64,000 nucleotides of DNA from Eledone cirrhosa (taxonomy: Eukaryota): positions 154,132,001-154,196,000 of the forward strand of contig OZ024742.1 of NCBI GenBank assembly GCA_964016885.1, written 5' to 3'. Numbering within the stretch: the stretch's first letter is position 1; each line of letters begins with the position of its first letter. This document shows positions 1-64,000 of this stretch, one piece after another. Below the pieces are notes generated by a model. That model was given only the letters and a program-made list of their open reading frames with translations, made no database searches and had not been told where the DNA came from. The position numbers and the translations under genes are program-made.

Positions 1-140
1 TTACACAAAAGTTAGTTCACCATACCGAGAACAATTATTTCACGTTAGCGGATCTTCAGCTCGCGATGGGCCCATTCCCATCTGAAGATCCGCTAAGGAG
101 AAACAACTGTTCTCGGTATGGTGAACTAACTGTAGTGTAA
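1..140. mobile_element. Short fold-back element (family E) with a hammerhead-like motif in each arm
   Basis: 1-59 is the reverse complement of 82-140 and is followed by (CA)n(TA)n. A shorter copy of the same inverted repeat is at 17582-17666. Confidence 0.75.
26..63 (-). ncRNA. Minimal type I hammerhead motif (family E)
   Basis: Minus strand reads CGAG-CTGAAGA-tccgctaacgt-GAAAT-AATT-GTT-CTCG, with stem I CGAG/CTCG. The plus-arm copy at 82-112 has stem II TCC/GGA but lacks stem I. Confidence 0.55.
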
Positions 141-141
141 T

Positions 142-206
<65 letters not shown>

Positions 207-212
207 AGAACT

Positions 213-420
213 TCTATTTAAATTGTTGGGATACAACAAGCAAACATCTTTATAACTGATATAAAGCACTCAACAAATTATTACAGTAAAAATACGATAT
301 ATTAACAAATGGAAACTATATTTATAAAACAATATTTATTTCATTTTACATATTTCAAGGACACCAAGTTAAATTATGGTGTGCTTTAATCAGATAAAAT
401 ATAATATAGAGCAGTTTTAT
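213..420 (-). mobile_element. pLTR-like repeat (family F) with degenerate hammerhead
   Basis: Homologous to 12945-13050 and 40490-40705. Minus strand reads CTGATTA..CACCA/TGGTG..GAAAT; the 13000-13046 copy has CTGATGA..GTACCA/TGGTAC. Confidence 0.5.
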
Positions 421-487
421 GAATAAATATTGACATACCCATAAAGAATGCGACCGTTCCTGCTTAGTTGACTGTATCTAGGCGATT

Positions 488-625
488 ACGCTGTCAAAAT
501 ATTCGATAAATATTCCACTACAGCCGACGCGAAGCGCTAGTTTTGGTTATTTGTCTGAGATTCCTTCATAGAAGCCTCATTCGTATAGCCTGGTCTATTC
601 GATTTTTTATATAGTTAATTATGCT
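488..625. repeat. Dispersed repeat; reverse-complement copy at ~21855-21990
   Basis: Shared motifs ggttatttgtc..gagattcc and cgcgaag in opposite orientation. Confidence 0.5.
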
Positions 626-682
626 AATTGGGAGAGGAATTAGTATATATTTTATCTTGTGATTCTATAGACATGTTTTATG

Positions 683-903
<221 letters not shown>

Positions 904-904
904 T

Positions 905-1951
905 ATATAAATATGTATGTACACGTACATACATATATGTATACAGACGTACAGTAGTATGTATATATATATACATACATGCACACATATATATATGTAC
1001 GTATGGATTCACCAAACATTTATTAAAATGCTCGGTGTGTTTGTAAACAAACATCCCGTATTAAGCTGTAGTGTCTAGTAACCATCGTTGCTCGTTTGTT
1101 CAACACTGACAAAGGAACACTGTACTACTTTCAAGCTTATTAGCTATCGTCAGCAACGTACACCTTCCTGTGAGGTTGTTGAACGTATATACTTACCTTA
1201 TGCATATTAACGGCTGAGTAGCCCAATTTGCTGACGATATCTAATAAGCTTGAAACTAGTACAGCGTTCCTTTGCCAGTGTTGAACAAACGAGCAACGAT
1301 GGTTGCTAGACACTACGGCTTAATACGGGATGTTTGTTTACAAACACACCGAGCATTATAATAAATGTTCGTTGAATCCATACGTACATATATATATATG
1401 TGTGCATGTATGTATATATATACATACTACTGTACGTCTGTATACATATATGTATGTACGAGTACATACTTATATTTAAGTAACAGCCGTACTAAGAGGT
1501 GGAAATGAAATTTCGTTTCATTTTTTCAGTTCATGGTTTTCGGTGCACCCGGCCGATTAACCCACTCGATATGCAAACTGGCCTACCTAGCCGTTAATAT
1601 GCATAAGGTAAGTATATACGTTCAACAATCTAGCATGAAGTTATACGTTGCTGACGATAGCTAATAAGCTTGAAACTAGTACAGTGTTCCTTTGTGAGTG
1701 TTGAACAAACGAGTAACGATGGTTGCTAGACACTACGGCTTAATACGGGATGTTTGTTTACAAATACACCGAGCATTATAATAAATGTTCGGTGAATCCA
1801 TACGTACATATATATATGTGTGCATGTATGTATATATATATACATACTACTGTACGTCTGTATACATATATGTATGTACGTGTACATACTTGTATTTAAG
1901 TAACAGCCGTACTAAGAGTGGGAAATGAAATTTCGTTTCATTTTGTCCGTT

Positions 1952-1952
<1 letters not shown>
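905..1952. mobile_element. Family A HHR element: inverted copy (905-1222) plus 420-bp tandem copies (1228-1952) in (TA)n
   Basis: CTGACGA at 1231 and 1651 (period 420) and reverse-complement TCGTCAG at 1147-1153. Related copies at 11635-11805 and 53320-54470. Confidence 0.85.
1645..1687 (+). ncRNA. Minimal type I hammerhead ribozyme (family A)
   Basis: ACGTTG-CTGACGA-T-AGCT-aata-AGCT-T-GAAAC-TA-GTA-CAGTGT: stem I with G-U pairs, palindromic stem III ACTAGT, GUA site. Confidence 0.8.
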
Positions 1953-2048
<96 letters not shown>

Positions 2049-2049
2049 G

Positions 2050-2660
2050 TCAGGTCACCACTTGGTGCTACTGGTAACATGTATTCCAGTACAACCTGTC
2101 TCATGGTCGGGTCGTTGGCGACTAAACTGGCAACCCCACCAAGGTTTCTTGGTGAGGAGGGTGATTTTGGACATCCTGCAGGACTAAAAACAAAACCTGT
2201 CAAAGGGCTAAGGAGCTCTTAAGAGTCAATGGCCATCCAAAATCACCGGGAGTGATGACCCCTTAGCCTTTGTCAAGGCAGAATTCTAGGAGAAGGAAAA
2301 CTCTGATATAACACCTGCAACCCTGATGGTATCCAATGATGTTGACTTGTTCTTCTTTTTGGTAAATATCATCTTGGTTAAGAGAGTGGGACTGGCTTTG
2401 TGCAGTGCCTTTGCTCACTATAAAAGCTTCACGGCACAGGCATTGCTTTATATCTGGAGATCTCTCTGCACTTGTCCTCACATGGTACCATGGGCCCAGC
2501 ACTATGTGTCAATAATTGTCACAAGTGTAGTGTTTGTACCAGAGTTTTCAAGTCGCTGGCTGGACTAAAATGTCACACTCGTTCAGCGCATTGGTAGGAG
2601 TTCTCCTACATGGATATAAAGTAGTGGCCGTACTCGAAAACGAGTTGGCAGCCACCATAT
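2050..2660 (+). mobile_element. Non-autonomous RTE-clade LINE derivative (5' region joined to C-terminal C2H2 finger and 3' tail)
   Basis: 2520-2597 translates to HKCSVCTRVFKSLAGLKCHTRSAHW*, a C2H2 finger like RTE C-termini. RTE-like 3' end ggccgtactcg..gcagcc. Homologous copies at 12260-12450 (-) and 13255-13850 (+). Confidence 0.65.
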
Positions 2661-3099
2661 GTATATATATATATATTTAATGTAGGAGGTGAGTTTTATT
2701 GTAGCAAAATAAAGCAATGTGAATATCGGATAAGTAGCACTCTACAGTTTGTAGGACTGGAGTGTAAATAATATTAGTATACAGCTAATATCTAACACCT
2801 TACTATTTTAAAATCCTTTTTTCTCAAAACTTATATATCTTTTACAAATATACCATCTTTCTACCTTATTTCAATATTATTTATTATATATTATATAATA
2901 CAAGTTACTCATTCTATATCATTCTTCTTTATCATTTTCCTTTCTTCCTCTTTTCCTTTTTAATTTCTAACCTCTAATCTGTACCTTTTCTTCCTAACTA
3001 CTTCTCAATTCTTAGTATTACTCACTACAACATTATCCATTCTTCAATCTTTCTTCATATCATTGGCCATAACAATTATTTGTTTTAATAGATTAGAGT

Positions 3100-3470
3100 T
3101 TTACCATTAGAAGTCCTACGTAAACATATAATTTTTTTGACGTTAGATTTTTTCTTCTTTAAAGTTCTCGTACCTCCTTCATCCTTTCATGCTCGTTTTA
3201 AACTAATACTTAATTTGACTTTTACATATTACAATACATAAAAACAAACTTAAACCATGACTGATTTCTTTTAATATATTATTATATTATTACCATTAGA
3301 AAATATTTCATAAACATATATTTTTTTTAAGTTAGATATCTTCTTCCTTAAACGTTATTTTCTTCTTTGCCTTCTGCGCTCATTTTTAAACACACTATTT
3401 ACGTACACATATTACGTACACATATTACATTACATAAAAACAAACTTAAACCCTAACTAATTCCTCTAAA
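3100..3470. repeat. ~190-bp diverged tandem duplication in an AT-rich pLTR-like segment
   Basis: ttaccattagaa...acataaaaacaaacttaaacc occurs at ~3101-3257 and ~3290-3452. Confidence 0.6.
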
Positions 3471-4108
3471 TTCATAACTCATTCATTATTCTCCTTCTTT
3501 TCACATTATATCCTTAATAACATTAATATTTTTATTTTAATAATACATATTAATAATTTATTTTCCTCGCACATATTATTAAACCCTTAAATATACAAAC
3601 CTTAATTTAATATTATTCTTAATTCCTTTTTCTTCATGCATAAACCTCATTAACTTCTAATTTCAAATTCTTTTAAATTATCTATTATCTTCCAACGGCT
3701 TTTTAATTTCTCTTAGTGTGACAATATAATTTTTTTTCTCAGATGTAAAGGATATCTCTCTCTCTATCACCCATCTCTCCTCCTCTCTCATCCTTCCTTG
3801 TTTTACTCCTCCCCCACCATTCTTTATTCTCATGTCTTCCTCTTCCTTACCTTTTCCAACCCCCCTCACTTTTTCGCAATCTCACACATCAATCTTAATT
3901 TATTTTTCATATATTTATTTAAAACTTCACAATTCACAAGTGTTTTTTAAGCTTCGTATAATGTCTCCCTATTTTATCTGATGAAAACGCAGATATCATC
4001 ACATGACGATCTTTGTTTTTGAAATGCGCATAATAAAATACTTGGAACTCTTTTCACCACCTTTTGATGTTATATATATATATACAACACACATACATAC
4101 ACACACAT

Positions 4109-4157
<49 letters not shown>

Positions 4158-4169
4158 ACACACATACAT

Positions 4170-4256
<87 letters not shown>

Positions 4257-4263
4257 TATATAT

Positions 4264-5040
4264 CGTTTTGTGATATTTTGTAATTTTGCAATAATAACAC
4301 ACATACAGAATTCATCCGCCAAAACTAAGGGTTGCCTCTCTTGCCGAGCCCCACGTGGGTTTTGATAACGGCCAGTCTTTCGCCTGGCACTTGAACTAAA
4401 AGCCTGTTGAGAAAGTGACTTCCCTGTTCAATCATCTTACCAAAAGCTTAACATTATTTGTCTAAGCGGACCGTACTTGATTTAAGAGTAGCAGAAACCC
4501 AAATGCTGGATATTTTATCAACCTTCCAGAGGTCCGGGTATAATTTTTCAATCATATTTTATTTGTTTGACCCGAATTACTTGGTCGTTTCTATGGCTGT
4601 GCGGATAATGGTTTAAGCATCGTCTCAGTGTGTTTGGCCTTTTAACTTATGTTGTAGCTGTAGTTCATTAGCTTCTATGGAGCGCTTGCCACACATCTCG
4701 GAAGTTGTTTCTCGCTAATTTCCAATAGCCGAAATACGATTGTCGCTAATTTATATTTGTATTAATCTCCGGAGTCTAGCTATTGACCAGTTAATTTTCT
4801 TGATTTTGTTTTAGTTAATTCTATTGACTGATGAATAGTTTTGTTAATTTTAAAACCATTCTGTTGAGAACTTAATTCGTTTTGTGATATTTTGCAATTT
4901 TGCAATAACAACACACATACTGAATTCAGGTTGCCCCCCTTTTCAAGCCCCACGTGGGTTTTGATAACGGTCTGTCTTTCGCTTGGCACCTGTACAGAGT
5001 GCGCAGTTATTTGATATACTAGAGTTGCGGTAAACTCCAC
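4264..5040 (-). mobile_element. PLE pseudo-LTR region with internal ~610-bp repeat
   Basis: 4264-4390 is repeated at 4879-4990; 4480-4870 is the reverse complement of the 8020-8935 family; lies downstream of the PLE endonuclease fragment. Confidence 0.6.
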
Positions 5041-5059
5041 AGTTCCGAAGTTTTGTCCA

Positions 5060-5800
5060 AAGAATTGAGTATTTTAAATTCCTCTCTTTTAATGACCATA
5101 TGAGCTGTGATAAAGACGGGGATGATTTCCTCTTGGAGTTCTAGAATGAGCATTTATGGTTCGCTAATCTGGCTTTAAAATGTAGAAGTAGATCCTATGT
5201 AGTTGTATACGTTGTGATCAGTTTTTACGGTGCATTTATAAACCAAATTACTATCTAGACAATCATTTTGCAAAGGGCAATCAGTTTTATTTCTACAATT
5301 ACATTTAGGTTTAGTATCATTTATGTTAACTCTATTATTAATATCATTATGCTGGTTTTGTTTTAGGATTTTAGTGTTTAATTTGGCAATGTTTTGGGCC
5401 ATGTGCATAGTTGTAGAATACGAGAATTTAATGGTATGTCTATTAAAAATCGAATGGTATTTATGTTGAGTAGGGAAAGAGGTGTGCAAAGCGTTAACAA
5501 ATAATTTTGCAATTGGTGTTTTAACTGCGACCGAAGCCGGGAGCGGGGGACCATATGATTGATTTAGTTCTAGTTCTTATCCTCGATTTATTTGGGGTAT
5601 GGGTGTTTGAATCATAATTATTAGAGTTTCTCTTATATATGTTATTATTTTAATTAATATTAATATTTGGATTATTATTATCTAGATATTCTATATTATT
5701 CATATATCCTGCTCTTTTTAACGCGTTGTTGTCGTATTCAGCGTTTTCATCGAATATAGCTTTATTGGGTGATGTTTTATTAATTCATGTTTGCACACTA
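5060..5800 (-). pseudogene. Penelope-like element (Hydra-clade-like) thumb and GIY-YIG endonuclease fragment
   Basis: ORF 5175-5489: FPTQHKYHSIFNRHTIKFSYS...CNCRNKTDCPLQNDCLDSNLVYKCTV...YIGSTST. Confidence 0.8.
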
Positions 5801-6089
5801 TTTACTATAGCTTTTTTTTTACAGATTTAGGGTGATTGGAATGGTTACTAACATAGTTTAAGTTTCCAATGAAAATTAAACTGTTAGTATCCATTCCAAT
5901 CACCCTAAATCTGTAAATAAAAAGTGTGTGTGTATATATATATATATATATAAATAGTATTAAGGATACTATTTATGTATATAATAAAACCTTTTATGGT
6001 TATATATTTTTTATATAAACCCCAAATAGTGAAAGATAGTCATTCATTACTATCTTATTACCAGTAAGATAAATAGCTCAATGTAATAA

Positions 6090-6645
6090 CATCGGTTGTT
6101 TTACAGAGCAGTTATATAGAGATTACAATAATCAAAGTTCAGTTTAAAATCATTTATTTGCTTACAATTGTTTCCTCCAAATCGAGGTTTGGATTCTTCG
6201 GAGCAACTATTTAGTGATCTATAACATACTTGACCTCCTTTTCAACGCAAGAGACATATAAAAACATATGCATATATTGACCCACAGTGGGATGGCATCC
6301 ATCATAATGATATAGCATGGCATTTATATATAAAGGTTAAAGAATAAAAATAAAAGTAAAAATAAAAATAAAAATGAAACATTGGCAGTTTATGAAGGTT
6401 AAGCAAGAGGAAAGTTTAGAGTATTCAGTGTATGAAACAATCTCACGTGTAGCATGCACGCATGTCTTATTTATACAGGATTAGAATGCGGCAGATTGTT
6501 ACTTGTATGTCTCTTGTGTTGAAAAGGAGGTCAAGTATGTTATAGATTACTAAATAGTTGCTCCGAAGAATCCAAACCTCGGTTTGGAGGAAACAATTGT
6601 AAGCAAATAAATGATTTAAACTGAACTTTGATTATTGTAATCTCT
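6090..6645. mobile_element. Fold-back element (family C) with two CCGAAGA-core hammerheads
   Basis: 6118-6258 is the reverse complement of 6506-6645. Confidence 0.85.
6558..6606 (+). ncRNA. Type I hammerhead, U4C core variant
   Basis: TTGCT-CCGAAGA-A-TCCAAAC-ctcg-GTTTGGA-G-GAAAC-AATT-GTA-AGCAA. Second copy on the minus strand at 6158-6206. Confidence 0.8.
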
Positions 6646-6761
6646 CTCTCTCTCTATATATATATATGTGTGTGTATGTGTGCATGTGTATGTATGTATA
6701 TGTACATGTGTGTGTGCATATGTGTATATATATATATATATGTGTATATATGTGTGTACAA

Positions 6762-6805
<44 letters not shown>

Positions 6806-6830
6806 GTATATATATTTATGTGTGTATATG

Positions 6831-6864
<34 letters not shown>

Positions 6865-7148
6865 TGCATGTATGTATATATGTGTGTGTATGTGTGTATG
6901 TGTATATATGTAGACATATGTGTGTGTATATATGTGTGTATGTATGTGCATATGTGTGTATATATGTATATATGTACGTATTTATGTATATGTATGTGTA
7001 TGTATACATGTATGTAAATGTATATATATATATATATAAATGAAAGGTATACAAAAACACTGCAGCGAAAAGCGAACAGCATTCCATAATATATATATAT
7101 GTATATATATATTTTATATATATATGTGTGTATATATGTGTATGTATG

Positions 7149-7233
<85 letters not shown>

Positions 7234-7238
7234 AGATA

Positions 7239-7269
<31 letters not shown>

Positions 7270-7372
7270 GTCTGTCTTAATATATGTGTGTATATGTGTA
7301 TGTGTGCATGTGTGTATATGTATATATATATATATGTGTTTGTATATGTGTGTATGTGTGTGGGTGTATATA

Positions 7373-7406
<34 letters not shown>

Positions 7407-7479
7407 TATGTATACGTATGTATATATGTGTGTATGGAGGGTGTGTGAGTGTTCGTGAATGTGTCTATTGACACCTGAA

Positions 7480-7846
7480 ATATAGGCATTGTTAGCTTAA
7501 GAGACACTTAAACATAAGGAGTGGCACCCCAATCTGAACTTGTTTATAGAATTCTTTCAGCCTTTGTCACTCTAAATATAAATCATAGCTTTAAAGTATT
7601 AGCCTTTAAATAATTCCCTTTTCTATCAACTAATGACCTCTACCCATCCTATTCCCCACCCTCTCCTACCACCTGAAAAGACCTATAAATACCACATTTA
7701 TTTTTGGATAGCCAGATTCCTGATGATTTCTAAAAATGAAACAGTTCTAGTCCTGTAGATTCTCCTCTATATTAAAACTGTTATACTCTGCTATATATTG
7801 AGTACCTTACTTACTGTGGTTACCTCCGATTCAACCCGGAATAACG

Positions 7847-7850
<4 letters not shown>
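7480..7850 (+). mobile_element. Family B pLTR-like element with hammerhead at 7715-7762
   Basis: GATTC-CTGATGA-tttctaaaaat-GAAACAG-ttctagtc-CTGTA-gattc; ends in (TA)n. Same family at 8985-9480 and 19060-19240. Confidence 0.8.
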
Positions 7851-7879
<29 letters not shown>

Positions 7880-7940
7880 ATATATAAATATCACTAGTTA
7901 CTTCGATTCTTTAATAATGCATATGACCCTCCCCAAATAT

Positions 7941-8011
<71 letters not shown>

Positions 8012-8017
8012 CATACC

Positions 8018-8935
8018 AATTATCGAGAATCGGAACTTCGGCCCACGAAATAACGAAACACAATCTTCGAAATGTGTGGCAAAGTGCTCAATAGTTTGGA
8101 TAAACCAGAGCTATAACTAACGTTTAAATATCAACACACTGAGACAATGCTTAAACAATCACTCGCACAACCGAAAAACGCGACCAAGAGAATTCGGGTC
8201 AGATAAATAAAAATATATATGAATGAACATTTTATCCGGACCCCTGGAAAGATGGTAAACTCCAGCATTTGGGTTTCTGCGGCTCCTAAATCAGTTACCG
8301 TCAGCTTACATAAAAAAATATCCGGCTTCTGGTAAGAAGATGAACAAGGAAACCACTTCTTCAACGGGCGTTTAGTTGAATAATACAAGGGAACCCGTTA
8401 CTAAATCCACATGGGGTCCAGCAAGGGAGGGAACCCCTATATTAGGCGAATGAATTCAGTACTGTATATTATTGTAAAAATACAAAATATCACATATCGA
8501 ATTAGAGTTCTCAACAGACGGGTTAAAATTAACATGAGCTATTCATCAGTCAATAGGATCAACTAAAAAATCAATAAAATTAACTGATCAATAACTAAAG
8601 ACTGGAGATAAATACATATAAATTATCGAGAATCGGAACGTCGGTCCACGAAATAACGAAACGCAATCTTCGAAATGTGTGGCAAAGTGCTCAATAGTTT
8701 GGATAAACCAGAGCTATAACTAACGTTTAAATAGCAACACACTGAGACAATGCTTAAACAATCACTCGCACAGTCGAAAAGCGCGACCAAGAGAATTCGG
8801 GTCAGACAAATAAAAATATATATGGATGAACATTTTACCCGGACCCCTGGAAAGATGGTAAGTTCCAGCATTTGGGTTTATGCGGCTCCTAAATCAGTTA
8901 CCGTCAGCTTACATAAAAAAATATCCGGCTTCTTA
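8018..8935 (+). mobile_element. 603-bp tandem repeat of a PLE pLTR family between (TA)n tracts
   Basis: tatcgagaatcggaac at 8021 and 8624; homologous to 4264-5040. Confidence 0.75.
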
Positions 8936-8984
8936 TATAGATATATTTATATATACATTTATATATATATATATATATATATAG

Positions 8985-9480
8985 GTTTTAATATAGATGA
9001 GATTCTACAGGACTAGAACTGTTTTATTCTATAGAAATCATCAGGAATCTGGGTATCAAAAAATAAGTATGGTATTTATAGGTCTCTACAAGTCATAGGA
9101 GAGAGTGGGGAGTGGGATGGGTGTAAGTCATTGGTTGATAGAAAAGGGAATTCCTTAAAAGCTAATTCTACAAAGCTATAGTTTATTTTTATAAATAAAC
9201 TATATTAAATAAACTATAGCTTTTTAGAATTAGCTTTTAATGAATTCCCTTTTCTATCAACCAATGACCTACACCCATTCCACTCCCCACCCTCTCCTAC
9301 CACTTGTAAAGACCTATAAATACCATACTTATTTTTTGATACCCAGATTCCTGATGATTTCTAAAGAATGAATCAGTTCTAGTCCTGTAGAATCTCATCT
9401 ATATTAAAACTGTTATACTCTGCAATGTATTGAGTACCTAACTTACTGTGGTTACCTCCGATTCAACCCGGAATAACGTA
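8985..9480. mobile_element. Family B fold-back element, HHR motifs at 9001-9049 (-) and 9346-9394 (+)
   Basis: Arms are reverse complements. Both have CTGATGA and stem I GATTC/GAATC; GAAA is mutated to AAAA and GAAT respectively. Confidence 0.8.
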
Positions 9481-9499
9481 TATATATATATATATATAT

Positions 9500-9690
9500 A
9501 TAACGAAGGAAAAGTGGTAAGGAACCAGATGGACCATAACGCACCAAAGTACTAAATACTTAGGGAAGTAGACTTGGTAATAGGAATACGTAGGACCCCG
9601 ACGGCTGAGCTCCAGCCGTTTCGACGGCTAATTCTGGACTGAATTAGCCGTCGAAAAGGCTTGAGCTCAGCCGTCAGGGTCCTACTCGTT

Positions 9691-9695
<5 letters not shown>
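9500..9695. mobile_element. Family G fold-back (Hydra-like PLE pLTR end) carrying only the 3' half of a hammerhead
   Basis: GAAAC-GGCT-tgagctc-AGCC-GTC stem III motif in both arms. Related at 26465-26525, 60435-60640 and 61700-61840. Confidence 0.65.
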
Positions 9696-9732
<37 letters not shown>

Positions 9733-9758
9733 TGACTAGTTACTTCGAGTCTTTAAGA

Positions 9759-9797
<39 letters not shown>

Positions 9798-11799
9798 CTA
9801 ACCAAGCCAAAGAATCATTTCAATGTAAATATATATAAGTACGTGTATGTGTGTCTATGCGTGTGTATGGGTTTGTGTGTATGTGTGTATGAGTTTGTGT
9901 GTTTGTGCGCATGTGTTAATGTATATTTGTATGTATGTGCAAAGACAGGAAATATTCAGCTTGTTGCTCGAGCGTGTGGTTAACATACCGGGAGTACGGG
10001 ACTTCTATTTCTTTTTAGGAGAACTTTCTAAGAGGAAGAAATATCTGATGAAAAGCCTGTGACTCAATGGCAATCAATGGTTTTGGCGTGATTTTCTTTT
10101 TGCTTAGCTCGCATCGTTGTTCAGAGAGTGGGATTGGTAAAATGAAATGCCTTTCTTCATTTAAAATGTTTCAAGCACTATGATTTAATCTAAACAAGCT
10201 TCACGTGTACTGAAGCAGCACAGCCTTTTCATTTTTTCTTCACTGCCGCATTGACAGAAAGAAAGCTAAGCCCTTGGCTAGGCGAAAAAATCGTGTTGGT
10301 GCCACCCATGTCATAGAAATATTTCAAAGAAAAGCAATTTATTAAAACTGAGAGGCAGGCATTTGTTAAGTATAAATCGTTTTCCGAAAACTTTTATTTA
10401 CCAAATACCACTCCTGTATTATATTCATTCCAGCTTTGAGTAGAATGTACTTCTCCAAGGTGCGACACAAATATCTGAACCACAGGAAATGTAACACAGT
10501 TTTGTGATGACCATGACTAATCATAGCTTCAGTGACGTGTCTGGATATTAGCTGCAAACAGGAATAAAATGTACATCGTGATCTTGAGTAGAGAAGAGCT
10601 TACGTTTTGCTCTTCAGCATCAATAAGTTTCCATAATAATTATTAAAATTATTCCTAGTAGGTGACTAAAATTTAAAAAAATAAAAACTTTTATCTGAGT
10701 AAAATTTCTTTCATGACAGTGAGAAAATGTTTTCGTATGGAAATTATTTTGTTTTTGCTGTTGGTGATGATGTATCTTTTGTTGGAGACGTAGATTATTT
10801 TTGCTGTTAACATTTTTTATTATACACATGAAAAGTGCCTTGAAGCAATGTATATACATTCAAATTTCTTTGCGAATCTCAGCCTAACCTCTATATTGAT
10901 TTACAATTAAAATTGAATATCAGAGGAGAGGATATGTTAATCAAAAGTAGGTTGTTGCATGATACAAATTTAATTAGATTAGTTTCATGTGTACACAGAT
11001 TTTTTTGTGGAAAAAAAACCAGTGTCGCATAATTTTTTACAAAGAATTAGAGAAATATTTAAATAAATAAAATAAATATAAATTTTATTAATAATAAAAA
11101 TGATGGAAGTATTAGTTTAGCAGTTAAATACAATATATATACATATATATATATATATACGTCACAGGGATTTAATCTGAAAACATCTGTCTAAGTATAT
11201 CGTATGTATTTCCATAGAAATCTCATTCGACAGCCATTTTGCAAATTACAGTACGTTCAAACTAAGCTCTCTTTTATAGCATGAACATATAGAGACCATT
11301 ATCAGGATGTATTCAGGGAAATGTAAATTTATATGCCAAAAGATATAATTCTATTTATTTTCTTATTTGTTTTCGACGTCTTGAAACAAGTTTTGACAGA
11401 TTTGTTGTGAATTCATATCCATAAAATACTCTTTCAGCAAAGTTGTACTGGTTTATATTCAAAGTTTAGAACTCTTTATGATATTCCTAACTGAAAATTT
11501 ACATTTGTATTAGTATAGAAATCATGATAAATTGGAGCAACTATATGTATGGAACTAGCGATATGGTTTTGTGTGTGTGTGAGCTATATATGTATACTGT
11601 ACACACATATATATAGATATATATAGATGTAAAATAATGAAACGAAATTTACGGCTGTTTGTTTACAAACAAACAGAACATTATAATAAACATTCGGTAA
11701 GCCCATTCGTACATATATATATATATGTGAATGTATGTATATATATATATACATACTACTGTGCACTGTACACATATACGTATGTACATATACATACTC

Positions 11800-11854
<55 letters not shown>

Positions 11855-12176
11855 AGGATTTGTGTCATATTTAGCTTTCAATAGATGGATATATACTTGC
11901 GGTCACTACTCCATACAAGTACTCTGTATTAGAGCGGTCGTGCCTCACCGAAACATCCAACAGTAGTTGATATGATCGGCTTGCCACTAGTAGTATGAAC
12001 CAAATTCACCGTTACTTGATCATTGCCTTATCTACTGATACGACATCCTTCTTACCAATGTCGTCGTTTAACCCAGTCAGGACTGGTTTGACAGATTGCC
12101 TATCAAATCCAAAGAGCTCTGTCGGCTTTGAAATCGGAGTGGTCCCTCTCCTAGACAGATTGCCGACTAAGGCTAC

Positions 12177-12231
<55 letters not shown>

Positions 12232-12259
12232 TATATACACATTTACACAATGTTTGGAT

Positions 12260-12450
12260 GGCTGTTGACTCTTATGAGTTCTTCCGACCTTTGTCGGGTT
12301 TTGTTTTTGTCCTGCAGGATGTCCAAAATCACCCTCCTCACCAAGTAAACTTGATGGGTTTGCCGGTTTAGTCGCAGACTAGCCGACCATGCGACAGGTT
12401 TTACTGGGTTACATGTTACCAGTAGCACTTGTGAGTAGCAAGCTCAACCT
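12260..12450 (-). mobile_element. RTE-derived repeat, 5' part
   Basis: Reverse complement of 2060-2240. Confidence 0.6.
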
Positions 12451-12505
12451 GATGATGATGATGATGATATATATATATATATATATGCATATATGTATAT
12501 ATATA

Positions 12506-12559
<54 letters not shown>

Positions 12560-12624
12560 TATATATACATAAATATACATATATATAAATATAACAATAT
12601 AACAATATAACAATATATATATAT

Positions 12625-12930
12625 ATATATTGTTATACTTTGGGTGGGTCACCAAGATAGTGTAGTACAGAACAAAGGAGAGGCACAAAATAAAAACTAG
12701 TCATTGAGGAGGTCACATAATGTATGTTGAGAGAGATTTGGCAATATATAAGAAAAAACCCATCCGGTTAATGAACCAACCAACCAGCCGGAAATGTATA
12801 ATAAATTCAAGTGAAAACCAACAGATGCATGCATTTTTATTGGTAGCATGACCCTCCGAACGTATAAAATATGTTTCCACACACGTTTTTAGATAAGGGA
12901 GCTTACAAAACAACCTAAGAATACGAATTA
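12625..12930 (+). mobile_element. Decayed family D pLTR element
   Basis: Homologous to 28010-28330 and 59575-59800; HHR core eroded (TTGAGGA..gtcac). Confidence 0.6.
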
Positions 12931-13254
12931 CATATATATATATCACTAATATTAATAAATGGAAAATATCTTTATAAAACCATATTTATTTTATTTAAGA
13001 TATTGCCAGGGTACCATTATTTTGGTACGCTATCATCAGATAAAATACAATATTTGATTTAAAGATAGTGACATATCGACATATGGATTTAATGTTATGA
13101 GTTCAAAGCAGATAGTGAAAAAATGTTCAAAACTCGGGATGAATATGCTAATGAGGATAACGTCAAAACTGAAAAGGACCGTTATGTTTAGACACTAGAT
13201 ATATATAAATAATGATCTAAATTATTTTCTAATATGTATGTATGTATGAATGCT

Positions 13255-13850
13255 ATTGGTAACATGTAATCCAGTACAAGCTATCGCATAGTCGGGTCGT
13301 CGGTTACTAAACAGGCATCCCCACCATGTTTACTTGGTGAGGCGTGTGATGTTGGATACCTTGCAGGACAAAAAACGAAACCTGACAAGGGGCGGAAGAA
13401 CTCATAACAGTCAACCGCAATCCAAATGTATGTAAATATGTATATACACATGTACATATGTATGTATATGAATATACATGGGTGCATGTGTATGAATATA
13501 CACGGGGACATAGAAATAGTCGGGCTGGACACCCGATCGCGTGGTTAAACCATTGGGAGTAAAGCACCCCTAGCATTTGTCAGGGCATTCTTCTAGGAGA
13601 AGGCAACTCAGGAAACTAGGATAACTCCGATATAAAAGCTGAGACTCAGTAGTTACCGACGATGTTGATATTTTATTCTTTTCTGGTTATAGATACTGTC
13701 ACTCAGAGAGTGGGATTGGCTCAGTGCACATTATTTCCTCATTTTAAAAAACATCTTCACGCACAGGCATTGCACGATAGAATTAATAATTACTAATAAT
13801 GGTATATTGTGCAATGGCCATACTCAATAACGAGGGGGCAGCCTTCATAT
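13255..13850 (+). mobile_element. RTE-derived non-autonomous element
   Basis: Homologous to 2070-2660, with an internal microsatellite-like insert at ~13425-13500. Confidence 0.6.
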
Positions 13851-14034
13851 ATATATATAGAGAGAGATAGAGAGATAAATATACACGGCTGTGAATGATT
13901 GTGTATAGAAGATTATATTAATAAGAGGAATTCCAACTTTGTCTGATTTACTCGTTTTATTTACAATCCTTTAAAATGTATAATGGTATTATAATGAAAT
14001 AGTATGATAGAATATTAAATGTTAAGTGTTGATT

Positions 14035-14071
14035 GAACAAGTACTTTTATGCTTTCGCAATCTTCAGGTTC
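14035..14071 (-). ncRNA. Minimal type I hammerhead with G12A mutation
   Basis: GAAC-CTGAAGA-T-TGC-gaaa-GCA-T-AAAA-GTAC-TT-GTTC: stem I GAAC/GTTC, GNRA-capped stem II, palindromic stem III. Confidence 0.6.
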
Positions 14072-14080
14072 ATAATGTGT

Positions 14081-14140
14081 GGTGACAGTCAAGTTTGCAA
14101 TTTTCAACTGCAGTTGAAAATTGCAAACTTGACTGTCACC
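14081..14140. repeat. Perfect 60-bp palindrome
   Basis: ggtgacagtcaagtttgcaattttcaactg|cagttgaaaattgcaaacttgactgtcacc, no spacer and no mismatch. Confidence 0.97.
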
Positions 14141-16324
14141 TTTACTGGAAGTTAGTAAATGAGGTAGAAAGATTATACGGAAATAAGAAAAGAAAGACTA
14201 CTGTAAACAATTCTATTCTCTGAATAGATTTTATGTGCAAAATGCCTGGAGACCTAGCGCTAGAACCCGAGCAAGATGAGGTTGGGTGTTCATGCTTGCG
14301 GATTCAACCAGATCATATGGAAACAGCTGCTCGTAGCAAGGCTTGCTGAAATCCCTGATCCTGCTTATCTAACTATTATCATAGAAATCATTTCAGGCTT
14401 GTTTAACATGTCTTTCTCTATTTTTCTTTGCATATTAGGAAAGCCATTGTCCAATATCTCACTAGGTCATTTTTCTTTTATATAAATTAAGTTTCCTATT
14501 TCTAGCTGTTTGGAACAACACGTATAGTCTCAGTCGTGAACTCGTAATATTCAGGGTGTTTAGTGTTCTTTGTAAGAAGTTAGTCAGCTTGAAAAACACA
14601 TGATGTTAAATAAAATTGAAAGAATAAATTCATCAAACATTGTAGTACATCTTATTATATGTTGAATAACGTTTATTTCATCATTCAATCGCGTCGGTTC
14701 ACTATTTTGCCACAAAAGCCATCACCAGTTTTCTCAGAATTTTAAACATTTATTCCACAATAGTTTCCTATTTAATCAAACAGCTTATTAGATATAGCTA
14801 CTATACTCTTCTAAAATCATACGCTGTTCGTCTTGAAGGCTGACAGCTTTGATAACGTAGTCACGGGCCGACAGTGGATGAAAGAAAATGATGGGAACAT
14901 CTTGACTGAAAAGCTTCAAGCATAGGCTTGCTCGTTCAGGTCGGACTTGAGGCTAAACATCAAAAACCACCAACACAACAAATATAACAACAGCAACAAC
15001 ATAAACAACAAATCACTTGTAAATAGGGTGTTGAATATATTAACCGCCTATATAGATTGAAAAAAACATACACACAAATTCCAACTGATTAAAAAAAATG
15101 CATAATTTATAGCTGATATCTTCTTTCAATATCAAAAAGAAAAATTCGAAAAAAAAAATAAACGTATCCGAAGTGAAAAAATCTTCCGTATGTTAAAACA
15201 TCAGACTGGGCGGAAAGATTTATATATTGTGTTAATTCGTTATTTCAATTAATTTGACATTTCAATTAAGAATGTTGTAAAATGAATGTGCCATGTCACT
15301 GGAGAGCATCACTTAAATAAACATTAACAATATTTAGTTATTTATTTATTTATTATCCACTGCTATCAATCAGAAAATATATTAGATTCATAATTGTAGA
15401 CATTTATCATCACTGGCGACGCTAAATGGCCGCAGAAAAGCGTGAATCTGATAGTGTTTCTCTCATATAATAAAACTAGCTGTTGGGTCTACAGATGATG
15501 AAATCAATATAATTATATGTTTATAATTTTTCCGTTAGGATACACTTAAATTCATTTTCGATGTATCAAAGAAAGTGAGAAATATTTGATTAATTCAAGA
15601 CAATTTCAGCGATTTTTGAACTGATGGTATTTAGTTACAGGTGTTTTCGTTCCGAGTTCAAATTCTGCTTACGTAAAATTTACATTTTATACTCACGAGT
15701 GTAGCCGTGAAGCAATGGGGTTTATATAATCGACAAAACTCTGCGTAAATTAGGGCTGTGGAGTAGCGTCTAGTTTATATTAAAGTCATATGTAGACATA
15801 TTGGAAGATTTAATATTACTAGTTAATAGGATTTGGATGATGTGCGTCAGTTTGCTTTATTCTTTCTTGGAACACTATTTATTTTTTGGAATATACTGCC
15901 GTTTCGAAGTTTTAATCAATATATATTGTTATATAGCGAAGTGCACTTATGATAGCAGGTACAAGTATGAATGTTTGACCAAGTTAACGAAACAATAATT
16001 TTTTAGCTGTAGCTCGACATAAATGTTTCGTTTTCCTCAAAATTATAACAAATATGATCATCTTTAAGTAACTCAATTCGAAAACTGCACATCATTTTCG
16101 TTTTGTTTTCTCCCAGGGGAAATGATCAGTTATCTTTCAACTTCACTGTTATTTAACAGAAGACCCACCAGCAGTACCTTTTTTGAAAGGTCTTATTATA
16201 TGTATGTCTTACTTTGTATTTAGTACGGCTGCCATGACATACATTCTTACCAGTAGTATTGTATGCAAATTGTGCGACCATGCTTGCAGAATCTCCGCTG
16301 TTGATGCAGTATGTTTGTGAATGT

Positions 16325-16840
16325 GCGTGGGTTACTGGTTAGCGTTTTTACGTAAGGACGTGAGTTCGATTTCCGGCAGCACATTGTGTCCTTGAACAAG
16401 ACACATTATTTCTCGTTGCTCTGGGCGGTGAATTGGCAGTATCAGTAGAGAGTCAGACGCCATGCTTTGACGCATAGAGTTACGGCCCTTGCCATTCTGA
16501 GTTCAAATCCTGCCGAGGTTAACTTTGCCTTTCATCCTTACGGGGCCGATAAAATAAAGTACCAGTAATGTACTGGGCAATTGCTGGCCTTGTGCCAATA
16601 GTAGAAACAATTATTTCTCGTTGCTCAAGTTCACTCAGGTGGCAAAAATGAGTTTCAGCTCTAATTCGAAGTTTTGGCTCTCAAAGTGAGTCTCACCCTG
16701 AATCTTCCTGAGCGCTCGGTTAAGGGTACGCGTACCTATAGTGTGCTCGCCCTCTTGCTTCTTAAAATCACTGGACTGCCGTTCTGCCCATCTTAACAAA
16801 TGGAACATTCGTCGCCGTCCCCTAAGGGTTGGCAGGTATC
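16325..16840 (+). mobile_element. tRNA-like SINE interrupted by a second SINE
   Basis: A/B-box-like head (tggttagcg..gagttcgatttcc) followed by gtgtccttgaacaagacac. Same family at 18880-19002 (-) and 34975-35300 (+). Confidence 0.6.
16422..16609 (+). mobile_element. SINE (gagttcaaat..gactttgcctttcatcc..gataaa..gtaccag family) with 17-bp target-site duplication
   Basis: TSD attatttctcgttgctc at 16405-16421 and 16610-16626; B-box-like gagttcaaatcc. Confidence 0.85.
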
Positions 16841-17581
16841 GTTTTTGAATAGAGTCCTATTCGGAATAATATTTATCCATCACAGATACACAAGACGCTA
16901 TTCATATTATCAAACCTGTTATTATTCAAGATCTTTACCCCTGTCTAACTTTTTGATATCGGGGTGAGATGTATTTATTTGTCAAATAGTCAGACACATA
17001 CATTGTAGAATAGATGAAAACAGAGTACACAATCAGTGGTCCATCCTCTATCACATAATTTTGTTATTCCTATCACGTTTGAGTAGATATTTAATGTACA
17101 ACTTTCTACTTTGCTGTCTAATAGCTGTATGAGTAAACCAGCGGGACATTTATAGGTTGACTCGTCTGATGGGATCGTCTCCCTTTGCCCCTAATTTTGA
17201 TAATTATCATTTGTGTCACTGATCATGACAAAGCTATTAATATAGTAATTTTTTCCTGGACTTGATGTCCAAGTAGTAGGTTTCTATACACCAGAGTGGA
17301 TTACACAAGACTAGAATAAAAATATGATCATGAATACACTTTTAGGTGTTAAATAAAAACATTACTAACATATAGATTATGTTATATTTGAATGACCGTA
17401 CTTCCAAAAATAACCATCCATATATGTGTGTGTTTGGGTGAGTATGTGGGAATATTTTGTTTGAAAAATATAGTTAGGGAGTTTAATAAGGTAGGCTTAC
17501 ATTAACGTATAATATTAGAACACTGGTGGGTTATATCCGTAGCAGTAGAGCACTCAGTCCATGGGACGAGTTTGGTAGAAG

Positions 17582-17666
17582 TAGTTCCACAACAGTTAGT
17601 TCACCATACCGGGAAGAAATGTTTCACCTTGTTCTCCGCATGGTGAACTAACTGTTGTGGAACTAT
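17582..17666. repeat. Family E fold-back remnant
   Basis: tagttccacaacagttagttcaccat / atggtgaactaactgttgtggaacta. Confidence 0.75.
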
Positions 17667-18879
17667 TTATATATATATACACACTCACACACATACACAC
17701 ATATATATATATGTGTGGGTATGTGCGTGTGCGTGCGCGTGCGTACGTTTGCGTGTGTGTGTGTGTGTATGTGTACGTGCGTGTGTGTGCGTGTGTATAC
17801 TGTACTTTTTTCGTGTTAATCTATGATTAGGAATAGAGTAGTTGGTATCAATCTATAACCACTGATGTAAGCATGATTAAGCACTTGACGTCAGTATATA
17901 ATTCGTAGTATGTTATGGGACCACGCGAGATATAATAACAAAGTAGAAGGAAATAAGGTTGTACTTCCTAACATTATATTTATTACTTAATAGCTGTTAA
18001 ATGTATTTCCATAGTATGGTTTACATAATTTAAAATCCGTGTGTGTACCTTTTAAGAAAATACTATTTGTGAATATCTCGGTAAGTCGTCTCAGTTGAGA
18101 ATTTGTCTTTGAGTGTTACTTCAGTTTATTCTCCAATTAATTTTTATTCACTATATTTTCAACATTATAAACTTCAAACGTGGAAACCTGGCTGTGAAAT
18201 TACAGGGGTTCTATACATGAAAAATGCTCTATATATAACGTTGAACACATCCCAGCTGTATGCATTAGTCAACAGACTACGCAGCGAAAATATCATAATT
18301 CTACTTAATTATGTTTAATATATTTTGATAATGTAGTTTTGGTTTAATTTGCCTGTGTAATCAATTTATTTTTCTTATTTTTCATAGATGTCTTTATTTT
18401 TTAAAACATGTAATGATATTTTTGTGTTGTTATATCTTCATTTTACCCTGTTAATTTTTTTGTAATTAAATTAAACACGTTCGAAAACAGCATGAACTCT
18501 AAATTCCCTTTGATCTGATTACGATGCATTAAGTTTTCTTAAGAACGGATTTCACCTGTAGTTTTAGGGAAACGATAAGAGATAAGAGACCATCTATGCA
18601 GCCGCTCGAAATGCTAAAACGATCAGACGATTTTCTATAAATTATATAATGAATGAAGTACACACAAACAGATGGAATGATCATGACTCAAGAGCTTTTC
18701 ATAAAAAATATTTTCAATCTGTATTTGCATGTAACTAAACAACAGAAACAGGACCAAACAATATCAATGTATATAGAAACGATAGATAGAAACAATCGAC
18801 TTTCGTCAAACGGACCAAGGAATCAATGTTTCCGTTGGTCTTTCCAACTGCTAGTATTATCTATCGGTCGCAACTCCAG

Positions 18880-19002
18880 GTAGAAGGAGCAACGTGAAAT
18901 AAAGTGTCTTGCTCAATAACATAACGCATCGCCTGGTCCAGAAATCGAACTCACAACCACACGATTGCGAATCCAATTCTCTAACCACTCAGCCACGCGC
19001 GG
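18880..19002 (-). mobile_element. tRNA-like SINE head
   Basis: Minus strand gcgcgtggctgagtggttagag..gagttcgatttc..ttgagcaagacactttatttcacgttgctc. Confidence 0.7.
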
Positions 19003-19059
19003 TCACTATATATGTTGATGATATATAATATAGATGATATAAATATAATATATAATATA

Positions 19060-19234
19060 GAAATGGCTTCTACAGGACTAGAACTGTTTCATTCGGAGGA
19101 AATCATCAGGAAATCATCAGGCCTTTCCTGGTGATTTCCTCTGAATGAAACAGTTCTATTCCTGTAGAAGCCATTTCGTATTTAATATTTATATTGTGCT
19201 ATATATTAAGTACCTTACTTACTGTGGTTACCCC

Positions 19235-19240
<6 letters not shown>
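19060..19240. mobile_element. Family B fold-back with HHRs at 19068-19112 (-, intact core) and 19125-19169 (+, CTGGTGA)
   Basis: Minus strand TTC-CTGATGA-tttcctccgaat-GAAACAG-ttctagtc-CTGTA-GAA; the arms meet at the catalytic cores. Confidence 0.8.
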
Positions 19241-19302
<62 letters not shown>

Positions 19303-19799
19303 ATGAGAGGTGTATGTATGTGTGTTTCCACATGTGTGTGTTTTGATATATTGAAGCTATTTTATACGACATTTCTAAGAAATCTCTCCACGTTTAACTC
19401 CCAAGTCGTAATATACATTCGAGGCTTTTCAGTAACTCCTCCATCCGTGTTGGCAATATGATCCTCAATTTGGTAATAAGAGTCAGAATTTGGTAATAAG
19501 AGTCATATTTGGCAAAATGATTCAGTATTCATAATATGATTCAATATTTGTTTCGAACGCGTTTTCCTTGATAATGTTTTGGAATTCTTATCGTTTTTAA
19601 CCACATCATTCCGGAGACGGAATTTTTCAAATTCATCGATTTATTCAATAGTGAATGGTTATCTATTACTAATTTAAAATGCATAGACCTTTGCGAAGCT
19701 CAATTCATTATTGAGAATATTGTTAAAACAAGATTTAGTTTGTGTGTTAATACGGAACCATATAATGTTAAGATTAGACAGAAATAGAAATAATGCCTG

Positions 19800-20150
19800 T
19801 TGCGTGTTTCCAGCATAGTTACGTCCCTTTACGATCTGAGTTCAAATCCCGCCAAGGTTGACTTTGCCTTTCATCCTTACGGGGTCGATAAAATAAAGTA
19901 CCAGTAATGCACTGGGTAATTGCTGGCCTTGTGCCTAAAGTAGAAACAATTATAATGGCGGTGGATTGGCAGTATCGGTAGAGGGTCGGACGCCATGCTT
20001 TCCAGCAGAGTTACGTCCCTTTCCGATCTGAGTTCAAATCCCGCCGAGGTTGACTTTGCCTTTCATCCTTACGGAGTCGATAAAATAAAGTACCAGTAAT
20101 GCACTGGGTAATTGCTGGCCTTGTGCCTAAAGTAGAAACAATTATAATGG
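19800..20150 (+). mobile_element. Two head-to-tail SINE copies
   Basis: 19807-19955 (partial) and 19957-20150 (full) are nearly identical to 16422-16609. Confidence 0.85.
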
Positions 20151-20489
20151 TAATATGCCAGAAGCACTTTCATTTCAGAAGAGTAATAAAAAAAGTGCTC
20201 TTCCCTCCAAGATCAAGTATTTTTTTTTAGGTATTGTCGTTCTTAAGAAAATGTAAGGCCAGTCTCCTAACGGTATTAGTCTCGAGAACGTTCTCTCGTT
20301 AATTCTTCATCGAGATTTTCACATACAGGTATTCTTTAACAAAACAACTTATAATTGAAATACATTATACGTCTGTATCTTAGACATAGCTTTAGATGTG
20401 AGACAATCCATTATGTAGTCAATAAAATATGAATTAAGGTCTAACAACTTTAGTTTCTTAAATTATATATGAATCTGTTAAATATCGAC

Positions 20490-20539
<50 letters not shown>

Positions 20540-20875
20540 ATATATATATATATATTATAATATATAGAACGCATGATAAACAGGTAAACACCTTACTAGT
20601 TATTTAGAGTTTTGGGAAGTAAGCTAATGTTGATAATCCTACGGGAATCTCTGTGTACGTAAGTTACATGCCAATATACATTGTTTTGTGTAATATGATA
20701 TATAATATATAACTAGAGACTGGTATAACATGGGCCATTGCTAGAGTTCCTAAAAACTCCTTGCAAAATCCGTGATGATACATGCCGGAAAGTGGGTTTA
20801 CCATACCTTCGTTCATTCGTTCCTTCCTCCCTTCATTTTTTGAGTTATCCGATGCCTTGATTTCGTTGGAAGTAT

Positions 20876-21095
20876 TCAAGCCTCAAATATTAATATTTGA
20901 GTTACAGAATGCAGTTCATTACGGCTTGTATTTTTCTCAATGATTGATCTGAAGGTGATATACAGAAGGCCAACGTGTCTCTTTGTATCCGGTGTCCAGA
21001 TGAGTAATTTCCCAAATGGTTCATCATGGCGAGAGACACGAACGATAAGGGGAAAACGACGACACTTTACAACATCAGACATTCACGGCAAGGAT
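20876..21095 (-). pseudogene. RTE-type LINE RT C-terminal fragment
   Basis: SDVVKCRRFPLIVRVSRHDEPFGKLLIWTPDTKRHVG resembles the RTE 'RRLRFAGHVxR..LLWxP..R.GRP' motif. Confidence 0.55.
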
Positions 21096-21538
21096 CCATA
21101 TGGAGGTTTTCGCACTTATACACACATGCTCATTCAAACCACACGCACGCGTGTTTGTGCGTGTGTTCCGTTATGTATTTTGCGTGTGAGGGGGGTGTAT
21201 GTTAATAGAACGCTAATAAAAATAATACAACGTAATCAATAAAGCATTACAAAGGCGTATATAAAAGCATGTACGATATGTTTATGCATAGGAAACATAC
21301 ATACACACTCTCATATAGACTAACATGATTTGGGATCAAGTCACAGTTATCTCAGAACCAAGGCAAGATGGCCAGAGTATAGTGATACAGCATCACTATA
21401 TTCAACCTCATTGAAGTTTACCTGCTCGATTCTGAGAGTATAATTAGCTATCATTTCTATAATGTTCACATATAAAACGTATACAGCATGTACACACACA
21501 TACATCAATACATACATGCATAAATAACAAACTTACAT

Positions 21539-21569
<31 letters not shown>

Positions 21570-21570
21570 A

Positions 21571-21610
<40 letters not shown>

Positions 21611-21616
<6 letters not shown>

Positions 21617-21699
21617 CAATTGTTTCTCCGGCGAACAGCTCGAGGTACGATCTGTTTGTGGATCGAACCTGTCTCTGGATTCGCAAGTTCCTCAGATAC
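21611..21699 (-). ncRNA. Type I hammerhead with ~60-nt extended stem II
   Basis: GTAT-CTGAGGA-[GCGAA..CAG..AGGT..CGATC/GATCG..ACCT..CTG..TTCGC]-GAAAC-AATT-GTT-ATAT, running into (TA)n. Confidence 0.6.
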
Positions 21700-21705
21700 G
21701 TCGGT

Positions 21706-21751
21706 TGTTTCAAAGCAAGTTCTCTTTCTGAAAGAGAACTTGCTTTGAAAC
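21706..21751. repeat. Near-perfect palindrome with 22-bp arms
   Basis: gtttcaaagcaagttctctttc-t-gaaagagaacttgctttgaaac. Confidence 0.9.
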
Positions 21752-22071
21752 CAAGTATAACAATATATATATTTATATATATATATCATAAATCATGTCT
21801 TTAGAATCATCAGATAATAAAATATATACTATTTCTTCTTCTAATTAGCATAATTAACCATATAAAAAATCAATCCGAACAAGCTATAAGAATAAATGCT
21901 CTTATGGGGAAATCTCCGACAAATAACCGAACGTAGCCTCTTCGCGGCGGCCTCAGTCTAGTATTTATCCAACATTTCGACGGCATGAAGAAACTGACTA
22001 AATATACCATGAACCATACATAATTAGTTGTAAAATTATACTTAGAAGAAATGCGCACATACCGTAATTAT

Positions 22072-22147
22072 ATCTCTACCATGGTTTCTTCCTTATTTTG
22101 GACATCCAAATAATAGGAATGTCCTGAGCTAGGATTCATCAGGAGAC
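22072..22147 (-). ncRNA. Type I hammerhead ribozyme, canonical core, extended stem II
   Basis: GTCTC-CTGATGA-A-TCCT..GGACAT/ATGTCC..AGGA-A-GAAAC-CATG-GTA-GAGAT. Confidence 0.8.
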
Positions 22148-22380
22148 AAACTCAAAATCAGACATCTAGTTTTTCAATCAGATCCCGCTAAAATTAGATT
22201 AAAAAATGGCTAAAAATCGGTATGTGGCCGTGTACAAGCCAGAGAGAAAGAATGTGATTGGTTGCTTACGGCGGGTAGGCTTGCTGCTAGAAAGCGCAGC
22301 CAAATATCGCCAAATTTTATCGCAAACTATTGGGAGATTATTAAATATAAAGGTTAATATATACATATATATATGTTAAC

Positions 22381-22495
<115 letters not shown>

Positions 22496-22550
22496 ATTAT
22501 AAATAAAATAACAGGAAGCTGGACTGGTGTAAATTCTTGAAAAGTGTATT

Positions 22551-22608
22551 ATACCATGATCATTTCAAAGACCGTGTTCCGTATGGATCCGGTGATATCA
22601 TCAGGTAT
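22551..22608 (-). ncRNA. Type I hammerhead motif with AUG at the cleavage triplet (probably inactive)
   Basis: ATAC-CTGATGA-..ACCG..TCC/GGA..CGGT..-GAAAT-GATC-ATG-GTAT. Confidence 0.6.
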
Positions 22609-23753
22609 TCGAAATATAACAAAGGAATATATAAAATCCATGGGTCCGAAAATCAGAGACAGAGAGGACGACTGACCAACTAGCAGCTATCACCTCGGTC
22701 AGTTGCCCTCAAGTGATGGCAATACAGACTACTAATGACCATCTGGTGAGGGGGGCGAAAGTTTATATTGTACTACCACCTCTCCGTCAGAGAATAAAAA
22801 AAGAGAAGAAAGAAAGAGAGAGAGAAGAAAATTCAGCGTAATGGTCACACTACAGTCATGTTAGAAGACGCCGCGAAAATTGTTATTCCAAAGAACCCAT
22901 ATTTTAACAAAGGCATATATATGGGTGTCTGTATGGTCTAATGTGTGAACAGAAAATAGGACCGTTAACTTATGTTAAGAGTTATAGGATGAAATTAAAT
23001 TTTTAGCAAATTAATAGACAATTAACGGTTTGTATTGCTAGATTTATTTAATGAAATTACAAAGAGTCTTATATGAAAAAGTTTAAATGTATTATAGGGA
23101 ATCTTGATAAGTTATCAAGGTGGGTTATAGAGTAAAGATAAAAGCCTTCGATTGTAAACCTAGCCAGCACCTCCTAACCACGTGTCAGCCTGTTTCGAGT
23201 GGTATCGTCTAGCGAAATAAATAGAAATTAATGTTTTCGAGTACTCTACGAACGTAGCTGCGAGAGGCTTCGGGTGTGCTAGCGGGAAGTCAACCAGCTT
23301 CAACAGGCCACCGTCTATACCAAACGAATACTATTAATTCACACATAAGGGCTTTATTTACGTGCCAGCAGAGGGAGGCATGATACAGCTAACAGTTATA
23401 CCTAAGTTTAGAGTTTATAGGTATGAGTTTAATGTGGCGGTCAAAACAGGCGGTGCAGCGGGCTCCGGGGCAAATCTAGCCGCTCCGAGTAGTTTCGTTT
23501 ACCGAAAGAGGGGAAATTTATTTTCCCAAGCACTCATGGAAGGCTGAACTTTCCGAGCGCCCGGCGCACAGCCGGGAAATCCACCACATCAGTCGAAAGT
23601 GGTAAAACCCAATGAAAAGTGCCAATAGACTATAATTATTTTTAATTCCCAGTTAGTCCGGTTTATAAGTAGTGTGGTTCTTTGGTGGGTAGGGAGCTAT
23701 GACTGGTGCATAATGACCTGAGTAAGGAATAATTAGAAAATCACAATCACACG

Positions 23754-23785
<32 letters not shown>

Positions 23786-24256
23786 TGTACATATGTGAGT
23801 GTCTGTGTGTGTGTGTGTATGTATGTGTGAATACGTGTGTACAAAAAGTAAACGGACAGAACAAAGCAAACAGCACAGAACAATCAAGAAATATATCAGT
23901 TTAATGCGCGATATAGGTAGAAAAAGATTAATTCTGTTTCTGACATTAGTCCTTCTTCAGAAGACAGAAATAGAAATGAAAGATGTGATAGAACGACATA
24001 GAGTAAGGAGAGGAACGAAAGACAAATGCTTTTAAGAAAAGACATATGTTTATTTGGACAGCCATTTACATTAATGTTGTTCCAGAGTATGTCAGACCTG
24101 AGACTGGTATATCATTTTATCGACTTCAGAATGTTATATATCAACAATTAAAGGAGAATGTTTCGAAGACTGCACCGTATTCACATGTATGGAGGCAAAT
24201 TGTCATTAAAAGCTAACACTTAATAACGTTTTTCCTTCAAAAGCTACAATTATCAT

Positions 24257-24288
24257 TTCTTCTTCTTCTTCTTCTTCTTCTTCTTCTT

Positions 24289-24319
<31 letters not shown>

Positions 24320-24461
24320 TTCTTCGTCTTCTTCTTCTTCTTCTTCTTCTTCTTCTTCTTCTTCTTCTTCTTCTTCTTCTTCTTCTTCTTCTTCTTCTTC
24401 TTCTTCTTCTTCTTCTTCTTCTTCTTCTTCTTCTTCTTCTTCACTACTACTACTACTACTA

Positions 24462-24549
<88 letters not shown>
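24257..24549. repeat. Compound (TTC)n(TAC)n microsatellite
   Basis: Directly visible. Confidence 0.97.
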
Positions 24550-25109
24550 GACAATAGCATCCAAGGCATATTTACTTTTTTCTCTGCAAAATGCGTGCAT
24601 TTCATTGTTCACATCCTTGAGTATTTGACATCATGTCGTATGCTTAAAATGCATATCGAAGAAGAGTTTGTATATATTTGGATAAGATTCTATAGTATTG
24701 TTTGCACTATTAATGTATGAATAACTGTGTGTGTTTCTGTGCTGCATTACAGAGAATGTCATTTGGTTTAGGTTTAGGAAAAAATAGAAATATATAAGTG
24801 TTTTTTTAGACTGAGGAAAAATATCATACAAAGACAACTAAACACATATTGGGCAATTAGGAAAGTGTTTTAAATCCATAACTAGCTTAATCTACAAATC
24901 CCGTTCTTTCGCAAAGAGTGTTCAATTGCCTTGAATTGTTAAAACGTTGGATAAAATTCCATTGAGATATTTGTTCTGGTACTGCATATTCTGAGTTCAA
25001 ATCGCGCTAAGATCAATTTTGGCTTTCATATTTCCGGAGCCATAAAATAAGGTTGATTTAATCACATTTGTATTCCTCCAAATTCACTTTTCTTGTGATT
25101 ATATGAGAA

Positions 25110-25298
25110 ATAATTGTTTCTACTTTAGGCACAAGGCCAGCAATTACCCAGTACATTACTGGTACTTTATTTTATCGACCCCGTAAGGATGAAAGGCAAA
25201 GTCAACCTCGGCGGGATTTGAAATTCGGATCGTAAAGGGACGTAACTATGCTGGAAAGCATGGCGTCCGATCCTCTATCGATACTGCCAATCCACCGA
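25110..25298 (-). mobile_element. SINE, tail-to-tail with an older + copy at ~24940-25110
   Basis: Reverse complement of 19960-20146. Confidence 0.8.
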
Positions 25299-25745
25299 TT
25301 ATATTAGAAATAATATTTCTTCGTTTGTTAGATTTAACCGAGTACACGAATTTGCAAGTATTTGGATCAAGTTGTTGATGTCTTAATGTGTTGATTCCTA
25401 TAGACTTAAAATATCTCGTCTCCTTAGAAATAGCAACACAAAACGAAATAACACTAGAATTTAACAACCATATAATCATCCGACTTAATGGTTAAGGTTG
25501 ACCTAGGGCTGAATAACATTAGCATTTTTCTTTACAGTAAACATCCACGACAGCGGAGTAGCTATTCAACAGTTAATGGGGCTCCTTAATTAGACTAAAT
25601 ATGCAACATTACGTAAGATAATTGTGATTATATATAGGTCATTTCATAAAAACACTCACTCACTATCGCATAAATGGAAGAAACCTATTTTTCTGTGTAT
25701 TTGTATTTACACACACACACGCACACACGCCCCCCCTCCCCCTCG

Positions 25746-25885
<140 letters not shown>

Positions 25886-26464
25886 CACATGATAATTGGT
25901 TCTTCTTTGCAGAAGATGGACATCCGCGGACTACTGGCCAGTTTGATGACTGAACTCATTGTTTAAGTCATCTTTTCAGAACCTTTCCTATGTGGTGTGT
26001 GTAGGGCAGTGCAACTCACAAAATAGCTGCTCGAACACTCAAGATTCCACCGAAGCATGGTGCTGTTCCGGTTAACAGTGTAGTGATATTGAGAAAAGAG
26101 TCGAGCCACCCATTTGTGACTATGTGCTTCTAACTATTAGAGTCTGCGCATGTTGGCATATATATATTTTAGTGAATTTTGTAAAATACATTTGATTAGA
26201 TTCACATGTTCATCTGTTGAATACGCGCATTTCGCTAGAGAATTCTTGATTCTGTAGCACGTCAGTCAGTACGATGTCTTTGTTATGGATTTTCTTAAGA
26301 AAATGACATGTATAGATATGACATTTGCTGTTGTCAGGCAAATTTTACTAGGAATAATGAGAACGATTAGAAACATATTCTTGATTTGAAGATCAGTTTC
26401 TTTCCTAATACTCTCACACACACATACGCGCGTGCGCATATATATATACATATATATACATATA

Positions 26465-27450
26465 TATAGGAAAATGTTTGACCCCGACGGCAGAGCTCAA
26501 GCCATTTCGACGGCTATTTCTACCTAGTTCTTTCCTTTGAGTTGCCATATTTCATTCGCCAAATTTGTGGTGTCCTTTCACTTCGGTGTCTGAAGGAGGG
26601 TTCATGATAAAGGAAACTGTTTTTAAACGGATCATCCGACATAGCCACATATTTCGAGGTTTGCTCTTGGTGATGTTGATTCAATGAAGAGACCTCAGCT
26701 TCATATTTTATTACCGGAGTGTTGCATTATTGATTCAGCTGGCATGACTCCACAATTTACACAAAGAACCATATGATTTGGAGCTCTGTTGGTTATGCAG
26801 GAGGCGGAATATCATATTTCTGGCACCGGAGTATCTAATTTAACCATATGGGGAACCAAATCCAGTTGTATCTATGGACAAGTGTGCATCTATGAGAGAT
26901 AAAACATTTTTCCTACATTAGTTTAAAGAGAAGGGAAGGGAGAGCCAGAATTTAGATATAATCTTGATTATTTTCACAATAGATCTGGAGAGTAGGATAT
27001 ATTTTCTGCCAAGCCACTATTACGTAATGCTGTATTATTGTACGGGAATGCCCTGACGAATATAATCGGTTTGAAAAGAATTTGGCGATCCGAGTGCTAA
27101 TCTTCTTAACTAAATTCTTGATGACTAGAGGGGGATGGCAGGATATAATATATATGTGCCTAAGGTCTCGCCAGGGTTATGGAAAGCTATATATGTGTGT
27201 TTACGTAGGTCTAGGTTGAGATCTAAGAACTTTACAATAGCCTGGTTGATGGATACGTTGATTTTTCTGTCCTAGATTTCTAAATGTGGTGATAAGATAT
27301 TTCCTAAAAGTATCGAGGTCCTGGCCGGCTTTATGACTCAAAAGTGATAGATCAACGTCGCGGTGTAGATTCCTCTGGAATCCGGGAATTTGGAGCGTAA
27401 CATATCCGTAATAAAAAGACCCACCAAATCGCACACATCCGCATCTTCAC
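26465..27450 (-). pseudogene. Decayed Hydra-clade-like PLE (RT end, thumb, EN remnants) joined to family G pLTR
   Basis: CDLVGLFITDML..GIY from ORF 27338-27682 parallels ELTDLIGLFLL..GLYRDD at 63537-63845; 3' end matches family G. Confidence 0.6.
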
Positions 27451-27453
27451 ACG

Positions 27454-27488
<35 letters not shown>

Positions 27489-27495
27489 GCGCACA

Positions 27496-27595
<100 letters not shown>

Positions 27596-27605
27596 ACACA
27601 CACAC

Positions 27606-27635
<30 letters not shown>

Positions 27636-27636
<1 letters not shown>

Positions 27637-28330
27637 TGTTATACTTCGGGAGGGTCATGTTGTCAATAAGAAACACACGCACCAGTTTCTTTCACTCTAA
27701 TTTATTATAATTTAAAAAAACATTTTTAAAGATTTTTTCTATTTTTTTTTTATTTCCGGTTGGTTGGTTGGTTACATTCTGTGACCACTTCAGTGACTGG
27801 GGATTCTTTTCTTTGTTTTGTGCCTCTCCCTTTTTCTGTCCTACACCATCTAGTTTTTTGTGTGTTGTGTGCTTAGTTTGCACACGTGTTAAATCTGGAT
27901 GTTTGTGTGTGTTTTTATTTGTTTATGTTTTGTTTATTTATATGTTACTGGTTGGTTGTTTGTTCTATGTGCAAACTAAGCACACAACACACACAACAAC
28001 AACATGGCGTAGGACAGAACAAGGAGAGGCACAAAACAAAGAAATGAATCGCCAGTCACTGAAGAGGTCACATAATGTCTGACGAAAGAACTTTGACACT
28101 ATTTGAACAACCGCGCGGTTGTGGAATCAATCAACCAACCAACCGGAAATTTATAACTTTTTTGAAAAAATAAAAATTGTTTATTTATTATTTTATTTAT
28201 CATAAATTGGAGGGAATGTAATGGTGCGTGTTTCTCTTATTGGCAACATGACCCTCCCAAAGTATAACAATATCGGTTAAAACACACGTTTTCAGATAAA
28301 GTATCTTGCTAAACAAATTCAGAAACGAAA
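27636..28330. mobile_element. Family D fold-back pLTR pair; HHR at 28055-28097 (+)
   Basis: GTCA-CTGAAGA-g-GTCA..TGAC-GAAAGAACTT-TGAC. The left arm is the reverse complement with a partial HHR at ~27775-27800. Confidence 0.75.
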
Positions 28331-28669
28331 TATATATATATATATATATATATATAATAACTAGAAATTGATTAACATATAAATAAACATGAATAATCAC
28401 AGGAGATATTTTTTACATATTATAAGGTATCTATTTTTGAAGTTCTGGTCAACTTTATTTAGTTACCTACCTAGCTACACTTGTAAAAATTATGTCCTGC
28501 GTTTATTCATGTTTATTCATACGTTAATCAATGTCTAGTCATTATAAAATGCTCGGACCTACTCGTTAGAATCTTAGAGCTTATTTTCCGGGTGATATGG
28601 CGCATGTCTTTCTGGCATGACACCCATAATTTTTGATTTAGGTTAAATTCATTTAATTTATCTTAATTT

Positions 28670-28729
<60 letters not shown>

Positions 28730-28888
28730 CATATATATATATATATACATACTACAAATGTATTTAGTGCCTTTTTGAAATGTGGTAAATGTGATCACTT
28801 CTAGATACCCTTTAGGATGCCACAAGTATGTATGTATGAATGTATGTATGTATATGCTCACACACACACACACACACGCACATATATT

Positions 28889-28919
<31 letters not shown>

Positions 28920-29461
28920 ATGTGTTGTGTATGTAAGTGTATCTGTATATATACATACGTACGTATATTTGTGCGTGTGTGTGTGAATATATGTGTGCGT
29001 GCGTGTGAGTCAGTATGTTCAGCTATGTGTATGTGTATCACTAGTAGAAACCAGTAATTGATCAGAATGCTACTATTATGGCTTTTAAACTCAATTTCTG
29101 AAGAAGTGATCAGAATATGTTAAACGCTGCCATAAATTTCAATATAAACATTGTCATATGTATAATATTTAGTAGGAATATTAATATGGATATAAATGCT
29201 TTCATATTACATTTTCACCATAAACATTGTGTATTAATAACCGATTTAGCCTTCATTGTAGACTATCTGACTGAGTTTTGATCCGACACTTTCAGTTTCA
29301 ATTGACATATTTCAAATTAACTCTAATAGTCCGTTTCTCAGTTTGTATGCTTGCATGTATGTAACTAAGTATATATCTATGTATGTTTGTATGTATGAAT
29401 GTATGTATGTATGTATAAACACACTGAACGGACGCATACACAAACTCACACACACACACAT

Positions 29462-29494
<33 letters not shown>

Positions 29495-29832
29495 GGGAGA
29501 GAAGGCGAGATACATATATAGAAAGAGAGAGAAAAATACAAATATATTTGGAAGGTGGTGAGTGGAATTTGAATAAGAAGAATGTTGCTGTAAATTTGTG
29601 TAATATGTAAAGGTTTATAAACCCACTCATTGGAAAAAGATTATTATTCCAGTGCTGAGGCCCATCTTTTTTTCCGTTTAGTGGGTTTCGATTATTTTAT
29701 TTAGTAAAATTGACAGTGGATCTTCAAGTTCAATGTATATGTATTTAAAATATATAGATATAGTTAGATCAACAGATTGACTGATATATATATATATATA
29801 TATATAGATATGTGTGTGTGCATGTGTGTGTG

Positions 29833-29868
<36 letters not shown>

Positions 29869-29988
29869 CACACTAAAAACTTAAAACCACAACTGAATAC
29901 TAACCCATACAATCACTAATACTCTTTTATTCGTAATTAAACCATTTTTCAACTGTGAACAATTTGTCAGCATTTTCTATTCCGTTTA

Positions 29989-30117
<129 letters not shown>

Positions 30118-30122
30118 ATATA

Positions 30123-30164
<42 letters not shown>

Positions 30165-31289
30165 TTATAAAGAAAGAAGAAACATTAGATATAAATAAAA
30201 ATATATAGTATACCTAAATCTCTTCAATATCCTCGACTACGTTGTTTCGTGGCTATTATGCAAGAACATTACATCATAGAGATGATGTATTTTTGTGAGA
30301 TTTTGCCGACTTATCAAGAGGATACTTCATTGATTGTTTCAAAACATGTCCGTAGGACGCGAGATAGAATCCCGAAAGGCGGAGGGGGAACTTATCACGT
30401 GATACAGCGGTCAAGAAACAGAGCTAAGCCTCTTACAACCAAGAGAAAAATACCACAAAAGGTAGAGATGTTATTTATGCCGAGGCCGTAAAGGAGTTGG
30501 CTAGGAGTGCGAGAAGTGTGATTACTCTAAGCTTAACAGCAGTCACTATTCTTCAGTGGTTACTCTACCGTAGGGAGTTATAAACAATGCAAAGAAATAC
30601 ACAGACACATGCGACTACATATACATGCATATACACACATATATCCCTGCATTTGTGTGGTGCCAACCTTAACCGTTGTTGCTCTATGAATAATAGGGAC
30701 AACATAATATGGATGGATTAGATTGATTATACTGAATTATATTGACTGCTGTTAAGCTTACACTAATCACACTTCACCCTCCTCCTAGCCAACTATTCTA
30801 CGGCCTTGACATAAATACCCGCTCCGTCTTTTGTGGTATTTTTCTCTTGGTTGTAAGAGGCTTAGCTTTGTTTCTTGACCGCTGTATCACGTGATAAGTT
30901 CCACTCCGCCTTTCGGGATTCTATCTCGCGACCTACGGACGTGTTTTGAAACTCTAAATGAGGTATCCTCTTGATAAGTCGGCAAACCTCACAAAAATAC
31001 TGCATCTCTGTGATGTAATGTGTTTGCATAATAGCCACGAAACTACGTAGTCGAGGATAATGAAGGAATTTAGGTATATTATATATTTTATTTATATCTA
31101 ATGTTTCATCTTTCTTATAAAGTATTATATAGCTCTGATATTGAATCAATCTAATCCATCCATATTATTTTGTCCCTATTATTCATAGAGCAACACCGGT
31201 TAAGTTTGGCACCACACATATTCAGGAACATATGTGGGGATATGCATGTATATGTATGTATTCGCATGTGTCTGTGTATTTCTTGTATC

Positions 31290-31290
<1 letters not shown>
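30165..31290. mobile_element. Fold-back of two circularly permuted ~560-bp units, each with a U3-A8 hammerhead
   Basis: A (30165-30545) then B (30590-30730) on +; reverse-complement A' (30742-31120) then B' (31143-31290). Confidence 0.8.
30964..31059 (+). ncRNA. Type I hammerhead with UUGAUAA core (U3-A8) and ~60-nt stem II
   Basis: TATCCTC-TTGATAA-GTcGGC..GCCAC-GAAAC-TACGTA-GTC-GAGGATA: perfect 7-bp stem I and palindromic stem III. Second copy at 30228-30324 (-). Confidence 0.8.
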
Positions 31291-31334
<44 letters not shown>

Positions 31335-31337
<3 letters not shown>

Positions 31338-31787
31338 GTTATGTGAGTTTTTCGAATATTAATAGTAATATTCGCTTCGTTTGCAATTATGCAAACAAGC
31401 CTCATTTTTAAAACCATGTCAGTGGAATAAGCCCCTCATTCTTGCACTTGTGTTGACATGTAAACAGAACTGCAGACACTAATGTTTCTGGGTATTACCC
31501 TTCATCAGTGCAATTCACCTGCCAACTCTGAGAGCTAGTGAAAATATGATATTTTCTTAAATATATAGGGACTGATCGGCCTGATTTGCTTGATGAAGGG
31601 TAATACCCAGAAACATTAGGGTCTGCAGTTCTGTTTACATGCGAACACAAGAGCAAGTGTGAAGGGGAGGGGGGGGGGCTCATCCTACTGACATAGCTTT
31701 AAAAATGAGGCTTCTTAGCATAATTGCAAACGAATCGAACATTATTATAATATTTGTTAAACTCAGATTACATTTAATGTATTCAGC

Positions 31788-31795
<8 letters not shown>
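31335..31795. mobile_element. Fold-back element with HHRs in both arms
   Basis: 31350-31508 is the reverse complement of 31590-31755. Confidence 0.8.
31470..31513 (-). ncRNA. Canonical type I hammerhead ribozyme
   Basis: TTGCA-CTGATGA-A-GGGT-aat-ACCC-A-GAAACA-ttag-TGTC-TGCAG; GUC site. Confidence 0.85.
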
Positions 31796-31835
<40 letters not shown>

Positions 31836-31839
31836 CAAA

Positions 31840-33235
<1,396 letters not shown>

Positions 33236-33244
33236 AGAGAGAAG

Positions 33245-34259
<1,015 letters not shown>

Positions 34260-34974
34260 AGTGTGTGTATCTGTGTGTATAAATGTGTGTATGTATGTGT
34301 GCGTGTAGGTGTGTATGTGCGTGTATGTGTATGTGCGTGCGTCTGTGCGTGTGGGTGTGTGTATGTGTGTGTGTGTGGGGGGGGGGGGGTATTTATGTGT
34401 GCTGTGCTTTAATAAAGGATAAATAGGCTTACTCATTCACCATAGGGTTTTGTCTGTCAGAATGGCAAATTCCATTATCGGGGATGTTTTGTCTGCTTCG
34501 TGCAACCCAAACTTCATTGGACTGAGCGAACAAACACAATGCGTATATATCCTGAATTGTGTCTACATCCGGCATTTATACAATCCAAAACGTTTTTCTT
34601 CCTTTTTTTCAACCTGATCCAAGATAAATCAATCTCTGCTATCAGTATGGAGAGCAATTCTCTTTTTTAAAACGGCGTTCCATCGTGTAAAATGATTTAT
34701 TATTTTAAACATTTTAGTTGTGAGCATCGTACAGAAGAACACAGAGAAAATTATCCTGTATGCTGTGATATATTTCCGTATGACCTGGTCAGTATATGTG
34801 CTGTTGCTTGTCTATGTGTAGGTGTGCGGGTGGGGGGTGATTTCAATAAGGTCCAACTGGATATCTATAATAATATATGTATATCTAATATACCTACACT
34901 CATGTTGACGAAAAGAATTCCGTATTTAGCTACAGATATAGCCACATGCATACATATATACTACATATAGTGAG

Positions 34975-35300
34975 GTTAAGTGGCTTAGTGGTTAGAGCTC
35001 AATTCAAAACCGTCAGCTTGTACGTTTGACCGGGTGATGCGTTGCTACCTTGAGCAAGACACTTTAATTCATGATATTCTAGTTCATTCAGCAGTAGAAA
35101 TTACGCGTGACATCACATGTGCCAATTTGTATCCGGTTTCCATTTCACTTGGACAACATCGATTGTTTGCGAAGGAGAACCTGGTATGCATGGGCGACTG
35201 CTAATGATCCACTTGAAAACATAAATATGGAGAATGTTCTAAGTGCAAAACCCAGGGATGGTCATTCGTGATTCATAATTGACCTAGTTTGCTTGAAACA
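34975..35300 (+). mobile_element. tRNA-like SINE, diverged
   Basis: gtggcttagtggttagag..ccttgagcaagacacttt. Confidence 0.6.
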
Positions 35301-36382
35301 TTATCTATATATATAGTATAATTCACTGGACATTGACGCTACGTGACTCTTTGAATTTCACGTTACGTTTTAGCGAAATGATTGGAATAGGAAAGTTTCT
35401 TCGGGATGGATAAGCCAAAAAATTCTGAAAACCATTATATTACTGTTTAACAAAATGACATTAACATTTTACCGTGAGAAATAACAGGCATAGGCTATAT
35501 CACTGTGCCTAGAATACGCGATATATTTGAATATTCACGTTTTCTAAAAAAAAGTGTTTGTCTTCATTCTTTCGCTAGTAGTTATATAAACGACACTTTA
35601 ACTAGGAATGCGGCTTCTGTTAAAATGTTTACTTGGATGAATACACGAATTATTTTTAAGCATATAAATGTCTTTCAATATATATAAATTATATTACGAA
35701 GGAGATAAACAGTTGGTAGCTAGAAATTTCTAAATGAAATCCGATGGATGTATCTGTCAGAATTTACTAATTTTGATCATTTGTGGAAAATCGCAAATGT
35801 CTGTAATAGAAAGTTATAAACCTCCGAGAGAAAAATATCAAAATTGATCAAATCTAATTAAGTGCGAGACGTATGTCTAAAGAAAATTTTATTTGGTAAT
35901 TGTTAATAATATCCTCCATTAAATTTTAGAGATAGAAAGTATAACGCCTTTCTTCGGGAATGTATATATATGCGTGTTATTAGACTCTTTTCAAATAGGA
36001 TATTCAGAAAAGCGCATACATCATTTGCTTCACTAGTATCTGTAAGGTAGAAGATAAATCGATTATCTAATATTTTAGAAAGACACATACCATGGGGAGA
36101 GCAGACATTAGGATTATTGCAATTGATTATAGAAGTATATTGCATGTTCTCTTTTTCTACTGTGACTGTCAATTTTTTTTTATCTCGATTACAGGGAACG
36201 TTAAAGTTATTTTAAGTAAATACTTTATTCTAATGTAGAATATGCTAAATATGTAAGAAAGTTCTAACAAACTGGGCCGAATATATAAATATAGAGAGGA
36301 TAATGTTATAGATAAGTCGTTTATCAATTTATGTTTCTTAAATATCAAGGTGGCTCATCATTCTATGTTTGGAATCACAAGA

Positions 36383-36790
36383 TTCTTCTTCTTCTTCTTC
36401 TTCTTCTTCTTCTTCTTCTTCTTCTCTTCTTCTTCTTCTTCTTCTTCTTCTTCTTCTTCTTCTTCCTTCTTCTTCTCTTCTTCTTCTTCTTCTTCTTCTT
36501 CTTCTTCTTCTTCTTCTTCTTCTTCTTCTTTCACCCACTTATTCCTGAGAGGATCGTGGGGGCAGAGTCCTCAAACATTCCTTCCAGTGGATCCTATCAG
36601 AAGCTACCGTATCAACCCGATCCTGCTATATTCCAAGGGTGACCAGCCAATCCCATGGAGCTTATTCAACCATCTTGCTCGGGGTCTACACCTCGGTCTC
36701 TTGCCAGTTGGTTATTGCCCTAAAATCTGTCCAGCGATTCTTTACTGCGATATTCTAACCACAATCATATTTATATGATTCACTGGCAGA
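36383..36790 (-). mobile_element. RTE-type LINE 3' end with (GAA)n tail
   Basis: Minus strand encodes PTGKRPRCRPRARWLN..ASDRIHWK, followed by a (GAA)n tract at 36383-36530. Confidence 0.65.
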
Positions 36791-36946
36791 GTAATATCTA
36801 GGTGTGTACTTACTGCATTTATCAACTAAATTTGTATGTATACATGGATGATAAAACAGTTGTAACAAACAGATACGTACGACGCACAATTATTAATCGA
36901 AATTTCCCTTTAATTTAATATATAATTACATATATATATATATGTG

Positions 36947-37017
<71 letters not shown>

Positions 37018-37363
37018 TATATATGTGTGTGTGTGTGGGTGTGTGTGTGTGTGTGTAGGCGTGTGTGTGTGTGTATGTGTGTGTGTGAGAGAGAGTGAGT
37101 GTAATCATGTATGTACGGCGAGCGAACGTGTGTGTGTGGTTGTGTTTTTGTGTGCATGTATAGATTTATGTATATATACTAATGACACATTATGCAATAC
37201 CAGCTATAAATGATATTCAAGAAGTCGCTCATATTTATAGCATAATACAATAATGTTTTATGATATAAGATTGCATAGTGATATGAGAAGGTAATAGTAG
37301 TACACTAACATTGACATGCATCACTATATCTATATGTATATGTTTCTATATATATATATATAC

Positions 37364-37444
<81 letters not shown>

Positions 37445-37448
<4 letters not shown>

Positions 37449-37738
37449 ACTGGGAGGAAGAAAAAATGGCTTCACTTGTGCTTTCAACAAATTTATTTTC
37501 TTCACAAATTCCAAAAATAATTTTTTTTTTTTTTTTTCCTCCGGATTAGAAAAAAAATGTTTTTCTTTAAAAAAAATTATTTTATAAATTAAGTTAGGTC
37601 TTAGGAGGTCTTGGTTAACGTAGGAGGTATTGTTTCGTTTTTAGAACGACCTTTCACGCTGAGGCGCGCTTGTCAAACTGATGTGTATGTGGTGTGTTGT
37701 TCTATATATAGGGATTGGATATGTGGTGTATGTCTATA

Positions 37739-37793
<55 letters not shown>

Positions 37794-37864
37794 ATGTATG
37801 TATGTGTATGTGTATATATGTATGTGTGTATGTATGTACTTGTATGTGTATGTGTATGTGTATG

Positions 37865-37915
<51 letters not shown>

Positions 37916-38020
37916 ATATATATAGAGATATATGTATATGTGTATATGTATGAATATGAATGTATGTGTCTGTATTTGTTTATGTGTACATATATGTATG
38001 TATATATGTATGTATATATT

Positions 38021-38055
<35 letters not shown>

Positions 38056-38735
38056 TTGTGTATGCCCGTGTGTGTATGTACGTATATACGCACATATGTG
38101 TGTGTTGAACAAAGGACTAATTTTGGGGATGGACGTAGAAAAATTCTTCAGAAAAAAATAATTGTTTACAAACTTGGCAGGTGCGATTTGCCTGTGACCA
38201 TTCTCAACACAAAGGAATCCTCTGAATAAAGGAATTTTTCGAGAATGACCGGGGCAGGTCGCACTTGCTACATTTCTCCCAACCCCACCCTACTCACCGT
38301 CTCAACTCATTACTGCTATTAACACTTTTTCAACACACCTACACCCATACACTTCTTAAAAAGGAGGAGAAAAAACCCCACGACACCACAGACATGTCAA
38401 ATCCCTATATATAGAACAACACACCACAGACATGTTAAATCCCTATATACAGAACAACACACCACATACACATCAGTTTGACAAGCGCACCTCAGCGTGA
38501 AAGGTCGTTCTAAAAACGAAACAATACACCCTACGTTAACCAAGAACTCCTAAGACCTAACTTAATTTATAAAATAATTTTTTTAAAAGAAAAAAATAAT
38601 TTTTTTCTAATCCGGAGGAAAAAAAAAAAAATTCTTTTGGGATTTTGTGAAGAAAATAAATTTGTTGAAAGCACAAGTGAAGCCATTTTTTCTTTCCCCC
38701 CCCCCCTGTACCAAGGATTACACACATTTTCCAAT
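37445..38735. mobile_element. Fold-back pLTR-like element with candidate UUGACAA hammerhead
   Basis: 37450-37720 is the reverse complement of 38440-38695; third copy at 60690-61335. Confidence 0.7.
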
Positions 38736-38769
38736 ATATATATATATATATATATATATTCATGTATAT

Positions 38770-39860
38770 ATTTTGTTATACTTGGGGAGGGTCATATTGT
38801 TGTTATAATATTCCCAGAATCAATAACAGAACACATTCACTGTTTGGTTGGTTTTCGCTTCTGTATCTTTTATATCAGTTAATTTATTCGGTCATCAATG
38901 TTTACCATTGACTTACGAACGGTCAAACATATATATTTAATATAGACACAAACACATATATATAGTCTAACAAAGTTATTTCGTTGCACATCTGCATCAC
39001 CGTAAATGGTGCTATTATGCATCTCTTGCTCTATTGTATATATACGCCATCTTCATTTAATCTGTTTATGTATTTATTTATTTTTGTCCTCTCTGCGCAT
39101 GTGTTTGCGTGTGTGTATAGTGTTTGGTGTGTGTTCGCGTTTGGTTGACTGTGATTTGGTTATTGTATTCTATCTTAGTTTACTAAGAAAAAAAAAAACG
39201 GTTCAGTACTATACGAACACGCCAGACAACAATATGACGATGAAATAGACAACATAGAAATTAAAATAATATCTAAACCTAGAAATGACCCAGCAGAGAG
39301 ACAAATCAGAGAGGCAAGTATATAGAACTTAGAAGGCCAAAGGTAAACAGAAAAAAATAAATGGAATAACAACAATGCCCAAACAAACAACACTGACCTA
39401 AGAGAAATATAAATAAATAAATAAATATATACACAAGCACAATAACAACAAACACATATAAACGCACACTAGGATAGAATACAATAACCAAAACACTGTC
39501 ACCCAAACGCGAACACACACCAAATACTATACACACACGCAAACGCATGCGCAGAGAAGAAGACAAAAATAAATAAATACATAAATAAACATATTAAATA
39601 AAGTTGGCATAGTTATACAATACAACAGAAGGAACATAATAGCACCACTGACGATGTTGCAGATGTGCAACGAAATAATTTTTATACTATATTATATCTG
39701 TATTTTTAACCGTTGGTCAGTCAATGGTAAACACTGAGGACCGAATGAATTAACTGATATAAAAGATACAGAAGCGAAAACCAACCAAACAGTGAGTGTG
39801 TTCTGTTATTAATTCTGGCAATATTATTACAACAATATCACCCTCCCCAAGTATAAAAAT
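38770..39860. mobile_element. Fold-back pLTR-like element with eroded hammerhead (39648-39683 +)
   Basis: 38775-39178 is the reverse complement of 39470-39857; CTGACGA-T-GTTGCA-gatg-TGCAAC-GAAAT. Confidence 0.65.
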
Positions 39861-39909
39861 ATTTGTTTCGACACACGATTTCATATCAAAAGCATCGCAA
39901 AACAAATTC

Positions 39910-39966
<57 letters not shown>

Positions 39967-40490
39967 TATGTGTGTGTGTGTCTGTGTGTGTGTGTGTGTG
40001 TGTGTATGTGTCTATGGCGTTTCTGGTCGTGTGTCTGTCTGTATGTTGGTATAGCCTTTCTGGTTGTGTGTATGTATGTTTCTGTGTAGGCATGACATTG
40101 TCATCGTGTCTCTCTTATCTCACATCCCAACACTGGCCCAATTGATATAAGTTATATTTTTCTTATTTGCACATATAACAGCAACATCTGTTATATCATT
40201 TATAGCTTAACATAGCGATTATTGCACAACTGATTATTATATGACTGGTTATGTCATCAAAGGACGAGGAAAAATATTACTTTCCTTCTACAATATGTTT
40301 GTATAATATTTAACTTTCCTGCTCTACTGGTCTACTTCAACGAAGACTCGTCTATGTTTACGGTCTAATAATCGGCAGCCTTGGTTGGTTTTAAAACATA
40401 CTTAGAATATATTTATTTCTTATATGCTCATTACTGGATTCTTATAATGTATTTTTACTCTCTTATGTATATATATATATATATATATAT

Positions 40491-40705
40491 ATACGATATT
40501 AAACAAATGGAAACTATATTTATAAAACCATATTTATTTCGTTATATATATTTCAAAATATTTATTTCGAAATATATATAACGAAATAAATATGGTTTTA
40601 TAAATATAGTTTCCATTTGTTTAATATCGTAAACCTACTCCAGAAACTGTTGAGTGCTTTTATATCAGTTATAAAATATTTACTCGTTGTAACCCAACAA
40701 TCTTA
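40491..40705. repeat. Family F fold-back with ~65-bp near-perfect arms
   Basis: tacgatattaaacaaatggaaac...atatatttc / gaaatatatataac...tttaatatcgta. Confidence 0.85.
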
Positions 40706-40716
40706 AATAAAACTTT

Positions 40717-40766
<50 letters not shown>

Positions 40767-40774
40767 TATACATC

Positions 40775-40805
<31 letters not shown>

Positions 40806-40899
40806 ATGTGTGTGTGTATTCGCGTGTGTTTGTGTACGTGTGTGTATGTGCATGCGTCTGTGTTTGTGTACGTATGTTTGTGTGTGTGCGCGTAGATTC

Positions 40900-40962
<63 letters not shown>

Positions 40963-41779
40963 AATGAATATATGATAGGGATAGTTTATAACTCTCTATA
41001 TAATATTCATAGTTTATAACTCTATATATAATATTCTCGGCTCCATACGTGAGCTAATTTTTAGTCCCATAAAACCGGCTGCTATTTTTAGCGGCACGCG
41101 TATAGGACGTGCTAGGCGCTGTGACACATGTGCGTTCAACAACACATTTCTCTCAGTCTTCTCAAGTATTTTGAAGTGAAACTTATCAATTTCTGGATAC
41201 CTGCAGAAGAGCACAGAAACATGAACTTTCACTTAATTGTTGCGAAGCAAATTTAAAATTTAAAATTTAATATACTCATGCTTACTCCCCACCCACATGT
41301 AACCAAACACACAGCATATAAGTACTTAACAATATACAACCTCAAGGTATGAAAACATCCATTTACTTCAATAATTCATGTAATCACACACTGGGAAACA
41401 AAAGCTAATATACACACAATACGGATAATCAACAATTATAATTACACTAAAAAATAATTTTCCGAACGCTGGAGTTTCTCTTACATTGTTATTACATCCT
41501 TTGCATCTGACGAGATTTAATTGATGAAATTACGCACGCCATCTTAGCATTGCTTGGAAGATAAGCCACACAGACAGTTATACCTTACCTAAGACCAATT
41601 CTAGAGAAGGTTTTGAAACTTTAAGTAGAATGCACCAGCGATGAGAATGAGTTTATATCAATATACTTTAGCACAGTACTTTAAATAGAGCGCACTCTTT
41701 TCTTTATCTAGGCAACTAAAATCCTTCATACTAAAGCTATGTATCTACCTGTCTATCTATATATCTATCAAAGAGAGGG

Positions 41780-43218
41780 CAGGGTGTAAACCTGGCTTCG
41801 GTGGGGTTCTGATCAATTTAGGTCAGTCTAGGGCCTTTGATAGGGTCGACCATCAATACTAGGAAGCGGTTCTCAAGGCGGCCGGCTTCGGTCCCGCCTT
41901 CAGAGTCTGGATCTCTACCATGCACTTCAGCATCTACTCGGCAGTTAAGGGAAAATGGCTACCTATCCGAGTGATTCCAAATCATGCGTTCCATCCATCA
42001 GGGATGCCCTCTCTCCTCCATTCTGTATGTCTCGAGCCATTACTGCGGAAGTTGGAAATGTTGCAGGGCATCCAGACCAAACCAGGACTGAGGAAAGCAG
42101 CGTCAGCCTATGCCAACGACGTAACCGTAAGGGTGTCAAAAACCTCGGAAATCGGAGTAATCGGCAACCATTTACAGGAATACGAAGCGTTGACAGGAGC
42201 AAGACTAAACCCAAACAAGTCTATCGGTTTGCAACTCGGCATAGAGACAGGCAAGCCCATGCCTTCCTACATTGTCGTTGGACGTTGGACGTTGGACGTT
42301 GGACGGAAGAACCGGTGAAATTTCTCGGGGTCTTATCTGGTCCCAACCTCCAGAATGACAATAATTCGAGCGAGGTCACGGTGAAGGTGTTTGCACTCAC
42401 CCAGAACTGCGCTCAGTGCAAACTCTCTTTGAAAGGTCGAGCGGAGGTGGCGAACACTTACATAACGTCCGTCATCTAATACCGCTTGACAGTCGTGCCT
42501 TGTCTCCGCGACGCCTCACCAAAATAGGAACGCCTACTCTTCAAGTTCCTCCGGAAGAAACAGGCTCCATTGGTAAGGAGATCCATCTGCTGTCAACACC
42601 CTTCTAACGGAGGGATGAGCATGTCGTGGCTGATGATGCGCAATCACGCACTGAGACTACGCCATCTTCAGGTATTCCTGACCGGCGAACCGATGTAGCT
42701 GTCGTTTGTGAGACGAGCTCTTCCACAACTCGTCTCACTAACAGAGCTGCAGTCCTGGGTCAAGTGAAAACCTTAAAACAGCGCCTGGCACGTCCAATGC
42801 CTTTAGTCGCTCACAGCCCTCTACCAAGCGAAAACGGCAATCAGCGGAGACTCCACTTCGACATTCTATAGGGATTAGTGGAGGATAAGTGCGACGACGT
42901 TCTCGGGGAAAATCTAGTCTGTTCGAGAGTGAATAGGCCGAGTGAATCGGCCTTCTCTGTATATAAATCTGTAAGTTGAGGTAGATGAAGTGGGAAGACG
43001 GGAACACCTGCAAAAAGTGTTGCTGGTGTTGAGGGCTGTTCTATCCACGGGGTGTAAAACAACCCGGCTTTACCGTTCTCCCCTATTGGGGATTTCGATT
43101 GTTTTATTATATATCTAGTTTATTGTCATTCACCATTGTTAAACATTTTATATAAATACCACACCGTCACGTCTTGTAATGTCATGTTTTTGAAGACCCC
43201 CGTGGAAAATAAAGAGAG
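41780..43218 (+). pseudogene. 5'-truncated L1/Tx1-clade LINE, RT domain with frameshifts
   Basis: LINLGQSRAFDRVDHQY..LKAAGFGP; LEPLLRKL..AYANDVTV (YADD-like); aataaa near 43208. Confidence 0.8.
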
Positions 43219-43286
43219 ATATCTATCAAACTAATTATATACATATATATATACGTATATACATGTGTGTATGTATGTGTGTGTGA

Positions 43287-43382
<96 letters not shown>

Positions 43383-43415
43383 GCATACATACTCATATAT
43401 GTGAATATATATATA

Positions 43416-43508
<93 letters not shown>

Positions 43509-43703
43509 GTATGCATACATACTCATATATGTGAATATATATATATATATATGAAAAAGAACACAAGAGCGTCTACAACATCAACAGATTTTTATTGGCT
43601 TACAATGTTTCTTCCTTACGTAACCATAGGATTCGTTAGAGCTATAAAAGGGGTTTGATTGGTGTTATGGACTCTACCAACCAAACACTCCTATTGACCT
43701 AAG

Positions 43704-43930
<227 letters not shown>

Positions 43931-44228
43931 TTGTGTATTTATGAATATATATATATATATATATTCATACATATGTATATTCATATATATATATATATAT
44001 TAGAATGTGAGGTTCTTTAACAAAATAAAAAAAACGAGATGTCCTACACGAGTGAAAGTATAAGGAAAAAAGATAAAATCTAAAATGCATATGAAGCTTT
44101 TTTTTATATATATATTTATTTGGTTCCTTTACCGGTTTTCCTGTTCTTGCCCTATTCAAAAGTAGAATTGAGTTGGAGGGTTTGTGGTTTTTCCCGCATC
44201 TGTGTGTGTGTATATATTTATATATATG

Positions 44229-44279
<51 letters not shown>

Positions 44280-44830
44280 GTTAGAATATGTGTAATAAGG
44301 CCAAGACAATGCAGGTATGGACATAGAAAAAAGAATGCAATAGTGAAAGATATTGATGTGAATTCGTCTTTCACCTTGAATTTATTTAAATGTCCTTAAT
44401 TTTCGAGATAATATCTCTTCTTCGGACGGAAGTAAAGGTCTCAAACCAGCGTCTTTAAATCTCTAATCAAGCCATGCTGACCGGAAATAGTATAGAGTAT
44501 CTGTTCTAACTTTAATATCAAAGAATTAAAATTAGGTGGATAAAGAGTAGTCTCCCTTTAAGAGGGGTTTGTTTATGTTTATTTATTTATTTATTTTTTA
44601 TTTTTTTTTATTTTATATGCGTGCCTGTATATGTGTGTGGGAGAATGCATGAAGGTGTAGGTATGTGGGTGTGTGTGTGTGAGTGTGGGAAGATAGGTCT
44701 AATCGTAAAACGGGGGGTAGGTGTTATCTGGTGTTAGAACTGGTTTTGTGTGTGTATGTGTGAGAGAGAATAAGTGGAGGTATGCGCGTGCGTGTGTGTG
44801 GGGTGTGTAAAAATGGGGCTAGAGGCCCTA

Positions 44831-47412
44831 TCAGGTTATAAATTGGGTGTTGAGCTCTAGTCTATTATTGATTGGTGGATGTGTTCTATCTATAATAAGT
44901 GCTTCCTTAATTCTAAGATTGCCGAGTTTTCTTTCCTTAGTTTCTATCCTAACTGTTATGTTTTTATCGGTGTTTTTGCATTTAACTAGGTGTTTCTTAA
45001 ATGAGGAAGCGTTAGTATTGAGGTGTTCTTTTATTCTTATGTGGAGTGGCCTGGTGGTGCTACCTACGTAGAAGTTGTTGCATTTGTCACACTCTAGTCT
45101 GTATACTCCGTAAGCCTGGTGGCATAGGTCTGTGTCGTTGATGGGGCAGTTGGCTAGTCTGCAGCAGTTGTCATGTCTGGTGGAGTGTCTCTTAGCCAGC
45201 CGTCCGCGCAAAGAAGGACCCGAGTGGGCCAGTTGAATATCCAGACCCTCACGTCTGATGGCTCTGCGGATGGCTGTTGTTGTTTCTTCACTGAAGTGTG
45301 GGAGCTTCAGGAAGCAAGTGTTAGTGCCTCGGGTGTGGTGTCCTCTGTTCTTTCTGGCACGGTTTGTGGTGGATGTCGTGTATCCGTTCAGTTTGAGTAC
45401 TTCCAGGAAATGTGTGGTGTGTGTGTCTCGGTCTCTGGCGTCGGTGCATTTGTTCTTGATACGTGCCAGTTCGTTCTTTATGTATCCGAAATTGGCACCG
45501 AGTGGGAGGGCCGATCTGAAATGTACGAACATGTCCCTGCTGGCGGATTTTTTTATAGAAGCAGGTGTGGATGTTGCCTTCCTCTGTTACCCTGAGTTGG
45601 AAGTCCAGTAGGGATAGGGATCCGCGGTCATCGGGGTGTTCCATGCTGAACTTTATACTGGCGTCCATGCTGGAGAATGTTGTGTATATTTTCTCTGCCT
45701 CCTCACGGGATGATGTAAGGATGAGTATGTCATCTACATATCGGGTGAAGAACGCATGGGAATGGCAGGTGTTGAGGGCTCGGCATTCTAGCTGGTTCAT
45801 GTAAGTGATGGCCAGCAGGCCCGAGAGACTGGATCCCATGGGTAATCATGTTGTCTGTCTGTATCTGTGGTGGTGGAAGGTGAAGTACGTGTTGTCTACT
45901 GTGAAGGACAAAAGCTGGTGTATGTCCGTCGGGTGGAGGCCGTAGCAGTGGATGTTCTCTGCGACCACGCAGTCCGTCAATAAATCGACAGCTGGGTGAG
46001 CGGGGACTGTAGTGTAGAAGGAGACAACGTCAAGGCTAAAAGCGTATTTATTTAGTTTAAGTTGTTCTGGCTGGAGTTAGTGTAATCTACGTATAACTTG
46101 GTCGGAGCTACTGACATGTCCGGGGAAGGTGGAGAGTAGAGGCTTGAGGACCTGTGAGAGAAGCCAGGAAATTGTGTATAGGGGTCCTTCTATGCTAGAG
46201 ACGATGGGTCTTATATGCGTCTTAGTGCTATTCTTGTGGGTCTTGATGAGGTGGTAGAAAGTGGGCAGTCTTCTATTTCTAGTGGTGTAGTTGAGTTTAA
46301 TTTTATTCGGGAGTTGTCTTCTCCTACAGATATCGAACCAAATGGAGTTGGTCTGTTTTTCGATTTGGGCTGCGGTCATGTCCGGGATCACTGTGTACAG
46401 TTCACTGTCGCTTAGGTGTTCGAAGTCTAGGTTATTTTATGTGGCTTGAGAGATGACGCAGAACTCTTTACCTTTGTCGGATGGTAAGTAAATAAGTTCC
46501 TTATTCCGTAGGTTCTTCAGGACGAGTGTTGTGTCCTGGAGGGGTTAGGGGCCATCTTCTTCTGTTTCCGTAAGATGTTAAATACGGAATGTTTTAGTCT
46601 CGAGAGTTTTTCTTCCAGTTCGCGGTTGGCGGGCGGTGGATAGAGTGGGCGATCTAGTTGGTATATCGGGAATCTGGGTGTGGTGGATTCCGTGGTGTTG
46701 TTGTCGAGAGTCGATATCCATTTCAGTTGGTAGGCAGTCCGACAGAAATTCGTTTCTATGTCGAGCCATAATCTGTCGTCCAGTCTCTGTTTCAATATGA
46801 ACTTGGGACCCAGGCTGAGGAGGTCTAATTCCTCTCGGGAGAGGGATCCTGTCAAGTATGTGACGAGGTGTTTTGCGTCAGGTGTGTTGTTGGTCGGGGT
46901 GCCGCTAGGTTCGGTGTTGGTAACGTATTGTTCGCCTCTGTTGGTGTTTAGCGTTGGGATGTTGTTAAGACAGTTGGCCGTCCTGAGTTTGAGAAATGTT
47001 TGTGTTAGGCGTATTTTCTCGTAGTCTCGGCGGTGGTGGTATGACCTGTCTATAGTGGCGGAGATGAACCTGGACAGAGGTTCTGGGGTTTCAGCGAGTT
47101 GTGGTACAAGGCTGGAGATAGTCCGTATGTGATGTTGTAGCGTGCGGTGTAGGTGTTGTATGAGTTTTCTTAGGCAGAATTTTTGTATGCAACTGAGTGA
47201 TCGTTTGAGGCCTGGTGATTTGAAGCATGTTGGTAGGTGTACATTTTTGATGGTTTGGGGAATAATGTTGTTATTCAGGCATCGTTTTAGGAAGTTTATT
47301 TGGCAGCCGGCTTTGGCGCGCTTTTCAGATAGCTGGAAGAGTTTTTTACAGTTGTGAACTGGGCCTGGCTCAGGCGTAATGAAAGGAGGAGGTTATAGTT
47401 CACTTGAAGCAT
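44831..47412 (-). pseudogene. PLE polyprotein (RT + GIY-YIG endonuclease), ~860 codons, several stops and frameshifts
   Basis: LLSLGPKF; FYHLIKTHK..IRPIVS; SLDVVSFYTTVP; MGSSLSGLLA; RYVDDILI; C..CP..C..VYRLECDKCNNFYVGSTTRPLHIRIKEH. Confidence 0.92.
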
Positions 47413-47545
47413 TGTGTAATGAGGTATACACGTTAGAATATGTGTAATAAGGCCAAGACAATGCAGGTATGGACATAGAAAAAAGAATGCAATAGTGAAA
47501 GATATTGATGTGAATTCGTCTTTCACCTTGAATTTATTTAAATGT

Positions 47546-47580
47546 CCTTAATTTTCGAGATAATATCTCTTCTTCGGAGG
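47546..47580 (-). ncRNA. Minimal hammerhead in PLE pLTR, U4C core
   Basis: CCT-CCGAAGA-A-GAGAT-att-ATCTC-GAAA-AT-TA-AGG; second copy at 44394-44428. Confidence 0.65.
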
Positions 47581-47977
47581 GAAGTAAAGGTCTCAAACCA
47601 GCGTCTTTAAATCTATAATCAAGCCATGCTGACCGGAAATAGTCTAGAGTATCTGTTCTAACTTTAATATCAAAGAATTAAAATTAGGTGGATAAAGAGT
47701 AGTCTCCCTTTAAGAGGGGTTTGTTTGTGTTGTTTTTTTTGTTTTTTTTTTATTTTATTTTATATGCGTGCCTGTATATGTGTGTGGGAGAATGCATGAA
47801 GGTGTAGGTATGTGGTGTGTGTGTGTGAGTGTGGGAAGATAGGTCTAATCGTAAAAGTGGGGGGTAGGTGTTATCTGGTGTTAGAACTGGTTTTGTGTGT
47901 GTATGTGTGAGAGAGAATAAGTGGAGGTGTGCGGGTGCGTGTGTGTGGGGTGTGTAAAAATGGGGCTAGAGGCCCTA

Positions 47978-48672
47978 TCAGGTTATAAATTGGGTGTTGA
48001 GCTCTAGTCTATTATTGATTGGTGGATGTGTTCTATCTATAATAAGTGCTTCCTTAATTCTAAGATTGCCGAGGTTTCTTTCCTTAGTTTCTATCCTAAC
48101 TGTTATGTTTTTATCGGTGTTTTTGCATTTAACTAGGTGTTTCTTAAATGAGGAAGCGTTAGTATTGAGGTGTTCTTTTATTCTTATGTGGAGTGGTCTG
48201 GTGGTGCTACCTACGTAGAAGTTGTTGCATTTGTCACACTCTAGTCTGTATACTCCGTAAGCCTGGTGGCATAGGTCTGTGTCGTTGATGGGGCAGTTGG
48301 CTAGTCTGCAGCAGTTGTCATGTCTGGTGGAGTGTCTCTTAGCCAGCCGTCCGCGCAAAGAAGGACCCGAGTGGGCCAGTTGAATATCCAGACCCTCACG
48401 TCTGATGGCTCTGCGGATGGCTGTTGTTGTTTCTTCACTGAAGTGTGGGAGCTTCAGGAAGCAAGTGTTAGTGCCTCGGGTGTGGTGTCCTCTGTTCTTT
48501 CTGGCACGGTTTGTGGTGGATGTCGTGTATCCGTTCAGTTTGAGTACTTCCAGGAAATGTGTGGTGTGTGTATCTCGGTCTGTGGCGTCTGTGCATTTGT
48601 TCTTGATACGTGCCAGTTCGTTCTTTATGTATCTGAACTTGGCACCGAGTCGGAGGGCCGATCTGAAATGTA
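47978..48672 (-). pseudogene. Duplicated PLE C-terminus (thumb + GIY-YIG)
   Basis: ORF 47978-48358 is nearly identical to the end of ORF 44831-45532. Confidence 0.9.
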
Positions 48673-48719
48673 ACGTTTATACCTCATTACACAATGCTTC
48701 AAGTGAACTATAACCTCCT

Positions 48720-48761
<42 letters not shown>

Positions 48762-50319
48762 AAAAAAAGATGAAATCGAAAATGCAACTGGAGTCTTATT
48801 TAAAAGAATATATATATATTTATTTGGTTCCTTTACGGTTTCGCAGTTCTTCTGCTTTTCAGAAGTAGAGTGGAGATGGAGGATCTGTGGTTTTTCTCAC
48901 ATCTGGTTGGTCTTTGAATGTTACTTGTTTTGTATGGAAAAATGTAGCTCGAAAGGCAAGGTTTTTAGAGAAGTAATTTGATTGGTGGGTCAATAAGTAT
49001 AATAAATTTTGAGCCAATTCGCGTTACAAAGTTCTTCAAATAGGATGGGGGTGGGGGTGGGGTCTCAGGTTGTTTTTTTCATATATGAGTATTTGAATTT
49101 TTTTTACTTAAAAAAAGGGGCTCACAAAGGTTTTTTGAAATAAATGTATTTGATGGGTTATGAATGAAATTATGGCTGTAACGTGAACAAGTTCATTAAA
49201 ATTCGCGCCCGTATTCGGGAATTTATTTTGTAGCCTTTTAGAGAATTTTATAACAAACAAAAGATAATGGACAAGAGAAATGGGATGGGAGAATTGTCCT
49301 AGTTCAGCGAATATAGCAGGTTGTTTTTTCGTATATGGGTGAAGTTTGGTTCGTTGATGTAATCACGTGAATAAGTATATCAGCTTTCGCGTAAGTTTGT
49401 TTGAACTTCTTTTTCCTTTAAAAAAATGTGGCTCAAGAAGGTTTTTTTTTAATAAATCTAATTTGATTGGTTATAAATGAAATTATGACTGAACAAGTTC
49501 ATTAAATTTCGCGCCCGTATTTGGGAATTTATTCTGTAGCCTTTTAGAGAATGTTATGACAAGCAAAAGAGAAATGGGATGGGAAAATTGTTCTTGTTCA
49601 GTGAATATGGTTGGTTCTCTAGGGTGTCAGAATTCATATTTTCTATTGAAATAAAGAAAGTAGAGATATGTATGTTTATTTGTGTGCTTGTGTGTGTGTG
49701 CGCGTGTGTGTCTGTGTGTGTATAGGAAGAAGATTCTATTAGTAGAAATGGGGAGGGAATTGTATGTGTGTGTGTGTATATGGGTGTTATGTGTCTGTGT
49801 GTGTGCGTGGGTGTATGTTAAGATGGAGAGAATATATATATTTTGTGTGTGTGTATATGTGCGTACGAAAGTGATTCTATTAGTAGAAATGGGGGAGGGA
49901 GTTGTGTGTGGGGGGTATGTGTGTGTATGGGTTGTTATGTGTGTGTGGGAGTATGGTTAGCGTGTTAAGATGAAGAGAATATATATTGTGTGTGTGTGTG
50001 TGTGTGTAGGGAACTGATTCCATTAGTAGGAATATTTTTGAATGAACATATTTTCCTTACTTATTCGTATTTGTTCTGTTGTATTGTCAGCGCAAACGAA
50101 TGTTAAGGATTTATTTAATTCGGGTTTTTATTTTCTAAAGAATAAGGTGTTATGTGTGTGTGTATGTGTCTGTTTGGATGGTTAGCATGTTATGGTGTTG
50201 ACATAATGTATATTAAACCATATTTAATGCTGGTCTATATTTTTGAAAAAAACATATTTTCCTTATTTATTCGTATTTGTACTGTTGTATTGTTAGCGCA
50301 AAGGTCAAGTGGGAAGCCT

Positions 50320-52792
50320 TGGAATGTGGGTGTCTTATTCCCTGCGCATATGTCGAGATGTGGGGTTAGTGGTATTTGTCTCGTGGTTGGATCTAGTAAT
50401 TATTGGCGATGAACTGTCATTCTGTTTCTGAGTGTGAGTTTAGTTTTTCTTATATAATCTTCATTGCATCCTTTACATTTAATGACATGAAGTAGATTTT
50501 TTGATCAGCAAGTGAAGTGATTTTTTACAGCAAAATTTTGTCCTGATTTAAATGTATATGCGTTGCCTTCGATGAGGTGAGTGCAGGTTCCACAATTAGA
50601 GCGACCACATTTTTTGACAGTTGGTTGTGGGTTTGTGGTAGGTAATTTGGCATTGGTGAGTAATGTTTTCAGTGATTTCGGTGTCTTTTGATTTTGATTA
50701 ATTTGTGTGTTTCAAGGGCTTTTTTCATTCTTGGGTCTTGTTTCAGTAGTGGGATGTTCTTGTGAATAGTGTTGTAAGCTTCCGCATTACTTGGCTTGTG
50801 TGTTGAGATATATGATAGAATATTGGAGGTACCTTGAATTTGTTTCTCTTTTCGTAATTCCTCAATGCCTATTGTTTTATCTTTTTCTATTCCATTACTT
50901 ATTAGTAATGGCGGGTACTGTCTTTCGAGTAGAATTTCCTTTAATTCTTGAAGTCTTTTATTTCGCGTTTCATAATTGAAGACTATCGTGCAAATTCTTC
51001 TTGCTTAGGTTAAAAGGAATGTTCGTCTTCGTGTGCTTTGGATGGTTGGAGGTGAATAGCACGTAATGTATGGAATCTGTTGGATTGTAGTGTATGTCAG
51101 TTTCAATATTTGTGTCTTTTTTTAAGATTAAGATGTCCAGAAATGGGACTTGATCTTGGCTGTATTCTATTGCGAATTGGATGTGGTTATTGATGCCGTT
51201 TATGAAATGTTTGAGTTCATTCAGTTGGTAGAGTGTGTGGGACCAAAGAATGAGACAATCATCCATGTAGCGTTTCCAATTCTCTGATAAATACTTTTGG
51301 AATTTCCATCCGTATTTTGATTTTGACTGTTCATATATCTTGACTTCTAAGTATGCCATGAATAAGTTGGCATAAGTTGGAGCGGCTTTTGTACCCATCA
51401 CAGTCCCCGATATTTGCTTATAATTACTGCCATCAAAATCCAAAAAATTGTTCTGTATGATAAATTTTAATCCCTCGGCGATGAAGCTTTTTTCTATTAT
51501 GCCAGGTATCTCATTGGGATATTTCTCTAGCCAGAATACTATTGATTCTAGTCCTTTTGGTGTGGGATCGTTTTGTAGAAATTCACTACATCGAAAGACA
51601 CAATAATAGTGACGTTTTTGACATGTTGGGGGAGGTGGTTTAAGAGGTCAAAAACTCTCTAACAAGGCGTGGTATGTGTTTGATAATTGGTTTTAGTAGT
51701 ATGTCTATAAAGTTGCTTAGTCTGTGTTTATCACATTATGGGCACGCTACAATTGGTCTTAACTTAAGATACGTGGGGTATTGTGTGTTCACGAAGGCTG
51801 AGGTGGATTCTCTGCAGGCATCGTTAATTATTTTACACTTGTGGATCTTCGGAAGTCCGTAAAGTTTGCTGGTTTTGTATTCAAAATGTGTTAAATATTC
51901 GCGTTCCTTTTTAGTTAAGTCTTCCTGGTATCGACAAATCAGTGTGTTTAATCTGGTCATTGTTTTTTATTGCTGGTAGTTTATTACTCTTTCATAGTAA
52001 TTAGTATCTTGTTTGAGAGAACATAGAACTTTTATATTATTCAGCATGCATAATGACAACAGTACTTGCCTTGTCCGCTTCCTTAATTATAAATTCCATA
52101 TTGTTTTTTATTTCATGCATAATCTCCCATTTCCTTCGACTCGTGCTGTGTTTGGGTTTATGTTACGGTAGTTCATGGTATGGGAAAGTAGCTATGTGGT
52201 CACAAGTAGGTATGTGGTCTAGAACTCTTTCTAGCTTTTGTTGGGTTGTAGCTGCTTTTATTCCGTACAATTGATTGGTCGTTATTCTCCTTGTCAAAGA
52301 ATTCCTCTGTGAGACGTAATTTTCTACAGAAGTGTGAGATATCGTCATTTATCTCATTGATGTTAGAATATTGTGGTGTTGGTGTGAATTTCAGTCCTTT
52401 GCAGATAACTTTTACTTGTTGGGCTGAGAGGTTTGTATTTGAAAGGTTGATTATTTTCGGTTTTTCAAAATCGGTTTGTGCCACCGGGTGTCGTGGGTCC
52501 TGTAGCCTTGGTCTAAAAAATGATTTTTCTGGAATGTTTGTTCAATGGTATTATTAGATCTAGTGGCATTTCACATGTTGTTGTGTGGTCTTGTATAGAA
52601 GTTTCGGACGTATTGAGGTTCGGTTTGTTGATGGTCCGGGTTGTAGATGTTGTTCCTTTGTGTGGGTTGGGATCTACGATTTTGGAAAAGGCTCTGTGTG
52701 GGCAGGGGTCTACGGTTTTGGAATAGGTTTTGTGTGGGTTGTGATCTGCGGATCGAGTCCTGTCTTGTGTTGGGGATCTGCCATAATTTCAT
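50320..52792 (-). pseudogene. PLE RT + Zn-linker + GIY-YIG, decayed
   Basis: KGLKFTPTP; LYGLPKIHK..LRPIVA; GTVMGTKAAPTYANLFM; RYMDD; CGRSNCGTC..CKGCNEDYI..RMTVH. Confidence 0.88.
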
Positions 52793-53087
52793 TTTTTAAC
52801 CAATCAAATTACATTTATTAAAAAAGCCTTCGTGAGGCCATTTTTTTAAGTAAAAAGAAATTCAAACATTCATATATGAAAAACAACCTGAGCAAACCCC
52901 CACCTTTGTTTGAAGAAATTTGTAACGCGAACTGTCGCGAAATAAATCTATTATACTTATTGACCAACCTATCAAATTACTTCTTTAAAAACCTGGCGTT
53001 TCGAGCCACATTTTTCCATATAAAACTTGTAACATTCAAAGACCAACCAGATGTGAGAAAAACCACAGACCCTCCATCTCAACTCTA

Positions 53088-53123
53088 CTTTTGAAAAGCA
53101 GAAGAACTGCGAAACCGGTAAAG
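53088..53123 (+). ncRNA. Minimal hammerhead with UUGAAAA core (U3-A8)
   Basis: CTT-TTGAAAA-GCAG-aagaa-CTGC-GAAAC-CG-GTA-AAG. Other copies at 48831-48865 (-), 31970-32006 (-), 44127-44162 (-) and 54535-54572 (+). Confidence 0.75.
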
Positions 53124-53201
53124 GGACCAAATAAATATATATATATATATCTTTTTTAAATAAGACTCCAGGTGCATTTTCGATTTCATCTTTTTAACTT
53201 T

Positions 53202-54502
<1,301 letters not shown>

Positions 54503-55290
54503 GGGAAAAACCACAAGCCCTCCATCTCAATTCTACTTTTGAAAAGCACAAGAACTGCAAAACCGGTAAAGGAACCTGTGCGACTCGAAATCACACCTGA
54601 TATGCGCTCCCGAGAACACAACAATGAGTTTACAATACTTTCCGGTATTTTAAGCCTGCATCTTTTTTGATTATTTTTTAAATTACTGGCCGATATATAA
54701 TGACTAATATTACGATAAATATTGTCAACTTGCGAAGATGTATTCATTGGCCAACATTTTACCGCTCTAGGCTCTTACATGACCAAACGGTTTTACTTTA
54801 ACACATGCTGATGTTCGTTTCCATACTTATCGCATCACTCTATATCAAAATAATACGCCATATCACATTGTAAATCAATACATGTCCAATTACGTACTTA
54901 TATCCACAGATATTTACATGTTTCTATAATTTTAAAGGTCTTTCCTTTTCCTTGAAACTGTAAAATATTTTATAGCAATAAATATATGGTTTTTATATCA
55001 TTGGACACATATTATGCAATTCAGTCGTATCATTTAAAATATTACTTGCAAGTTACTTTATCAGAACTTAATTCGATAATAGAATAAAATTTGACTACAG
55101 ATATATATTTTATATTAAGTAAAGTTGAAACGGTAATATGTTAAAGGACTCATATATGATGTAAGTATCATAAGAGGCATGCTGATCATCATCCAAGCCC
55201 TCGTTCTCCCTCTCCCTCTCCCTTTCTCTCTCTCTATCTATCTACCTTGTCACTCTATATATGTGTATATGTATGAATATGTATGTATGA

Positions 55291-55413
<123 letters not shown>

Positions 55414-57299
55414 TTAATGTGCGCCTTTTTGTGTTAGTGATGAGGATTAGATACATTCATAATATGATTTATAAACTAAAGTAATGTATGATATGTCTCG
55501 TGACTACAAATGTGTCCATATAATGTATCAATTCTTAAACACAGAGACACAATTACGGTGATACTCACATCGAATCTGTAAGCGTAATTATATGTGTATG
55601 TATGCATAATATGATTTATTTACACATGCTTTATTTGCATAACCTTTATCTAAATATAAAAAATAAATATTATCGTCAATATTCGAAAAATATGGCAATT
55701 TTTCAATAATGACATTAATACAAACCAAGAGAAAATAATATCAAATGGAAAGAAAGTAAATAACATCAAATAAATTGTTAATATTTTAAATCAATAGCAT
55801 TAAAATATTTTGGACAAATACCAATGGAAAATGTTTTACGTATAAATATAATGATGTTAGGTGGAAAAAAATTAATTTCACAGTTTCACAATGGTTTATT
55901 AGAACTGATTTTTTTCTGTTCTGTTTTGTGTTTACATGCATTATATATCAGTTAATTGATTGAAAATTTAATGGAGATAACATTTATGTTAATTTTAAAA
56001 TTATAAGTGATGAAACACTTCGTAAGCACGAAATTTGGCAGACTTTAATTTCCTAACCTCGATTTCGAATTTAGTTCCTGCAGTAATTAAATATTTACTA
56101 TTCAATGTTTGACCCAATGTTTACCAGTAATGTACTAGAAATTGCATGTAAACAACATTCTTAACAGTTTAAACTATTATATACCAGACATATTGTTAAC
56201 CCTCCAATTCCAATTTTAATTGACCGTTTCACTTTCACTTAAATATTTCGAGAAAAGCATGACTGTACAGTAAACATCTCAATTCATGTGTACTCTACTC
56301 CAGACAATTTCATATAAGGGGCCTTTAATGCTTTAATACTTTAAATACAAAGTTGTTTATGATGAAATATACTCAAATATGGACACGAAAACTTGATTTG
56401 TCTCAAAGGCAATAAGTCTGGCAGTAGAATTTATGAGTTGAATTTCCCAATTTAATCAAACCAAGTATTTGACTGATATATATTCTATTGATGTATGAAC
56501 ATTTCATGACTTTTCAAATTGGAATGAAAATGGAGATAATAATATCACAAATTGACAGAATCGTTAGAGCCTTTGACAATTCAGTATGATATTTGGTTTG
56601 ACATTTTCATTGTGTTCAAAGACTGTCGGGTTCAATACAGAAATCGGTGAAATAAAGTAGCCTCATGTGGTGCGTTTAATTTAATCAAAGTTTTCCTCCC
56701 AGAAATGTGTCCTTGTGCCTAAATTTCAAATAATTATAAAGTGATCTGTGTTATCTCACACCTCTCATAGTTAATGGACATACTAATTTACTATAGAAAG
56801 TATGATACAATCAATGATATATCATGATATAATCTGTATTTTATAGCTTTAAATATGAATGACAATTTGAGAATTACAAATACAAATGCATGTTTGCCGA
56901 TCGCCTGATTCAATCAAATAATATGTAGCAAATAAATGGCTACATTAGTTGATCGTAATATGTTTCGCTTACAGTTTATTCTTACGTCCTCCTTCCAAAA
57001 TCAGAAGAAACACTTTGAAACTAAAGACCTAATACCCCGAGTTACTTCAGTGTTTGCAATTACAGATATTTGTAAAACCTGCTCGTGGATTCCTACATGA
57101 ATATATTTTAGCTGTGAAGTGTAACAGTGTAACTGACCGGTTGATATGCCCTAAAGGAGAAATACAAAGTCAATTATACGAAATAAAACAAAATTCTTTA
57201 AATCTCCCTGTTTGCTCCATCACACGTCAGAAGCGTATAGTTCATGCATTGCAAATATTCACACTTGGACAAAAGTGGATGTCTTGAGAAGCAAAGCTG

Positions 57300-57885
57300 A
57301 TTCATCATCTCCCTCTAAGACCTAAACATAGGCCATCAGCTTTAGTATTTTTAGAGCTGCAATTAGAGGGAATTCCATCTAAGTGCAGTAGTTTTGCTGT
57401 TGCTGACATGGGTAATGTTCACAGATATCCTTCTCTTACTTTCCAGCTCATAGGATATACATAACCTGTTCAATAGGTTTCTGGATAACATGGACGTTGG
57501 CCTCGGTTTCCTGGGCTCGTGGAACCGATGTGTCCATCGATTCTGTCGCTTCCCATGTGGTATTTTTTGTTGTCGTTCTAGCATCTGATTCTATTGATGA
57601 TGCAGCCATATCTTTCATTATCCATGAGCTCCTCTGTGCAGACAACAATTATGTAGCTTCCATTCGAGGCAGGCTCCCACGTACCTTTTCATGAGCAGGC
57701 ATAACATGTGGCAAAATATCAAATATATGTTAGTTTTTCTATAGCAATTTTTGTTGATGGAATTAAATATGTAGGCTCGTGTTTATACTCTCCAATCTTT
57801 TCCGCACAAGCCAATATCTACCGTTTCGAAGCATTGAGATGAGCCCATTCCAGTTACTGTCGGCCGGAAGCAATTGGGCCTGAAA
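57300..57885 (-). pseudogene. Ancient RTE-type LINE fragment
   Basis: Broken frames give CFRPTV..ET..KRLESINTSL and PRKPRP, like RTE C-terminal motifs. Confidence 0.4.
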
Positions 57886-58319
57886 TTTATATCATTTTAA
57901 AGGGTGATTAAATAACACTCTGTCCAATGTTGAAATAAGATTTCTTTAACACTTTTCACTCTATTTCGAAAGTGACATCGGGTAACGGTACATGAAGTTA
58001 GAAAATAATGATATTGTTGATGTTTTCTATTACTCCTGTCCGGTATTGAAATAATTGTAATTTAAATATTTTCACTATATTCATAAATGATGAAAATATA
58101 ACGCTGACTTCAGTTCTGGAATAAAGTGTATTGAAATCAGTTCACTTTACTTTTAAAGATGCAATGAGTGACGGTAAGATTGGTTTATATGCAGCCAGCG
58201 TTAGGGAGCGTCTGCTATTTTGATATTGCAATCTAATATAGTTTATTTCTAAATCTTCTCAGATTTCATTTTATTGTTGAAAGAACCAGAGGTTGAAGAG
58301 CTTCTCGTGATAAATTATC

Positions 58320-58369
<50 letters not shown>

Positions 58370-58875
58370 TATATATATATTTCGTTTCTGGATTTTGTTT
58401 AGCAAGATTCTTTATCTGAAAACGTGGGTTGAAACCGATATCATTATACTTTGGGAGGGTCATGTTGCCAATAATAAACACACGCACCAGTTGCTTTCAC
58501 TTCAATTTATTATAATAAAATTATAAATTTAGGAATTTATAAATTTCCGGTTGGTTGGTTGGTTCCACAACCAGATGGTTGTTTATATATTGTCAAAGTT
58601 CTTTTGTCACACATTCTGTGACCTCTTCAGTGACTGGCGATTCTTTTCTTTGTTTTTGTGCCTCTCCTTTGTTCTGTCCTACGACATCATGTTTCTGTGT
58701 GTGTGTTGTGTGCTCAGTCTGCGCATGAGCCACATCCGGGTCTATGTCTGTGTTTATATTTGTTTATTTATCTGTTTATTTACATGTTACTGGTTGGTTG
58801 TTTGTTCTATGTGCGTGTGTGTTTTCACTGTGTCCTTAATTGTAAGTTGTGATGTTGCTGTTCTACTCATATCTT

Positions 58876-59450
58876 CTATTTAATTTTGCTTGTAATTTTT
58901 TTAATGTTTATTGCCTCTATGATTTGTCTCAATATTGCGTCTTTTTTGTGTGTAGATTCTATTTTTATTTCTATGTTCTCTAATTTCCCCTTATGTTCTA
59001 TTTTAGCATGTTGGTAGAGTACAGATGATTCTTTACTATTTTGAAGGTCTCGCCAGTGTTCATTTATCCGTTCCCCTACCCTACGAGCTGTCTCACCTAT
59101 GTACACTATATTTTTATCTCTACATTGTCCTTCGGTACATCTGATGCTATATACTACATTTCTAGTTTTACAGTTAATATGGGGGCTTAATTTACAGGTT
59201 ATACATTTCTTATCTATACAGGGGGGTCTTTGAAAAGGGTATGTCTTGCTAATAAGTGTTTTTATGGAGGTACCTGGTCTTTCTACTATGTTAATAATGA
59301 GTTTATGTTTATCTAGGGCCCTTCTAAATTTGTAAGCTAATTCACCTCTACGGGCTGTATCGATGAACATTACACTCTGGTATTTATTGCTATCATACCA
59401 TGAGTTTATTCTATTAGCCTTATTCCTAGTTCTTTCTATTCTATTCCAAA
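58876..59450 (-). pseudogene. PLE GIY-YIG endonuclease fragment with Cys-rich linker
   Basis: IVERPGTSIKTLISKTYPF..CIDKKCITC..CKTRNVVYSIRC..C..YIGETARRVGERINEH..RQIIEAINI. Confidence 0.88.
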
Positions 59451-59624
59451 AGTTGCTCCTGTACAAGGGTCAGGTCGTAAATAAACAAATAAATAAACGA
59501 ATATAAACACACACAGACACCCGGATGTGGCGCATGCGCAGACTGAGCACACAACACACACACAGAAACAAGATGGCGTAGGACAGAACAAAGGAGAGGC
59601 ACAAAAACAAAGAAAAGAAACCCC

Positions 59625-59667
59625 GTCACTGAAGAGGTCACATAATGTGTGACGAAAGAAATTTGAC
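59625..59667 (+). ncRNA. Minimal type I hammerhead (family D)
   Basis: GTCA-CTGAAGA-g-GTCACA-taatg-TGTGAC-GAAAGAAATT-TGAC; minus copy at 58592-58634 has G12A. Confidence 0.7.
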
Positions 59668-59796
59668 AATATATATAAACAACCATCTGGTTGTGGAACC
59701 AACCAACCAACCGGAAATTTATAAATTTATTATAACAAATTGAAGAGAAAGCAACTGGTGCGTGTGTTTCTTATTGGCAACATGACTCTCCCAAAG

Positions 59797-59840
<44 letters not shown>

Positions 59841-60018
59841 TAGATCTACCAATGAATGGTAGGGTTTAAACCGTATGAAGAACTCAATGTAATCCGTATG
59901 TAGAAGATGTCGTGAAGTAAAGTTTAAAATACAAAATTAATTGGATACAGAGTCAAAAATAGAAATATTAAAACAATGAAATTAAACAAAAAACGGTTAT
60001 TTCATAGTAAAACTGATT

Positions 60019-60147
60019 ATTTTACGATCGTTTCTGAGAGGTAGTTCCCCGTCTGTCCATTCAATTATTGATCTATGTAAAATATATTACAAAATATCAT
60101 ACTAAGAAAATATACATACGTCTTCACTAACCGCCGTCTTCAGAAAT
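60019..60147 (-). ncRNA. Type I hammerhead with ~100-nt stem II inside fold-back 59955-60310
   Basis: ATTT-CTGAAGA-CGGCGGttagt..actac(CCGCCG in the + arm)-GAAAC-GATC-GTA-AAAT. Confidence 0.6.
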
Positions 60148-60299
60148 CCGTATAAATACTTTCTTACTATGATATTTTGTAATATATTTTACATATATCA
60201 ATAATAGAATGGACATACGGGGAACTACCCGCCGGAAAAGATCGTAAAATAATGAGTTCTACTATGAATTATCCATTTTTTGTTTAATTTCATTGTTTT

Positions 60300-60678
<379 letters not shown>

Positions 60679-61334
60679 TGAAAATGTGTGTAATCCTTGG
60701 TACAGTTAGGTATATTAAGAGAGGGGGGAAGAAAAAAATGGCTTCACTTGTGCTTTCAACAAATTTATTTTCTTCACAAAATCCCAAAAGAATTGTTTCC
60801 CGGATTAGAAAAAATTTTCTTAAACATTTTTTTTTTATAAATTAAGTTGTTGGTTGTTGGTTAGGTCTTAGGAGTTCTTGGTTAACGTAGGAGGTATTGT
60901 TTCGTTTTTAGAAAGACCTTTCACGCTGAGGTGCCATTGTCAAACTGATGTGTATGTGGTGTGTTGTTCTATATATAGGGATTTAACATGTTTGTGGTGT
61001 GGTGGGGATTTTTTCTCGCCCTTTAATAAGTGTAGGGGTGTTGGTGTGTTGAAAAAATGTTAATAGCAGTAATGAGTTGAGACAGTGAGTAGGGTTGGGT
61101 GGGGAGAATTGTAGCAAGTGCGGCCTGCCCCGGTCATTCTCAAAAAAATTCCTTTATTCAGGGGAAAACGCTTTTAGTATTCCTTTGTATCGAAGATAGT
61201 CATAGGCAAACCGCACCTGCCAAGCTTGTAAACAATTATTTTTTTCTGAAGAATTTGTCTACGTCCATCCCAAAATTAGTCCTTTGTTCAACACACACAT
61301 ATATGTGCGTATATACGTACATACACACACGGGC

Positions 61335-61500
61335 ATATGTAGGAATATATAGGCACACACCATCAATCACATACCCATGTACATATACATCCACATACAT
61401 ACATAAAAACATATACAGACACATATAAAAATGTATGTATGTGGATGTATATGTACATGGCGTGTGATTGATGGTGTGTGCCTATATATTCCTACATATG
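61335..61500. repeat. Inverted repeat with ~65-bp arms
   Basis: atatgtaggaatatataggcacacaccatcaatcaca.. / ..tgtgattgatggtgtgtgcctatatattcctacatat. Confidence 0.8.
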
Positions 61501-61699
61501 TGTGTGCCTATATATTCCTAGGATATATCCTAAGGATAAACTGTTAGCAAATTCAAAAAATTGAGAATAGATCGCATATAAAAAATTGGACGTAAGGCAA
61601 ACACTTAACGAATATATATATATATATATATACTCTTTTACTCTTTTACATGTTCCAGCCAGACAGCTGAGGCCATGCTGAGCCATATATATATACTAT

Positions 61700-64000
61700 A
61701 ACGAAGGTGTGGTGAGGAATCAGATGGACCATAACACCAGCGTACTCAATACTTAGATTAGTAGAGTCGGTAATAGGAAAATGTTGAACCCCCACGGCAG
61801 AGCTCAAGCCGTTTAGACGGCTATTTCTGGACTAAATTAGAATTTTTAACGTGGTAAATAAATACCCGAATTTTCAATGAAAATTCCTTATATGGGAAGA
61901 TTTTAGTTGTCAAAAGGATTGGTCAACATTTCTTGCAAACACAATTAAATCTTTCATGGCAGTAGGTGGGAGGTGGGGTGGTTGAATGTGCCTGTAAAAC
62001 AATGAGGGAGTGGGTAGAGCCGGTCAAGCGTTGAAAATGAATTATATACAGCAAATTCTAAGGAGTGTGTATGGAATTAGACTAGTTAGGAAGCAGGCGA
62101 ATAAAGATTGTGGAGAAATTTGAGAAGGGACGTTATAGAATAGCTTAATAAATAGAGATTATAAGATAATAGTTAAATAAAAAAGTATATAAAAATAGTA
62201 AAATTTGATAGTAAAAAGTAATAAATAAAAAGTAATAAAAGCAGCTGCTATAATTAGTTGGTTTTGCGTTTTAGGACAATGCTATATATAATTTACTGAG
62301 GTGGGGGTACTGAGGCTACAAAAGCCCGATGGGCTGCCTCGGGGTAGGCAAAAGAGGAAAAAGGAAAAGGAAGATAAGGCGGAGTCGAAGGAAGTGATAG
62401 GAAGAGATAAAGGGAAGAAGAAAAGAAAAAGGAAATGAAAATAAGTGCATTTACCTATGTTAGCTGGGGTTTTCCTATCTTGTTCGGCAAGTGGAGAAAA
62501 GGAGTATGTTACAGCCATTGGTTACCCATCCGGGTCATGAGAGGGTTTGAGGGCGAAGTAAGTCCTACGCAATCGGTGTTTACATGCAGTTAGAAGTTTG
62601 TCATTCTTGTTTAGGAGTTGGTCCTTCGTAAACAGCATTTGTAAAGTTTCCTCCGAGCATAAGTTACAGGGACGGCGTCCTCCCGTGTAGGTGTTAGCCC
62701 TGGACAGTAAGCTCCAAGTAAGATTGTATGTTAGGTTATTAACTTGGAGGTCCCAGATGTGGCCCGAAAGTGTAGTGGCATGTTGCCGGGCGGGGTTTCG
62801 GAACATAAGTCAGTGTTGGTAGAGCCGGGTCTTAAAGTCACAAGCGGTAAATCCTATATAGGCTTTGTTGGAGGTTTGCGTCCTAACGTTGCATTGGTAG
62901 ATCACGTTACGTTCTTGGCAACTGTTGTTGAGTGGGCACGTAAATCTCTCAGGGCAGTTACACCTCCTGGTCGGCTCACCACTAATGTCTAGGATGATTC
63001 TTCCACAAGGGTTGAGTTTTTGTTGTTTGAGGAGGCGATGTTTTGTGCGAAGTTGGGTGTGGTGTTGTAGGAGAGCTTGATAGTGTTTTTCTTGATTAAG
63101 TCGTGGTAACGATGTTGCGGTGGGAAGTGCTTTTCGAGGAGCCTAAAGAAGATTTTCCGGATAGGTGTTGCTACCTCGGCATTGTGTAGAGGGTTGAACT
63201 ACGTTACGTGGCGTGAGTTGCGGCATCGCCTACTGGTTCCGCTAGGGGAAGCTGGATAAAAGGATATTTTCTTCCGAAAGCCGCTTCGCTTGAGGGCCTG
63301 GTTGTAATGATGTGTATGTTCATCGAATATCTGCTCATTAGCGGACAAACGAGATATGCGGAGGGAGATGTTTTTAACCAGGTTATTGGTGATGTTTTAG
63401 GATGGTTAGAGAGGTGGTGGATGTAGTGCAGTTTGTCGTATGGTATCCTGTATGGGTAGTACAGCTCATTTTCGAGGTTGATGGTAACATCCAGGAAATT
63501 GACTCGGGTTATGGGCGTTTGTAAAGTAATTTTAAATCAGCAGTCCGGAAGAAGTTCATTAGTTGTACTACTGGGCTTGTACCCTTTGAGGGTAAGGAGC
63601 CCATCGTCTCGGTATAATCCAGCGCCGAATGCAGGAAACGTTTCGGTGAGTTTATATAGTAGGAATAATCCTATAAGATCGGTCAACTCGGCCGAGTCGC
63701 ACGCGCCCATACTGACTTCGAAGGGGGAGTGGCGTACTCTCTTTATCGACTTGGAGTTGTCGAAAAGGAAGACTGTCTTCCTGGCGTGGAGAATGATGTT
63801 TCTTTCCAGGTCGGTGATGGGTGTGATTGTTTTGGCAAAGTCCAAAGCGGCCGTAAGGAGCGGTAGGGTAATGGAGGCGTAGTAACTCTCTATGTTGAAC
63901 TGGATGAATTTGGTGTCATGTTTGTCCTCAATATTACTGAACCATGAGATGACTTCCTGGGTGCTGATCCTAAGGCTAAGACTCGCGTTTTGTTTAACTT
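61700..64000 (-). mobile_element. Hydra-clade-like Penelope element (RT, thumb, EN and 3' pLTR), runs off the window end
   Basis: FEVSMGACDSAELTDLIGLFLL..GLYRDDGL; TTLSGHIWDL..CNLCSEE..LLNKNDKLLTACKHR; 3' end matches family G. Confidence 0.85.

Follow-up and report, generated by a model that had tools for sequence, protein, structure and literature searches.

Introduction

Metazoan non-LTR retrozymes are low-GC, non-coding units of 150-450 bp that occur in tandem and at very high copy number, each unit carrying a canonical type I hammerhead ribozyme (Cervera and de la Pena 2020, PMC7229834; Li, Clavereau and Pollet 2026, bioRxiv preprint 10.64898/2026.07.22.740005, hereafter the preprint). 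Dimeric cleavage has been described for metazoan type I hammerheads (PMC4209133; PMC7229834), and circular RNAs are abundant for the retrozymes of coral, mussel and axolotl (PMC7229834). Both retrozyme papers propose a Penelope-like partner and a circular template, and in both the use of the circle as template is put forward as a hypothesis. The link between retrozymes and Penelope-like elements has so far rested on co-occurrence and on similarity to pLTRs.

Penelope-like elements themselves (Craig et al. 2021, PMC8557442; Frangieh et al. 2024, PMC11167929; Cervera and De la Pena 2014, PMC4209133) insert into microsatellites as partial tandems accompanied by an inverted, truncated copy, with a tail at only one end (PMC8557442), and their pLTRs carry hammerheads (PMC4209133). 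Non-autonomous head-to-tail Chlamys elements have already been described in this literature. Reverse transcription by a purified Penelope-type protein starts at two adjacent internal positions, which delimit the tail, and the same enzyme cuts both strands of AT-rich DNA in vitro (PMC11167929).

Here we analyse a hammerhead-bearing repeat family in Eledone cirrhosa, starting from a stretch of 64,000 nt (contig OZ024742.1 of assembly GCA_964016885.1, positions 154,132,001 to 154,196,000; "the window"), in which a preliminary description had picked out a 420-bp tandem unit at 905-1952 and called it retrozyme-like.

A two-armed insertion in a (TA)n tract

Self-comparison resolved 905-1952 as a single insertion inside (TA)n, made up of an inverted arm, a truncated unit and a full unit. 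The inverted segment 908-1231 is 93.6% identical to 1573-1898 (blastn aligned 915-1231 to 1889-1573 at 94.3%), and the truncated segment 1228-1534 is 94.2% identical to 1648-1954. The layout given in the preliminary description was incomplete, lacking both the inverted copy at 908-1231 and the minus-strand core at 1153. The features are as follows.

683-907, no strand: (TA)n microsatellite, left flank and likely target (TRF array 683-996 and sequence)
908-1231, minus: inverted 5'-truncated arm, its 3' end being the short end E1, which runs into (TA)n (self-alignment and end class; locus L001)
1117-1159, minus: third hammerhead, core 1153 to 1123; C>G at 1128 breaks the stem III palindrome (GAAAGTAGTA)
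1228-1231, no strand: inversion junction; the 4 nt TTGC fit both arms, the plus arm running from 1228 and the minus arm from 1231
1228-1534, plus: unit 1 of the direct arm, 5'-truncated (94.2% to 1648-1954)
1231-1267, plus: hammerhead 1, most of the stem I 5' strand gone, stem II mismatch at 1240; predicted cut after A1261
1262-1681, plus: site-to-site 420-nt monomer (hypothetical RNA)
1535-1953, plus: full unit 2 of the direct arm, family A
1571-1578, plus: octamer-like slot, here ATGCAAAC (family form ATGCAAAT)
1645-1687, plus: hammerhead 2, the only intact one; predicted cut after A1681
1893-1953, plus: "tail" between the fixed 3' ends E1 and E2; the direct arm stops at E2
1952-2044, no strand: (TA)n microsatellite, right flank
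53322-54465, no strand: second insertion in the window, subfamily B, both cores mutated

At 905-1952 the inverted arm stops at E1 and the direct arm at E2. The second insertion has the same layout, with a minus arm that ends at E1 and a two-core plus arm that ends at E2. A short, older fragment of the family (about 83% identity), two-armed and without a hammerhead, lies at 11,598-11,850.

State of the hammerheads

The cores on the plus strand begin at 1231 and 1651, 420 nt apart, with predicted cuts after A1261 and A1681, and the stem I strings quoted in the preliminary description (ACGTTG/CAGTGT at 1645-1687 and ACGGTG/CATCGT at 54135-54177) are correct. The two cores had also been called identical, which they are not: they match at 30 of 31 nt, and the differing position, G>T at 1240, places a U.C mismatch in stem II of core 1231. 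Since this core starts 3 nt past the inversion junction, most of its stem I 5' strand has been lost as well; this strand reads AATTTG and three consecutive pairs are left (stem I AT, AG, TC, TG, TA, GC; stem II AT, TC, CG). Hammerhead 2, by comparison, is a type I ribozyme with a 6-bp stem I, CUGACGA, a basal U.U in stem II, GAAA and a palindromic ACUAGU. The canonical type I form (CUGANGA...GAAA...NUH, three helices, helix I open) is present at 1645-1687 and family-wide but absent at 1231, where stems I and II are broken, and at 1153 on the minus strand, where stem III is broken, so that one hammerhead of three is intact at 905-1952. An Rfam scan of the whole window returned no match at the gathering threshold.

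Outside the microsatellite-like block, this copy differs from the family majority at 27 positions, mostly private and some of them in paired regions. At the second locus, core 54135-54177 carries a catalytic mutation (CCGACGA), and the neighbouring core at 53573 has CTGGTG for CTAGTA. The preprint takes two consecutive complete hammerheads as the mark of an active copy; such pairs occur elsewhere in the family (for example at L091 and L115) and not at 905-1952, which lowers the case for an active copy here and leaves family membership unaffected.

Release of a 420-nt RNA from this locus

The preliminary description had expected the two plus-strand sites to release a 420-nt monomer. This expectation fares poorly, with one hammerhead of three intact and that one predicted to be buried by the inverted arm. 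In the predicted fold of a read-through transcript, the inverted arm pairs with 1573-1889 in a duplex of ~320 bp that covers core 2, and the predicted probability of stem I, in a thermodynamic calculation that does not model the catalytic fold, was 0.0 in both monomeric and dimeric arrangements in each of three transcripts (905-1960, 1200-1960 and 1228-1960). For the young dimer L091 the corresponding probability was about 0.9, and folding preferred the monomeric over the dimeric stem I.

An active source at 905-1952, in which read-through RNA would be cut at 1261 and 1681 to give a 420-nt circle, would draw on the presence of both GUA sites 420 nt apart and on the 5' half of core 2, which could pair with the 3' half of core 1 at 6/6 positions. 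Taken as a circle, the monomer is predicted to re-form stem I across the junction (pair probabilities 0.46-0.95); its linear fold has a free energy of -118.9 kcal/mol (z -4.83, partly due to the AT-rich palindromic block). However, cleavage at site 2 needs the reciprocal core, in which stems I and II are broken; core 2 is covered by the predicted duplex, and the octamer slot is mutated. We consider an active source here very unlikely; this copy is a decayed product, predicted not to release 420-nt RNA.

The junction proposed for the circle, GUA|CAGUGU, also requires correction. Closure of a monomer from this locus would create GUA|CAGCGU, and GUA|CAGUGU is the uncut genomic site 2. Private letters mark unit 2 (1632 A, 1636 T and 1641 T) and unit 1 (1275 C), and their combination is absent from the linear locus. 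More generally, junction reads or divergent RT-PCR cannot discriminate a circle, because transcripts of the many tandem genomic copies contain the same junction.

A high-copy, non-coding hammerhead family

The core pattern had 27,510 exact matches in the genome and its reversed control none, so the hammerheads are not a product of chance; the number of intact cores is thus at least 27,510. DNA searches of the genome with the first and second window loci gave 1,703 and 2,880 candidates, respectively. For a census of subfamilies, 54 loci holding 117 cores were taken by position from the start of contig C1. Stem I was ACGTTG/CAGCGT in 45 cores (A), ACGGTG/CATCGT in 36 (B), ACGATG/CATCGT in 8 (C) and GTAGTC/GATTAC in 6 (E, a 310-bp family), with rarer forms in the other 22. 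Cores are spaced 419-433 bp apart in A and 442-568 bp apart in B, and arrays of directly joined units have up to 7 cores in one arm (L091). GC content is about 40% outside the AT-rich block, and the longest ATG-initiated ORF in the 420-nt monomer is 53 aa, even when the monomer is read round as a circle. Four sequencing-derived contig sets of unrecorded kind contain the family and have C at 1685 in nearly all depth; two other organisms are represented, by one run each and only 4 and 7 contigs.

The octamer slot reads ATGCAAAT in 73 of 87 slots of position-sampled loci and is absent from the one family-E stretch that was checked. The slot at 1571-1578 is a possible promoter element. Newt satellite 2 has an snRNA-type promoter, and a promoter of this type in the studied unit is a lead only.

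Tandem, low-GC, non-coding units with one hammerhead each match metazoan non-LTR retrozymes, and at the level of the family the retrozyme-like label is thus borne out. By its testable sequence features we class the family as a metazoan non-LTR retrozyme, likely mobilised by a Penelope-like element. The weak palindromic helix III resembles that of axolotl HHR_Amex1, and the basal U.U of helix II that of HHR_Amex2, whereas in sequence the family is unrelated to metazoan retrozymes as compared by Rfam only. Plant LTR retrozymes have type III hammerheads in LTRs, a PBS and PPT, 4-bp target duplications and a Gypsy partner (PMC7229834; preprint). They share with the studied unit its non-coding, hammerhead-delimited character and a proposed circular RNA intermediate; we rejected this class for the unit, which has type I topology and is arranged in tandem and inverted copies.

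Loci L164-L173 of contig C1 hold a very young set of 310-311 bp family-E insertions, two-armed, with up to 16 cores and near-invariant within each locus. Between 51,776,000 and 51,794,000 of the same contig, family-A tail motifs alternate at 428 and 1,285 bp, which suggests a higher-order array.

Covariation and selection on RNA structure

The preliminary description had compared stem I of the two window loci, read two pair changes as covariation between subfamilies (U-G to G-U and G-U to G-C) and inferred selection on RNA structure. The first change is real: at this position subfamily A has the pair U-G, subfamily B G-U and subfamily C A-U, and 2 of the 117 cores have U.U. The second is not a change between subfamilies. 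CAGCGT is the family form (9,284 occurrences genome-wide, against 235 of CAGTGT), so that T1685 is a C>T change at a CpG in this copy; core 1231 itself has CAGCGT. A 23:25 split of CAGTGT to CAGCGT, seen when loci were picked by similarity to this copy, was an artefact of that choice. The argument for structural selection is supported for the founders of subfamilies, but half of the evidence cited for it is CpG decay, and this copy has pair-breaking private changes. This case carries a wider caution, in that apparent covariation between two single copies of a young repeat can be CpG decay.

The comparison with family E extends the founder-level signal. In an alignment of 11 representative rows (the F-type L162, which aligned one column off, was left out), 10 of 16 pairs change on both sides, the stem III palindrome included, and 99.4% of cells are paired. 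Slid controls gave 0-2 two-sided pair changes, and the shuffle control ignores relatedness; since most of the two-sided changes come from one split (A/B/C versus E), they represent few independent events.

Stem III is the palindrome ACTAGT in 106 of the 117 cores, at loci chosen by a pattern demanding it. Among the first 100 of 19,309 non-CTAG cores (loop other than TN), stem III is palindromic in 97, as ACGCGT in 94 cores, which stem from a few arrays, and as ACATGT in 3; the other 3 are non-palindromic. A short palindromic stem III agrees with dimeric cleavage, the mode reported for type I hammerheads of metazoans. Taken together, the alignments support structural selection acting on source lineages, at the level of founders. 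Three single hammerhead-like motifs with the palindrome ACATGT were also observed (L162, L161 and L146), of which L162 has a full stem I and the other two are degenerate.

Insertion ends follow a one-of-each rule

On their 3' side, arms of the family stop at either of two fixed positions, E1 or E2, which are separated by about 58-61 nt, the exact junction being blurred by TA. Across 111 loci we counted 77 E1 and 84 E2 ends, and 140 of these 161 ends are followed by (TA)4. Head-to-head insertions combine one E1 with one E2 in 43 of 45 cases (P 3e-11 against 0.5), and in 17 of 19 in the position-sampled subset; three overlapping loci were left out of this count and both exceptions were kept in it, though one of them, L127, looks like a mis-called internal unit. 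Family E has one of each end in all 9 loci with both arms listed (scored by eye). Neither E1 nor E2 coincides with the hammerhead cut site.

Partial tandems, an inverted 5'-truncated copy, a tail at one end and a microsatellite target, the four features of a Penelope-like layout, were all found. The tail is about 60 nt in the studied unit and about 35 nt in family E, compared with 30-40 nt in Penelope-like elements. Differences from endonuclease-bearing Penelope-like elements are that the unit has no ORF, that its hammerhead is canonical and not minimal, and that no autonomous partner was found: tblastn of six Penelope-like fragments from the window against the sampled loci returned only neighbours, the nearest case being L114, where the repeat lies antisense in an endonuclease-like ORF, and the first 100 of 178 variant tail ends held no recurring new sequence. 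As no autonomous element sharing the unit's ends was found, we infer the mobilising enzyme. The unit itself is not an autonomous Penelope-like element, a candidate that we rejected for its lack of an ORF and of any RT or GIY-YIG domain seen in line.

Could the copies instead be the pLTRs of 5'-truncated autonomous Penelope-like insertions, and no element of their own? Penelope-like fragments occur commonly both in the window and close to the loci, and pLTRs are among the known locations of hammerheads. But units abut the next unit directly, up to the seven cores of L091; no RT or GIY-YIG sequence runs in line into a unit among the matches inspected; and tail ends run into the next unit or into (TA)n. 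Such an origin is, in our view, highly improbable. Spread as a satellite at the DNA level, by unequal crossing-over or DNA rolling circles and with an incidental hammerhead, is barely credible. Tandem arrays do exist, and the preprint suggests local DNA amplification after insertion, but several features bear the stamp of reverse transcription: copies are dispersed over many contigs, their 3' ends are fixed and their 5' ends scattered, and E1 and E2 occur one of each. Pairing is also conserved between families, and the end rule already largely refutes this account.

The template of copying

The 5' ends of arms are scattered. When arms shorter than 100 bp, arms at the edge of a locus and arms whose start falls in the microsatellite-like block were excluded, 140 remained, and only 1 of these begins 5 nt or less from the cut site. 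Arms also continue across this site and reach 3.2 kb. Both observations indicate that cut linear monomers were not the main template. In four arms a start at the cut site was only apparent, as they extend 4-23 nt further.

Variants shared within a locus bear on how many templates were used. In family E, 70 of 72 full units carry the haplotype of their own locus on both arms, with 8 haplotypes in 10 loci, and in A and B the two opposite arms resemble each other more than they do the median other locus at 14 of 15 position-sampled loci and at 28 of 30 loci in total. These haplotypes point to one RNA template per insertion, most simply a circle copied round. At 905-1952 no private variant is common to all three cores, so this locus itself gives no evidence of a circle. 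As for RNA-editing scars, the excess of A>G over T>C changes on the sense strand is weak (29:19, 35:21 and 6:4; pooled P 0.019).

The same element could have been inserted by a Penelope-type enzyme from an uncut multimeric linear transcript, circles having no part in copying and the hammerhead cutting rarely or serving another step. Multi-unit arms and the absence of a 5'-end pile-up at the cut site fit such a template equally well, and uniform units would also be expected from a homogeneous master array. In the one in vitro system, moreover, insertion did not depend on hammerhead cleavage, and in Anolis the site coincided with no read ends (PMC11167929); in the preprint, predicted Xenopus dimers show low activity, 8 of 9 being without cleavage. 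Haplotypes that are locus-specific over all units and both arms are, however, simpler to explain with a monomer bottleneck, the conserved palindromic stem III implies selection for cleavage, and circles of the coral, mussel and axolotl retrozymes are abundant. On this evidence we regard copying from a linear multimer as unlikely.

A decayed copy of a probably circle-templated element

We think it probable that 905-1952 is a decayed two-armed insertion of a high-copy, non-coding hammerhead repeat, likely written into (TA)n by Penelope-like machinery, probably from circular RNA, and predicted not to release RNA of its own. Under this account, intact tandem arrays elsewhere would be transcribed and cut at GUA by dimeric hammerheads, two ACUAGU sequences pairing as stem III, and the monomers would be ligated into circles, as the retrozyme literature leads one to expect. 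A Penelope-type RT/GIY-YIG enzyme, a candidate named from the footprint visible at the ends, would then cut both strands of the (TA)n and prime at E1 and E2, one on each side of the break. Judged from the arms, each of the two cDNAs extends past the cut site over anything from a fraction of a unit to several units and terminates at a scattered position; the two are joined head to head, after which the copy gathers private mutations.

The broader proposal, that thousands of insertions of the family keep the footprint of a pair of Penelope-type enzymes priming at two fixed sites on one small ribozyme-made RNA circle and running round it from both sides of the break, seems to us evenly balanced. 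If true, it would amount to genomic proof of the proposed life cycle of retrozymes and would give a one-E1-one-E2 rule for the origin of the inverted repeats and tails of Penelope-like elements. The strict end rule and the single-template arms name two priming sites and define an RNA substrate that could be tested in vitro.

Inverted arms, two fixed 3' ends and the one-of-each rule are not described for retrozymes in the available text of PMC7229834 and the preprint. Our literature search, which covered the main text of largely open-access papers, turned up no description of this family and none of a two-end rule in retrozymes; related families may be listed in the supplements of the preprint, PMC7229834 and PMC8557442. 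Taken alone, the locus is ordinary, a damaged copy among tens of thousands, and the importance of these observations lies at the level of the family.

Other Penelope-like and hammerhead-bearing elements

A young Penelope-like element with a partial tandem (97.8% identity between repeats) lies on the minus strand of the window at 44,273-48,672. It has GIY-YIG and RT Pfam matches in separate frames, and its terminus is dissimilar to the studied unit. Further Penelope-like fragments were found at 50,973-51,647, 58,879-59,469 and 5,178-5,576 (minus); one is RT-like and one GIY-YIG-like, each scoring below the Pfam cut-off, and another resembles a cysteine-rich linker and matches no Pfam entry.

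A different hammerhead family, with a stable stem III, is represented at 31,290-31,800 (core 31508, minus) by a two-armed copy between (TA)n tracts, and it shares a short hairpin with the studied unit (blast match 31729-31819). At 5,990-6,650 there is an inverted-repeat element between TA tracts, and near 6,160-6,205 on the minus strand we noted by eye a degenerate hammerhead-like CCGAAGA...GAAA with a palindromic ACAATTGT. An inverted repeat of about 140 nt at 1-140 has CTGAAGA...GAAA near 82-105, also noted by eye.

Two loci outside the window record later events. At L114 (contig C1, near 18.49 Mb) a subfamily C dimer lies antisense within a Penelope endonuclease-like ORF (L114:5,570-6,470), flanked on both sides by the same 9 bp, a possible target duplication, and the composite is repeated in inverted orientation at L114:4,200-4,850, as if it had later been moved whole. 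At L122 the same two-armed insertion occurs twice, 2,586 bp apart, likely by a later duplication at the DNA level.
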